Both the position numbers and the translations under genes were made by a program. Shown piece after piece: positions 1 through 64,000 of a stretch of 64,000 nt of DNA. A model generated the notes under the pieces. The model searched no databases. It saw nothing but the letters and a program-made list of their open reading frames with translations, and had not been told where the DNA came from. The DNA lies in IMG/VR virus record IMGVR_UViG_3300045988_079296, positions 1 through 64,000 of that record; one strand, 5' to 3'. Within the stretch, counting starts at the first letter, position 1. Each line of letters begins with the position of its first letter. The DNA is from a virus.

Positions 1-3000
1 AAGTCATCACACCAATAGTCTCCTTCAGCCGCAATCATATTGCCGTCAATCATATTGCCGTCAATCATATATTTTCTGTTATATGACTGCATAATAGGTC
101 TTAACTGAACTGTGGATTGAGTTGCGCCCGTTATCGGAGTAGTCGTTGTTCCTCCGCTTACATGAGTCAAAGCATTAACAGCCGTTTGTAACGGAGTTTG
201 CCAACTTCTTGAATCATGTCCTTCACCTCCGCTGGTATCGAAAATAGGAAGCAAATATATGCTACTTCCCGTTACATTGCCAATTACAAACTGGCGGTCA
301 AGTTGGTCTTTCCAAATAGCTCCAATATCAGCCGTAACCATACCATTGGAATTTGGAATGTACGGGATAATGTACCCGTGTTGTGCATATAGATGCCAAT
401 ATACGGAGCTTTGAAAGAACGGAGCAGTACTATCACCATGCGAAGATTGCAAGTAAGTTGAAACCATCAATTGAGCATCCGTTAAATCGCTTGGTCCAAC
501 ATAAGCAGCCTTCGGAGATATCAAACCATTGAGGTTTGTATAATAAAGTACGATTATGTCTTTCGTTTTTGCTTTGTTATAGCTTGAACGAACATAGAAC
601 AAATAGGTATTCAAAGAAGTTTCCATACCGTAGATATGAACCTTCATCAAACCGCTTGTTTCTTTACCAAGTTGAGAAAGGTCGTAATAATCACCCTCCG
701 TCATAATTTCCAACTTAACTTGGTAAAGATTACTGCAATTAGCCAATATATAAGAAGTTCCAGCTGGAAAATGTAGTTTAGCTCTATCAAGTTGATAGCT
801 TCCTCCCACTGGAGTTGAAACATAATATTCAGCTCCCAGATGATTATTCTCTTCGTCATAATAATGTACAAAGGAAATTCCAGTATTTGAGCCATATCCA
901 GAAGTCAAACGATAATCCAAATTAACATCCGCTATATCATAACGGGTGTAATAGAATGAACCATTCGTTGCAGGAACTCCCGAAGCATTAATGAATTGCC
1001 CTCTTACTTGAGATATCATTTCTTGAAGAGTGTAAGTTTTTTGACGTAATATTTCGTCATGCTTAGCAACTTCCTCTTGCATTTCTTTGATATCAATATT
1101 CTCTGCAACCGCAATATTTACAGTCGGAGCTTTCGGATAATTAGAACGCCAGTTTATAGCTACCTTAGCAGTTCCAATCGGGAACTTAACAATTTCGTCC
1201 AAGCCATAACCAGGCACTGGGTTGGGATACATACCTCGTATCGGCAAACCTTCGGAGTTAAAAGCTACCATAAAGTAAATACCGCCCGAAGATTGTGGCC
1301 AACGTGTTATAACAACATGATACTTCTTTGTATAATCTGGTATGACTACATCTTGATGAACATAATCCGAAGTTATAAGAATAGTTCCATCAGGTCTTTG
1401 ATAACCGTCAACAACCGCTCCTACATCAATGGAATCACCGTCTTTATAGGTCAACAATCCTAAACTATAAAAAGTGTCTTCCAAATCTTCCTTTCGGAAA
1501 GCTCCAAAATTATCTTGAGTTACTCTCAAGTTTGAATATCCTTCAGAGTTTGATGCTTTAGAATAATCAATTATGGCCAATTTAGCTCCCTCAGGAATTG
1601 ACATTGAATCGCCAGTCCAAGTCTGAAAACTTATGAAAGTTTCTTCCGAAGGATAACTTGAATTGAACCAAGCTACAAAAGATGGAATAGCTCCTTCGCA
1701 TTTTAAAGTGGTTGCACCTTTATAAAGGAAAGTCCAAGAACAATCCCATAATTCTAACGGCTGATAACTTCCATATATGCCATTTGTTGAACTTACTAAA
1801 TATCCCAACACAACATTCGGCTCTCCCGAAAAAGAACCATCTTTTGTTTGCGATTGATTCCAATTAAAATTATCTACGCCAGCGGATGACAGAGAAGCCA
1901 AATCAACTCCATACAAAGAACAACCGTCAACGCCCCAACGTAATACATTAACGCAACAACGTATATAGGCAGCTCCTGCTGGAATGTCCGCTACAGCATA
2001 TTCATACACTCCCGTATTTGTTCCTTCAATATCTCCCATGTAACAACTCAAAAATCGTTGTTGAGAGTCATAAAAAGCTATTGGAGTAATTTGTGAGATT
2101 GCGTTTCTCCAACCTCCTTGAAGTCTGATGGGCGTTTTACCCGTAATAGGTAGGAGTGGAGTTGAATCCAAACCAGTTGAACCTCTAACACCTCCCGTTT
2201 CCGTAACACATCTATCTTTTAGAGTAAAGAAGTAACCCGAAAGAGTTTTCTTGTTCTCCGCCACTAAAGCCTGACTTGCTCCAGCACCTTCCTGAATAAC
2301 TCGGAAGTTTCTATAACCACCGCTTTCTTCAACGTAATTTGCCTTGGGAATGTCTATTACAGCAAGTCTCGCTTCGGCTGGGATAGAAACTGTACCAGAA
2401 GTCACAACTGGTGAACTTGCGTTTATCCAAATTGACGTAATATAGTTAGCATCATCCGTATTGAGGTTTTTGAAGAACACTACAAGAATGTTTGAATTAA
2501 TCGGAATACCTTGAATGGTCAACTTTTTAGAACCATCGAAGATTTTGGTCAACGACACATCCCACACTTGAGTTCTCATCCATTTACTAACACCACTTGA
2601 AGTGGACAAAATATAGTTAGGTATTACCAAAGGAATGCAAGAGAACCCTCCATCCTCAGAAACAATCTTTGTTAATTCCAATAAATCGTCTCGTGTTTCG
2701 TTTACCAACCCAATCATAGACATATAATCAACTCCGATAATTCTTGGGAATTGCGCTTGAACTGTTCCCCTTACTATGTTTGCGGTACATTGAATGTATC
2801 TCGCTCCCACTGGTATATCCGAAGCCTTAACGGTGAAAATTTCATCCGTATTTTCTATGGGAGTATAAGACGATATGAATACAAAATTCTTATCGTAGAA
2901 CGCCACTGGAACTATATTATAATCTGGAGCGGGTGATAGCCAACCTCCTATCACCACAATATCTTCTTTTCCAGAAATAGGAAGATAATTTGTAGCAGCA

Positions 3001-3491
3001 AATCCTTGATTGGTAGTAGTTGAGCGTATTCCAGTTTTTGTAATATAATACCCGTTCTCCCACATATCCGCTCCCATAGTTTCGTAGAACTGTTGGTCAA
3101 CGGCTTCTTTCAAAGAGGACTCAACTACATCCGTTCCTATCCAAGCTCCTGCGGGATGGTCTGCGGTAAATCGGTACAAGATACCTTCATAGTTTACAAT
3201 CCTTCCTTTTTTGTACTCTTTGGAAGCACTAAACAATAAGAACCTCGTCAAACCCGTCAATTTGGAAGTTGCGGCTTGACTTAATACTGCGGTTTCATCC
3301 GAACCAATCGTTCCTGCGACTGTGCCTGAATAACCTCTCAATGGAAGTGAGTTCCAAGCATTAACTCCGTCACCGATTTTGTATTGATTAGGGTTATCCG
3401 TAACCCAACCAATCTCACCTTCTAACAAAATCGGATTGTAAGATGCCCATCGGGCAGCTGTGTCTCTCCGCTGTTGAATTCTATCAGCCAT
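1..3491 (-). CDS. Tail fibre / receptor-binding protein; 5' end complete, 3' end beyond the left edge (at least 1163 aa)
   Basis: Absent from the ORF track because no stop lies inside the window. Manual reverse translation from the ATG at 3489-3491 gives MADRIQQRRDTAARWASYNPILLEGEIGWVTDNPNQYKIGDGVNAWNSLPLRGYSG. I found no in-frame stop down to base 3 (frame spot-checked at six places). The N-terminus matches the conserved phage tail-fibre/hyaluronidase/Mtd N-terminal motif. Confidence 0.8.
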   Translation of the reverse strand, partial: MADRIQQRRDTAARWASYNPILLEGEIGWVTDNPNQYKIGDGVNAWNSLPLRGYSGTVAGTIGSDETAVLSQAATSKLTGLTRFLLFSASKEYKKGRIVNYEGILYRFTADHPAGAWIGTDVVESSLKEAVDQQFYETMGADMWENGYYITKTGIRSTTTNQGFAATNYLPISGKEDIVVIGGWLSPAPDYNIVPVAFYDKNFVFISSYTPIENTDEIFTVKASDIPVGARYIQCTANIVRGTVQAQFPRIIGVDYMSMIGLVNETRDDLLELTKIVSEDGGFSCIPLVIPNYILSTSSGVSKWMRTQVWDVSLTKIFDGSKKLTIQGIPINSNILVVFFKNLNTDDANYITSIWINASSPVVTSGTVSIPAEARLAVIDIPKANYVEESGGYRNFRVIQEGAGASQALVAENKKTLSGYFFTLKDRCVTETGGVRGSTGLDSTPLLPITGKTPIRLQGGWRNAISQITPIAFYDSQQRFLSCYMGDIEGTNTGVYEYAVADIPAGAAYIRCCVNVLRWGVDGCSLYGVDLASLSSAGVDNFNWNQSQTKDGSFSGEPNVVLGYLVSSTNGIYGSYQPLELWDCSWTFLYKGATTLKCEGAIPSFVAWFNSSYPSEETFISFQTWTGDSMSIPEGAKLAIIDYSKASNSEGYSNLRVTQDNFGAFRKEDLEDTFYSLGLLTYKDGDSIDVGAVVDGYQRPDGTILITSDYVHQDVVIPDYTKKYHVVITRWPQSSGGIYFMVAFNSEGLPIRGMYPNPVPGYGLDEIVKFPIGTAKVAINWRSNYPKAPTVNIAVAENIDIKEMQEEVAKHDEILRQKTYTLQEMISQVRGQFINASGVPATNGSFYYTRYDIADVNLDYRLTSGYGSNTGISFVHYYDEENNHLGAEYYVSTPVGGSYQLDRAKLHFPAGTSYILANCSNLYQVKLEIMTEGDYYDLSQLGKETSGLMKVHIYGMETSLNTYLFYVRSSYNKAKTKDIIVLYYTNLNGLISPKAAYVGPSDLTDAQLMVSTYLQSSHGDSTAPFFQSSVYWHLYAQHGYIIPYIPNSNGMVTADIGAIWKDQLDRQFVIGNVTGSSIYLLPIFDTSGGEGHDSRSWQTPLQTAVNALTHVSGGTTTTPITGATQSTVQLRPIMQSYNRKYMIDGNMIDGNMIAAEGDYWCDD
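32..70. repeat. 15-bp tandem repeat caatcatattgccgt, 2.6 copies, inside the fibre gene
   Basis: Read directly: copies at 32-46 and 47-61, partial copy at 62-70. Encodes MIDGN MIDGN MIA. Confidence 0.9.
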
Positions 3492-3525
3492 AATAATTAA
3501 TAATTTTATTAATGTGTTATCTTAA

Positions 3526-4212
3526 TCATCCTTGCGCATTACCGCAATTTATATTCCTTGCCCCTCCATACTTGGAGTCAGCTCGTCCTCCATCGAAGAC
3601 ACGGCTATCAAGAGCAGATAATTTCATTTGCATCTGCCATCTTGGGCCACTCTCCCAACTGTAAATTGCATCCTCTTCAGGGTTGTCCTCGTTATGCACA
3701 GATACGATTTCCCCAACCTTCAAGAGCTTTCCGTCATTTCCAATAGGTGCAGCAACGTCTGCATTCATCGCTGCTACAGATGGGTATGTTTTGCGGATTG
3801 TCAAGTTGTAATAAAAGTATGCTTGTTCAGCATCGCTTATTATATTCGTTGGAATAGCTTGGTATGACCAATATTGCATATTCCATAGTAATATAACCAA
3901 ATACCCTTCCATTTCTCCCGTAGTTATCTGGATTGAACGTCCTTGATAGTCTCGGAAGTTTAAGAAGGTAACAGTTTGGTCTTGCGCTACACCTGCTATG
4001 TAGCATACCCGTCCGTCATCGGGTTGAATCGGAACGGTATCAGCATAAGCTACGCCAATCAATGTGCTGGTAGTAGCAAGTTCCAAACTACGAATATAGT
4101 CAAGCATATTCAGGGCATAGTCTTGATGGTTTTCGGGTTGAATCTCCGTACCATTTGGACGCCCCATGAGCGTGTCTATAATCTTTTGTTTGGTATCGTC
4201 ATATCCTGCCAT
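3526..4212 (-). CDS. Hypothetical virion protein (fibre/baseplate block)
   Basis: 228-aa ORF in the track, co-oriented, 34 nt upstream of the fibre gene. No motif recognised. Confidence 0.65.
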   Translation of the reverse strand: MAGYDDTKQKIIDTLMGRPNGTEIQPENHQDYALNMLDYIRSLELATTSTLIGVAYADTVPIQPDDGRVCYIAGVAQDQTVTFLNFRDYQGRSIQITTGEMEGYLVILLWNMQYWSYQAIPTNIISDAEQAYFYYNLTIRKTYPSVAAMNADVAAPIGNDGKLLKVGEIVSVHNEDNPEEDAIYSWESGPRWQMQMKLSALDSRVFDGGRADSKYGGARNINCGNAQG

Positions 4213-4223
4213 AATGTAAATTA

Positions 4224-5081
4224 TTATTCGGTTACTTCTTCGTATTCAACTACAAGGTCAACTTCCTCAATCGTAGGATAGTTAAAACCTTCCTTGTAGT
4301 TCTTTAATAATTGTTCATTGGATGTCCACTTAGCTTTTTTAATCCTTCTTTGAACCCATATGCCTATACAAGCATTTGGCGCAAACTCTTCGGTTAAAAC
4401 TACACTATTATCTGCCTTGTTCTCCAACTTTCCCTCGAATGTGAAGGAAGATACCCCCGTTGTTATAAAGGAGCATGCTACGGGTGTCTCCAACACTGTC
4501 TCGTCTCTTCTTTCAATTCGGAACGTATCAGCCGTCAATCTCTTCGCTGTATAGGTGTCATCGTCTCGGAATGATTCACATATTGCATCCCACGTTCCTT
4601 CCAAACCTGCTTCTTCAACCTCAACTTGAACGTTCATCGGATAAAAGATAATTTCTTCACCCTTGATTGCTGGAGAGTCAATCTTTACCGTTACACCCGC
4701 ACGATAAAAAGAAGCGTCATAGAATTGTGCTCCAATCGGCTCTTGGTATCGGTTTGCGATATGCTCCATGGTCATAGTTTCGGGGTCAACCGCAACGGCT
4801 GCTACTTTGAAAAAAGCAAGATTTCCTTCGTCTGTAACGACTTTCAAAGATACGTTCTTTACAGGTTTATCAAACTTATTAACAAGGGCAAATGCAAGAG
4901 TTTCAGGAGTGCGCTTTTCCAATGTGTAGTTAGATATGAGGTCAAAGATATTATTCAATGCCCCATTCGGTACTGGACTGGAAGAAACGTAACCGCCCAA
5001 ACTTTTGTTTACATCGCTTTGAGGCGAAACACCTCCCGATTTTGATAAGGGGGCAGATGCCCCCGTAAGATACAACATCAT
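4224..5081 (-). CDS. Hypothetical virion protein (baseplate/fibre block)
   Basis: 285-aa ORF, with 11-nt and 2-nt gaps to its neighbours. No motif recognised. Confidence 0.65.
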   Translation of the reverse strand: MMLYLTGASAPLSKSGGVSPQSDVNKSLGGYVSSSPVPNGALNNIFDLISNYTLEKRTPETLAFALVNKFDKPVKNVSLKVVTDEGNLAFFKVAAVAVDPETMTMEHIANRYQEPIGAQFYDASFYRAGVTVKIDSPAIKGEEIIFYPMNVQVEVEEAGLEGTWDAICESFRDDDTYTAKRLTADTFRIERRDETVLETPVACSFITTGVSSFTFEGKLENKADNSVVLTEEFAPNACIGIWVQRRIKKAKWTSNEQLLKNYKEGFNYPTIEEVDLVVEYEEVTE

Positions 5082-5083
5082 AA

Positions 5084-6466
5084 TTATGAATAATTTCTTA
5101 GTTCAACAACTGGCTCGGTGAATGTAATGAAGAATTGAGAGTCACCAATTATTTGCTTCTCTCCGTTCTCATTAGTATATTCGGCAATAGCAAACTTCTG
5201 CTTTGGAGTTGATGTGTCTCCGTTTATCATTCGATAGCGGAGCGAAACTGTCAAATCTCCATAAGGAGCAGGAAGAAGTATTTTGTTTACATTGCTACCT
5301 TGACTTACCAATGTATTTCTTGGTAAACTATTTACAACGCTTTCCCCCGAATATAAGATTTCATACTCAATGTTCTCGTATGGAGGAAGAACAAAGAATT
5401 TCGTAACTGTTCCTTGCAATAACTCTTCGTCAAGATTGGAAATATACAAATCTTTGTTTTCGTTATTATCAATGATAACGCTCTTGAAAGTCTCGGCATT
5501 TACCAATACCCAATTTTTGAATAGTCCGTTCGGTATATTGCCCGTACCTAAGAAATTACATAAACCGCTTCTTATTCGGAATATGTTGGAGGTTGAAGTT
5601 GAAATAATCTCAAAGTTGGTTATCGTATAACCATGCTCAATAGTTATCTCCATCATATTGTTTGTTATCTTTTGAACCTGCAAAAGACTTACAAGCTCAT
5701 CAGATGTCGGTATTCCTCCCGAAGTATAAGAAGAACCGTTGAACATATAACCTGCTCTTTGGTCGGTTATGATAATACCATTACCAACAAACTCTATGGA
5801 AGCAAGAATGTATTGGTCAGCTGTAAGGCTCGGAACGTCCGCTGAATCAACTATCGTTATTTTGTAGCTGTCCATTTCATAAATGAGGCGGTTTTCTTCG
5901 TTAGGCTCAAACCCTGGTGTAAATGCTCCTACAACAGCGTACTGAACATTACTCTCTGGGTTGAATGAACCTGCGATAACGGCTGAGTTGTCGTTCGTTA
6001 CCGATACAACCTCATACTCTTCGATATTCAAAGATGAATTGAATTTGACCTTCGTTGGGAAGTTCGGTTGACCTCGCAATACTTCGGTAAAGGAAGTACC
6101 AACACCCTGCAATGTACCGTTTGCCGTCACAGACACCGTTCCTTTCTCGTAGTTCGTTGAATCATACTCCAGAATAATCCAACGCTTACTTCCCGTGTTT
6201 TGAACTGTAAGCGTCAAATCTTTCTCCATCACGATAGCTCGGAGCTGCGAGTCAATTGCTATTCCCTTATTAATAACAATCGTATTCAAAGTTCCACTCA
6301 AAGAAGTGACTTTGTAGTAATTGTTATCGGCAGTTTGTACTATGCCGTAAGTTTTAAGCATTGATTTTATCAACAGCTCGTAGCCATCCCCCTTGAGGAA
6401 CTTTACCAACCGTTGAAGCTCCGCTACCTCCAAGAATAAATTTGGACTGATTTTTAATTTTGACAT
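5084..6466 (-). CDS. Hypothetical baseplate/fibre-associated protein
   Basis: 460-aa ORF, tightly packed in the tail block. No motif recognised. Confidence 0.65.
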   Translation of the reverse strand: MSKLKISPNLFLEVAELQRLVKFLKGDGYELLIKSMLKTYGIVQTADNNYYKVTSLSGTLNTIVINKGIAIDSQLRAIVMEKDLTLTVQNTGSKRWIILEYDSTNYEKGTVSVTANGTLQGVGTSFTEVLRGQPNFPTKVKFNSSLNIEEYEVVSVTNDNSAVIAGSFNPESNVQYAVVGAFTPGFEPNEENRLIYEMDSYKITIVDSADVPSLTADQYILASIEFVGNGIIITDQRAGYMFNGSSYTSGGIPTSDELVSLLQVQKITNNMMEITIEHGYTITNFEIISTSTSNIFRIRSGLCNFLGTGNIPNGLFKNWVLVNAETFKSVIIDNNENKDLYISNLDEELLQGTVTKFFVLPPYENIEYEILYSGESVVNSLPRNTLVSQGSNVNKILLPAPYGDLTVSLRYRMINGDTSTPKQKFAIAEYTNENGEKQIIGDSQFFITFTEPVVELRNYS

Positions 6467-6477
6467 AGCGAAAATAT

Positions 6478-8172
6478 TTAAAAATTACTTATATAAACAA
6501 AGATTGTATTGAAGTTGAAGGACAACAAATATTTATTAACAATCTCCGTTATTTCCCGTTGAGAAAGAGAATTGTTATTTGTCTTTACATAGATGTAAAA
6601 TATCCTTGAACTCTGAATGAATCCCAAACTTGTTGCGTTTGCCACCGCTCCGCTCTTTAACGGAAGTATATTTGTTCCACGCACCAAAGGTCTTATCTTA
6701 TAATCCCATATTGATACCATTGCTCCGTTATCGGAAGACAATTGAATCTTTGGAAGTATATAACGAACGAAAGGATTGTTGAAATGTAAGTTCGTTCCTA
6801 TCCCAAGATTGGTTTTGATTTCATCGGTATTAATCGTGTTATAAGCATGAATTATACCTCTCGCAAAATACCAACAATTTCCAACCTTTCTTACAGTTGT
6901 GGTTTCAAAGAAGGTTTCCGATACTCCTGCTGCGTTCGGGGTTATGAAGGCATCAGTCAATTTATTCTTTGATGAATCAAATCCTTCCACTCCAAACAAT
7001 ATCTTAGTAGTATCACTCAAACCGCTCTGAATATAGAAAGCGAAACAGATTTCATAATCCATTCTTGAATCAACAACATATAGGTTTTCCGATACGTCCT
7101 GCGTGTCATTGATACGTCCCAATCCAACCTTACTGTTACTTCCAGAGGCATTTAGTCGGAGAACCTTTTTATCACCTAAAGTAGCCAACGAATATGAAGC
7201 CGTTCCAACCTTATTAATCACAAAGTTTGAGAGGTCTTCAAAGTCTGACGTTTTCTCCTTAGTCTTGTTGAGATTTTCTGAACGGCTCGTTCCTCTCCAC
7301 ATAGGTGAAGATTGACCTACGCACCATCCCATCTTCTCCAACGGTATAACTTCATACAAAAGCTCATCATATATTCGGGTACGCATAAGACGGATAAATT
7401 CACCGTCAATCGGAACGATAGTTCCATCAGCCAATACATCGCCCTTCTTTTTGAATATCATATTCGTACCTCTTTGACGTATTTGGTCATAGAAGTGTTG
7501 AGTCAAGTATTGCAAATCTTCCAATGTAACTTTAGTCTCATCGAAGTACAAACCACTTTGTTTCAAATACTCGTACAATAAAGAATAGTCATCATTGAAA
7601 TTTTCGTACCTCTTGAAGAACCTTATGAATAATCCGAAGAACTTCGCAACAGAACTCCATAGGTCAGTAAAGTCCTTATCTTCCTTCAAATCTGAATTGT
7701 CGGCTCTTATAATGTATTGCGGAAGTATGCCACGATAATATAATTTCTTGAATATGTTGTTTTCCAAGATTTTCAATTCAGGCTCGTTAATCGTATCTGA
7801 AAAGATACTTTTATCAATGGTAGGTGCTACGAAAATTTGCGGTTCAACCATTCCCGTAAAACTTACATCCACGAACTCTAAATCACCGACAGTTTCAGTT
7901 CCCGTCCTTTCGTATCGTACTTGTATATAAAAAGCTCCATCGGCATCCAACGGCTCTTCTTGAGCTGGGATAGCTCCCGTTGAAGGAACTTCAATCCAAT
8001 CGCTCCAAAATACCCCATCGGCAGTCATCCGTATTTCGGTTTTGACGGTACGGATATTGTTAAGCCCAGTGATGTTACTCGTTATGGAACTTAATTGGAC
8101 TTTTCCGTTGGCTTGCGAATTAACGTTCACCAACAGAATATCCCCTATTTCGTGCATCTTATTGTCTTTCAT
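6478..8172 (-). CDS. Hypothetical baseplate-distal protein
   Basis: 564-aa ORF following the baseplate J-like gene. No motif recognised. Confidence 0.65.
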   Translation of the reverse strand: MKDNKMHEIGDILLVNVNSQANGKVQLSSITSNITGLNNIRTVKTEIRMTADGVFWSDWIEVPSTGAIPAQEEPLDADGAFYIQVRYERTGTETVGDLEFVDVSFTGMVEPQIFVAPTIDKSIFSDTINEPELKILENNIFKKLYYRGILPQYIIRADNSDLKEDKDFTDLWSSVAKFFGLFIRFFKRYENFNDDYSLLYEYLKQSGLYFDETKVTLEDLQYLTQHFYDQIRQRGTNMIFKKKGDVLADGTIVPIDGEFIRLMRTRIYDELLYEVIPLEKMGWCVGQSSPMWRGTSRSENLNKTKEKTSDFEDLSNFVINKVGTASYSLATLGDKKVLRLNASGSNSKVGLGRINDTQDVSENLYVVDSRMDYEICFAFYIQSGLSDTTKILFGVEGFDSSKNKLTDAFITPNAAGVSETFFETTTVRKVGNCWYFARGIIHAYNTINTDEIKTNLGIGTNLHFNNPFVRYILPKIQLSSDNGAMVSIWDYKIRPLVRGTNILPLKSGAVANATSLGFIQSSRIFYIYVKTNNNSLSQREITEIVNKYLLSFNFNTIFVYISNF

Positions 8173-8470
8173 AAATCAAGTCTCCATTTTCTTTTGAATA
8201 ATCATCAGCATTATCTTCCTTCGGAGAAACAATCAAATCACCTCCTTCTACTTTGGCTGAGTCAGGATAATCGGAAGTTATTAACAATTCACCCTCTTGT
8301 CCGTGAGTGTCGTTGATAGTCATATCCTCTTCCAAAAGCTCCGCATCGTAAATCTCTGGGGAAGTCGTTCCATCATCGTTCATAGATGCAAAACAAGAGA
8401 TATGAAGGTTTTCAACGTCCGTCACATCCAATACTTTCGTTATCGTTTTTGTAGGTACAGTTGTTATCAT
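8159..8470 (-). CDS. Hypothetical small acidic baseplate protein
   Basis: 103-aa ORF that overlaps both neighbours by a few nt, consistent with translational coupling. Confidence 0.55.
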   Translation of the reverse strand: MITTVPTKTITKVLDVTDVENLHISCFASMNDDGTTSPEIYDAELLEEDMTINDTHGQEGELLITSDYPDSAKVEGGDLIVSPKEDNADDYSKENGDLIYERQ

Positions 8471-9663
8471 ATCGTTGTTAATACGCTTGCTTGGAATGAA
8501 TAATCAATTTCGTTCGGATAGAAGAACTCACTCAATACACCTCCGTTGTCCTCTATGATATTACCATCTAAATCACGCATTACAAAGCCTCTTATGCGTG
8601 GAAGTCGGTATTCGGGAACGTTTATATCACTATGCGGAGAAAAGTGTGTATCGGGCACGTATCGCACTCCATCTACATTCTTAGCCGCATACAGAAGGTT
8701 TTCCCACTCAACCTTATCTCCGTACTTCCAAAAACGATAATCAAACAGTTTGCCCATTTGAATTTGGATTTCTCTTCGTACCGTATCTTGGTTATATGCA
8801 GGGTCAATATCAACTCGGAACTCAATATCAACTGGAAGCCAATTCACATTGTTAAGTTTCAGGGCATATCCCGTTGTTGTATTCAAAAGCTCCGAAAGCG
8901 TGAGGAACTCTTCTGAATGACTCAATATCTCGTTGAATTCATCTTCGGTAAAGTCTTGCCCGTTTACCGACACAACAATCAAGTTGAACCGTCCGTCAGC
9001 ATCCATACCTCCTTTATGTACCTTGAGAACGTTATTGTTTATTTTCATAAACACTTGCTCCATGTAAGATAGTGTATTTCTCGCCAATTGGTTTACACTC
9101 TCTTTAATACGGATGCGGAACAAATCGTCATCCTCATCGTCTCTTCCTCCCGTAGCACGATACTCGTTGGTACAAGCTATGTGACCCGAAGGAATTGGAT
9201 TGATTTTATTTATAGACAATGGGTCAACGTTCGTACTTGCTCCTGCTGCATCACTTTTAATCTTAGCATAAGCAAAACCGTTTACGCCAATAACAACGTC
9301 CGTCTCTAAGGAGAAGTTCACGCCCGAAGAACTGGTGAAGGTTGTTGTATCCGCCAAGTAGGTTGTTCCCGTATCTCCAACCAACCGTATGTACGTGGAA
9401 CTTCCTTGAGCTCCAAATCTCGGAGCTACACCCCTCAATTTAGCAATTTCGTCCAAGTATTGACCATAAGCCGTATCGGGGAAAATATGACCTTCAACAA
9501 TAGCTTGGTTCACTAAACATTTTTGTCCTACCTTAGCGCAACCGAAAGCAAACCCATTCAAGACTGACTCTTGGGATATGTCGTTCACCTTATCGGTCTT
9601 GTTGAGAAAGATTTCAAGAAATATTTGCTTCAGCTCTTGTACTGGAATTATCTTTGTAATCAT
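8467..9663 (-). CDS. Baseplate J-like wedge protein (P2 gpJ / T4 gp6 type), tentative
   Basis: 398 aa. Its position in the baseplate block and overall N-terminal pattern (GFAFGCAKVGQ, GVAPRFGAQGSSTYIRL) resemble Baseplate_J proteins. Recalled by eye only. Confidence 0.55.
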   Translation of the reverse strand: MITKIIPVQELKQIFLEIFLNKTDKVNDISQESVLNGFAFGCAKVGQKCLVNQAIVEGHIFPDTAYGQYLDEIAKLRGVAPRFGAQGSSTYIRLVGDTGTTYLADTTTFTSSSGVNFSLETDVVIGVNGFAYAKIKSDAAGASTNVDPLSINKINPIPSGHIACTNEYRATGGRDDEDDDLFRIRIKESVNQLARNTLSYMEQVFMKINNNVLKVHKGGMDADGRFNLIVVSVNGQDFTEDEFNEILSHSEEFLTLSELLNTTTGYALKLNNVNWLPVDIEFRVDIDPAYNQDTVRREIQIQMGKLFDYRFWKYGDKVEWENLLYAAKNVDGVRYVPDTHFSPHSDINVPEYRLPRIRGFVMRDLDGNIIEDNGGVLSEFFYPNEIDYSFQASVLTTI

Positions 9664-10589
9664 ACCACTACTATTTTTCTTTCAGTTTTGTAATCATATT
9701 TTGTTTTAATCTCGCAATATATATTCATAGAGCCTTCGTTGAAATCAAACTTCGTTACCTCTACATATTGGAATAAATCATTTTGCAAGAAGGTTTCTTG
9801 TAAGTTCTTAACCAACTCTGGATAGGCAAAACTTTTTGAAGTTACTCCGATAGTAAGAGAAGCATTTTGACCAAACAACATATTTTCGGGAACATCCCCC
9901 CGTTTCAAACTCAAAAGAATATCGCACTTTTGCTCGATATTATCTTGCCAAATCTTTACGTCCAAATCGTTATCAACAAACGTCACCTTTCGGTTAATAT
10001 CCTTTCCGTATATCCGCTTTCCGATAGGTTGGTCAAGTATGGTAGTAACAACAACGTCAATCGTATTATTTATAAACACATTGATAGGTTTCAACTCGTC
10101 TATTTCCCAATCAACCTCGTTCATATCGTTACTCAACATTAATTCAACCCAATTGGAGTTATCGTTATTGAGTTGCTTAATGGAGTTTGACACGTCCTCC
10201 ATAGTTCTGAATCCTCCTACCGAAGAAGCTACTTGTATAACGGGTTGATAACCTTTCGTTGTTAAAGAAGTTCTGCGGAACTTCGGAAGTTTATTGATTT
10301 TCTCAATCGTATCTTCCAAATCTCCCACATATTCCATAAGCTCCCAATAACCGCACTTGTCGAACTTATTAGCAAAGTTTTTGAACTGCGCCATACAGTT
10401 GCTACTCTCGGTTGTTAAGTTCTTCAGAGCAATCAAATGAGCGTTGTCTATGCTCGAAGTTTCCCCTGAGAAATATCGGTCAATCTCTGGGAAGGAGTTC
10501 AGCATAAAATTCCTATATTGAGTCAAAAACTCAACCAAAGGATATTTCGTCACTTGCTGAAACTCTATAACTATACTTTCCATTCCCAT
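9660..10589 (-). CDS. Hypothetical baseplate protein
   Basis: 309-aa ORF with a 4-nt overlap onto the J-like gene. Confidence 0.6.
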   Translation of the reverse strand: MGMESIVIEFQQVTKYPLVEFLTQYRNFMLNSFPEIDRYFSGETSSIDNAHLIALKNLTTESSNCMAQFKNFANKFDKCGYWELMEYVGDLEDTIEKINKLPKFRRTSLTTKGYQPVIQVASSVGGFRTMEDVSNSIKQLNNDNSNWVELMLSNDMNEVDWEIDELKPINVFINNTIDVVVTTILDQPIGKRIYGKDINRKVTFVDNDLDVKIWQDNIEQKCDILLSLKRGDVPENMLFGQNASLTIGVTSKSFAYPELVKNLQETFLQNDLFQYVEVTKFDFNEGSMNIYCEIKTKYDYKTERKIVVV

Positions 10590-10592
10590 AGC

Positions 10593-11345
10593 CTACAAAT
10601 TTATTGCTCTTGTTACTGAATTGAGAATGTTGCCTATACCCTTTGCAATAGCTCCCGTTGCTACGGTTGTAAGGAATTGAGAAGTTTTGGAGAAGTCCTC
10701 ACCCCGTTGAACAGCCGATTGAGGCGCAACAGCTTTCATTTCTAAAGAATAGAACCAAAGCATATTGTTTTCAACGCTTTGAGAATAGCTATCTTGTAAG
10801 ATTTCTACAACGTAATTAGTGTTCAACGAATAGTTACTAAACAACATAATATGAGGCATACCATTATCGTCCAGTTTATAAGTCGTATCAACCATCTTTT
10901 GTAGCATCTTAGTAAGCCCATAACCCGTCTTTATCATTACCTCCTGCCCAAGAACTTTACCGAACTGACCGTTGAAAAATGGAACGCTTTTGTCGTTCTT
11001 ATCTTCCACCTCTTGCATACCTAATAGAAAGCGGAGTTTTCGTCCAAACGTTCCTTGAATTGATATATCTCTCGGAACGAATGTGCTATTAAACAAGGTC
11101 GTTACTCCACTTTGAGTCTTGGTCACCGTAGCAATTTGAGTTCGGTTTTCAAGATAGTTATTGGGCATAACGACAAAAGACAAGAAGCCTTTTGAATTTC
11201 CCGAACTATCCAATAACTCTAAAGAACAAAGATAATATTCAAAGTTGTCTGGAGCTAAAGCATGCAATGCGGCTCTACCAACCGTTGCCAAAACTGACCT
11301 CGCTTGTTCCGATACCGCATTTACTGTATTTCCTAATATAGACAT
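10593..11345 (-). CDS. Hypothetical baseplate protein
   Basis: 250-aa ORF in the baseplate block. Confidence 0.6.
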   Translation of the reverse strand: MSILGNTVNAVSEQARSVLATVGRAALHALAPDNFEYYLCSLELLDSSGNSKGFLSFVVMPNNYLENRTQIATVTKTQSGVTTLFNSTFVPRDISIQGTFGRKLRFLLGMQEVEDKNDKSVPFFNGQFGKVLGQEVMIKTGYGLTKMLQKMVDTTYKLDDNGMPHIMLFSNYSLNTNYVVEILQDSYSQSVENNMLWFYSLEMKAVAPQSAVQRGEDFSKTSQFLTTVATGAIAKGIGNILNSVTRAINL

Positions 11346-11375
11346 ATCATTCTTTATTTTACAACTTAATAACTG

Positions 11376-11636
11376 TTATGAGATTGTACCAATGCCAGGA
11401 GCGGTTGTTGCTCCCGTTCCGCTCGTTGGTGTTACCTGAACAGCTACTCCAGCAGGAGTTGTTACTTGACCAGTCTTTATCCAAGCGTCCACCTCTTCAC
11501 CTATGGCAGTCGCTAAATTTTGGGCAAATCTTTTCTTAATATCATCTGAACTTGACTTTTCATCGAAAGGTTGGTCAAGAGCATCCTTAATCCTCGTTGT
11601 GAGGTTTTCGATTAATACTGATGTTGCTAATGGCAT
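11376..11636 (-). CDS. Hypothetical small tail protein
   Basis: 86-aa ORF with a Gly/Thr/Pro-rich C-terminus. Confidence 0.55.
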   Translation of the reverse strand: MPLATSVLIENLTTRIKDALDQPFDEKSSSDDIKKRFAQNLATAIGEEVDAWIKTGQVTTPAGVAVQVTPTSGTGATTAPGIGTIS

Positions 11637-11638
11637 AA

Positions 11639-12523
11639 TTATTCCAAATTAGAAATTTTACTTTTTATTTCGTCAATTCTCGCTTTTATTGCAGAGAAGT
11701 CCGCTATATTAACGGGAACAGAAGTCACGCCAACTGGAGACATAACGGTCAATTTCATTATTGCGTCAATGAGGTCTGAAAGTAACTTCGCAAGCGTATC
11801 TCCTAACACCATCGGCTCTTTGCCCTCGTTGTGGTTTATTTGCTTGCTAAGCAATTCAATTAATCCGTCCGAAGTCTTTATCACGTTCCCGAACTCGTCT
11901 TGAATTACAATGCCCTTTCCAAGTACATATTGAATTAATCCTTTAGTCTCACCCTTCTCTGTAACGGTCAAGTCAAACTCGTTTTCACTCAACAAAGTAA
12001 GTTTCTTTGCGGCATGAAGATTTACCGTATTATCGGAAGACAAATTGAACTCTGAATCTCCGTTCTCGCTTGATAATTTTATATCAATATTTGCAGGCTC
12101 TTCTTTATCTCCCAACACGTTGACTTGTATCTCGGCTATACTGCCGTCAACAAATATCTCCACGTTTCTCTTATCCGTTCCACGACTCAAACGCCATTGA
12201 GCTTCTCCCAAAGCGTAATAATCACCCTCCTGACGCAACCATCCTACTATGACGGGCAAATGAGTCATACCGTCCTTAACCCAAACAATCGGAGTTCCAC
12301 GGCTCGTTTCAGTCGGGAAAACAAGATTTTCAAGAATGTTTTGCGGGCATCTTACAGAAGAAAAGAAGCCATATCCCTCACCTCCGTTTATCGTAACAGT
12401 TTGAGTTCGGTAGCAATCTTCTATATATTGAATACGGTCAATTTCCGAAGGAACTACCAAGAAGCCTACGCCACCCGTTCCTACTCCCGTATTAACTTTT
12501 ATCAATCCAATATCTCCGTCCAT
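11639..12523 (-). CDS. Baseplate hub/spike-like protein (tentative)
   Basis: 294-aa ORF directly after the M23 peptidase gene. It has a beta-rich N-terminal half and a helical C-terminus. The call rests on position only. Confidence 0.4.
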   Translation of the reverse strand: MDGDIGLIKVNTGVGTGGVGFLVVPSEIDRIQYIEDCYRTQTVTINGGEGYGFFSSVRCPQNILENLVFPTETSRGTPIVWVKDGMTHLPVIVGWLRQEGDYYALGEAQWRLSRGTDKRNVEIFVDGSIAEIQVNVLGDKEEPANIDIKLSSENGDSEFNLSSDNTVNLHAAKKLTLLSENEFDLTVTEKGETKGLIQYVLGKGIVIQDEFGNVIKTSDGLIELLSKQINHNEGKEPMVLGDTLAKLLSDLIDAIMKLTVMSPVGVTSVPVNIADFSAIKARIDEIKSKISNLE

Positions 12524-12525
12524 AC

Positions 12526-14121
12526 TTATTGATTTTTAGCACGATTAATATATACATTCTCCCAAAAGACTTGTTGTCTGGTCATGAAGAAGCCAAACGA
12601 TTCAAGATTAACTTTCCATTTGGATATGTATTCCTTCCAATTGGCAGCGGTTATTTTCTCAATATCGAAGTCCTCTCCAAAATCAATGATGTTGAAATAG
12701 CTATGCAAATGACCGTCCAATTCAACTCCCTCTATATATGCAGGATAAATGCCCTTGGAGACTTGTAATGTAGTTGTTCTTTGTACTGCGTTGCCTAAGA
12801 CTTGATAACTATTCTGAACGGAGTCAACGTGAAATACTTCTCCCGAAGTATGACGAACCATAGTACCTCGCTTGATGCGTCTATCTCCTTGTATAGTTAT
12901 TGTTCCTTGTCTTGTGAAAGGATTGTAAGCATTACTTTCGATAAGGTATTTGAAATCACGAACAGCGTTGCGAATAATTCTGTCTCCATTATTCTTTTGT
13001 TCCGTCTTATCATCATTCCAACGCCCAGACTCAGCCCAATTGTAATAGTTCGATTCAAGCGCAAGTGGTCGGCTTCCCCATACTGCTGCATATTCAGGAA
13101 AGAACACCGCTGGCATGAACAATTGAGCTTCGGGTATTCCTAATAAATCTCCATATGGAACGTACCGATACCATGAATATATTCCTTGATTTGACCAAGT
13201 GAGGTTTGCGCTCAATACGTCATCGGTGTTCAAGACGGTATAAGCCGATTCAATCAACCTCGTCATATTCTCCTTATCGAAAGGTGGTCTGCGAACTATC
13301 CAGTAATATTGGTTTCCAAACGTATCTCCCATCATTTCAACCAACGGCTCTTGACAAACCTTTCGGAAGAAATTTAAAAGACTTCCCATTTGAGTTGATA
13401 TTCCTGAATCGAATACTTGTTTATCTACAACGGAACTATCAATCAAGAGCTTCGTTATTTGCCAAACACCTGGTGCAAGTCGCTCTTTAGCTTCCATAGG
13501 CACTGGCGGTTTCTTCTCTTTATGATACTCCGTAGCATCTGCAACCGTTATATCCTCTTGCGCTGAATACTTGTAAGAAGTCTGAGTTTTCAAAACTGAA
13601 TCGGGGAAAGATAACCAAGTATCATCGCCAAAATTCAATATCTTTCCGCTATCCGCAGCCGTCAAACGTTCTCTTGCTAAAAACCAATATCTTGGGTCAA
13701 CAGGAACAGTTCCCATTCTTCGGATTTCAAGATGTAGGTGTGGGCCAGTGGACGTTCCTGCATTTGGGTCGCCTTTTGCACCTCCCGTTGTTCCGATAGT
13801 CTGACCCTCCGATACTTGAACGCCTACGGAGATTGCAGTATCAACGGTATGAAGGTGCATGAAGTATATATCAAAATACATACCCATATCGGCTATATAT
13901 CGGATAGCAACGTACAATCCAGCTCCGTTCTTTTGAGTGGTTTTTCTTATGACTTGACCCGCCAAAGGAGCTTTTAAGATTGTACCTTGCGGAACTCCAA
14001 TGTCAATCCCGTTATGGTCTTTTATCTTTCCGTTCCAATGTCTCTTACCAAACAAGCTGGTTACTTGCAAATTTGTTACCCCTTGCAAGAACCCTTTCAT
14101 GAATGTTTTTATCGTTGCCAT
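12526..14121 (-). CDS. Tail-associated peptidoglycan hydrolase with an N-terminal M23 (LytM) peptidase domain
   Basis: Contains KDHNGIDIGVP (HxxxD) and GPHLHLEIR (HxH), the M23 zinc motifs. 531 aa, located between the tape measure and the baseplate genes. Confidence 0.85.
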   Translation of the reverse strand: MATIKTFMKGFLQGVTNLQVTSLFGKRHWNGKIKDHNGIDIGVPQGTILKAPLAGQVIRKTTQKNGAGLYVAIRYIADMGMYFDIYFMHLHTVDTAISVGVQVSEGQTIGTTGGAKGDPNAGTSTGPHLHLEIRRMGTVPVDPRYWFLARERLTAADSGKILNFGDDTWLSFPDSVLKTQTSYKYSAQEDITVADATEYHKEKKPPVPMEAKERLAPGVWQITKLLIDSSVVDKQVFDSGISTQMGSLLNFFRKVCQEPLVEMMGDTFGNQYYWIVRRPPFDKENMTRLIESAYTVLNTDDVLSANLTWSNQGIYSWYRYVPYGDLLGIPEAQLFMPAVFFPEYAAVWGSRPLALESNYYNWAESGRWNDDKTEQKNNGDRIIRNAVRDFKYLIESNAYNPFTRQGTITIQGDRRIKRGTMVRHTSGEVFHVDSVQNSYQVLGNAVQRTTTLQVSKGIYPAYIEGVELDGHLHSYFNIIDFGEDFDIEKITAANWKEYISKWKVNLESFGFFMTRQQVFWENVYINRAKNQ

Positions 14122-14122
14122 A

Positions 14123-15466
14123 TTACTTCTCTTTCTTTACTGGTTGTAACTCGTTGAAGGTAGTCCGTAAATCTCCCCAAGAGTCAAATACATATCCTGG
14201 CACTACTTCTACGTTGGCCAATTGAGATATAACACCTTTCAAGATATATCCCAAATCCATATTTATTCGGTTACTGAATATATCAATCTCTCCAGTTACC
14301 CTCCGAAGTCTGCCGATTGGATTATTGTAAGTATTGTTTATTTGGTCAGCTTCCTTAATATCTCCTTGTTTGCCGTAGCTTTGCTCATTCGCAAATACTT
14401 CGCTCGGATTGGATGTAGTAGAAGGATTGAAGAAAAAAGAACCATCCTCAATTAAGAGCTTCATGAAGTCTCTTCCCGTTACTTCGACATAAGCCGTTGC
14501 TGACTGAGCGTCATGTACCACCTTTACATCGTCCACAAGAGCTATCATATCATAGACTTGTGCAGCTATATTGGTTTGTATATCGAAGTTATCTTCATCC
14601 CCCGTCAACATATGGTCAATGCTTCTCTTTGTCTCCATATCTAACTTTTCAAAGGATATGAAAAGAAGGTCGTTAGAGCTTATGAGCCAATTGTAATAAT
14701 TAGCTTCCAATATATTGTATTCGTCTTTGGAATAATACTGGTCATCGTAACGATAAAAGGAACTATTTGAATATCGGTCTTTTGATGCTCTTCCTCTTTG
14801 CCCAACATAATCTCGGTCTTTGTTATTCTTAGATATTACCGCCACCAATCCCGAAGCATTAATGATAGGTAAACGCATTGTAAAACTGCCCCCGTCTTTG
14901 CCTACCATAGTTGAAAGAGATATGATATGCTTCGATAGGTCTGCGAACTCGGTGAACTCTTTACTCCCCGTAATTTTTGAATTATCCAAAGCTGATAAGC
15001 CTACATAATACAAAGACTTAAACCAACCGAATACTTGAACTGTTGGAGCTTTCTTTTCAGCCGAACTTATTTGATAACCTTCATTCTGCAATATGTTCGC
15101 AATCTCTTCGGCTGCAAACGCATAGAAGTCTCCAGACTGGGTTTGGAAGTTGGTTTGACTTATCGCCAAACGTTCTTCCACCTTAGTAGCTTGAATGCGT
15201 AGATTACAAGGACAAGGTAACCAAGCGTCAATATCCAAATCAGCGGCACTCTCTGGCCATTTATCGTTTCCGATTGCTTTTTGTCCAGCGTGGAATATAT
15301 ATTTATCCCAATAACCATATTGTGACCAAATAAGCTCTCTGTTTAATTCAAAGAACTCTTCAGGGGTTATGGAATATATATGCTCTCTGTCCATAAAGTC
15401 TTTTATAGTCTTTATGTTCCGATAGCGGTGATAGAGCCAAATGTAATTGTTGTTATCTTTTTCCAT
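14123..15466 (-). CDS. Hypothetical tail protein (downstream of the tape measure)
   Basis: The track ORF 14123-15514 begins at a TTG inside the tape-measure gene. The ATG at 15464-15466 (MEKDNNNYIW) sits 1 nt after the tape-measure stop, so I use that start. Confidence 0.65.
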   Translation of the reverse strand: MEKDNNNYIWLYHRYRNIKTIKDFMDREHIYSITPEEFFELNRELIWSQYGYWDKYIFHAGQKAIGNDKWPESAADLDIDAWLPCPCNLRIQATKVEERLAISQTNFQTQSGDFYAFAAEEIANILQNEGYQISSAEKKAPTVQVFGWFKSLYYVGLSALDNSKITGSKEFTEFADLSKHIISLSTMVGKDGGSFTMRLPIINASGLVAVISKNNKDRDYVGQRGRASKDRYSNSSFYRYDDQYYSKDEYNILEANYYNWLISSNDLLFISFEKLDMETKRSIDHMLTGDEDNFDIQTNIAAQVYDMIALVDDVKVVHDAQSATAYVEVTGRDFMKLLIEDGSFFFNPSTTSNPSEVFANEQSYGKQGDIKEADQINNTYNNPIGRLRRVTGEIDIFSNRINMDLGYILKGVISQLANVEVVPGYVFDSWGDLRTTFNELQPVKKEK

Positions 15467-15467
15467 A

Positions 15468-17462
15468 TCAATTTCCTTGTCTTGTACTATTTGGAGTTGC
15501 ACCTGGGTCGCCAAAGAATACCTTAACGCCCTTAGTAGTAAAGAAGTTCTTCAACCCTTCTATGCCTTGGGTCATACCGCTTACCAACTCTTGAGCTTGT
15601 TGAGTCCACGCTACTCTATTAGCATCACCAGCTGCATCTAATTGGTTTTGATTTTTCGCTCCACCTCTCGCTAATAAACTTCCAGCATCACCCGAAGTAA
15701 TTTGAGAAATATATTCATCAAGACGGTCAGGTGCTATATCGGGCAATAGAGCTTTGAAAGCAAAATATCCCATAGTTGTATCCGTACCTCCGAACTGTTG
15801 TTGTATTCTTTGTACTACGGCTTGCATGATACGTCCTTCGTTCTCTGGGTCTCGGATAGCTCGGTCAATCAAGTCCATGCGTCCTCCCGTCTCTGGCATG
15901 ATATCAGCTACCGTTCCATAAATCAAAGCCTTCATCCTTTCGTTCATCGGGTTTTGAATCATATTTTGGAAAGAAGCAATATCACCGCCCATTCTCGCAT
16001 CTTGCGTTACTCCCGTAGCAGAGAAAGCTGCCAAGGTATTATTAGCAACGTCATAATTTGGGCGGTCAGTTCGGCTCATATAAGAACCCATGAGTTGTTG
16101 TTGAATATCGAACTTTTCTTGAACCCTTGTAAAATCTCCCGAAGATACGCCAGAGCCTTCTATGCCCATCAAAACAGTCGTCAATCTGCTTATCGCATCC
16201 GTAACGTTTTGTCCATAACGGTCATATTGTCCTGCTTTAGTCAAAGAGTTTCCTTCCAAGCCTAAATTTCTTTCAAGAGCTATTTGAGACATTGTTTCTC
16301 TGTACCAATCGTCTCCACTTCCTCTTGCTCTCGTTCTTTGTACAGCTTGTTTGTAAAACTCGTCTTGGTCAAGTCCAAGGGATGCGGGGTCAAGTCCGTA
16401 TGCTGTAGCTCCGTCAAGATTATGAGCTAAAAATCCCATGCCTTGTTTTCCTCCCTGACCTCCTGCGGTAGAACGGAAAGCGGCAAGCCCAGCAAGGTCA
16501 TCATATCCGCTGGAAACGAATGTACTTGCCTTTCCAATAGCTCCCGAAGCTATTAATGCAGCCGCCACATATGGATTTGCCCCCATTACAGCCGCCAAAC
16601 TACCTCCGCTGATTAACGCTCCACTAACATCGCCCGAACTTATTGAAGAACCGATACCCATGGCAGAAGTTAATCCCAAAGCCATCCTTGAACCTTGTTG
16701 TTGACGTCCTCCCTCCATTACTCTTCGGAGTTGTTCGTCAACTGCATTAATCCTTCCTTGAGCTGCCAAAGCTCCTTCCTCATCGGCTGCGTTATCTCGG
16801 TCTAACAACAATTGACGTCTTTGCTCTCGGAGTTGATTGATATAAGAATTTGGGTCACTACCTTTCCCCGCATCACCCTCTTCCTTGTCTCTTTTCTCCA
16901 TTTCTCCCGTAAGCCTTTTGATGGCATCAGTAAGAGCTTTCTCAACATCGGTACGTTCTTGAGCTTCCTGCTTATCAATCTCGTCAAACTCCGCATCGAA
17001 CATTGAACCTACCTTCTTATATTGACGTTCACGCTCGGATTCAATTTGACTATCCAGTATGGATTGATAGAAAGGGTCATTAGCACGATTTCCAAGGTTG
17101 TTTAAGCCTTCTTTTCTTCGTTCCTCCAGCTCTCTATCTATGCGCTCATATTCGGCTTGCATTCGTGCTCCCGTTTCGTCACGCCTTTGACCGTACCTTT
17201 GAGAAATTTCATCCTCAAGTGCAGTTCTTTGTTGAGCACCTACTTGATTAAGTCGTTCCCGATAGTTATTGTTGCCCTGCTCAATGATTATCCTCCGAAG
17301 GTCTTCAACCAAACGGTCACTGGGTGGTAAGTTAGGCTGACGTGAATCATCGGGTTGTCTGCCAGGAGTGGGAGAAGGTTGATTTTGAGTTTCGTCTGCT
17401 ACGTTATCAAGCTCATCCCGTAGTGGCTGGGCATTACCGTGTATGTTTACCGTTACATCCAT
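15468..17462 (-). CDS. Tail tape measure protein
   Basis: 664 aa. Charged coiled-coil N-terminal third, then a Gly/Ala/Ser-rich hydrophobic core (GLTSAMGIGSSISSGDVSGALISGG). It lies immediately downstream of the two chaperone ORFs. Confidence 0.8.
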   Translation of the reverse strand: MDVTVNIHGNAQPLRDELDNVADETQNQPSPTPGRQPDDSRQPNLPPSDRLVEDLRRIIIEQGNNNYRERLNQVGAQQRTALEDEISQRYGQRRDETGARMQAEYERIDRELEERRKEGLNNLGNRANDPFYQSILDSQIESERERQYKKVGSMFDAEFDEIDKQEAQERTDVEKALTDAIKRLTGEMEKRDKEEGDAGKGSDPNSYINQLREQRRQLLLDRDNAADEEGALAAQGRINAVDEQLRRVMEGGRQQQGSRMALGLTSAMGIGSSISSGDVSGALISGGSLAAVMGANPYVAAALIASGAIGKASTFVSSGYDDLAGLAAFRSTAGGQGGKQGMGFLAHNLDGATAYGLDPASLGLDQDEFYKQAVQRTRARGSGDDWYRETMSQIALERNLGLEGNSLTKAGQYDRYGQNVTDAISRLTTVLMGIEGSGVSSGDFTRVQEKFDIQQQLMGSYMSRTDRPNYDVANNTLAAFSATGVTQDARMGGDIASFQNMIQNPMNERMKALIYGTVADIMPETGGRMDLIDRAIRDPENEGRIMQAVVQRIQQQFGGTDTTMGYFAFKALLPDIAPDRLDEYISQITSGDAGSLLARGGAKNQNQLDAAGDANRVAWTQQAQELVSGMTQGIEGLKNFFTTKGVKVFFGDPGATPNSTRQGN

Positions 17463-17467
17463 ATTGT

Positions 17468-17812
17468 TTATTTCTCGTCAAATTCCTCCAAGTTGAGATT
17501 TTCAAAATCTTCGTCAATCTCTTCTTGAGTCATTTCGACAGTTTTCTTTTCTTGTTCTTGTAATTGCTCGTCAACGTACTGCTCCATGAACTCGTCCTCC
17601 GTTATCTCTTGAGGACTATTCCTTGCTTTGTTCCACAATAATTCCTCTTGGTACTCTATCGCCATATCTATGAAGTTCATAGCACGGTGTTGTGGAGAAC
17701 CAAAAGGAATGTTGTAACGCTTCCTCCACCATAGGTCAATCGGATAGCGTGACCACTCGGCAATGAAGTTATTCAGCTTCCTCGTCAGAGTTGGTTTCTT
17801 TTGCCTTTCCAT
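17468..17812 (-). CDS. Tail assembly chaperone, downstream (T-like) ORF
   Basis: 114-aa ORF overlapping the upstream ORF by 44 nt in the +1 frame, between the tube and tape-measure genes. Confidence 0.55.
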   Translation of the reverse strand: MERQKKPTLTRKLNNFIAEWSRYPIDLWWRKRYNIPFGSPQHRAMNFIDMAIEYQEELLWNKARNSPQEITEDEFMEQYVDEQLQEQEKKTVEMTQEEIDEDFENLNLEEFDEK

Positions 17813-18167
17813 CGTCGTTTCCTACTTCATAAAGGTCGGCTAACATTTTATTATACCAAGGTGCTACATGCTCCTTATAAACTGCTACGACATCTTTCAT
17901 ATCCTCTGGGTTGAGCGTGGTAAAGTTTTTTATTTCCATTATCCGCTTAATCTTTGGACACATGATTTCAAAGAAGCAAAGAGCGTCAACCATATCAAGA
18001 GCAAAGAACATACTTTTTACTCCCGAAGCCGACATTGAACCGTATTTATTTCCAGTAAGAGATTGCTTCAATGATTCCATGTCAATCATTTGACCTACGT
18101 TCGGAAACTGAACTGTTACCTTCTCTCCCTTGAAAGTAAACGTTTTTTGTCTTTCTAATTTTTCCAT
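17769..18167 (-). CDS. Tail assembly chaperone, upstream (G-like) ORF
   Basis: 132-aa ORF in the canonical position between the tube and tape-measure genes, with an acidic C-terminus. Confidence 0.6.
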   Translation of the reverse strand: MEKLERQKTFTFKGEKVTVQFPNVGQMIDMESLKQSLTGNKYGSMSASGVKSMFFALDMVDALCFFEIMCPKIKRIMEIKNFTTLNPEDMKDVVAVYKEHVAPWYNKMLADLYEVGNDDGKAKETNSDEEAE

Positions 18168-18171
18168 TTTA

Positions 18172-18181
18172 TTTACAATTT
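18172..18181 (-). promoter_or_regulatory. Copy of the start-proximal motif AAATTGTAAA
   Basis: Exact 10-mer on the minus strand, 4 nt upstream of the ATG at 18167. Confidence 0.5.
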
Positions 18182-18185
18182 GTTT

Positions 18186-18224
18186 AAAATAAAAGAGGTG
18201 TACCGTGATATGCAGTACACCTCT
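18186..18224 (-). terminator. Rho-independent terminator after the tube gene
   Basis: 10-bp stem (agaggtgtac at 18194-18203 pairs with gtacacctct at 18215-18224) and an 11-nt loop, followed on the minus strand by TTTTATTTT. Confidence 0.8.
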
Positions 18225-18245
18225 CTATAATTGCGAAACAATGTA

Positions 18246-18746
18246 TTAAACAATGTCGTTGTAAAGAATTGGGTCGGTATATTCAAACTCGGTATCTCTG
18301 CCTGAAATTTGACCCTCCTGAACATCGAAGCCTTCACGGGTTGCGAACGCTCCTGCTATCTTTGCAAATGTTTCGTACTTGGTTTTTACCAAACCGCTTT
18401 CCAAATCAATTTCTCCGTCTTTCACTTTCCGAAGAATGGCAATTTCCAAACCGTCCTCTTGCATAAGAATGGCGTTTGCCCATTCCTCGATAGTGCCGGC
18501 ATTTCTGAATGTGCCTTTCTTCATCTTGTTAGCCAAGAGATTGAAATTGATAGTGTAGGAAGAACATGTCAAGCTACCAGTCCACTCCAACGCAGGTAGT
18601 TCTTCGGGATTGAGTCGCCCCATGCCCGTTACCCGTCCACGTCTGATGTTCTCGGTAATGCGGACATTCTTCATCTTCCCAACTGTAACGCTATTTATTT
18701 GTATCACCGCAAGTGGCGCAGTAAATACTCTTTGATTTTTAGCCAT
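18246..18746 (-). CDS. Tail tube protein (contractile tail), tentative
   Basis: 166-aa ORF directly after the sheath gene and followed by a strong terminator. The call rests on position and size. Confidence 0.65.
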   Translation of the reverse strand: MAKNQRVFTAPLAVIQINSVTVGKMKNVRITENIRRGRVTGMGRLNPEELPALEWTGSLTCSSYTINFNLLANKMKKGTFRNAGTIEEWANAILMQEDGLEIAILRKVKDGEIDLESGLVKTKYETFAKIAGAFATREGFDVQEGQISGRDTEFEYTDPILYNDIV

Positions 18747-18767
18747 ATTACAAATGTTTTAGAATTG

Positions 18768-20390
18768 TTATGCTTCAACGTAGAAGTCCAAAATATTACC
18801 AATAAAGAACGTCTTGTTCACTGGAACGTTCGGAGTAAAGTCATACGTTATAAAGTAGTCGCTATTCTTAGCAACAACTTTTACGTTCTTCCAATTGATA
18901 AGCAAGTTATCATTGCCAGGATATGCTACCAAACTTTGCAGCTTCGTCTCGGTAAAGTTCTTAACCGATTGAGGACTTGCTTGGGCTGCGGTCTGACCCG
19001 TAAACCTCGTTTGTCCTTCAATGATAAGTTCTTTGTTCAACTGCGCCTTGATAAGCTCAATAGAAAGCTCAAACGACTGTCCATCGTCAGCTATTGTTTT
19101 CTTGTTAGCCAGCAAGGTAGTGATACCCTGATTGACGCACCAATAACCAGCAACGTTCCGAACATGCATGATACCAGCTTGAAGAGCTTTGACACGCTCT
19201 CTCTTTTTGAGGTCGTAAACAAAACTTTGGTAACCAACTCTTTTGAACGTCAACGGAGTTTGAGCCGCCATACCTGCATTTAATCCTACGATAGCAGCCG
19301 CAAGATAAATGGTTGGCAAACGTTTCGTTCCGTTTTGGTCTTTCCTTGTAACCTCTGGAGCACCGTGAATACAAACTACTTGTCCAGAATTGAAATACTT
19401 CGCAATTGATTCGGAAGTATTTGAGTCTCCAAACAAATCGGTTTCATCTTCACCGCCTGGCACAACCATAAACTCGGTGTACTTAGCTTCCTGCTTCAAG
19501 AAGGTAAAAAGTTTACCATTCGTTGCGGCATTTACACCAGCTCCCGAAGCTGCATTGAGGTTTGTGCAAAGGAAGAAGGTTACTTCCAATTCTGAGATTG
19601 ATTCCAATACATCGGCATACTCCGTATTGCTCATGTACTCGGTTGTACCTCCCGTAGCAAGAACTTGCTCAACGGCTACCAATTCAGTCGCTCCGTCTCC
19701 AGTCATACTTACTACAAAATTAGCAAGCATCTGCTTATTGGTACTTGCCCAATCATAAAGCTCTTGAAGTGTAGTGCATTCGGGTGATTCAGCTATCTGA
19801 TTTGGAGTTGCTTGAGCAAGACTATATGCGCCATAGGCTTCTCCTGCATTATCAACTCCCATGAAAGAGCCTTTAAACACCTGCATAACGAATGTATCAG
19901 CAGTTTCCCCTGCGATAATCTTCGCTGCATAACCTACCTTCAAAACTCCGTCAACTGCTTGCCCGTTGCCCGCAATACCCTCGTTCTTACATTTCAAGTT
20001 CAGAGCGTTCCCTGAAGAAATAGTCATAAGGATATTTGCACATTTTGTAGTGGCGGCTCTCGTATAATAGAGCTTGGGCGCACCAACAGCTCCGTCAAGC
20101 GGAGTAAAGATTTTTTCAGCAATGTCTCCAACTAATCCACCGCCCATGAACGCCAAGAAGTCTTCATAATTCTCGAACTCATACACAGACTTTAAGCCTT
20201 GTGCAAGTTCTCCTTTTATTCCAGAACCTCCCGCAAATTCATAAGAGCCGTTGATGCTCAACCCTGTGTCAATTATCATTACGTTTCCGAACGTAGCGAC
20301 ATTAACGACAGAAGTTGGGTTGTAAACCGTTGCTGCGTAAGAACCTGGTTCAACATAGTCCTTACCATGAAAATTAACAACTGTTGCCAT
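18768..20390 (-). CDS. Contractile tail sheath protein
   Basis: 540 aa. The N-terminus (VEPGSYAATVYNPTS), the size and the position before the tube gene are typical of myovirus sheath proteins. Confidence 0.8.
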   Translation of the reverse strand: MATVVNFHGKDYVEPGSYAATVYNPTSVVNVATFGNVMIIDTGLSINGSYEFAGGSGIKGELAQGLKSVYEFENYEDFLAFMGGGLVGDIAEKIFTPLDGAVGAPKLYYTRAATTKCANILMTISSGNALNLKCKNEGIAGNGQAVDGVLKVGYAAKIIAGETADTFVMQVFKGSFMGVDNAGEAYGAYSLAQATPNQIAESPECTTLQELYDWASTNKQMLANFVVSMTGDGATELVAVEQVLATGGTTEYMSNTEYADVLESISELEVTFFLCTNLNAASGAGVNAATNGKLFTFLKQEAKYTEFMVVPGGEDETDLFGDSNTSESIAKYFNSGQVVCIHGAPEVTRKDQNGTKRLPTIYLAAAIVGLNAGMAAQTPLTFKRVGYQSFVYDLKKRERVKALQAGIMHVRNVAGYWCVNQGITTLLANKKTIADDGQSFELSIELIKAQLNKELIIEGQTRFTGQTAAQASPQSVKNFTETKLQSLVAYPGNDNLLINWKNVKVVAKNSDYFITYDFTPNVPVNKTFFIGNILDFYVEA

Positions 20391-20442
20391 CTTCTTTTGA
20401 ATTTAAAAATGTTTATTTCTGTTTTCTCAATATCTATAATTG

Positions 20443-21165
20443 TCAACTACCTCTTGGTGGTATCTCAACTGGCTCTGTTTCTCCGTAATAATCCAAAATA
20501 CGCATAGTCCAAAAGAACCTCTTTGCCACCTCGTCTTTTACAAGTTTCGGAACGGTTAATTCATATGTGAAGGAAATATTGAGAACCTTATGGAATATCG
20601 GTATTGGAACAAGGTCATCTTGCATCAATATGTCGTTTCCCGATAGCTTTGGTATTCTCAATCCAAGGAGTTCAAGATGAGGAACTACCATAAGCAAAAG
20701 ACTTTTAAGCAAAGAATAAACAACGTCCACTTCGGTTGAGTTTTCCGAAGTTATCATAATTTGATACGTTGAATCATACATTTGAGTGTACATCTGCTGG
20801 GTAGCTACCTTATTGCCTTGGTCGTCAAATTCCTCTTCGTCCATATATCCTTCATCCTCTCCGATAGCCGCATCACGTCCTTGCTCGGCTGGAAGGAGAA
20901 TGTGCAACGCAATTATCTTCGCCACCTCCAAATTATATCCGAAGTTTACCGATAGATTTTGTTGCGTCTCAAACATCTTCTTAGCTTGCTTGAAATAATT
21001 ATATTGGTTCATCTTCAAAGGTTTCCCCTCATCCGTTTCTCCCAATAGCTTATAAAGCAACGTTTGTTTTTCGTCAGTTTGGGTTTTCAAATCATCCCTC
21101 ACCAACTTTATAAGGCTTTCAAGTGTATCCTTGATAACTACTTGAGGAAGTAATATTGCGCTCAT
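20443..21165 (-). CDS. Hypothetical neck / tail-completion protein
   Basis: 240-aa ORF between the head and tail modules. Confidence 0.55.
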   Translation of the reverse strand: MSAILLPQVVIKDTLESLIKLVRDDLKTQTDEKQTLLYKLLGETDEGKPLKMNQYNYFKQAKKMFETQQNLSVNFGYNLEVAKIIALHILLPAEQGRDAAIGEDEGYMDEEEFDDQGNKVATQQMYTQMYDSTYQIMITSENSTEVDVVYSLLKSLLLMVVPHLELLGLRIPKLSGNDILMQDDLVPIPIFHKVLNISFTYELTVPKLVKDEVAKRFFWTMRILDYYGETEPVEIPPRGS

Positions 21166-21965
21166 AATATTGTTTCTAAATAAGTTGTAACTTCATTTTC
21201 AACCAACGTCTCTACATCCGTCTGTTGTACGGCTTCTTCGGCAAGATGTCTTGCGGCAAGTCCTTTATGTATCCAAGACAATGGGTCTGAATTAGCTCCT
21301 GCCCTTCGGAACGTTCCATATGTATTTTGGGTAGTCTTTCCGTATTGAGCGGTGCGCTTGCTTAATCCTTCGTAGATAGAATGACGGTGCTGATATTCTC
21401 CATATAGCACGTTTCCTGCTTCGTTTACAATGGCATCACGGCTCTTCGGTACATTATATGGTTCAGGTATCTCCGAAGCCGTTAAACCTTTGCCCGCTGC
21501 TCTTTTGCGAACAACGTCATAAACCTCTTGAGGCATCTGACCTGTAAAACCTGCTTGACCCAAAGTGCCTGGTGTACCGATACGGAAAGGAACTGTTAAG
21601 TACCAATCACCTCCTTTGTAAACTTGTTTCCCCTTCTTAGTATAAACGGGTATGGTGTATTTAACCTTTTGAGACTTCTTGAACCCCTCCTTCATATCAA
21701 ATGCCGAAGCTCCTTGCTCCAGCATATTCGGAAGTTCACCCGTCAAGACTATTTGTTTTGCAAATCTTCCCTTATCTACCAATATGAGGTGATTCAGGTA
21801 TTCGGGAAGAGTAGATTGTAAGCGTTGTTTTGCAAGAGCTTCCCAATTAGCATAGATTGCTGCCGCAACGGTTTGAACGCATTGCTCCGTTAGCATATCT
21901 ATTTGACTTGCCGCCAAACCGAATTGCTGACTTAACCCAGACAAATCTATGGTAATTGGTTTCAT
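21162..21965 (-). CDS. Hypothetical neck / head-tail connector protein
   Basis: 267-aa ORF with 4-nt overlaps on both sides. Confidence 0.55.
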   Translation of the reverse strand: MKPITIDLSGLSQQFGLAASQIDMLTEQCVQTVAAAIYANWEALAKQRLQSTLPEYLNHLILVDKGRFAKQIVLTGELPNMLEQGASAFDMKEGFKKSQKVKYTIPVYTKKGKQVYKGGDWYLTVPFRIGTPGTLGQAGFTGQMPQEVYDVVRKRAAGKGLTASEIPEPYNVPKSRDAIVNEAGNVLYGEYQHRHSIYEGLSKRTAQYGKTTQNTYGTFRRAGANSDPLSWIHKGLAARHLAEEAVQQTDVETLVENEVTTYLETIL

Positions 21966-22777
21966 AACTCTTCAACTGAATTGTCATATAATATCGCTCC
22001 GTATTTTTGTGCATCGAAGATATAATGAGCCTTCCTTGCTAAAGCATAATTCGGCATTGCGGTGAGCTGGTCGTCTCTAAAGCAACAATTCCCCTCTCTA
22101 ACTTTCATTAGCTCTCTATTAGCATCTACAATGTGGTAAACGGGATGATATGAATATCGTATTGTTACGCTCATCTGAACCGCATCCGTTGTATTAGCTT
22201 CTATGTATTCTTCAAGCGTTGGGTCAAATACTATTTTGTTACCGCTTATGGAATACATTTCGGCTGGTATCGGGAAGAGCTTTTGGTCATCGGAAGTAAA
22301 CAAGTAAATCTCCGTAACTTCCAACGGCTCATAAACTGGATAGGCTATCAATTCGCCTTCAAACATCGTTGGTCTTAATATCTCGGAGTAATACGCTTCC
22401 AATTCCATTAAGATAACTCTATCCATGAAGCCAAGTTTATCAACGGCTCTCGCTGTAATCTTTGCCATGCCTCGGTTTACCTCACTCCAATTCTCATAAC
22501 GCTTCTTGTTATCCATAGATTGAGCAATCAATCTTGTCTCCCGTCTATTAACGAAAAACCAACCTCTTCCCAAACAATTCTTACAAGTGGATAGAGCTTG
22601 GCCAGTTGATTTGTCAACGCAAGGGCATCGCAAGGCTCGGTCAATAAAAGCGTCATAACCTTGTGAGTATATAAGCTCATTAAAATCTTCCACCCTCCAA
22701 CGTGCTGCAGGGTCAGCAGGGGAAGGTGGGGTTTGAGCCGTAATAGGCATTTGTGTGATTATGCTCTTCTTTGCCAT
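21962..22777 (-). CDS. Hypothetical neck / head-completion protein
   Basis: 271-aa ORF in the connector block. It contains a CPC...CKNC cysteine pair. Confidence 0.55.
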   Translation of the reverse strand: MAKKSIITQMPITAQTPPSPADPAARWRVEDFNELIYSQGYDAFIDRALRCPCVDKSTGQALSTCKNCLGRGWFFVNRRETRLIAQSMDNKKRYENWSEVNRGMAKITARAVDKLGFMDRVILMELEAYYSEILRPTMFEGELIAYPVYEPLEVTEIYLFTSDDQKLFPIPAEMYSISGNKIVFDPTLEEYIEANTTDAVQMSVTIRYSYHPVYHIVDANRELMKVREGNCCFRDDQLTAMPNYALARKAHYIFDAQKYGAILYDNSVEEL

Positions 22778-22779
22778 AA

Positions 22780-23577
22780 TTATAACACTTCAAATGCTAT
22801 TCCACGGTATCTTGAAGTAAGCGTTGGAAGCTCGCTATTCATTTGGTCTTGATAGAGCTTAATGCGCCCTGCAAATAAACCTCCTTGCGCTGAACGGGAA
22901 AGAGGTGTAGTTTGGCTTACACCGTCCAAAGAAATATTTATGCTCGTCAATCCTACTCCGTAGATAATATCACCGATAATAGCAAGAACGTTTAATGCTG
23001 CGTATTTCGCTATGAAGTCAAGAAGGTCGGCTGGTATCTTATCCCAACCCGTAATATATCTTGTTCTCCAATAGTTTGGTATATAAGTTTGTCCGAACCA
23101 ACCAAGATGCGGACTGATACCGTTGTAGATTAAAGAGTTTTGCGTCATAGTCGCTCCCTCCTTACTACCCGTATTTGGAATCAAGTAGATATTGCGATAC
23201 ACCGCAACAGCTTCTACTTTCTTAATTGACAACCACTCTCTCGGATAGGTTATTTGACAAACATCGTTTATCCAACCTTCCAAGTTATCTATGTAGTCAA
23301 TAGGATACATTGTCTTGATATACCCCCAAGACATAAACTCTTGACGGATGAAGTCTCGGTTTTCGTATATAACCTGCTTGGTGAGTTTTATACTGAAAAG
23401 ATTTTCAACCTTAGTTTGGGCAGCTATAATAGCATTCTTTATACTCTCGGATGATACCTTTCTGCCATCCGTTGTACACATCGGAATACCAAACAAGTAA
23501 ATCTCGGATAACTCCGTTGGGCTCATTATGATGCCCTCATTCTTGTTGTATAATATTTTCAGCTTTAAACTCGGCAT
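22780..23577 (-). CDS. Hypothetical head-tail adaptor protein
   Basis: 265-aa ORF in the connector block. Confidence 0.55.
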   Translation of the reverse strand: MPSLKLKILYNKNEGIIMSPTELSEIYLFGIPMCTTDGRKVSSESIKNAIIAAQTKVENLFSIKLTKQVIYENRDFIRQEFMSWGYIKTMYPIDYIDNLEGWINDVCQITYPREWLSIKKVEAVAVYRNIYLIPNTGSKEGATMTQNSLIYNGISPHLGWFGQTYIPNYWRTRYITGWDKIPADLLDFIAKYAALNVLAIIGDIIYGVGLTSINISLDGVSQTTPLSRSAQGGLFAGRIKLYQDQMNSELPTLTSRYRGIAFEVL

Positions 23578-23598
23578 ATCAAGACAATGTTTGTTGGT

Positions 23599-24066
23599 TT
23601 ATTTTTCGCCTTCTGAACCTTCGGTTTCGTCCTCATCTTCTTCCTCTTCGTCATCCTCGTCCAACTCACCGTTTGCTACGGCTTCATCGTACTTCTTCAA
23701 GAGGTAAGCTGCCATAAGGTTTTTAGACTTGATTTTCTCCCATTCCTCTTCGGGCATTTCTCCCTCTTTGGCCATGGCTTGCATATCGGCAAGTTTGAGA
23801 GTTTTCAGATGAGCTTCAAATTTGTCACGGTCTGATGAACCTTCGGTTTCGTCCTCATCTTCTTCCTCTTCGTCATCCTCTGTATCGGTTACAGCAGGAG
23901 CTTTTGCCTTAGTAGCATACGCCCAATCGTTAGTGCCGTTTACCAATTGAACTGCACACTTCGCTGATACGTCCGCTATCCCGTTAGCATCAATATCAAT
24001 AACGCCATCTACGGGCACGCAGAGCTTCATAGAAGCCACCTTTGGATTTTTTGCTTTAATTTTCAT
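23599..24066 (-). CDS. Highly acidic head-associated protein with a duplicated EDDEEEEDEDETEGS tract
   Basis: 155-aa ORF just downstream of the capsid gene terminator. The central segment LKLADMQAMAKEG...KNLMAAYLLKK looks like a helix-extension-helix (SAP/Rho-N-like) motif. Confidence 0.7.
   Translation of the reverse strand: MKIKAKNPKVASMKLCVPVDGVIDIDANGIADVSAKCAVQLVNGTNDWAYATKAKAPAVTDTEDDEEEEDEDETEGSSDRDKFEAHLKTLKLADMQAMAKEGEMPEEEWEKIKSKNLMAAYLLKKYDEAVANGELDEDDEEEEDEDETEGSEGEK
23614..23658. repeat. 45-nt perfect direct repeat, copy 1
   Basis: The sequence tgaaccttcggtttcgtcctcatcttcttcctcttcgtcatcctc is identical to 23836-23880. Confidence 0.9.
23836..23880. repeat. 45-nt perfect direct repeat, copy 2
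   Basis: Identical to 23614-23658, 222 nt apart, in the same reading frame of the same gene. Confidence 0.9.
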
Positions 24067-24084
24067 TTCTGTTTACGATTTACG

Positions 24085-24115
24085 AAAAAAGGGATGGGGC
24101 ATTTGCACCCACCCC
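24085..24115 (-). terminator. Rho-independent terminator after the major capsid gene
   Basis: The minus-strand RNA GGGGUGGG..CCCAUCCC forms an 8-bp stem with one G-U pair, followed by UUUUUU (plus-strand A-run at 24085-24090). The wobble pair works only on the minus strand. Confidence 0.75.
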
Positions 24116-24139
24116 TATTCTCAATTAGACAATTTTTAG

Positions 24140-25639
24140 TTATTTAATGGTCTTGCCGATATTGATTAAGCGCACCATTTTCTTCGGAGCGTACAAGAAC
24201 GGAGTACCATACAGAAGTACCATGAAACGGAATGCAGGAGAAAGAACAGCCAAATCCATTTTCATAAGCGGAGCAAGCTGAGCGAACTCAACAACTTCGT
24301 TATCAAACTGAACAAGCATTGACTGGTCAGTATCGGGCAAGAAGCGGTTCATGTCTCGGATAGCCAAAGGAGCAGCACCGTCAAAGCCACGGCTCAGGTC
24401 ATCCAAGGATACATCGAACAACGGGAAGAATGGGCCAGTTGCAGCTCCACCAACCTTAGTTCTGTAGATACGGTACGCAGTTGCCTTGTTTACTCCGCCA
24501 CCATCGGTAAACTTCAGGTCAATAGCGCAGTTAGCAACGGCTGCTACGGCAGTTCCGTAAATAGATAACTCTGATTCACCGAAACGGTTGATAGCAGAAA
24601 CAGCGTAGTAAACATTACCAGCATCCTCTGCAAGCCATTTTGTACCAGCAATATTGCTTTGTACTGTTGCGGCAGCTGAACCGTCCCAAACGGGTTTGTT
24701 CGGAGCTTTCTGAGAGTTGGCTGCTGATGTGGAAGTTCTTGCCGGCAATTTCTTGAAGAACACGTCATGGTTCAAACCGATACGGCCAAACTGGCTATCA
24801 AACGCCTGAACTCTCTGACCCATGATACCGTCACTCAATGAAGGAGTATTCGGAACAATAAACTTGTTACCGTAGAAGTTCTTCACAAAGTTAGACAATA
24901 CAGCAGGTGGGCCATAAATCTGTGTTCCCAAACCGTAGTTCTCAACGATTGAGTTAGCTCCCGTTTCAATGGCATCTTCGGTAAGAGCCTGACCACGCAA
25001 GTCAACTACCATTTCTGAGTCCATATAGGCTGCATAAGATGGCCAAGCGTCAGACTGTTGCTGTTGAGCCAAGAAGCCGTTGAATTGTTCGGGGATGAGC
25101 TTTTCATTACCGAAGTACAAACCTTGATTCAATGTACGCAAAATCCAAAGCGTTCCATCTTTGATTGTACGTTCCATAACCGAACCAATCATCGTATTTA
25201 CAAGCGTCATCTGGTGAGTTACTGACTTGGTTACACCCAAGTACTTCACCAACTGCGCTCTACGTACAAAGATTGAATCTTCTTCTTCGGGCAGCTCCCC
25301 TTCTCTGTTCCAACCTCCACGGTTTTGACCGTAGCTTGTCTGTTGGTTGTACTCTTCTACGGTATTATACGCAGGTTTCTTGGGAAGGTCTTTCCACAAG
25401 CGAATATCGCTCTCACGGAAGGTGATATGCTTCAGAGTTTTCTCCAAAGATTCAACCTTCAACGGAGCACCCGACGCATCCGTCATGTTTTGGGTTTGCA
25501 TACCAGTAATTTGTTCCGCAGCAAGAGCCTTGTTGAGCTGGTCAACGTTTTCGGAACTTCCTTGACCGATATGATAACCATCCTGCTGAGCGGCATAGCC
25601 ATAGTCAGACAGGTTAATTGTTAATCTTTCAGGTGTCAT
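24140..25639 (-). CDS. Major capsid protein
   Basis: 499-aa ORF directly after the protease/scaffold gene and followed by a terminator. Size and position are typical of an HK97-fold capsid protein. Confidence 0.75.
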   Translation of the reverse strand: MTPERLTINLSDYGYAAQQDGYHIGQGSSENVDQLNKALAAEQITGMQTQNMTDASGAPLKVESLEKTLKHITFRESDIRLWKDLPKKPAYNTVEEYNQQTSYGQNRGGWNREGELPEEEDSIFVRRAQLVKYLGVTKSVTHQMTLVNTMIGSVMERTIKDGTLWILRTLNQGLYFGNEKLIPEQFNGFLAQQQQSDAWPSYAAYMDSEMVVDLRGQALTEDAIETGANSIVENYGLGTQIYGPPAVLSNFVKNFYGNKFIVPNTPSLSDGIMGQRVQAFDSQFGRIGLNHDVFFKKLPARTSTSAANSQKAPNKPVWDGSAAATVQSNIAGTKWLAEDAGNVYYAVSAINRFGESELSIYGTAVAAVANCAIDLKFTDGGGVNKATAYRIYRTKVGGAATGPFFPLFDVSLDDLSRGFDGAAPLAIRDMNRFLPDTDQSMLVQFDNEVVEFAQLAPLMKMDLAVLSPAFRFMVLLYGTPFLYAPKKMVRLINIGKTIK

Positions 25640-25662
25640 AATTTTCCTTTATATAAAATGGT

Positions 25663-27261
25663 TTATTTTACAATTTCATATCCCAACTCGTTTTTGATGC
25701 GAGATATAATGTTTGCCGGCAGACTTCCACTTGCCTCGAAAGTAGTACAAGCCTTGCTGAACTCTTCATCATACCCTTTTGCGAAGGTAGCTTGGTCAAG
25801 CAAATCGGCAATTACTTTCTTGTTTCCAAGAGGAATTTGGTTTTTGGCTAAACCTCTTCCACCGGCCTTAGTGATATCACTGTCTTCGGCTTTTGCGAAA
25901 GAACGTTCAACGCTCGCTACGCTACGATTTGACTTGAACCCTGGCACGGCTGAACCGTACTCTTCCAGCTTTTCCGATAGGATGCTGATGGTCTCGTCTT
26001 GAGCCTTAACAATGTCCAAAAGTTCTTCGTTCTTCGCAAGAACTTCCTCCGTTTTCTGAACGGAACTCTTTACCATAACTCCCAAAGCACGAATGAATTT
26101 TTCCTGATTTGCATAACCAGTGACAACGGCTTTTTCGATACGGTCAAAAGCATTAACGCCACCTTTCTTAACCTTCTTAGCTTTAGTGGTCATTTCCTCT
26201 TCTTCTCCGTCCTCATCATCATCGTCATCTTCTTCCTCGTCCTCCGCTTTGTTCATTGCTTCACGGTGGAGTTTAGCATCGCCCTTGATACCAGCAAGAC
26301 GTTCTTTGGTTTTGTCTTCACGCTCGTCAACCTCTTCTTCGTCTTCATAGTCGTCATCGTCTGCTTTCTTGGTCTTTGCCTTTTTAATAGGCTTCTTTGT
26401 GGTCTGCCCGCCATTAGCGGCACAGCCATCACCCTTCTGAATATCTTCAGAGGCTTCTACCTCAAGCCCAAGAGCTTCGTATGCCTTTGAGATGTCTTCA
26501 TCGGTGACTCTTCGTTTACCTTTCATATTAGCAACTTTTAACATTAATGAATAAATATTTTCAGCTTTCTCAATATCTATACCTGGAATGTCGTTGAATA
26601 GGATGTCAATAACCTCTGCTTTGGAGAAAGTTTGGTTTTTAATCTTCTTATCAACACTCTCTTTCTTGAGAGCTTTACCATTCTCAGTGTCCAAGGCTTC
26701 TTCAACTTCGTCCTCAAAATCTTCGTCAATTTCACCTTTAATGATATTTGCAAAAGTTTTTGGATTTTTAGGTTGATGAGTGATTGCTACTCCCGTAATA
26801 ATTGCCTTGATTATCTTCTTGTAATCGGGTGACTTCTTATCGTTGGATTTACGCTTAACAACCTTTCCTTCGATAGAATACCCCAACCGCCTTGTCTTTG
26901 AATCCTTCTCAAGAGTTTGAGCCAAATCCCAAACGTCTCTCGCTATTTGAGAGGATGGATAAAGGTCGGTTTCAATATAAAGTCCTTCTGGACGTATCTC
27001 GGCTTTGGAAGGCTCTCCGATAATCGTTGCGGGTTGCCCTTTTGCTTGATGGTGCCAATTTACCATACCGCTATTAACAAGCGGTTTTATATCAAACCCT
27101 TTCGGGTCAAGAAATTCACCGTCACTGTCTTCGTCTGAGGTGGAAGCAATACCTCCCAAACGCATTATCTCTTGACCAGTCTCAGGGTCAATGGCAGCTT
27201 TCTGAATATCCAAAGGACACCAGAAGGTAAATTTATCAACATTGCTCTTTTTTGTAGCCAT
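25663..27261 (-). CDS. Prohead protease fused to a scaffold-like acidic coiled-coil region
   Basis: The N-terminal ~170 aa resemble HK97-family prohead proteases (GGIASTSDEDSDGE, VNWHHQ, LGYSIEGKV). The rest is charged and helical with D/E runs. It lies immediately upstream of the capsid gene. Confidence 0.7.
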   Translation of the reverse strand: MATKKSNVDKFTFWCPLDIQKAAIDPETGQEIMRLGGIASTSDEDSDGEFLDPKGFDIKPLVNSGMVNWHHQAKGQPATIIGEPSKAEIRPEGLYIETDLYPSSQIARDVWDLAQTLEKDSKTRRLGYSIEGKVVKRKSNDKKSPDYKKIIKAIITGVAITHQPKNPKTFANIIKGEIDEDFEDEVEEALDTENGKALKKESVDKKIKNQTFSKAEVIDILFNDIPGIDIEKAENIYSLMLKVANMKGKRRVTDEDISKAYEALGLEVEASEDIQKGDGCAANGGQTTKKPIKKAKTKKADDDDYEDEEEVDEREDKTKERLAGIKGDAKLHREAMNKAEDEEEDDDDDEDGEEEEMTTKAKKVKKGGVNAFDRIEKAVVTGYANQEKFIRALGVMVKSSVQKTEEVLAKNEELLDIVKAQDETISILSEKLEEYGSAVPGFKSNRSVASVERSFAKAEDSDITKAGGRGLAKNQIPLGNKKVIADLLDQATFAKGYDEEFSKACTTFEASGSLPANIISRIKNELGYEIVK

Positions 27262-27265
27262 ACTT

Positions 27266-27302
27266 AAAATAAAAAGGTCAAAAGTTTTTGTACTCTTGAC
27301 CT
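27266..27302 (-). terminator. Rho-independent terminator after the lipoprotein gene
   Basis: 7-bp stem (aggtcaa at 27275-27281 pairs with ttgacct at 27296-27302), followed on the minus strand by TTTTTATTTT. Confidence 0.7.
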
Positions 27303-27340
27303 CTTTATAACTGCTGTTGTTGGATGCTCAACTCAAGCTC

Positions 27341-27658
27341 CTATTTTTCGTCCATCGTCCGTCTTATCCACCCGTAGAAGAATTTTTGGTTGCTTGGTTT
27401 ATTTTCCGTTATCCGTATGTAGTATTTGATTTTCTCAATCCTACGTGCATTTATGTACGTTTCGTATGGAACTGAATCTCGATAGAACTGTAATGATGTT
27501 TCAAGCATTATTATCTTATCCTCCAATTCCATTATCTTCGTACTATCCGTCACGTAAACGATTTCAGGCACTTGTACGGCACTTTCTCCTTCCTTCTTAA
27601 CCTCTTTACCTCCGCAGGAAGTAAATATGATTAGCATCAAAAATAATAGCTTTTTCAT
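27341..27658 (-). CDS. Lipoprotein (o-spanin-like candidate) downstream of the endolysin
   Basis: MKKLLFLMLIIFTSCGGKE is a signal peptide plus lipobox Cys. The start overlaps the endolysin stop by 4 nt. Confidence 0.7.
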   Translation of the reverse strand: MKKLLFLMLIIFTSCGGKEVKKEGESAVQVPEIVYVTDSTKIMELEDKIIMLETSLQFYRDSVPYETYINARRIEKIKYYIRITENKPSNQKFFYGWIRRTMDEK

Positions 27659-28068
27659 ACCACTGAATTTAATTTACTTAGCAACGCTTCACTCATCTTT
27701 CCCGTCTCGGTTAATCCCCACTGACGTTCGGATAACTTTATGGAAGTTGCCACGCCCATATTTACCCCAGTATCGTACATATCCTCAGCAACCTTTTGAT
27801 TATTGATTCTATCCCCCCACACTGGGTTCCAATAGTTGTTTTTATACAACTCCCGTTTCAACCGTTCCAGTTCAGGAGTAGAAAAGGATTGACCGTGCTT
27901 CTTATTAGGAATACCATCAATAATCTTCCAACCTGCCCAAGTCGGGTTTGCTACTCGGCTGATACCGCTCCAAGTTTCACCTCCAGCGTCACCTTCGGTC
28001 TTAGTCCAAATATTCTTGCCTTCAAACTTCTCCGTTCTTGCGAACGCTTCTTCAAAATTAGCCATCAC
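27655..28068 (-). CDS. Endolysin, glycoside hydrolase family 108-like
   Basis: FEEAFARTEKFEG...EGDAGGETWSGIS matches the GH108 N-terminal signature (EGG..D.GG.T..GI). 137 aa. Confidence 0.7.
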   Translation of the reverse strand: MMANFEEAFARTEKFEGKNIWTKTEGDAGGETWSGISRVANPTWAGWKIIDGIPNKKHGQSFSTPELERLKRELYKNNYWNPVWGDRINNQKVAEDMYDTGVNMGVATSIKLSERQWGLTETGKMSEALLSKLNSVV

Positions 28069-28448
28069 TTAATTGTTAATTGTGAAAAATCAATACAATC
28101 TTCGTTCATCCATCCTACAAGATAATCGGACTTTTTGGAATTTGAGAGCTTTTGAAAATCGCTCGGTTGCATCCCGTTCTTGTTAAGATAGGACTGAAAG
28201 CCGTCAACCATTAAGGCTATGCGGCTACCTTTCATAACAATGTCTTGTATATCTTTCGGAAGGTCTTCAATTTTCTCCGTTCCTTCGATAGCTTTGTGAA
28301 ACGCTTCGGACTGCCACGGTTCAAGCAACGGGAACTTCCCTTTGAACGGTATCAAGTCGCTCGGTTTCTTTAGGCTTACATATTTGTTCGCCCTACCAGC
28401 TACCACTGAAACTAATCTTTCTCTGTTCATAACTTTACTTTTTAACAA
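28065..28448 (-). CDS. Hypothetical protein
   Basis: 127-aa ORF overlapping both neighbours. No motif recognised. Confidence 0.55.
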   Translation of the reverse strand: MLKSKVMNRERLVSVVAGRANKYVSLKKPSDLIPFKGKFPLLEPWQSEAFHKAIEGTEKIEDLPKDIQDIVMKGSRIALMVDGFQSYLNKNGMQPSDFQKLSNSKKSDYLVGWMNEDCIDFSQLTIK

Positions 28449-37622: not shown

Positions 37623-38106
37623 TGCCTTTATTTAATTTAGCTTCGTAATCACTTACCAACTTTTCCAATTGATTGATACGTTGCTTGTAATTACTTTCAG
37701 CCTTGTTTGACTCTTCCTCGAAAGCTCGGTATTGACTTAACAACTCATCATACTTCTTTCGGTCATTCTCCCGTTGTTGCTCATAGTCAATCCTCATTTG
37801 ATTGAGTTCTTCCCTAAAAGACTTAACTATGTTGTTGCTTAACTGCCTTTCGTTCTGAAATTCGGAGTACAGAGTATCATAACGTTGCTTCCACCAGATG
37901 TCCTTTGATTCAACCTCTTTCTGGAGAACGTCATAACGTGCTTTCCAAAATTCATCGCTCTTGATGTCCGCATTTGCCGTTGCTTCTCGGACTGTCTGTT
38001 GATACTTCTTCCTATCCAACGCCCTTTGAACGCAGGCATAACCTATACTGCCTGCTCCAAACAGCAAAGATAAAATTGTTACGATATTACTTGTAATCCA
38101 CTCCAT
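37615..38106 (-). CDS. N-terminally anchored coiled-coil membrane protein (i-spanin-like candidate)
   Basis: TM segment (IVTILSLLFGAGSIGYA) followed by ~130 aa of charged heptad-like sequence. Overlaps the next gene by 8 nt. Confidence 0.6.
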   Translation of the reverse strand: MEWITSNIVTILSLLFGAGSIGYACVQRALDRKKYQQTVREATANADIKSDEFWKARYDVLQKEVESKDIWWKQRYDTLYSEFQNERQLSNNIVKSFREELNQMRIDYEQQRENDRKKYDELLSQYRAFEEESNKAESNYKQRINQLEKLVSDYEAKLNKGNE

Positions 38107-38108
38107 GA

Positions 38109-38678
38109 CTATTCTTTGTTATTCTTCACACGAGTTATCCTCATTTTTGCTTGTTTCACTCTTTTCTGATAGTCCTCAACATTATAATCGGAGCGTAAAC
38201 AACGAACAATCTCGTCAGCAAAGGCTTGTATGATTTTCGGGAACGCTATGGAATAATGATTGAAGTCGCTTGGGTTGTTATACGTGCAAAGATAGAATAT
38301 TGCTTTTGTGTCGGAGCTTATTTTGTTAAAGAACTTGAACCACTCCTTATGATATGAATCAACAAACTTAAAATCTCTCCAATGTATTCTCGGAGTTAAT
38401 ATATCCAAGTTGTTAGATAGATTGTAAGCAAAATCACGGCTTATGTAAGAGCAGTTGCGATTCAACGTCAGTCCGCATCCTTCCTTGCCGTCTCGGAAGA
38501 AGTCTATGGCTATTGCAATTCCATACGTCTTATGCTGTCTGAAATAATTCAAAAGGTCATAAGCATTGTCCTCTACAACCTCAATCTTTCTTCTCCGAAG
38601 CTCTTCAGCAAGAGCCTTTTGGAATTGCTTCGCTGGCTTATCGAAGCGTTTTGTCGTCAAATAAACTATCTTACACAT
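38109..38678 (-). CDS. Hypothetical protein
   Basis: 189-aa ORF. It has a faint Amidase_3-like layout but lacks the metal ligands (see rejected list). Confidence 0.55.
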   Translation of the reverse strand: MCKIVYLTTKRFDKPAKQFQKALAEELRRRKIEVVEDNAYDLLNYFRQHKTYGIAIAIDFFRDGKEGCGLTLNRNCSYISRDFAYNLSNNLDILTPRIHWRDFKFVDSYHKEWFKFFNKISSDTKAIFYLCTYNNPSDFNHYSIAFPKIIQAFADEIVRCLRSDYNVEDYQKRVKQAKMRITRVKNNKE

Positions 38679-38684
38679 AGTTGT

Positions 38685-39317
38685 TTATCTTTTTGGAGTG
38701 GCGTATGCAGTTGTTGCCGTTTCAGCACTCCCCTTTAACAATCCTTCCAAACGATTTATTTCATCCCTCTTCGCTTGACGTTCCTTTACAAGCTCATCTG
38801 CGTCATAGGGCATGTTTTCCGCTTTGGTAATCAATGATTCATAGCACTTCATAACCTTATAGTCAGAACCCTCCAAATCATTCTTTAATGCTTGTATTCT
38901 GGCATTAACGGCTGAACGGTCATTCTGTACAACTTCCCACTTTTGTAATACCGTTTCACCTTCCTCTACATAATAAGGTCGGATTGAATCAAGCTCCGTT
39001 TTCTCTCCGTTGAACTCCGACGGTATGTATTCTTTGAACAGCTCCAACTCTTTCAAAAAAGCTGCATATTCATCTTCCAACCCCTTTCGGATAACTATCA
39101 ATTGAAGTTCTTCAATAGTACGCTTATCGTCTTTTTTCTTCAATATAGGATTGATAATTTCATCCGTCACTCCGTTCTTCTCAAGAGACATTTCATATTG
39201 ACTCTTGAGCCTTTGTTGTTCGGCTTCGTAATTGATAACCTGAACAGCGTATCTACTTTTAATGACTGCTTTTAACATATCTTTATAGTTTATCTTGTCC
39301 AACGTGCAAATAACCAA
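38685..39317 (-). CDS. Hypothetical coiled-coil protein
   Basis: 210-aa ORF. The start may instead be the internal Met at 39278. Confidence 0.55.
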   Translation of the reverse strand: MVICTLDKINYKDMLKAVIKSRYAVQVINYEAEQQRLKSQYEMSLEKNGVTDEIINPILKKKDDKRTIEELQLIVIRKGLEDEYAAFLKELELFKEYIPSEFNGEKTELDSIRPYYVEEGETVLQKWEVVQNDRSAVNARIQALKNDLEGSDYKVMKCYESLITKAENMPYDADELVKERQAKRDEINRLEGLLKGSAETATTAYATPKR

Positions 39318-41197
39318 CCTCCTGATGATTGTCCTTCGCCCATAGCAATGGAAGCATTATACAAAAATACAGCAAGCCTTCTCGCTCCCCCGATATTTAT
39401 ATAATCAACATTTTCATTATCAACGATTTTCTTTCCATTCCCTTGAACCGCAATATTAGCAGAATTTACTTGATTGATAATAACAAACTGTCCTTCTGCT
39501 GGAGCGGTTGGAAGAAAGACGTTTTTATTTTCTTGATTCAAGCAAGAAACAAATGAACAATCCGTATCAAGATAAATATCAGTATCGCTCATTACTTGAG
39601 TACCAAATGAAAGTCCTCCACTCTTTAGTCTCGCAAAATAAGCATCAAATACGATATTGGAACTTAATGAACCCTTAACACAAAGAGCTGATAAAGCTGC
39701 TCCAACTCCTACCGAATTATACACAAAGGGTGTTGTTCCTTGTCCGTTTACTACCATTGAAGCCGCACCGACAATATAATCAACTACGCTTCCCAAGAAA
39801 GTTCTTTCATAAGCAGGCAAGGTGAATTGCTGAGAAGTCGGTGTATTAACGCTTACTCCATCCCCCGCAGCATACATTCCCTTACTGTTTGTATCGACAA
39901 TTCTCAATCCCGAAGTTTTACTCAAATAAACATCTACTTGACTGCCTGGGCTTGTTACATCCTTTCGGAAAGTCAAAGCTCCATTCTTAAAATCAAGCGT
40001 AGTTCTACGGGTGGAAGAACTACCATTTACAAATTCTCTTGAATTTACAACTCCATTAGTTATTAAACCAATCTGGTTTAGCTTTCCTTGAGCCTTCGCA
40101 AATGCTTCGTCAATCGTATCTCCCGCAGCAATATCAGGAACAGTTCCTGCATAGTCCTTTGGCTCCCAATCGGAAGATATATTCAACGTACCGATATGAG
40201 AAAGCCAATATTGTAACTTTCTCAAAGCCGAATCAACCGTATCATTATTGTTTACCTTTTCGGGAACGGTTGATTCAGTGAAGTTCGTTGAAACTTTTAT
40301 GCCCGTAGCATATTTGAACTTATTTATGTATCTCTGAAACTTGCTGAGCACTGTATAGAGCGTATCTCCAGCTGCGGCATCCGTAGGCTCACCCCCTACT
40401 GAAAGTGCTGTAATCTTCTTATTTAAGATGTTTGCGTCAGAAGTCTGCTGAGTTATCAAATTAGTCATTTGAGTAAGCAAAGCGGAGTAGTTATTTGCTA
40501 TGTTCTCAATAGACTGGTCTTGCACTTCTTGTTCCTTAACGTAGGTATCATGCAAAACTACACCGCCAGATTTATCTCCCAACTCCAAAAGAGCAGAACT
40601 GAAATTGAAATAAATTCCCTTGTTCCATTTCAGGTCGTTTCCCGTTACCGTAGAAAGAAGGGAACTCAACTTGAATTTAATCAGACGCATTGTATTTGAG
40701 TTTTCGCTTTCTCTGTCCTTACCGTATATGTAAGCGGTGTTGAAAGACGGCTCTGATACTTCTACAAATTCAAAGTTCAGCTTGGTAGTCTCGGAATTAA
40801 ATTGACCGTTCTCCCCATCCAGAGTAAGGTTGTTTGAAGATACAAAGTAAGTCACATTACTTCCTAAATCATCTACAAGTAGATTTCCCGATACATCTAC
40901 ATATTGTATCTTTGTCTTAGTTATCGAAAGGGCAAGAACACTTCCCTTATCGGTAATGATAAAGAACTTACCAACGGATAACCCCGATTGTAATGCAATA
41001 TTGCGTAGCTCGGTATAAGTTATCGTTGAAAGAATACCTTGGTCAAGTATGACCCAATCTTTTAGGTTGTAGTCATATACTTTGTGACATTGCTGAGACG
41101 GTGTACTATCCCACCAAATTAATCTTACGTTCTGAGGTGGGGTAGTTCCAACGTGAATACCAGCGACTTGTCCTACATTTTTTGTATTTCCTGCCAT
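39290..41197 (-). CDS. Fibre-like virion protein
   Basis: 635 aa. The N-terminal GIHVGTTPPQNVRLIWWDST...KVYDYNLKDWVIL resembles the conserved N-terminal motif of many phage fibre/whisker proteins. It lies directly after the portal gene. Confidence 0.6.
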   Translation of the reverse strand: MAGNTKNVGQVAGIHVGTTPPQNVRLIWWDSTPSQQCHKVYDYNLKDWVILDQGILSTITYTELRNIALQSGLSVGKFFIITDKGSVLALSITKTKIQYVDVSGNLLVDDLGSNVTYFVSSNNLTLDGENGQFNSETTKLNFEFVEVSEPSFNTAYIYGKDRESENSNTMRLIKFKLSSLLSTVTGNDLKWNKGIYFNFSSALLELGDKSGGVVLHDTYVKEQEVQDQSIENIANNYSALLTQMTNLITQQTSDANILNKKITALSVGGEPTDAAAGDTLYTVLSKFQRYINKFKYATGIKVSTNFTESTVPEKVNNNDTVDSALRKLQYWLSHIGTLNISSDWEPKDYAGTVPDIAAGDTIDEAFAKAQGKLNQIGLITNGVVNSREFVNGSSSTRRTTLDFKNGALTFRKDVTSPGSQVDVYLSKTSGLRIVDTNSKGMYAAGDGVSVNTPTSQQFTLPAYERTFLGSVVDYIVGAASMVVNGQGTTPFVYNSVGVGAALSALCVKGSLSSNIVFDAYFARLKSGGLSFGTQVMSDTDIYLDTDCSFVSCLNQENKNVFLPTAPAEGQFVIINQVNSANIAVQGNGKKIVDNENVDYINIGGARRLAVFLYNASIAMGEGQSSGGWLFARWTR

Positions 41198-41202
41198 ATC
41201 GT

Positions 41203-42936
41203 TTATGAATTTTTAAGTTCCATTTCCATAAAAGCATCGAACGCCTTTACAAAAGAATTTTCATCCGCTTTCTCCGTTCCTTCGTCCTCCGCTTCTTCCT
41301 CATCCCCCTCGGCATACAAGTCAAACGGGTTTTGCGCTTGGGCTTCTTCCTCTTCTCCGTCTGGAGTAGGTTGTCCACCGCCTTGAGGTTGACCTCCTTG
41401 TCCTGGCATACCTCCACCTAATCCTGCGGCTGCGTTCTTAGCTTGTTGCATATAAACCGTATTTTCAATAATATCTCCGTCAGGCAATGGGGACATTTCA
41501 TACTTCTCACGTATCTCGTTAATCGTAGCAATTGAGCCTACTTTCTTAATATCCATATCAAGTTCTTGTTCGATAGTCATACCGTTCAATCCCATGAATA
41601 CTAATTCAAAGTCAGGGTGAATTTGCTCTACGATATATTTGTTTAGCTTTCTCTGGAGGAACTTGAGCATTGGGTACAATCCCTTGTCTTTGGAATGTTG
41701 AAGACGTTCCTCTTGACCTCCTTCAAACAATCCTTTATTCCCCGAAGAACGGCTGATGTCCCAACCTATCTCGGATGGGTCAATATTATAGATAGCGCAA
41801 GCCAACTTTATAAGGTATTCAATCCAAGAACTGTATTCCATATCTCGGTTGTTCTTCTGCAAATCTATCCACTCAACGTCTTGGTTTACAACGGGTGTTT
41901 TCCAACTCTGCATTACTCCCGTTATCATAGACTGCCATTGCTGCTTAAACTGTTGTAGAGCTGCCTCGTTTACCGTTCCTTTTACTCTCAACATTCCCTT
42001 CGGAGCAGAACCCTGACTAAAGAACCTACGGTTGTATTCATCGCCCCATAGCATTGAAGTAACAACGTTGATAAGCTCTTCAAGCTCGGAACATCCGTAA
42101 CCATTAGAGAAGATTGAAGTTGAAGGATTGCGAACGCCAAAACAAAGCTCCCACGGGTAGAACTCCGATACTTTAGTATTTTGGTAAACTTGTACATAGG
42201 CAGGATAATAACCATGAATTTTTGGTCCAAAATCCTCTCTATCTACGCCCCACAAACCCTTACCGCCTTCAAATATTCGGTTGTCCGTTTCGTAGTCTTT
42301 AGCAAAGTATGAGTTGGCAATTCGGAAAGAAGCGGCATCTGTAGCGACAAAGGACTCAACTTGACCTCTTCGGTTTCTCATAATCTCAAAGGTCATTTGG
42401 TCGTAAGTTAATGAGTCCTCAACAATCTTTCGGATAAAGGTATCAAAGTCATCATGTTCCCAATCTCCTACGTTACCGCCATGAAGAAGGAAGTCGGTAA
42501 TTGCATAGGCAATTTTCTTATCCTTCGTGTCCATCTTTTGGTCAACTCCAAACTTCGGCTTCTTTCGGATAACGAACCCCGTTTGGTATTTGTTTTCTTG
42601 AGGCTCTGCGAAGTCGGCTATTTGGTTTTTCCTCGTTTTAATTATGGAGTTGATGATAGGGGTTTTGGACATCCTCTTTAACGTAGTGTATGTTAAGGAG
42701 AATGACTTGTCTTTGTATCCTAAATTTGAGTTGAACTCCAATGGGTCTATGAAAAACGCCTTTGGGCCAACCGTTCTTTCATCCCTATTTTGTATGCCGT
42801 TGATAGCCTTTTGAGCTCTCAATATATCATCGGGATGGTCTGAACGGATGGCTTTCTCAATCGTCCTCATATTTTTGACTTCCAGCTTCCTCTTAGCTAA
42901 TTCAATAGCGTCAAGCTGTTTCCAATATTCAGCCAT
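41203..42936 (-). CDS. Portal protein
   Basis: 577 aa. The size, the position at the head of the morphogenesis block and the Gly-rich, acidic C-terminal tail are typical of portal proteins. It is preceded by a terminator. Confidence 0.8.
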   Translation of the reverse strand: MAEYWKQLDAIELAKRKLEVKNMRTIEKAIRSDHPDDILRAQKAINGIQNRDERTVGPKAFFIDPLEFNSNLGYKDKSFSLTYTTLKRMSKTPIINSIIKTRKNQIADFAEPQENKYQTGFVIRKKPKFGVDQKMDTKDKKIAYAITDFLLHGGNVGDWEHDDFDTFIRKIVEDSLTYDQMTFEIMRNRRGQVESFVATDAASFRIANSYFAKDYETDNRIFEGGKGLWGVDREDFGPKIHGYYPAYVQVYQNTKVSEFYPWELCFGVRNPSTSIFSNGYGCSELEELINVVTSMLWGDEYNRRFFSQGSAPKGMLRVKGTVNEAALQQFKQQWQSMITGVMQSWKTPVVNQDVEWIDLQKNNRDMEYSSWIEYLIKLACAIYNIDPSEIGWDISRSSGNKGLFEGGQEERLQHSKDKGLYPMLKFLQRKLNKYIVEQIHPDFELVFMGLNGMTIEQELDMDIKKVGSIATINEIREKYEMSPLPDGDIIENTVYMQQAKNAAAGLGGGMPGQGGQPQGGGQPTPDGEEEEAQAQNPFDLYAEGDEEEAEDEGTEKADENSFVKAFDAFMEMELKNS

Positions 42937-42987
42937 ATGTTCTACAATTTATTATTTTCTTGAATATCTATAACTGTAGATGTGTGA

Positions 42988-43025
42988 ACAAAAAGAAAGG
43001 AGACAACTTTTGATATTGTCTCCTT
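42988..43025 (-). terminator. Rho-independent terminator upstream of the portal gene
   Basis: 10-bp stem (aaggagacaa at 42997-43006 pairs with ttgtctcctt at 43016-43025), followed on the minus strand by TCTTTTTGT. Confidence 0.8.
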
Positions 43026-43049
43026 CTACAAGCCGTTAATTAATAGGAC

Positions 43050-43580
43050 TTAATTGGGCGGTGTAACAGTTATCGCAAGCGCAACTGCTTTATCCGCATC
43101 GGCTGTCCAAGTGCCTGGGTCACCGCTTGTAATAGCGGCATTACTCTGAGGAAGAGTAATTTTGTACTCAAAACCGTCAATGATTTTGAGAACCTTAGCA
43201 ACTCCCGTATTAACATCAACGGTGTCCTGAATAGGCTCTGCGCCTTCCTTCGTTCCCGACAAAGTGAGCTTGCAAGTCGTTGCTCCCGTAATGGTAGGAG
43301 TGATGGTCAAATCGAAGGTTTCAGCACCCATAAGGATAACTTGCTCACCTCCGTAGATATAACCGTCAATAAGTCCTTGGTAAGTCTCAAACCACTCTTC
43401 CATTTCGGCTTTTGTGGTTACTGTGCCAGGCTTGAACGGCATAATTTTCTCAAAGATTGTTCCTTGAACTCCTTCTAACCACATGATTGTAAAGCGTTCC
43501 GAACCATCCTCAATTATGTCCGTTCTTAGAGTTGCCTTGATTATAGGCTCGTCTTTAGTTACAAATACATAATCTCTCAT
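43050..43580 (-). CDS. Hypothetical protein with a beta-rich (Ig-like?) C-terminal half
   Basis: 176-aa ORF followed by a strong terminator. Confidence 0.6.
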   Translation of the reverse strand: MRDYVFVTKDEPIIKATLRTDIIEDGSERFTIMWLEGVQGTIFEKIMPFKPGTVTTKAEMEEWFETYQGLIDGYIYGGEQVILMGAETFDLTITPTITGATTCKLTLSGTKEGAEPIQDTVDVNTGVAKVLKIIDGFEYKITLPQSNAAITSGDPGTWTADADKAVALAITVTPPN

Positions 43581-43606
43581 TTTTACTAAACTTTAAATGG
43601 TAAAAT

Positions 43607-43972
43607 TCAATTTACCTCTTTATAATTGTTTAGTGCTTCTTCAATCTTTTGGGTGACCGCTCCGTCAAAGATAATATACTTTGCTTCCAAAGTCTCGTGG
43701 ATGATTATGGCTTCGTCCAAATACTCTATCAAAACCGTATTATCATCCAAACTCGTTATCTCTGGAGCTGTCTCCTTGATATTATCCCATAGAAGTTGAA
43801 AAGCTCGGATGCTTAGAGCATCTTCCATGATTGTATTAGACAGATACTTCATTCGGGGTACAGAAGTATCAATTTCAGCAGCCGCCAGTTGTAAATCGGT
43901 CTCCAACGGCTCTTGCATTGTTGTTAGCTTCTTTGAATACATAACGCTATAATGATTTTGTTTTCGGTACAA
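43607..43972 (-). CDS. Hypothetical protein
   Basis: 121-aa ORF. The start may instead be the Met at 43942, just after the upstream stop. Confidence 0.55.
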   Translation of the reverse strand: MYRKQNHYSVMYSKKLTTMQEPLETDLQLAAAEIDTSVPRMKYLSNTIMEDALSIRAFQLLWDNIKETAPEITSLDDNTVLIEYLDEAIIIHETLEAKYIIFDGAVTQKIEEALNNYKEVN

Positions 43973-45050
43973 ATTTACTTCGTTGCTTACCCTCTCCGAT
44001 AATCATCTTCCAATACTTCTGAAATTCGCAAAGCCACATTTCAATTTGGTGAAGAGTTATATTGGGCTCATCTGACGTGTAATATTCTCCGTCCTCCATA
44101 TCCCAATACAGATAGGGAAAGTTTTCTTTTTTCTCTTCGCTTATTCTTCCCAACCATTCTTCTGCCAAATCTCTTAACCAATATATGGCAGGTTTTTGTT
44201 CTCGGAGCGTAGAAAGGTTTGGATATATGAGACGAATGCCGATACTACACCCTGGCCCAACGTTCGTGAAGTCGTTTTGGTCAAACTTCATAAAACGTCT
44301 GCCCGTGTACTTCGGTATATATGTGAAGTCCTGATAGAACTCATGAGCAATAAAATCGGCTACCGCAGGGAACGTTTTCAAGTACTCAATAATCTCTTCT
44401 GGCTTCTTAGCGGTCATCACCTTAGCAATGAGCTTATCCATGTTCTTATGCAGATGCGGAATAACAACCCTTGTATAGCAATAGTCTCTCGGTTGACCAG
44501 GTGTTGCTTGAGAGTTAATCAAGTAAGCAGTTGTATAAGGGTTTTGCCCCGAACTACGAACGCCAGCAATGAAACGGCTGAACTCGTCCTCATCGTATTC
44601 ATCCCAATCGGGTATGCCGTTCTTCCACTTTGTAGCCGCAATCAATTCGTCTTTCGATTGAGCTTGTTTTAATCCCGATTTCACTGGTGCTCCAAATAAG
44701 CTCGGTTGAAGTGTTTTTCCTTTCGGCTCAAACATAAACGTTTCGGGGCAATTAAAGAAGCGGAAAACCATCATCTTCCAAACCAAGTTCTTCAACGACA
44801 AACTTTCGTCAAGAAGAATGTTCTTGATTTGCCATTGACTATTTCGGTCAAGCTCCCGATACACGTTGGTGAACTTTGACTCTTGAAAAATCTTGTTCTT
44901 TGTCCAAGGTCGTTCTTTCCCGTCTATGAACCTCCGTTTCCATATAAGCTGGCGTTCATACATAGTCTCAAAGAACAAACGCAAATGAGGCTCGTACACC
45001 TCAAGATTTTCGTCAGGTAACTTATCGTACCATGCTGCATTTTCAAACAT
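43947..45050 (-). CDS. Candidate DNA-base hypermodification enzyme (aGPT-Pplase-like), tentative
   Basis: 367 aa. ERQLIWKRRFIDGKERPWTKNKIFQESKFTNVYRELDRNSQW matches my recollection of the N-terminal signature (PWT..D.I....+F.NV.RE.DR.T) of alpha-glutamyl/putrescinyl thymine pyrophosphorylase families. Not verified by search. Confidence 0.45.
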   Translation of the reverse strand: MFENAAWYDKLPDENLEVYEPHLRLFFETMYERQLIWKRRFIDGKERPWTKNKIFQESKFTNVYRELDRNSQWQIKNILLDESLSLKNLVWKMMVFRFFNCPETFMFEPKGKTLQPSLFGAPVKSGLKQAQSKDELIAATKWKNGIPDWDEYDEDEFSRFIAGVRSSGQNPYTTAYLINSQATPGQPRDYCYTRVVIPHLHKNMDKLIAKVMTAKKPEEIIEYLKTFPAVADFIAHEFYQDFTYIPKYTGRRFMKFDQNDFTNVGPGCSIGIRLIYPNLSTLREQKPAIYWLRDLAEEWLGRISEEKKENFPYLYWDMEDGEYYTSDEPNITLHQIEMWLCEFQKYWKMIIGEGKQRSKFVPKTKSL

Positions 45051-45051
45051 C

Positions 45052-45393
45052 TTATAAACTTTTAGTATTTAATCTCATAAAAAACTCTCGTTTGGCTTCC
45101 ACATTACCCTTCTTCATTAAGTTCAAAAGAACTTTCTTGGGCATCTTTCGGAACGGTCTTTGTTTAGCGTTAATCAACTTCACAAACCTAACATCTAAGT
45201 TACAGCGTTGCGGGTTGCCGCTGGGGTAGAACTTACTGCATATGTTTGTAGATAACAAAGGACAATACCAATTGCCGTGGAAGCCAGTTATTTCAAATTT
45301 GGTTTTGCCCCAAACGCTATCATCGCTGTCTCGGACAATATCTCCATTCTTAAAATATTTCCAAACTTTTTGGTCTGTATTCTCGCTCGGCAT
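45052..45393 (-). CDS. Hypothetical protein
   Basis: 113-aa ORF, 1 nt from the downstream gene. Confidence 0.55.
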   Translation of the reverse strand: MPSENTDQKVWKYFKNGDIVRDSDDSVWGKTKFEITGFHGNWYCPLLSTNICSKFYPSGNPQRCNLDVRFVKLINAKQRPFRKMPKKVLLNLMKKGNVEAKREFFMRLNTKSL

Positions 45394-45421
45394 AATTAAT
45401 CATATTTTCCTTATTAACGTT

Positions 45422-45457
45422 GAAAAAGAAAGCTCCGAACTTCGCAGCCCAGAGCTT
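45422..45457 (-). terminator. Terminator-like hairpin
   Basis: Stem aagctc (45430-45435) pairs with gagctt (45452-45457), followed on the minus strand by TCTTTTTC. Confidence 0.5.
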
Positions 45458-45491
45458 ACCCCATGTCCTCAAATTAAAACAAAGAACCTCC

Positions 45492-46145
45492 TTAAAAACG
45501 GAATGTAGCAAACTGTTTAGGAGTCAACTCATACTCTTTTTCATCCTTTAGGCTTTGCACTACTCGGCATGCTTCCAAATCTACCATGACGTTACATACC
45601 GCTCGAACGCAATCATTGTATTGGTTACGTGCCATTGCTTCGGCTTCGGTTTTAGCAAAATTGTACTTCTTTTCCATTTCGGCTGTGTGTTCGGCAGATA
45701 GAGTTTCAACCATTCGGTCATCCGTTGATTTCATTCTCATTTCCTCCCAATCGTAAACCTTGAATGGAACTTCGATACGCAAGTCATCGGTCCACCAAGG
45801 GTTGATGTCCTTAGTAGGAGCTTGACCGCAAGATTTCAAACACTCGTTAGCTTCCTTTTTCTTAGTAGCTAATGCAGCATTAAGTTCGGGAATGAGGATG
45901 TCTGTAACGTTCTTCTTAATCTCCTTTCCAGTCTTGGTGACTTTGATATCACCTCCGTACTGAATGGCGTTCATAACGTCAGATTTCTCAATTTCTTGGG
46001 CAGCTACATCAAACGGGTTGGCATCGCTTTCTCCCTTTTGAATAGCTTCCTCCGAAGGCTGATTAAGGTCACCTTCAAAACCTTTCAAGAGGTGAGCATG
46101 TTGTTTCGCTCTCGCTCCGTGAATTGCATCATGAATTTCGTTCAT
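45492..46145 (-). CDS. Hypothetical protein
   Basis: 217-aa ORF. No motif recognised. Confidence 0.6.
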   Translation of the reverse strand: MNEIHDAIHGARAKQHAHLLKGFEGDLNQPSEEAIQKGESDANPFDVAAQEIEKSDVMNAIQYGGDIKVTKTGKEIKKNVTDILIPELNAALATKKKEANECLKSCGQAPTKDINPWWTDDLRIEVPFKVYDWEEMRMKSTDDRMVETLSAEHTAEMEKKYNFAKTEAEAMARNQYNDCVRAVCNVMVDLEACRVVQSLKDEKEYELTPKQFATFRF

Positions 46146-46152
46146 TTCTTTG

Positions 46153-47127
46153 TTATTTTATTAAACTACCATAAAAATCTTCCAGTGTGTACGCCTTATT
46201 ATAACTGTACGTGTTCTTGTTTGCGTTCACGTCATCAAGCATTATCTCAAGTAAGCTCTTACCGCTACGTGAGTGATAGTCCGTTTCGTTGTAAACAGAT
46301 AGATTGAGCCATGTTAGTTTTAAGTTGAAAAGAACCTTTCCCAATACATCTTCGTATTTCATGCCCGTAAACTCGGAGAACCTTCCAGCAATCCATTGAC
46401 CCATGGTAATCAAATCAACGTCCTTCGGCTCTTTATACGGAGAAATTGATTCAATAAACTTCTCAAACCCCTTATCACCTATACCCTTCTTAACCTTCGG
46501 AACATTATCGGATGTATCCCCCATGAGAACTTTATAAAGAAGAACCTCAAACGGCTTATTGGGAATGACTTGTATGTCCGTCTCCAAATATTCGTTCCAA
46601 AATACTTCCTTCTCTGGAATACAATACATCTTTAGGTTTTTAGAGTTATTGTTGAACAATGAAACGTTCTTGTTCATGATTTGCCTAATATCGGAGTCAC
46701 CCGTAATTATTACCAATTCCTCGTCCAAAATATATCCGAAGTAAAGTGACCAGACATAAAGAAGGTCATCGCCCTCTGCTCCCATGACCCTACTGACGAT
46801 AATTCCCTTTTTCCGAAGAAGAGCCTCAAACATATCTAAACAAGTCAGAAAATGCTTGTAATATGGGTCTCTGACTTTGGTAAGAGCGTACTTATAATCA
46901 TCGTAGATATTGTAACGCCAACTGGAAGAGTCAATAACAAACGCAACTCTCTTTATATCTCGGAACTTACCCAGAGCGAAGCACATATCAATTATGCACT
47001 TGCGCATGAGCACTTGTTGTTTCTCCCTATCTTGGAGAACTTCTGCCATATCCTGCCCCTTGTAATAGGTTGAGAATACATTGAACGTCTTGTGGAATAA
47101 ATAATTTCCGTCAAATAGTATATTCAT
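46153..47127 (-). CDS. 5'-3' exonuclease / flap endonuclease (PIN-like, T4 RNase H / Pol I 5'-exo family)
   Basis: MNILFDGNYLFH, GAEGDDLL, ITGDSDIRQI and LMGDTSDNVPKVKKGIGDKG are the classic FEN motifs. The track start at 47181 is a GTG lying inside a terminator hairpin, so I use the ATG at 47125-47127. Confidence 0.8.
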   Translation of the reverse strand: MNILFDGNYLFHKTFNVFSTYYKGQDMAEVLQDREKQQVLMRKCIIDMCFALGKFRDIKRVAFVIDSSSWRYNIYDDYKYALTKVRDPYYKHFLTCLDMFEALLRKKGIIVSRVMGAEGDDLLYVWSLYFGYILDEELVIITGDSDIRQIMNKNVSLFNNNSKNLKMYCIPEKEVFWNEYLETDIQVIPNKPFEVLLYKVLMGDTSDNVPKVKKGIGDKGFEKFIESISPYKEPKDVDLITMGQWIAGRFSEFTGMKYEDVLGKVLFNLKLTWLNLSVYNETDYHSRSGKSLLEIMLDDVNANKNTYSYNKAYTLEDFYGSLIK

Positions 47128-47140
47128 GTTATATCCTTTT

Positions 47141-47182
47141 CTAAAATAAACCGTGGGGCAATCTCCGAAGAAACGCCCCACA
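47141..47182 (-). terminator. Rho-independent terminator after the DUF2786-like gene
   Basis: 7-bp GC-rich stem (gtggggc at 47153-47159 pairs with gccccac at 47175-47181), followed on the minus strand by GGTTTATTTTAG. Confidence 0.75.
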
Positions 47183-47201
47183 GTCTAACAACTAATTCAG
47201 A

Positions 47202-47987
47202 TTATTTAAGCAACTTTACTTTTGATGTCTGAGCTTGCTTACTCTCAGATACTCCTTTATGAATTTGAGTGTTCTTTCCATCCTTTACTCCGAAAGCGAA
47301 GCAAGAGTCATGTTTGGCATTCGGTTGCTTTCTTCCCTTGGCATAACCTCCGAACTTTTGAGCTACATATGTATCAATCTCCGCTCCCGTCCGAACTACC
47401 AAGGCTGTAACCTTCGTGCCATAGTCCTTATCTTCGTTTTGCACCTTCTCACGGTCACTCTCTTCCTTGAACTTCATATCCAATCCTGCGGCACAACCTT
47501 CCAAATATCTCCGAAGGTATGTATCAAGTCCGATAGGTTTTACAAGATAGTCCATTGTTTCCTGATACTCCTTGTATCTGTTCTTCCCGAAGGCTATGAA
47601 CTTCTCACACAGCATATTGTATAACCACTTAACGGTTTCCATGTTCTCTTCCTTACCGAAGAAAATCATGTTTTTGTCCTTTTGTTTCCCATAGCGGAAT
47701 ACCTTACAAAAGTTCCACTTACAAATAACGAACATCAACTTGAACTCCCAATCACCTCCGATAAACTTGAAGCGGTAGCAAGACATGATGTTTTCTTTAA
47801 CAACGTCTCTTTCTTGCTCTTCCTGAGATACGTCACCCATAGTAAGGTTGTACTGAGTAAGCAGCCGTTGAATTGCGGCAGCCGCAGCATTTGCTTCGCC
47901 TTCGGAATTGATTTTCTTTGCTCCTTCGTACAAACGCATTAACTTTTGAAGTTTCGTCTTAATCTTGTCTAAATTTGTTGCTTCCAT
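47202..47987 (-). CDS. DUF2786-like protein
   Basis: The N-terminal KIKTKLQKLMRLYEGAKKINSEGEANAAAAAIQRLLTQYNL matches the DUF2786 pattern (KI.KLLaLAest...EAe.A..kAqeLm). Confidence 0.65.
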   Translation of the reverse strand: MEATNLDKIKTKLQKLMRLYEGAKKINSEGEANAAAAAIQRLLTQYNLTMGDVSQEEQERDVVKENIMSCYRFKFIGGDWEFKLMFVICKWNFCKVFRYGKQKDKNMIFFGKEENMETVKWLYNMLCEKFIAFGKNRYKEYQETMDYLVKPIGLDTYLRRYLEGCAAGLDMKFKEESDREKVQNEDKDYGTKVTALVVRTGAEIDTYVAQKFGGYAKGRKQPNAKHDSCFAFGVKDGKNTQIHKGVSESKQAQTSKVKLLK

Positions 47988-48000
47988 AACTTGATATTTT

Positions 48001-48018
48001 CAATTTGATTTACAATTT
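48001..48018 (-). promoter_or_regulatory. 18-nt leader motif AAATTGTAAATCAAATTG, copy c
   Basis: Exact 18-mer shared with 54834-54851 and 63052-63069. It lies between the -7 box at 48037-48044 and the ATG at 47987. Confidence 0.6.
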
Positions 48019-48036
48019 ATATTTCCAATTACAGTA

Positions 48037-48067
48037 CAAAGATACGGACTATTTTTGTAACCGCAAA
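48037..48067 (-). promoter_or_regulatory. Bacteroidota-type promoter (TTTG-N19-TATCTTTG)
   Basis: On the minus strand, TTTG is at 48064-48067 and TATCTTTG at 48037-48044, with a 19-nt spacer. Part of a ~40-nt block conserved at three sites. Confidence 0.65.
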
Positions 48068-48096
48068 ATATTTTGCCAACTTTTTTACGTTTTTAA

Positions 48097-48303
48097 CTAA
48101 TTTTCTGCATTCCCGCAGTCCAAAGTGAAATTCTTTATCTCCGTTATGGATTTTATTTCGGCTCTTCCAAGAAGATTTATCAACGGCTCTACAAAGTCAG
48201 AAGCGCAAACCGTACTGGATTGGGTTGCCGTTCTCATCAACTCCAAAAATTGTTTCCCATCGCTCTCGCTAAATTCTAATTTTTGTGCAATTTCTATAAT
48301 CAT
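48097..48303 (-). CDS. Hypothetical small protein
   Basis: 68-aa ORF between the helicase gene and promoter repeat R1. Confidence 0.5.
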   Translation of the reverse strand: MIIEIAQKLEFSESDGKQFLELMRTATQSSTVCASDFVEPLINLLGRAEIKSITEIKNFTLDCGNAEN

Positions 48304-48330
48304 ACCCGTAAACGTTTAAATCTACGGGTA
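48303..48330 (-). other. 8-bp hairpin abutting the start codon of the 68-aa ORF
   Basis: tacccgta (48303-48310) pairs with tacgggta (48323-48330) around a 12-nt loop. No U-tract follows on the minus strand. Confidence 0.6.
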
Positions 48331-48339
48331 TTATAAATG

Positions 48340-49821
48340 TCAAGCTACAAAGTCCTTGACGAACCCAAGATAATGTTTCGCCCTCGTATAAGCTACATAA
48401 ACAAGATTGCTTTCTTGCTCTGCCATCCAAGGAACGTTCATGCAAGGCTTAAACCACAACTTATCTTCGCATATGATAAATACTCGGTCACTCTCCAACC
48501 CCTTCGATTTATGAATGGTGCTTAGACAAATACCCGATTTATTTCCATCGGAGAAGATTGTTTCAATACGGTCAATAACTTCTTTGGCGGTTTGTAATCC
48601 TTCGGAAAGAACCTCAATTGCTTTGACCTTATCTTCGTATCTTTTATAAACATCGCTCTCCCGTGCTTCCTTTTCGGTGCATTTCTGCTTGCTAACCACC
48701 TTTCCTATTATCCGTGATAATTCTCTCTGGAGACGTTCTTCCACGTCCTTAATCTGCTTGCGATTGGTCTTTTTAATCATATTAACGAGATTGGTTCCAA
48801 TATCCCTTCCCTTAACATATGCTTTAACTCCCGAACTGATATATTTCATACATAAATCTACCAAAGGAGCTGTGAGACGGCAAAGCACCATATCTCCGTC
48901 TTGTATCTCGGATAAAGTTGCATTGCGATTTACCATTCCCGAAGGAGCATTATCACGTGCTTCTATTTGGGGCACGATACTTTTGGCAAGGTCAATTATG
49001 TCCTTATCGCAACGGTAGCATACCGATAACGGAAGTTTAACCGTGCCAGGAATTTTCTTTAACAAATTGAAACTCTCAACGTCCGCTCCTGCGAACCCGT
49101 ATATTGCTTGTCTTGGGTCGCCTACTGCAATGAACCTTCCTCCGTTCGGCTTAACGCATTTCAAGAATAATTCCCGTTGAGCTGCATTAAGGTCTTGGCA
49201 CTCGTCTATAAATACCCAATCATATTTGAATATTTTCAATTGCTTAACGTTCGGGAAGTATATCATGTCGGTAAAGTCTATGAAAGCTGTTTCCCGTTCT
49301 CCCCATTGAATACCTTTGAGAGCCAAATCGGCTTCGTTATCTAAGAGGTCAATATCATGCTTGTAAGAAAGGTCTTCAAGTTCAGCTACGGTCTTGACTA
49401 AATTACATCTGCCAAGGTCTATAAGTTTGAGAATATTTTGCTTCCAAGCTCCCATTTGCTCATCGGGAAGAGGAACTGACGGAACTAAGTTTGAATAATT
49501 TACTCCGTTATTAACCCAAACCCGATACTTATCATCTTGAATTTGACAATCTAAGTTTCTCATACATAAAGAAGCTCCAAGACTGTGTAAGGTCTTTATA
49601 TCTACGTTGGGCATATTCCCTATTTTGATTTTCAGCTCTTCCACGATAGCCTTATTGAAAGCCAAGAACAAAACTCTTTTCCCTTTCGGAATTTGTTTCA
49701 ACGCTTCTACTATTGTTGTAGATTTACCCGAACCCGCCACTGCGTCTATAACCGCATTGCCCTTACCTATCCGAATGTAGGTGTAAACAGTTCTTTGATA
49801 TTTGCTTGGTAAAAATGCCAT
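48340..49821 (-). CDS. SF1 DNA helicase (UvrD/Rep/PcrA-like)
   Basis: AVAGSGKSTT (Walker A), VFIDECQDL (Walker B), VGDPRQAIYGFAGAD, CYRC, STIHKSKGLE and VAYTRAK are the SF1 helicase motifs in order. Confidence 0.85.
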   Translation of the reverse strand: MAFLPSKYQRTVYTYIRIGKGNAVIDAVAGSGKSTTIVEALKQIPKGKRVLFLAFNKAIVEELKIKIGNMPNVDIKTLHSLGASLCMRNLDCQIQDDKYRVWVNNGVNYSNLVPSVPLPDEQMGAWKQNILKLIDLGRCNLVKTVAELEDLSYKHDIDLLDNEADLALKGIQWGERETAFIDFTDMIYFPNVKQLKIFKYDWVFIDECQDLNAAQRELFLKCVKPNGGRFIAVGDPRQAIYGFAGADVESFNLLKKIPGTVKLPLSVCYRCDKDIIDLAKSIVPQIEARDNAPSGMVNRNATLSEIQDGDMVLCRLTAPLVDLCMKYISSGVKAYVKGRDIGTNLVNMIKKTNRKQIKDVEERLQRELSRIIGKVVSKQKCTEKEARESDVYKRYEDKVKAIEVLSEGLQTAKEVIDRIETIFSDGNKSGICLSTIHKSKGLESDRVFIICEDKLWFKPCMNVPWMAEQESNLVYVAYTRAKHYLGFVKDFVA

Positions 49822-49849
49822 AATCTTGAAATTTAAGTAGTTGTTGATA

Positions 49850-49880
49850 CAAAGGTACGGAGTAATTTTGTAACTACAAA
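49850..49880 (-). promoter_or_regulatory. Bacteroidota-type promoter (TTTG-N19-TACCTTTG) for the helicase gene
   Basis: On the minus strand, TTTG is at 49877-49880 and TACCTTTG at 49850-49857, with a 19-nt spacer. The ATG is 28 nt downstream. Confidence 0.65.
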
Positions 49881-49980
49881 ACTTTTTGTCAATTATTTTT
49901 CTTTTTAACTTTGTTTAACAAAAAGAGGAATAACTTCACAGTCACCCCTCCCTCGTTACAGCTTTACTATGGCAGTACAG

Positions 49981-50262
49981 CTATACATTTAAAATCAAAT
50001 TGTCGCTTTTCAAAAGTCCTTCCAGCTTTTCTTCGGTAGGTATCCAGCCGCAAACAAAGACAATCGTTTCTCCTTGAGCTTTTGCAGCCTTATGCCAAGC
50101 ATCTGATAGCTTCTTGAACCTTTGGTTGTGCATATAAAAATCGAAGTCTGAAACGGATATTTCCCACCAACTTCTATTCTTGTATGCGTAGGCAATCAAA
50201 CCATCTTGCATTCCTTCTACCTTTTGGAGTATGCTCAAAATAAAATCTTCAATCTTCTTCAT
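49981..50262 (-). CDS. Hypothetical protein
   Basis: 93-aa ORF with a 14-nt overlap onto the upstream gene. Confidence 0.55.
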   Translation of the reverse strand: MKKIEDFILSILQKVEGMQDGLIAYAYKNRSWWEISVSDFDFYMHNQRFKKLSDAWHKAAKAQGETIVFVCGWIPTEEKLEGLLKSDNLILNV

Positions 50263-50869
50263 ACATGAATTTGTTGAACTCTTCTTCTCCGATAACTAAC
50301 TTCAACCGCTCGGATAACAAACTGAGGTGTACTTCCTCGTCCGCAATCAGCTTAGACGTTAATTGCATTGCTATCGTCATTGTCTTGGAATAGTTCTCCG
50401 ATACTTCAGATATTCTCGCTTGAATACCTTCGTAGAAACGGATTGTTTCTTGCTCGGCTGTTATCGCTATCTTCAACGCTTCTTCTGCGTCTTTCCCAAC
50501 CTTTACGCCTGAGTTTACAAAACGTTGGTCTATCTTACCGCCTAACTTACGAATGAAGTCTGAAAGTTTATCGTAGTGCTTCATTTCAGTCATTCCAATA
50601 CCCAACATCAGCTCTCCTATATCTTCAAAAGTCGCTTCTTGGGTAGTGTACATATGTATGGCTGTAAGCTCGGAGAAAGAGTTTGAACCGTTATGTATCG
50701 GATAGAACCATTCAGCTGCTACTCCGTCATCCGCTTTCGCCCCATCATACTCTGGATATTCATAATCGGGGTTTGAATAGCGCATAGCATTTACCAACCC
50801 GTCAGTAAGGTCGTCAAGTTGATTTTTGCTCAACGGCTTCATTTTCGCAAAGTCTTTCATATTCCTCAA
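50249..50869 (-). CDS. Ferritin-fold di-metal protein (Mn-catalase / CotJC-like), tentative
   Basis: SELTAIHMYTTQ, GMTEMKHYDKLSDFIRKLGG (ExxH), AEQETIRFYE and ADEEVHLSLL (ExxH) fit the four-helix di-metal pattern of the Mn-catalase/CotJC family. Confidence 0.55.
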   Translation of the reverse strand: MRNMKDFAKMKPLSKNQLDDLTDGLVNAMRYSNPDYEYPEYDGAKADDGVAAEWFYPIHNGSNSFSELTAIHMYTTQEATFEDIGELMLGIGMTEMKHYDKLSDFIRKLGGKIDQRFVNSGVKVGKDAEEALKIAITAEQETIRFYEGIQARISEVSENYSKTMTIAMQLTSKLIADEEVHLSLLSERLKLVIGEEEFNKFMYEED

Positions 50870-51053
50870 TTTTTCTTTGTTTATCTTCTTCGGTCATATT
50901 GCAAGTGCGTCCTATAATGTTACTTGATAATATCTTCACGCTTCCATCAGGCTGCTTTTGCATCATAGTTTCAACGGCAAAGTCGTTACCTTGACCGAAG
51001 TCAACCCCGATAAACAAACCTTTGCCGTTGGTGAATTGTTGGAACTGTCTCAT
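50814..51053 (-). CDS. Hypothetical small protein
   Basis: 79-aa ORF. Its start shares 1 nt with the dUTPase stop. Confidence 0.5.
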   Translation of the reverse strand: MRQFQQFTNGKGLFIGVDFGQGNDFAVETMMQKQPDGSVKILSSNIIGRTCNMTEEDKQRKIEEYERLCENEAVEQKST

Positions 51054-51508
51054 TATTTCATTCCCGTGTGTCCATAACCTCCCGCACCTCTCTCGGAGTC
51101 ACGCTGAAAGCCTTCTACTGGTTTCCATGTAGCTTGGAATAAACCGCCTGAGCCGTTGCACACCGCCTGAGCAATTCTCTCCCCTCTCTTAACAACAAAC
51201 GTCTCGTTGCTGAGATTAATCAAAGGCACTCCAACTTCTCCTTGGTAGTCGGCATCTATTGTGCCAGGTGCGTTGATAACTGTTATGCCTTTCTTAACAG
51301 CCAAACCGCTTCTCGGTCTTATCTGCATTTCGGCATCCGTAGGTAGCTCAACATATACTCCCGTAGGAACAACGCAACGTTCCATGGGTTGAAGTACAAT
51401 GTCATTAACGTTTGCAGCATACAAATCTGCTCCTGCCGAAAGTTCGGTTGCATAATAGGGAAGTTTACCAAAACCTTTGATAATAATTCTTACGTCTCTC
51501 TTTTCCAT
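51053..51508 (-). CDS. dut: dUTP pyrophosphatase (trimeric dUTPase)
   Basis: ATELSAGADLYA, RPRSGLAVKKGI, GTIDADYQGEVG, GERIAQ and the C-terminal RGAGGYGHTG are dUTPase motifs 1-5. Confidence 0.9.
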   Translation of the reverse strand: MEKRDVRIIIKGFGKLPYYATELSAGADLYAANVNDIVLQPMERCVVPTGVYVELPTDAEMQIRPRSGLAVKKGITVINAPGTIDADYQGEVGVPLINLSNETFVVKRGERIAQAVCNGSGGLFQATWKPVEGFQRDSERGAGGYGHTGMK

Positions 51509-51525
51509 TGTTGTTTATTTAATTG

Positions 51526-53196
51526 TTATAAAAATGTATATTTGAATCCCGTTGTTATCAAATTAGCTCCTAACTTAGCCAACCAGAAGCTGGATGAAAT
51601 ATCATCATGCTCTCCTACACTCTCCAATCCCTTATCCGTGAACGCCACAGAACCAAGGTCGGAGAATATGAGGTCTTTAACGTTGCGAGAATAGTCATCG
51701 CCTACGGGAATGTGGATTTTGCCACGCTCAAAGTCTATCGCCAAACCTGGCCAACCCGTCTTCAAGTCATACTTATCTATTCCCGTAGTATGTCCCACAA
51801 CTGGAAGTCCTTGACGGTCACTCTCTTGTACGAATATTTGTTGGAATGTGTTTTGCTCCAATATCATCGTATCAGGTCTGAACCTTGCGTTGATACCTTT
51901 CAACGTCTGCATTTGTTCGTTGAAAGTCATTCCCTTTTGGCGGTGGAAATTAAGCAACCATCTTTCTCCCGTCTCGTCATCTACTCCCCATGTACTGAAC
52001 ACGGTGTAGTCGGCTGCTACGTTAGCGGAGATTGCGAAGTCACAACCCGTTACAACTTTGTTAAACTTAATAGGGAAGTCATCACGATTTCTTACCAATA
52101 CATAATTTTCCATACGGAGTAAAGAACGCTCAAGAACCTTCAACGGGAAGATTGATGCTTCATTCGTAATAGGTCGGCATAAGTTCTCACGGGAAAAGAT
52201 TATGTTACCTTGGGTTGACCTCTTATCTAACAAATCGAAGAAGCTCCAACGCTGTGGCCAAAGTATTCGTCCATCGGGAAAGATTGCAGGATATTCAATT
52301 ACAAACCATCCTTTCTTGCTCTTCAAATCTCCGTATAAGTCGGCTGCGTGAAATGGAGTTCCAACGACTACTATTTGTCCACCTGGTACAAGCATGTTCA
52401 TAATTACCGAATGGAAATAGTCAATGCTCTTCTGCCTTTGTAGCTGACTGTATATGACGTTATCTTTCAGTCCGTCATCTACGACTATCCAGAAGGGGTG
52501 AGCACCACGTACAGAGCTTCCAAACCCCTTACACGTCAATCTCGCTCCGTTCTTACATACGATATTCGTACTTGCCCACGCTCCGCTGTTTCTCGTATCG
52601 GGGAAAAGACGATTGCGAAGAATGTCGTTGCTCTCTATCGTTCCCTTCAAAATCTCCATTAAGTCCACGGACTGCTGGAGTGAGAAGCTAAACAAATACC
52701 CACGATTGGAATTTGCCTTCGTTGGTCTTGCCGAAAACACATTGCCTCTCGGCTTTGCGTAGGAATAAAGTTTCCAAGCAGCGTATGCGTTGGAGAAGTA
52801 GAAAGATTTACCGTGGTCACGGGCAGCTTCAATACAGAGCTTTCTATGACGGTGCACCAAATCTCCCCATTCCAAATGATGCCAAGATAGTTGGAAGTCT
52901 GGAATGACCGAAGTAATGAAGTATGTAAGGTTTCTTGTCCTTAAAGTTTCCTCAATACTCTCTGAAAGTCTCTCGGTGTACTTCGGGGAAAAGTCTATAT
53001 CAGTCTTGCCCGTGTACATAACTTCAAAAGTGTCTCGGATTAAGTTATCAATAACAAAGTCCAAGTCACCCTCCGAACCTTCAAGAAGCTCGTTTATGCC
53101 TCTTTCGTCCAAACCTTCTATAATTTCATCAACGACATTCAAACATTCCAATCGGTGCATTGGGGTTTGAAGTATCAATCCTGAGTCTGTAATCAT
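51526..53196 (-). CDS. terL: Terminase large subunit
   Basis: 556 aa. ATPase motifs AARDHGKSF (Walker A-like) and WIVVDDGL (Walker B), then an RNase H-like nuclease half (GCDFAIS...DYTV, GEHDD). Confidence 0.85.
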   Translation of the reverse strand: MITDSGLILQTPMHRLECLNVVDEIIEGLDERGINELLEGSEGDLDFVIDNLIRDTFEVMYTGKTDIDFSPKYTERLSESIEETLRTRNLTYFITSVIPDFQLSWHHLEWGDLVHRHRKLCIEAARDHGKSFYFSNAYAAWKLYSYAKPRGNVFSARPTKANSNRGYLFSFSLQQSVDLMEILKGTIESNDILRNRLFPDTRNSGAWASTNIVCKNGARLTCKGFGSSVRGAHPFWIVVDDGLKDNVIYSQLQRQKSIDYFHSVIMNMLVPGGQIVVVGTPFHAADLYGDLKSKKGWFVIEYPAIFPDGRILWPQRWSFFDLLDKRSTQGNIIFSRENLCRPITNEASIFPLKVLERSLLRMENYVLVRNRDDFPIKFNKVVTGCDFAISANVAADYTVFSTWGVDDETGERWLLNFHRQKGMTFNEQMQTLKGINARFRPDTMILEQNTFQQIFVQESDRQGLPVVGHTTGIDKYDLKTGWPGLAIDFERGKIHIPVGDDYSRNVKDLIFSDLGSVAFTDKGLESVGEHDDISSSFWLAKLGANLITTGFKYTFL

Positions 53197-53211
53197 ACCA
53201 AACGTCTTTAA

Positions 53212-53247
53212 ACAGCAAAAGCTAACAAAGATTGCTCCTTGTTAGCT
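53212..53247 (-). terminator. Hairpin / weak terminator upstream of terL
   Basis: 9-bp stem (agctaacaa at 53220-53228 pairs with ttgttagct at 53239-53247), followed on the minus strand by TTTGCTGTTT. The U-tract is interrupted. Confidence 0.45.
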
Positions 53248-53270
53248 CCCACACTTATATTACCTTGTTG

Positions 53271-54035
53271 TTAGTATTCGATTGTGCCGTCAATATCGGC
53301 TTGTAACTTCCTATAAAGTTCATCCTTTTCCTCCTTCGTCAAACTATCATCCGAATCAATCGAAGCCTTGTATCGCAAAATGTCGTTATTGAGAATTTTG
53401 CACATCGACAATACATCTGTCTTTATGGTATCTCTTTGAGCCTTCTTATTAAAGACAAGACGGAACTCATAATCACCTTTCGTAAACTCCAACAATCCGA
53501 ATATTTGCAGAGCGTTCAAAGCGTTCGCTGCCTTCTGATGAGATAACTTCGTAGCCTTACAAAGTTGAGTTCTTGTAAATATGGTATGTTCCGCTTGTTC
53601 GATAGGAGTTGAACCCGCAAGGATTAACCAAACTTGTTTTGCATTACGCTCGGATTGGATGCGGTTGGTTGCATCTGAAAGAAAGTTTGAGAGATTGTTT
53701 TTGTTTGCCGTTTCTCCTTTCGCATCAAGATAGTCGTCAATTATCTTATCTTCCAATATAACTACTTCCACCCCGTTCTCCTTTGCAGCCGAAGTAGCAA
53801 TTTGAGCCACAGTCGGATGGAGACATGCCATAATCAATACTGACTGTTCTCTCGGTGGAACAGGTTTCTTGTATGTTTCCTCTTTAGGTGCTTGCTCTTC
53901 AAGTTTCGGAGCTTCTTCAACCTTCTTCCTCGTTCTCTTTGCAGGAAGTTCACCTGCGGCACGGGCAGCTTCAATTTCTGCCTTCGTTCTCCGTTTACGC
54001 TTCGGAGCTTCTGATTTGTTTTCCAATTCTGACAT
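53271..54035 (-). CDS. DNA-binding protein; possible small terminase subunit (by position only)
   Basis: 254 aa. Basic, Ala-rich N-terminus (KRKRRTKAEIEAARAAG) and an HTH-like LCKATKLSHQKAANALNAL. It lies directly upstream of terL. Confidence 0.35.
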   Translation of the reverse strand: MSELENKSEAPKRKRRTKAEIEAARAAGELPAKRTRKKVEEAPKLEEQAPKEETYKKPVPPREQSVLIMACLHPTVAQIATSAAKENGVEVVILEDKIIDDYLDAKGETANKNNLSNFLSDATNRIQSERNAKQVWLILAGSTPIEQAEHTIFTRTQLCKATKLSHQKAANALNALQIFGLLEFTKGDYEFRLVFNKKAQRDTIKTDVLSMCKILNNDILRYKASIDSDDSLTKEEKDELYRKLQADIDGTIEY

Positions 54036-54039
54036 AGTC

Positions 54040-54049
54040 TTTACAATTT
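54040..54049 (-). promoter_or_regulatory. Copy of the start-proximal motif AAATTGTAAA
   Basis: Exact 10-mer, 4 nt upstream of the ATG at 54035. Confidence 0.5.
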
Positions 54050-54066
54050 ACGATATTATACTTGTT

Positions 54067-54822
54067 TTATCTCTTAATGTATTTCAAAGTGTGACGTATC
54101 AAATAGTCGGCAGCAACTTGAGGTGTCTCAAATAAGTCCTTAACGCTTACATCTTGCATCAATGAATACTTATTAGGAGCTGGTGAAGGTTCAATATCTT
54201 CATCCATATCTTCATAATAAGCGTTCCAATCAATCCATTTTTGGTTTACAATCTCCAAGTTATACAGAATTGACTTGCCGTCCTCTCCGTAATGCAAGGA
54301 GATTATCTTGCCCTCAACAATACCTCCGTCTTTCAACGCAAATCTCATATCTCCTAAATTGGGGATAATTACTTGTCGTTTTACTTTGACGGCTGGAGAA
54401 GAGTGTTGATGCGCATCCTTGCGTGTGCTTGAGCGTTTTGGCTGAAGGTCGGAACTCTTTGATGCGGGATAACCTTCAAAGTCCTCCGCTTTCCGTTCTC
54501 CTACGGGAACATAATACGACTTGCGTTCCGCTTTGGCTTCCTCGTGAATAGTCTTAACCAAATACTTAATGTCGGGAATGATTTGGGACTTAACCATGTA
54601 ACGCTTCCCAGACATTTCTCCTTCTTCCTCTACCAAACCTAATTTAGCAAGAGCCTTCATAACGTATGGAGCGTATTTCTTTTCTACTCCTGCGCTTTCA
54701 AGAATTTTACCAATTGGTCTTTCCTTTACATTTATCCATACGTTCAAGTTGGATACATTTAAAATCTCTTCCAAAGCCAGCTCCAACGCTGCTCTTACTT
54801 CATCGACAGTTGCTCTTGCCAT
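54067..54822 (-). CDS. Winged-helix-like DNA-binding protein (tentative)
   Basis: The first 32 codons of the track ORF 54067-54918 translate the conserved intergenic motif, so I use the ATG at 54820-54822 (MARATVDEV). GKILESAGVEKKYAPYVMKALAKLGLVEEEG...KRYMV looks like a wHTH. Confidence 0.6.
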   Translation of the reverse strand: MARATVDEVRAALELALEEILNVSNLNVWINVKERPIGKILESAGVEKKYAPYVMKALAKLGLVEEEGEMSGKRYMVKSQIIPDIKYLVKTIHEEAKAERKSYYVPVGERKAEDFEGYPASKSSDLQPKRSSTRKDAHQHSSPAVKVKRQVIIPNLGDMRFALKDGGIVEGKIISLHYGEDGKSILYNLEIVNQKWIDWNAYYEDMDEDIEPSPAPNKYSLMQDVSVKDLFETPQVAADYLIRHTLKYIKR

Positions 54823-54833
54823 AATTATTACTA

Positions 54834-54851
54834 CAATTTGATTTACAATTT
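54834..54851 (-). promoter_or_regulatory. 18-nt leader motif AAATTGTAAATCAAATTG, copy b
   Basis: Exact 18-mer, 11 nt upstream of the ATG at 54822 and downstream of a TATATTTG box. Confidence 0.6.
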
Positions 54852-54861
54852 TGTTAATATA

Positions 54862-54869
54862 CAAATATA
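54862..54869 (-). promoter_or_regulatory. Candidate -7 box TATATTTG (no clear -33 TTTG)
   Basis: Matches TAnnTTTG on the minus strand, 39 nt upstream of the ATG at 54822. Confidence 0.35.
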
Positions 54870-54883
54870 AACTTTGGCGACTT

Positions 54884-55558
54884 TTATTTTGGGTTTTTGC
54901 CTGCACATCTAAACTCAAAGAACTCCTTGCCTTTCGTGCGCTCTCTTACTTCCTTTTCAACGCTCGCTTCTCCCTTCTTACTTCGGAGCTTCTTCATAAA
55001 CCAACGGAGAAGGTCTGCGGTTGCTTCTACGTCATTCATAGCACCGTGAGCATCGGTTATCTTCAACTTGGCGTATCGGATTGCATCTGATAATGTAATT
55101 TTCTCGTTTCCGTTTACTCCCCAAGTAAGTTTAGTCAAAGTCATGGTATCAATAAAGTTATCTTGGAGTAATTGCCAAATACTTCCTTTCTTACAGTATT
55201 GGAAGGCCCATTCCAACATACGGTGGTCAAATGATATATTATGTCCTACCGATACCATGCGCCTTGCATCTTCCCATTTCGCCTTCGATTGATATTGTTT
55301 CCAAAGCTCATGAGTAGTACTGATGAACTCCTTGACTGGAATACCGTTCTTTATATCGGACATCGTTACCATGGTCTTATCCAAAGCAGCTTGTTCAATC
55401 TTTAGGTCGGCATAAGGCTTGACAAATGTCTCGTATCGGTCAAGCTCCTTTAGCGTTGTTCCTTCGAGAATAATACAAGCATATTGAGTGATTGGGTTTT
55501 CTTCGGGTTTCAATCCTCCCGTCTCGCAGTCGTGAACTATAAAATTACTTGTTATCAT
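54884..55558 (-). CDS. DEDDh 3'-5' exonuclease (DnaQ / RNase T-like)
   Basis: Exo I is FIVHDCETGG, Exo II is VGHNISFDHRML and Exo III is AHGAMNDVEATADL (HxxxxD). Confidence 0.8.
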   Translation of the reverse strand: MITSNFIVHDCETGGLKPEENPITQYACIILEGTTLKELDRYETFVKPYADLKIEQAALDKTMVTMSDIKNGIPVKEFISTTHELWKQYQSKAKWEDARRMVSVGHNISFDHRMLEWAFQYCKKGSIWQLLQDNFIDTMTLTKLTWGVNGNEKITLSDAIRYAKLKITDAHGAMNDVEATADLLRWFMKKLRSKKGEASVEKEVRERTKGKEFFEFRCAGKNPK

Positions 55559-55574
55559 ATTACCTTTAAATTAA

Positions 55575-55616
55575 GAATACCGTAAACTTAGTAAATAAAC
55601 CTTGTTCACGGTATTC
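55575..55616 (-). terminator. 9-bp hairpin, possible terminator
   Basis: gaataccgt (55575-55583) pairs with acggtattc (55608-55616) around a 24-nt loop. The trailing minus-strand TTAATTTAAA is U-poor. Confidence 0.4.
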
Positions 55617-55639
55617 GGGGATATGGAAAGATACAAAGA

Positions 55640-56233
55640 TTATTTCGTTTCTTCTCCTTCTACGGGTTGATGTTCGTTATTATCTGCTTCAGACGGTGCT
55701 TTATCTGCCTGCTCCGTGCCTTTCGTTTCTTCCGCAGCTTCTTCCTCGTTCTCTTCAAATTCTGCCTTTAAAACAGTTTGGTAGATGCCGCAATCTTCTT
55801 TGTTATCGCAGCTTTCGCAAGTTTCCTTGTTGAAAGTCATCCCTGGCAATATTACGCCGCTGGGGAACGGTCTCAAATGACCAACATATTTCTCGGCTTC
55901 ACCCGTCATGTCTTCCCATGTACGTTGCTTAACTGCTTCGGAACGCCCATGACGCACGCCCTTGGCGTATGCTTCTTTGGCTATTGCGTCAACCTTCTCG
56001 CTCAAAAGCTCCGAACTCTTCTCAATGAGTTGCTCAACTTCCTTCTTTGACCAAGACTTCTTTTCAGCAAACATCTTCGGTTCAATCTCGGTCATGACTT
56101 GGTAAACTACGGCTGCACCTTCGGGGTTGTTACGTCTCTTGTACGTATGTGCGCTGAATTGAAGAGCTTGCCAAATTACTTCTCTCTGTCTCTCGTTGAG
56201 CAACATGCTCAAAATGAATCTTCTTAATTTCAT
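55640..56233 (-). CDS. Hypothetical protein with an acidic tail
   Basis: 197-aa ORF containing a CESCDNKEDC cysteine cluster. Confidence 0.6.
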   Translation of the reverse strand: MKLRRFILSMLLNERQREVIWQALQFSAHTYKRRNNPEGAAVVYQVMTEIEPKMFAEKKSWSKKEVEQLIEKSSELLSEKVDAIAKEAYAKGVRHGRSEAVKQRTWEDMTGEAEKYVGHLRPFPSGVILPGMTFNKETCESCDNKEDCGIYQTVLKAEFEENEEEAAEETKGTEQADKAPSEADNNEHQPVEGEETK

Positions 56234-56523
56234 TTCTTTTTGTTTTTATTGTTTAACGTATTGAATATATCCCAACCTGCTGTGTAAACCAAAGTCCACT
56301 GACCCTCTTCGTCCTTTCGTATTACCTTCACATACTTCTTTCGGAACTCCGCTGGCGGTGTATTAACCGTTGGATGTGAAACTTGCTCTTCAAACGGAGC
56401 TACTTTTACAAGCTCACCTTTCTTCCAAGGCTTCAAGAGGTGCTTGTTGTACGAACGCTTTTCAGGCTCTTCGTTTACTACCAAGAACTTTGGTAATGCT
56501 TCTTTGCTCGTGATTGCTTTCAT
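56230..56523 (-). CDS. Hypothetical protein
   Basis: 97-aa ORF with a 4-nt overlap onto the downstream gene. Confidence 0.55.
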   Translation of the reverse strand: MKAITSKEALPKFLVVNEEPEKRSYNKHLLKPWKKGELVKVAPFEEQVSHPTVNTPPAEFRKKYVKVIRKDEEGQWTLVYTAGWDIFNTLNNKNKKK

Positions 56524-56562
56524 TATTAATATTGTTTAATCTTCTGGACTTATAAACTTTGG

Positions 56563-56606
56563 GCAAAAAGAAACTGGGCAGGAAGATAAACCTCCAAAAC
56601 CCAGTT
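56563..56606 (-). terminator. Terminator after the HU-like gene
   Basis: 7-bp stem (aactggg at 56572-56578 pairs with cccagtt at 56600-56606), followed on the minus strand by TCTTTTTGCCC. Confidence 0.55.
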
Positions 56607-56633
56607 CCCAAAAGCATATTGATGGAGCATGCT

Positions 56634-56939
56634 TTATTTCTTGCCTTTCTTAGCAGCCTTCTTCGGCTGGATGACCTTCTTCACCTTCGTAGAAGCCTTG
56701 AAGCCTACGGTGTGTGATTCGGGGATGTCCAACGCTTCGCCAGTCAACGGGTTGCGTCCTTTACGGGCAGTGAAGATAGAAGGTTTGAACTTACCCAATT
56801 CAGGGAAGTTTACTTCATCGCCATTTTCTACTACTGCTTCAACAATAATCGGCTGCATTGCGTCAATTACGCTGTTTACTACATCTTGGGTGTGACCCGT
56901 CTGTTTTGCAATCGCTTGCACTAATTCAAACTTTTTCAT
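56634..56939 (-). CDS. HU/IHF-family DNA-binding protein
   Basis: MKKFELVQAIAKQTGHTQDVVNSVIDAM...GKFKPSIFTARKGRNPLTGEALDIPESHTVGFKAS shows the full-length HU signature, including RNP.TGE. Confidence 0.85.
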   Translation of the reverse strand: MKKFELVQAIAKQTGHTQDVVNSVIDAMQPIIVEAVVENGDEVNFPELGKFKPSIFTARKGRNPLTGEALDIPESHTVGFKASTKVKKVIQPKKAAKKGKK

Positions 56940-56940
56940 C

Positions 56941-56950
56941 TTTACAATTT
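56941..56950 (-). promoter_or_regulatory. Copy of the start-proximal motif AAATTGTAAA
   Basis: Exact 10-mer, 1 nt upstream of the HU ATG at 56939. Confidence 0.5.
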
Positions 56951-56991
56951 GTTAATTAAACAATATTCAAAACACTTTATAGTTGTTCTTT

Positions 56992-57447
56992 CTATACTTC
57001 GATAACGTTGAGTCCATTTTCTTTAAGGACTTCAAGCAATTTCTCCATTTTCTCGTCTCTTGCTTCCTCCGTCATAAACCAAAAGGATATATTGGTTTTC
57101 GTGATAAACTGACCAGGCGTTAAGTCCTTGTTTATGGTTATACCGAACTCCCAGTGAGCCTTCGGTTTTTCCACAAAACGCATATCATACTCCATGGTAT
57201 GGAAGTCATAAGCTGATATGGTTACTCCGAACTCTTTGAAGTGCAGAACGGTCTTGGAAAGCCGTTTCTTTTCTTCCTCTCCATTGTCCCAATCATCGTC
57301 TTGACCTTCGGCTTCCTCTTCTTCCTCGTCCTCATCAATATCGCCAATTAAACCTTTCTTTGGTTTAGCAGCGTGTTTACGGGTAAACTTTGGTTTTCCG
57401 CTATCTTCGGGAATTTGACTCAATCGTACTTTCATTTGTCTAACCAA
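56992..57447 (-). CDS. Hypothetical protein with an acidic tract
   Basis: 151-aa ORF. Confidence 0.55.
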   Translation of the reverse strand: MVRQMKVRLSQIPEDSGKPKFTRKHAAKPKKGLIGDIDEDEEEEEAEGQDDDWDNGEEEKKRLSKTVLHFKEFGVTISAYDFHTMEYDMRFVEKPKAHWEFGITINKDLTPGQFITKTNISFWFMTEEARDEKMEKLLEVLKENGLNVIEV

Positions 57448-57623
57448 TTTTTGAATTTCTTACTCTTCTTGGAATATAAAACTATTAAAGCCATGATGAA
57501 CAAAAACAAATAGGTTGATAATAAAACCCAACCTGCATCGTTTGTCATCAAATATACGATTGTATTGCTTAATAGCCAAATTAAAGCATAGCAATTTACA
57601 AACTTATCTCTATTTGTTTTCAT
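57432..57623 (-). CDS. Small membrane protein (two predicted TM segments)
   Basis: 63 aa. Hydrophobic stretches YALIWLLSNTIVYLM and WVLLSTYLFLFIMALIVLY. Confidence 0.55.
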   Translation of the reverse strand: MKTNRDKFVNCYALIWLLSNTIVYLMTNDAGWVLLSTYLFLFIMALIVLYSKKSKKFKNWLDK

Positions 57624-58189
57624 AACAATCCTTGTTCTCTAAATTCTGATAAAACATTATTTTGAGCTCTTATGAACTCTGTTGACATCGCCCATGCTTC
57701 TTCGCTTAACATTCTTATGCCTGCTCCGTAGAAGTCCCAAAAGTATGTATCAATGGCGGTCTGAACTCCGTACACTTCATAGTTCACATTCTCTCGTCTC
57801 AGCGGTATCGTTACCATGATATTGTAATCGGAGATATGAACTGTTAAACCTTGTATGCTTCCTTCTCCGATAACTTTAACAAATTTAATTGTATGCTGAA
57901 ACTCTCGTCCATTAAGTTTATCTACAAAACAACGACTTCTCGCAGAAAGCTCCGAAGAAGTTAAACCGCCCGTTCCTGCTTTGTTTGGGTCGGGTAACAT
58001 TTCTACTATCGTTTGTACCATAATCTGGGATAGTAGGACTTTGCGACTTCCAAACAATTTGTCATTCAAATATCCTATTTTGGTAAGAGCCGCTGAAAGT
58101 TCTCTCTTCAAACTGCGTCTTTCATTTCTGAAGTTCTCAAGTTCGTCTCGGAGAACCCACCGTGCTATTCGTTTTACAATTTTCTTCAT
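57620..58189 (-). CDS. Hypothetical protein
   Basis: The track start at 58246 is a GTG inside a terminator hairpin, so I use the ATG at 58187-58189 (MKKIVKRIARW). Confidence 0.6.
   Translation of the reverse strand: MKKIVKRIARWVLRDELENFRNERRSLKRELSAALTKIGYLNDKLFGSRKVLLSQIMVQTIVEMLPDPNKAGTGGLTSSELSARSRCFVDKLNGREFQHTIKFVKVIGEGSIQGLTVHISDYNIMVTIPLRRENVNYEVYGVQTAIDTYFWDFYGAGIRMLSEEAWAMSTEFIRAQNNVLSEFREQGLL
58173..58182 (-). promoter_or_regulatory. Copy of the motif AAATTGTAAA, here inside codons 3-6
   Basis: Exact 10-mer starting 7 nt downstream of the A of the ATG at 58189. Confidence 0.4.
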
Positions 58190-58213
58190 AACGTTCAATC
58201 TATATCTGGGAAT

Positions 58214-58253
58214 AAAAAAAACTGAGGTGAATAACTTTGACGTCACTCACCCC
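58214..58253 (-). terminator. Rho-independent terminator
   Basis: The minus-strand RNA GGGGUGAGU..AUUCACCUC forms a 9-bp stem with two G-U pairs and a 12-nt loop, followed by AG and then eight U (plus-strand A-run at 58214-58221). Confidence 0.6.
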
Positions 58254-58377
58254 CTTATATACCAAGAAAAGTGCCCAAAAGAAGTATATTCAATTCTTTT
58301 ATGGTTTAAATCTTGATATGCCCTTACGTACATATGCGCTCGCTACGCTCGCAATAAAACCCCCTTAAAACAACCCC

Positions 58378-58549
58378 CTATTTGCCAATGTTCTCTTGTA
58401 GCTTCGCCAAATCTGATTGGAACTTAATTAATCCGTCTTTGAGAACGGGAATTGGGTGACTGGTGTAGTTCGGCTCTCTTCCTTCGATAATGTCTTGAAG
58501 GACTTTGATGTCTCTTTTCCAGTTGTTTGATTTGTTTCGTTTTGTCCAT
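58378..58549 (-). pseudogene. Short ORF split between two frames (frameshifted gene or recoding site?)
   Basis: The ATG at 58547-58549 opens a 41-codon Arg-rich frame. The +1 frame has no start codon but reads KRDIKVLQDIIEGREPNYTSHPIPVLKDGLIKFQSDLAKLQENIGK up to the stop at 58378-58380. Confidence 0.3.
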
Positions 58550-58634
58550 AACTTCGATATTTGCTTGCTACAAGATTATCATACCGTGTGAAGGTCTTTT
58601 ATCCTCCCTTATCGGTTAATCGTCAGCAAAGTGG

Positions 58635-58883
58635 TTAAACAATTTGTATTTCGTATCTTTTAGCCAGTTTCGCTCTTGCTTTAAATATCCGCTCCCGTCT
58701 ATTCATTGCATAGCTGATTTGACTCTCTATCGTTCCGTCAATCCAACAAGCTCCCTTGAGGATATTTTCACGGTCTTTAGGTTTGAAGCTGTTCGCTCTT
58801 GCTACCAATCCCAAGAAGCGTTCTTGCTTCGTTATCTCCCATGACATCTTCTTGATAACCTTTTCAGCCGTTTCAATCTTCAT
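58635..58883 (-). CDS. Hypothetical small protein
   Basis: 82-aa ORF. Confidence 0.55.
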   Translation of the reverse strand: MKIETAEKVIKKMSWEITKQERFLGLVARANSFKPKDRENILKGACWIDGTIESQISYAMNRRERIFKARAKLAKRYEIQIV

Positions 58884-59022
58884 CCTCTTCTATTTTGTTT
58901 AATTTCTTCCGAAGAGTAGAATTGTAAAAAGCAATCCTTTTCATCTTTACGGTGCTTTTGAGAAAACTCCAGCATTTACCTTGTCGTTTAGCTATTTTTG
59001 CTTTTTTGTTTTCGCTCGCCAT
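58873..59022 (-). CDS. Candidate small basic protein (49 aa, below the track cutoff)
   Basis: Manual translation gives MASENKKAKIAKRQGKCWSFLKSTVKMKRIAFYNSTLRKKLNKIEEDED. The ATG is 4 nt after the upstream stop and the 3' end overlaps the next ATG by 11 nt. Confidence 0.35.
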   Translation of the reverse strand: MASENKKAKIAKRQGKCWSFLKSTVKMKRIAFYNSTLRKKLNKIEEDED

Positions 59023-59026
59023 AATA

Positions 59027-59224
59027 TTATCCCCAAATTACATAATTAAGAAAATCTACAACTCCATCCCACCAATCGAAGAATGGGAACATAACGTATC
59101 TGATGAACAACCAAGATAACGTTCCGTAGGTTATGCACTGCCAAATCTTTCTATACTTCGGTTTAAGAACCTTCTTTCCAAACCGTCCGTCAATTGCGTA
59201 TAATACTTTCATAATCGTTTTCAT
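59027..59224 (-). CDS. Small hydrophobic protein
   Basis: I use the internal ATG at 59222-59224 (MKTIMKVLYAIDG), which forms an ATGA overlap with the upstream stop. The track's longer ORF runs to 59368 and overlaps the upstream gene out of frame. Confidence 0.5.
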   Translation of the reverse strand: MKTIMKVLYAIDGRFGKKVLKPKYRKIWQCITYGTLSWLFIRYVMFPFFDWWDGVVDFLNYVIWG

Positions 59225-59409
59225 GACAATTCTGAATTGATAATCTTTTGCGTTTCTCTCTTCTCTATCTTCCTCACAATCTTGCGAAGAATTTTTCTGT
59301 ACTTCGTTCTTCCTCTCCGAACTCCTTTGCATTGACCTTTCCAGTCGCATAGTTCTATGAAGTCCCAACCGAAGTGAACTGAAATTTGTTTATAATTCCT
59401 TCTTTTCAT
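59221..59409 (-). CDS. Small basic protein with a CDWKGQCKG motif
   Basis: I use the ATG at 59407-59409 (MKRRNYKQISVHFGWDFIELCDWKGQCKG), which forms a TAATG overlap with the upstream stop. Confidence 0.5.
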   Translation of the reverse strand: MKRRNYKQISVHFGWDFIELCDWKGQCKGVRRGRTKYRKILRKIVRKIEKRETQKIINSELS

Positions 59410-59951
59410 TATTTCTTGAGCTTTGAGATAATTAACGTTGTTAACAAAATTCCTACCAAACAAGCAACTCCGATTAAAGAGCATTTCAGATTGAACTCAA
59501 AGAAAGCTCCGATACTTCCCCAAATGAACTTGATGTAGAAGTAGCTCCCTAATAGAGCTACCAAAACTATGATTGCTAAACTTCTTCCTTTCATGACGCT
59601 TATTTCTTGTAAATGAATATATACCCGTCTTTGCCTTTGCATTGACCGCTTTCGCAAGATACGAACTCCACTGAATAAATCTCGGTTGCGGCTTCCAACG
59701 TTTTTGCGTTCGTCACTTACAGCCCATTCGTCTATCAATTTCACATCGGTCTTAACTGAACGTCCAGTTGTGTATCGGTTTTCTGACCTTGTTCCTTCTA
59801 TCCCGTACCAATCTACAAGCTGTTTTGCGTAGTTCCAAATTGCATCACCCTTCTTTGTAGGTGCTCCGAAGTCACATGCGTCTCCATAAATTTTAACGCT
59901 TCTCTTTGTAATTTCTTCTACGGCTTTGTAGCCTTCTCTGTAAACTGCCAT
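59409..59951 (-). CDS. ORF as given in the track (180 aa); probably a composite of a soluble N-terminal protein and a separate 61-aa two-TM protein
   Basis: Residues 84-119 are Arg-rich junk-like sequence. Met120 (59592-59594) starts MKGRSLAIIVLVALLGSYFY. An alternative frame gives a more protein-like ending (see findings). Confidence 0.5.
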   Translation of the reverse strand: MAVYREGYKAVEEITKRSVKIYGDACDFGAPTKKGDAIWNYAKQLVDWYGIEGTRSENRYTTGRSVKTDVKLIDEWAVSDERKNVGSRNRDLFSGVRILRKRSMQRQRRVYIHLQEISVMKGRSLAIIVLVALLGSYFYIKFIWGSIGAFFEFNLKCSLIGVACLVGILLTTLIISKLKK

Positions 59952-59978
59952 ATCTTTGTATTTTTAATGTTTCTGTTA

Positions 59979-60009
59979 CAAAGGTAAGGACTATTTTCCA
60001 AACGGCAAA
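59979..60009 (-). promoter_or_regulatory. Bacteroidota-type promoter (TTTG-N19-TACCTTTG)
   Basis: On the minus strand, TTTG is at 60006-60009 and TACCTTTG at 59979-59986, with a 19-nt spacer. The ATG at 59951 is 27 nt downstream. Confidence 0.6.
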
Positions 60010-60048
60010 AAGAAAAGCGAAGAATTTTGGTAAAAACTTCGCTTTTTA
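60006..60048 (-). terminator. Rho-independent terminator (symmetrical, potentially bidirectional)
   Basis: Stem aagcgaag (60015-60022) pairs with cttcgctt (60037-60044), flanked by an A-run on one side and a T-run on the other. The minus-strand trail is TTTTCTTTTTG. Confidence 0.7.
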
Positions 60049-60071
60049 ACGTTTTGGCGGTATTTATTAAC

Positions 60072-60497
60072 TTATTTTGCCATTCTCACAACTATCTCCA
60101 CATCTGAAAAGTCGCTTGCAAAAGAACAAGAACGAATATCATAGGAATGACTTCCAGTGTTAATCGTAGTAAGCACCAAAGGATAATAAGTCAACACGCT
60201 TAACTCGGTAGGAGCGGATGTCAAAGCATAAGACGTTACAAGGTTTGAAGCTGCCTGACCTCCGAAGCGTTCAGATACTATTTTAACCGTCATAGGAACG
60301 TCAGAGGATGCTTGTATGCTCACTTCTGTCTCCGTCTTTAAGGAGATTATGAGATTCAAGTTTCCTATCTTAGCATTGATGGGAGCGGTCTTTAAGTTTC
60401 CGTTTAAAACTATCGGCTTGTAACTTACAAAGTCCAATCCTCCTTCTACTCCATTGTCAATCTCTTCTCCCGTATATGCGCTTTGATAATCTTCCAT
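60072..60497 (-). CDS. Hypothetical beta-rich protein
   Basis: 141-aa ORF followed by a terminator. Confidence 0.6.
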   Translation of the reverse strand: MEDYQSAYTGEEIDNGVEGGLDFVSYKPIVLNGNLKTAPINAKIGNLNLIISLKTETEVSIQASSDVPMTVKIVSERFGGQAASNLVTSYALTSAPTELSVLTYYPLVLTTINTGSHSYDIRSCSFASDFSDVEIVVRMAK

Positions 60498-60655
60498 TAT
60501 TGTTTAACTTTAAATTTGTTTCCTCCTTTTGTCGCAAAAGTTTCACCGCTGGAAGTTTTCAAATATCCCTTTCCTTCAACTGGCGGAGAAGTGCTTGGTT
60601 TGAGTTTTGTGCTTCCGCTCAACTTACCAATTGAACCTAACTTACCAACTCTCAT
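60497..60655 (-). CDS. Candidate small Lys/Gly/Ser-rich protein (52 aa, below the track cutoff)
   Basis: Manual translation gives MRVGKLGSIGKLSGSTKLKPSTSPPVEGKGYLKTSSGETFATKGGNKFKVKQ. The ATG is 4 nt after the upstream TGA and the stop forms a TAATG overlap with the next gene. Confidence 0.45.
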   Translation of the reverse strand: MRVGKLGSIGKLSGSTKLKPSTSPPVEGKGYLKTSSGETFATKGGNKFKVKQ

Positions 60656-60659
60656 GGCA

Positions 60660-60923
60660 TCAATACATTACGTTAATAGAACCCGAAACAAGTTCCAATT
60701 TAGAGTCAATGTAGAAATATTCCGTTTCTCCTTCGGATATTACTACACCATCACCTGGCTGGTTTTCCAAGCGAATAACGGCATCACCGCCAGTCGCCTT
60801 AACTCGGATAAACTGATTGGGAGTTATTTGCTCTACAACTCCTGCTGCGCTTACGTTCAAACCCATACTTAGACGGGCAACTTGTACGGAGCGACTGTTT
60901 GCATCTACATAAAGACTTTTCAT
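60660..60923 (-). CDS. Hypothetical small beta-rich protein
   Basis: I use the ATG at 60921-60923 (MKSLYVDANS). The track start at 60959 adds 12 hydrophobic codons. Confidence 0.55.
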   Translation of the reverse strand: MKSLYVDANSRSVQVARLSMGLNVSAAGVVEQITPNQFIRVKATGGDAVIRLENQPGDGVVISEGETEYFYIDSKLELVSGSINVMY

Positions 60924-60984
60924 ATTTTTACAAATTAAAAAAGGAGTATAAAACCCCAATGTTGTTATACTCCTTTAATAGTTG

Positions 60985-61227
60985 TTATTGTTTGACTCTT
61001 ATCCTGGGCGGGTTATGCTCGTCCAGCGTGTTCCCGTCCTTCCTCATTTCGTACCGAAGTGTATCAAAACCCAATTCCACACGTTCATATTTCCAAACTC
61101 TCATAATTACGGTTGTATCTGTTCTTGATACTTCCTCTTTGTACGTTACTTTCGTTGGGTCTTTGTCGGAACATTCCGTCAGGAATAAGAACCCAAGAAA
61201 GCATAAACATAGAAAATACATTTTCAT
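60985..61227 (-). CDS. Small lipoprotein
   Basis: MKMYFLCLCFLGFLFLTECSDKD is a signal peptide plus lipobox-like Cys. Confidence 0.6.
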   Translation of the reverse strand: MKMYFLCLCFLGFLFLTECSDKDPTKVTYKEEVSRTDTTVIMRVWKYERVELGFDTLRYEMRKDGNTLDEHNPPRIRVKQ

Positions 61228-61385
61228 AGGTCGTGTATTTTTAATCCGTTAATAACTTCCCAACCTTCGGAGCGGAGTTTGTCTTCAACTTTGTCTCGGC
61301 TCTCCGCTTCCACTTCGGTCTTTTGTAACTTGATTTGTTCTTTTCGGCTTCTACTACCGAAAAATTTGACTTTAAACTTCTTCAT
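61224..61385 (-). CDS. Candidate small protein (53 aa, below the track cutoff)
   Basis: Manual translation gives MKKFKVKFFGSRSRKEQIKLQKTEVEAESRDKVEDKLRSEGWEVINGLKIHDL. It forms an ATGA overlap with the lipoprotein gene and a 14-nt overlap with the upstream gene. Confidence 0.45.
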   Translation of the reverse strand: MKKFKVKFFGSRSRKEQIKLQKTEVEAESRDKVEDKLRSEGWEVINGLKIHDL

Positions 61386-61599
61386 ATTCTACATCAATTG
61401 CTCTTGCTTTCATTTTGTCCAAACTCGCTCTTTGTTCTGGTGTGAACCGCTTCTTCGGCTCTCCTTCCCATTTCTCTTCGGGTTGAGTATTATCGTAGTA
61501 AGTACGATTGCGCCAAGTCTCTCTTGACATGTTATCACTCATTCCCGAAGTCCTGTACATAAATTCAAACCATTCATCTATCCAATCGAACCTTCCCAT
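61372..61599 (-). CDS. Hypothetical small protein
   Basis: 75-aa ORF, Trp/Glu-rich. Confidence 0.5.
   Translation of the reverse strand: MGRFDWIDEWFEFMYRTSGMSDNMSRETWRNRTYYDNTQPEEKWEGEPKKRFTPEQRASLDKMKARAIDVEYEEV

Positions 61600-64000: not shown

What the first reader, a model, noticed from the sequence alone, without database searches (positions are those of the whole stretch)
43947..45050. Candidate aGPT-Pplase-like enzyme, suggesting post-replicative thymidine hypermodification of phage DNA
Seen in sequence: the N-terminus reads ERQLIWKRRFIDGKERPWTKNKIFQESKFTNVYRELDRNSQW.

From memory, this fits the signature of alpha-glutamyl/putrescinyl thymine pyrophosphorylase families (Pfam aGPT-Pplase1-3). 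In the phages where this was worked out (ViI-, M6-, SP10- and PhiW-14-type), these enzymes act on 5-hydroxymethyl-dU in DNA together with a P-loop 5-hmdU DNA kinase. The described clusters can also include radical SAM and other tailoring enzymes.

Context in this window:
- dUTPase at 51053-51508,
- a P-loop kinase-like protein at 61574-62821,
- the radical SAM / deacetylase / glycosyltransferase cassette 8 kb downstream.

Inference: the phage may carry a sugar- or amine-bearing thymidine derivative.
Basis: partly seen in the sequence, partly recalled or inferred. Interest (0 to 1): 0.65.

Follow-up and report, generated by a model that had tools for sequence, protein, structure and literature searches.

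The report
Thymine-modification enzyme homolog in gut phage
An abundant ~98-kb gut phage encodes a clear member of the uncharacterised "Pplase1" enzyme family plus a dUMP hydroxymethylase, so its DNA probably passes through 5-hydroxymethyluracil, but it has neither the kinase nor the proven transferase of known thymidine-hypermodification pathways.

Summary
The ORF is real (window 43947-45050, minus strand, 367 aa) and holds the quoted peptide. It matches only Pfam PF18723 (E 3.4e-50). PF18723 is now called "5-hmdU DNA kinase, helical domain"; it used to be aGPT-Pplase1 and includes ViI gp160, YuA gp14, SP10 gp186C and PhiW-14 gp72. No biochemical function has been shown for this clade. The proven transferases are Pplase2/ADDT (PF18724).

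A high-confidence AF2 model matches SP10 gp186 (TM 0.69) and, distantly, ADDT. The family-invariant E337-x3-C341 motif lines up with ADDT's catalytic E243/C247.

I reconstructed the ~98.6-kb genome. The source lineage encodes a dUMP-hydroxymethylase-type ThyA homolog, a YfbR-like 5'-deoxynucleotidase and a dUTPase. It has no 5-hmdU DNA kinase (PF18748), no ADDT and no known tailoring enzyme. The radical SAM enzyme is a generic SPASM type, and no deacetylase was found.

The same PF18723 + ThyA-like pair sits adjacent in 15 marine viral contigs, 14 without a detectable kinase or ADDT nearby.

Verdict: the family call and a 5-hmdU link are supported. A sugar- or amine-bearing thymidine is not. 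New member of a known but uncharacterised kind; moderate interest.

The parts
43947..45050 (-). PF18723 (HMUDK_hel, old aGPT-Pplase1) protein, 367 aa, standalone
   Evidence: ORF. Pfam E 3.4e-50. AF2 pLDDT 93.8. BFVD matches to SP10 gp186 (E 1e-13) and PhiW-14 C9DG43.
44832..44957 (-). Holds family-invariant R33, R65, D68 and near-invariant W49, F60, N62.
   Evidence: Translation. Conservation in the 131-sequence alignment A1. The RELDR motif resembles GDLDP of ADDT, whose acidic residues bind metal or ligand; this resemblance is by eye only.
44622..44732 (-). Lineage-specific insertion loop (about residues 107-143), low model confidence
   Evidence: Most homologs match in two stretches that flank it. 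pLDDT is 55-62 there.
44244..44267 (-). TNVGPGCS hairpin (G265-P266-G267 conserved), probably a helix-hairpin-helix DNA-backbone contact. C268 is not conserved (family consensus GPGA).
   Evidence: The same NVGPGC occurs in SP10 gp186C.
44013..44042 (-). Putative catalytic helix EMWLCEFQKY: E337, invariant C341, E342, invariant K345, Y346
   Evidence: hhalign places C341 on ADDT C247 and E337 on E243. C247 is the catalytic Cys of PaMx11 gp46.
51053..51508 (-). dUTPase, a possible nucleotide-pool component of a 5-hmdU pathway (specificity untested)
   Evidence: PF00692, E 1e-25

Best explanation
The gene encodes a standalone enzyme of the PF18723 clade (old aGPT-Pplase1), a helix-hairpin-helix, glycosylase-like fold related to the amino-acid:DNA transferases (ADDT/Pplase2).

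Proposed mechanism:
1. The phage's ThyA-like dUMP hydroxymethylase makes 5-hmdUMP.
2. The YfbR-like 5'-deoxynucleotidase and the dUTPase bias the nucleotide pool.
3. The phage's DnaE-type polymerase puts 5-hmdU into DNA.
4. Late in infection this protein flips out 5-hmdU (or an activated ester of it) and attacks C6 with Cys341. The Glu337/Asp68 acidic site assists. This forms an exocyclic-methylene intermediate, which is then resolved to the final base.

Shown here: family membership, fold, conservation of the Cys/Glu/Asp constellation, presence of the hydroxymethylase-type ThyA in the source lineage, and no detectable kinase or ADDT.

Inferred: action on DNA, the Cys chemistry, the activation step and the product.

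On the product I lean slightly (about 0.30 against 0.25) towards the non-ADDT branch known from model phages, meaning 5-hmdU to thymine or one simple product conserved across the family, over a donor-specific amine or sugar adduct. My reasons:
- ViI, M6 and PhiW-14 have two fates for 5-hmdU and two paralogs, and ADDT accounts for the hypermodified base.
- The PF18723 pocket residues next to the Cys are nearly invariant across the family, whereas the ADDT pocket varies with the donor.
For: Family and fold:
- PF18723 only, E 3.4e-50.
- ViI gp160, YuA gp14 and SP10 gp186C all score PF18723.
- SP10 gp186 fuses this domain to a proven 5-hmdU DNA kinase, and in YuA it directly follows the kinase gene. 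Both point to DNA as the substrate.
- AF2 pLDDT 93.8. BFVD matches: SP10 gp186 TM 0.69, PhiW-14 gp72, and ADDT proteins at probability 0.99, TM 0.45-0.49. PaMx11 gp46 ranks 2-3 in the PDB.

Active site:
- R33, R65, D68, C341 and K345 are invariant; E337, E342 and Y346 are at least 90% conserved.
- The only hhalign alignment is colinear and puts C341 on C247 and E337 on E243 (motifs).
- The ADDT Cys, Glu and metal-site roles are established experimentally.

Pathway context:
- The ThyA-like protein keeps Cys146 and Asn177 but has lost W80, has H147N and carries a C-terminal extension, like the SP10 gp188 and YuA gp17 hydroxymethylases.
- It is present in the source lineage: L099 is 99.97% identical to L016, which carries an exact window protein.
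- PF18723 and the ThyA-like gene are adjacent in 15 marine contigs. A pelagiphage precedent is PMC9599517.
- How 5-hmdU becomes thymine is stated to be unknown (PMC5889632).
Against: - No activity has ever been shown for any PF18723 protein. M6 gp55 was not needed for GlyT formation.
- No 5-hmdU DNA kinase is detectable in the whole genome, so the leaving group that the known chemistry needs is missing.
- The profile link to ADDT is statistically weak (hhalign E 0.048, probability 1%; PDB Foldseek E 0.3-1.3, TM 0.31-0.38).
- Against a thymine product: no reductant-binding domain is evident, SP10 makes glutamyl-thymine without any ADDT, and a minimal hydroxymethylase + PF18723 pair that only restores thymine looks futile.
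- The ThyA-like gene lies roughly 50 kb from this gene, so within this genome the link rests on co-occurrence, not adjacency.
Confidence: 0.55

Rival explanations
1. One reading: the protein is a donor-specific group transferase like Pplase2/ADDT. Together with the downstream radical SAM / glycosyltransferase cassette it installs an amine- or sugar-bearing substituent on thymidine. (This is one of the two product branches inside the 0.55 given to the best explanation.)
For: - It shares a fold and the E-x3-C motif with ADDT.
- SP10 makes alpha-glutamylthymidine yet has only this clade and no ADDT (Table 3).
- A stable modification is the simplest selective benefit for the widespread two-gene PF18723 + ThyA pair.
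Against: - ViI and M6 each carry this clade as well as ADDT, yet only one hypermodified base is reported for each, and M6 gp55 was dispensable in vitro.
- The residue after the Cys, which helps select the donor in ADDT (K248 in YuA, G227 in phage 15599), is a near-invariant Glu here.
- The radical SAM enzyme is a generic SPASM type unrelated to YuA gp12 or SP10 gp185.
- The GT hit is sub-threshold.
- The adjacent cassette was already described in 'Gratiaviridae', where a capsule or immunity role was proposed.
- No kinase is present.
Confidence: 0.25
2. It is a non-catalytic helical DNA-binding or targeting module for a 5-hmdU DNA kinase, as the current Pfam name implies.
For: - The Pfam name.
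- It is fused to the kinase in SP10 and adjacent to it in YuA/M6.
- A C-terminal deletion of SP10 gp186 still phosphorylates DNA.
Against: - No PF18748 kinase is detectable in this complete genome or within 10 kb in 14 of 15 marine loci.
- The Cys, Glu, Asp, Lys and Arg residues are invariant or nearly so, which is typical of an active site.
- The protein shares a fold with a catalytic family, ADDT.
Confidence: 0.08
3. It acts on free nucleotides, not DNA, for example by cleaving or converting dTMP or 5-hmdUMP as part of pool manipulation.
For: - The best PDB match, though weak, is the queuosine-nucleotide glycosylase QNG1/DUF2419 (E 0.34).
- In pelagiphages it clusters with the TS-like gene and a 5'-deoxynucleotidase.
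Against: - It is fused to a kinase that acts on DNA polymer in SP10.
- It has GPG hairpins of the HhH type, and its closest characterised relatives flip bases out of duplex DNA.
- In this genome it sits at the start of the head-gene block, not among the nucleotide-metabolism genes.
Confidence: 0.1
4. It is a generic HhH-type DNA repair glycosylase, or it has a role unrelated to 5-hmdU, and its co-occurrence with the ThyA-like gene is coincidental.
For: Weak Foldseek hits to AlkA, OGG1 and ROS1. Homologs are reported in bacteria and fungi (PMC5889632).
Against: - Repeated tight adjacency to hydroxymethylase-type ThyA in unrelated phages.
- In the phage collection, homologs fall mainly in genera known to hypermodify thymidine.
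- The HhH-glycosylase matches are very weak (TM at most 0.24).
Confidence: 0.05

Closest known systems
PF18723 proteins of thymidine-hypermodifying phages: ViI gp160, M6 gp55 / YuA gp14, SP10 gp186 C-terminal domain, PhiW-14 gp72 ('aG/PT-PPlase1')
   Same: Same Pfam family. Same invariant motifs: ERQxIW, FTNVxRxLDR, NVGPG, E-x3-CE-x2-KY. Same predicted fold (TM 0.56-0.69). They also co-occur with a dUMP hydroxymethylase.
   Different: Only 21-27% identical. It carries a ~37-residue insertion. Its genome has no detectable 5-HMUDK kinase and no ADDT paralog, whereas all four model phages have a kinase and three have ADDT. It is encoded at the replication/head-gene junction of a Bacteroides-type gut phage.
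Amino-acid:DNA transferases, PF18724 ADDT (aGPT-Pplase2): M6 gp51 / YuA gp10, ViI gp247, PhiW-14 gp109, PaMx11 gp46 (PDB 8z2m), phage 15599 DADT
   Same: Distantly related HhH-containing fold (BFVD probability 0.99; PDB ranks 2-3). A C-terminal helix with Glu and Cys four residues apart, aligned by hhalign. An acidic LD motif near the N-terminus.
   Different: No HMM-level similarity (no PF18724 hit at E<=1; hhalign probability 1%). The donor-selecting position after the Cys is a near-invariant Glu. No activity is known for the clade.
TS + aG/PT-PPlase1 (+ 5'-deoxynucleotidase) 'partner genes' of HTVC023P-type pelagiphages (PMC9599517)
   Same: The same gene trio with no kinase reported. I found the same adjacent pair in 15 marine IMG/VR contigs, 14 of them with no kinase or ADDT detected within 10 kb.
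   Different: Here the genes are dispersed over roughly 50 kb in a ~98.6-kb contractile-tailed gut phage with a DnaE polymerase. The absence of detectable kinase and ADDT was checked over the whole genome, not just a neighbourhood.
'Gratiaviridae' gut phages (Benler et al. 2021, PMC8008677)
   Same: DnaE, DnaG, SF1 and SF2 helicases, SbcCD, RecA, a ferritin-like protein, baseplate and sheath genes, and a GT / AAA-ATPase / kinase-like cassette after the portal gene.
   Different: Membership was judged by gene content only, with no TerL phylogeny. That paper does not mention thymidylate, hydroxymethyl or hypermodification.

Membership tests
Pfam PF18723 HMUDK_hel (formerly aGPT-Pplase1) | Full-length HMM match above the gathering score | tested here: met
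   171.4 bits against a cutoff of 25, E 3.4e-50, two stretches around a lineage-specific insert. The reference members ViI gp160, YuA gp14 and SP10 gp186C hit the same model.
Pfam PF18723 HMUDK_hel (formerly aGPT-Pplase1) | Family-invariant residues present (R33, R65, D68, G265-P266-G267, E337, C341, E342, K345, Y346) | tested here: met
   131-sequence alignment A1. The motifs are also present in SP10, YuA and ViI members.
Pfam PF18723 HMUDK_hel (formerly aGPT-Pplase1) | Same three-dimensional fold as family members | tested here: met
   AF2 pLDDT 93.8. BFVD: SP10 gp186 E 1e-13, TM 0.69; phiRSL1, PhiW-14 and 'Pplase1'-named proteins at E 1e-10 to 2e-4.
Pfam PF18723 HMUDK_hel (formerly aGPT-Pplase1) | Fusion or adjacency to a 5-hmdU DNA kinase (PF18748), the source of the family's current name | tested here: not met
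   No PF18748 hit among the window ORFs of at least 100 aa that were scanned, nor in the rest of the genome (precomputed Pfam). A kinase HMM with filters off finds only noise.
Pfam PF18723 HMUDK_hel (formerly aGPT-Pplase1) | Co-occurrence with a dUMP hydroxymethylase-type ThyA homolog | tested here: met
   P0513 is on a contig 99.97% identical to one that carries an exact window protein. Residue pattern. All 6 large IMG/VR contigs with the ThyA-like gene also have PF18723.
Pfam PF18724 ADDT (aGPT-Pplase2, amino-acid:DNA transferase) | HMM or profile match to the family | tested here: not met
   No PF18724 hit at E<=1. hhalign of A1 against the ADDT alignment A2: E 0.048, probability 1%.
Pfam PF18724 ADDT (aGPT-Pplase2, amino-acid:DNA transferase) | Catalytic Cys with a metal-binding Glu one helical turn before it | tested here: inconclusive
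   E337-x3-C341 aligns with E243-x3-C247 in the only hhalign alignment (motifs), but the alignment is not statistically significant and no coordinates could be superposed.
Thymidine hypermodification pathway (Lee et al. 2018, 2021) | dUMP hydroxymethylase that supplies 5-hmdU | tested here: met
   phmmer E 4e-48 to SP10 gp188 and 3e-35 to YuA gp17. Cys146 and Asn177 kept, W80 lost, H147N, C-terminal extension. Scores are below every thymidylate-synthase equivalog cutoff. The activity itself is not tested.
Thymidine hypermodification pathway (Lee et al. 2018, 2021) | 5-hmdU DNA kinase (5-HMUDK) | tested here: not met
   See the kinase row above. The 415-aa P-loop ORF at 61574-62821 has no family hit, and its P-loop domain is absent from sister genomes. 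Its AF2 model is unusable (pLDDT 36).
Thymidine hypermodification pathway (Lee et al. 2018, 2021) | Pplase2/ADDT transferase and tailoring enzymes (PLP decarboxylase, radical SAM isomerase, FAD lyase, acetyltransferase) | tested here: not met
   The ADDT HMM and phmmer with YuA gp10, gp11 and gp12 and SP10 gp185 find nothing. The only radical SAM enzyme is a generic SPASM type.
Thymidine hypermodification pathway (Lee et al. 2018, 2021) | Modified thymidine present in virion DNA | not testable with these tools
   Needs nucleoside LC-MS/MS or raw nanopore signal.
'Gratiaviridae' (provisional, Benler 2021) | DnaE + DnaG within a module of SF1/SF2 helicases, SbcCD and RecA; contractile tail; ferritin-like genes | tested here: met
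   compared with the description. TerL, DnaE and DnaG phylogeny not done.

The most novel reading that the evidence does not exclude
PF18723 enzymes are self-sufficient 5-hmdU DNA-converting enzymes that need neither the 5-hmdU DNA kinase nor ADDT. In the minimal 'hydroxymethylase + PF18723' systems of 'Gratiaviridae'-like gut phages and marine phages, they would either install a still-unknown base or perform the long-sought polymer-level conversion of 5-hmdU to thymine. Either outcome would mean that one of the common Bacteroides phage groups of the human gut replicates through non-canonical DNA.
Probability: 0.25. Interest if true: 0.75.

Novelty: new member of a known kind. Interest (0 to 1): 0.45.

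Why it matters
If the prediction holds, a widespread family of human-gut Bacteroides phages replaces thymidine with 5-hmdU at least transiently. That would affect restriction evasion, host range, phage-therapy design, and sequencing or nanopore behaviour of gut viromes.

This genome also offers a clean minimal system for assigning a function to PF18723. It has a hydroxymethylase-type ThyA and a PF18723 protein, and no kinase or ADDT was detected anywhere in the complete genome. PF18723 is the uncharacterised paralog in every studied thymidine-hypermodifying phage. It is a candidate for the step that Lee et al. 2018 called unknown, the conversion of 5-hmdU to thymine in DNA.

Tried and rejected
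- **Terminase small subunit.** PHROG 800 gave E 4e-11. Rejected: the label comes from YuA gp13, which is annotated 'terminase small subunit; putative kinase' and is really a PF18748 kinase lying next to the homolog gp14.
- **crAss-like phage.** I considered this from the genome size. Rejected: TerL is nearest to the Bacteroides DAC/SJC phages, and the gene content fits 'Gratiaviridae'.
- **The 415-aa P-loop ORF as a substitute kinase.** No Pfam, NCBIfam or PDB hit. Its P-loop domain is missing from sister genomes. The single-sequence AF2 model is unusable (pLDDT 36), so I did not fold-search it.
- **The 788-aa kinase-like ORF.** The profile found nothing in the PDB. Left as an observation.
- **C268 in 'GPGC' as the catalytic Cys.** Rejected: the family consensus there is GPGA, and the invariant Cys is C341.
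- **PDB searches.** The sequence search with the target found nothing. PDB Foldseek gave only weak hits.
- **hhalign against a single ADDT sequence.** Uninformative.
- **Nucleotide search against phage genomes.** Megablast of 10 kb found no match.
- **Papers not held.** Iyer et al. 2013 and the Witmer SP10 papers could not be read. My memory of the SP10 mod mutants was therefore not used as evidence.
- **Look-ups with wrong gene starts** returned nothing.
Full report
**Observation.** The quoted peptide is residues 32-73. The ORF matches a single Pfam model, PF18723, at E 3.4e-50 (171 bits against a cutoff of 25). No other family reaches E<=1. PHROG 2396 (unknown function) matches at 7e-47. An exhaustive HMMER scan of 1.84 billion representative proteins finds 2,342 relatives at E<=1e-3, mostly standalone proteins of 300-350 aa. 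The exact protein is on at least 22 metagenome contigs.

**What PF18723 is.** Pfam now calls it 'HMUDK_hel: 5-hmdU DNA kinase, helical domain'. I ran the reference proteins through Pfam to fix the nomenclature.
- ViI gp160, YuA gp14 (the M6 gp55 equivalent) and the C-terminal half of SP10 gp186 are PF18723.
- YuA gp10 (M6 gp51) is PF18724, 'ADDT, amino acid:DNA transferase'.
- YuA gp13 and the N-terminal half of SP10 gp186 are PF18748, the P-loop 5-hmdU DNA kinase.
- Lee et al. 2018 listed ViI gp160 and SP10 gp186C as 'aG/PT-PPlase1' (PMC5889632). The Vi01 hit is orf00160.

The clade, however, has no demonstrated activity. Lee et al. 2021 showed that M6 gp54 (kinase) plus gp51 (Pplase2) suffice for glycinyl-thymidine and that gp55 is dispensable. 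They assigned no role to ViI gp160 (PMC8989533). The weak PHROG 800 'terminase small subunit' hit is an annotation artefact: YuA gp13, the kinase, carries that label.

**Structure and active site.**
- A 131-sequence alignment (A1) has invariant R33, R65, D68, F233, G267, C341 and K345. W49, F60, N62, R97, N100, G265, P266, E337, E342 and Y346 are at least 90% conserved.
- AF2 with this alignment gives pLDDT 93.8 and pTM 0.91. The fold is nearly all-helical, with one low-confidence, lineage-specific insert at about residues 107-143.
- Against predicted viral structures the model matches SP10 gp186 (E 1e-13, TM 0.69), phiRSL1, PhiW-14 C9DG43 and a protein named 'Pplase1'. It reaches ADDT-domain proteins at probability 0.99, TM 0.45-0.49.
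- Against the PDB everything is weak (E at least 0.34), but the top hits share a theme: QNG1/DUF2419, PaMx11 gp46 (8z2m, 8z2n), then AlkA, ROS1 and OGG1.
- The ADDT catalytic centre is known from experiment: an essential Cys (C247 in PaMx11 gp46, C226 in phage 15599), a Glu and Thr four and three residues before it that bind metal, and an N-terminal Asp.
- YuA gp10 reads QEVETVLCKWKSH. The target reads HQIEMWLCEFQKY (window 44013-44042).
- hhalign between A1 and a 47-sequence ADDT alignment (A2) is not significant (E 0.048, probability 1%). Its only alignment is colinear from the HhH hairpin to this helix and puts C341 on C247 and E337 on E243.

I take this as suggestive, not proven, evidence for the same Cys-C6 chemistry. 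The residue after the Cys helps select the donor in ADDT. Here it is a near-invariant Glu.

**Genome reconstruction.**
- The window is the reverse complement of the last 64 kb of a 98,610-bp ENA scaffold (scaffold position = 98,611 minus window position).
- A differently permuted 98,656-bp contig implies a circular or terminally redundant genome.
- I read 8.8 kb beyond window position 64000 (L008) and 6.5 kb beyond position 1 (L011-L016).
- I closed the remaining gap with a sister genome (L017, L047, L057) and with contigs of other lineages (L089, L091).
- The gap holds, in a conserved order: DEAD helicase, DnaB, DnaG-like primase, a sigma-like protein, a 399-416-aa ThyA-family protein, DNA Pol III alpha, a YfbR-like HD 5'-deoxynucleotidase, RecA-like, Mre11-like, SbcC-like, and a second UvrD helicase.
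- Proof for the source lineage: cluster member P0513 lies on a 39,425-bp contig (L099). That contig is 99.97% identical over 7.8 kb to L016, which carries an exact window protein. Sample SRR29713751 holds both that contig type and the 59,260-bp contig with the exact target protein.

**The ThyA-like protein is of the hydroxymethylase type.**
- Its best phage hits are the enzymes of SP10-like, M6-like and ViI-like phages. phmmer gives E 4e-48 to SP10 gp188 ('dUMP hydroxymethylase') and 3e-35 to YuA gp17.
- It falls far below every NCBIfam thymidylate-synthase equivalog cutoff.
- In alignment with E. coli ThyA (sequence written from memory) it keeps the nucleophile Cys146 and Asn177. Asn177 is the dUMP-specifying residue and is Asp in dCMP hydroxymethylase; this is established knowledge, not tested here.
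- It shares several departures from ThyA with the SP10 and YuA enzymes: loss of W80, H147N, R127Q, and a ~130-residue helical C-terminal extension.

**What is missing.**
- Pfam scans of nearly all window ORFs of at least 100 aa that were not already covered by precomputed annotation, and of the ORFs in the extra regions, find no PF18748 kinase, no PF18724 ADDT and no PLP, FAD or acetyltransferase tailoring enzyme. Precomputed Pfam annotation of the source-lineage contigs agrees.
- phmmer with YuA gp10, gp11, gp12 and gp13 and SP10 gp185 and gp186 recovers only the target and the ThyA-like gene.
- Kinase and ADDT HMMs run with all filters off give only noise.
Its P-loop domain has no counterpart at the syntenic place in sister genomes. 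Its single-sequence AF2 model is unusable.
- The radical SAM enzyme (34964-35920) is a generic SPASM type, below every NCBIfam cutoff. The GT hit is sub-threshold. No deacetylase was detected.
- The GT, P-loop ATPase and 788-aa kinase-like ORFs fit the cassette that Benler et al. 2021 described for 'Gratiaviridae'. The gene content of this phage matches that provisional family. That paper mentions neither thymidylate, hydroxymethyl nor hypermodification.

**Independent association.**
- The ThyA-like query also pulled out unrelated marine IMG/VR contigs at about 37% identity. In 15 of them a PF18723 gene lies directly upstream of the ThyA-like gene.
- Only one of the 15 (L071) also has a kinase and an ADDT within 10 kb. 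The recurring P-loop ORF in these loci is a ~498-aa, helicase-sized protein.
- This agrees with the TS + aG/PT-PPlase1 (+ 5'-deoxynucleotidase) partner genes reported in HTVC023P-type pelagiphages (PMC9599517).
- Within the gut-phage group, all six large IMG/VR contigs found with the ThyA-like query are also found with the PF18723 query.

The conserved partner of PF18723 is therefore the hydroxymethylase, not the kinase. That argues against a purely accessory 'kinase helical domain'.

**Interpretation.**
- The best-supported reading is that the phage makes 5-hmdUMP, incorporates 5-hmdU into DNA, and this late-expressed HhH-fold enzyme processes 5-hmdU in DNA through a Cys341-C6 adduct.
- Action on DNA is inferred from two things: the SP10 fusion to a kinase that acts on the DNA polymer, and the base-flipping relatives.
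- The activation step and the product are unknown.
- Two product branches remain open.
- The other is the non-ADDT fate of 5-hmdU, conversion to thymine, whose enzyme is explicitly unknown. It fits the 'two fates, two paralogs' pattern in ViI, M6 and PhiW-14 and the invariant pocket of the family.
- I lean slightly to the second branch. It looks futile for a minimal two-gene system, and no reductant site is apparent.

**Verdict.** This is a new member of a known but biochemically uncharacterised family, in an unreported host context. It stands out for a whole-genome-verified configuration in which neither a kinase nor an ADDT could be detected.

Noticed in passing
window 51508-51526; L002 2191-2802, L004 1732-2382, L003 7128-7922: GIY-YIG/SegE-like homing-endonuclease genes are present or absent between TerL and the dUTPase gene, and next to the FEN gene, in contigs that otherwise carry the identical target protein. 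The window itself has none: TerL abuts the dUTPase gene.
   Followed up: no
window 1-3491 (ORF runs off the window start; 1463 aa in L011 10722-15113): A tail-fibre-like protein with a weak Mtd_N hit. This stretch is only 84-90% identical between contigs that are 98-100% identical immediately downstream, so it looks like a hypervariable receptor-binding gene.
   Followed up: partly
window 28435-34286: A weak GT1 (479 aa), a P-loop ATPase (660 aa, GGAGIGKS, PHROG 1250) and a 788-aa protein with protein-kinase-like motifs (VMK, ANWDVYQNDN, VDNGG) followed by further conserved domains. This matches the 'GT / AAA ATPase / HipA-like kinase' cassette of 'Gratiaviridae'. The 788-aa protein is conserved down to 41% identity in 34 IMG/VR contigs. 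The profile has no PDB sequence hit.
   Followed up: partly
window 34964-35920: A radical SAM + SPASM enzyme lies inside the late structural block, flanked by ORFs of 310 and 228 aa with no family match. SPASM enzymes usually mature peptides or proteins, so it may modify a virion or host protein and not DNA.
   Followed up: partly
window 50249-50869: A ferritin/rubrerythrin-like protein lies between the UvrD helicase and dUTPase genes, as reported for 'Gratiaviridae' (proposed oxidative-stress tolerance).
   Followed up: no
L008 4585-5076; L057 7821-8471 (outside the window): The phage encodes an ECF-type sigma factor and a second 216-aa protein with a weak sigma-70 region 2 hit, which suggests phage-directed transcription of middle or late genes.
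   Followed up: no
window 61574-62821: This 415-aa P-loop ORF looks mosaic. Its N-terminal ~140 aa and its C-terminal ~80 aa each have homologs in different sister genomes, but the central P-loop domain has none.
   Followed up: partly
L071 1181-8357 (IMGVR_UViG_3300045993_000137): This is the only marine contig of the 15 with a full set in one 7-kb cluster: ADDT, a 191-aa 5-HMUDK, PF18723 and the ThyA-like gene. It is a useful comparator for the minimal pairs.
   Followed up: no
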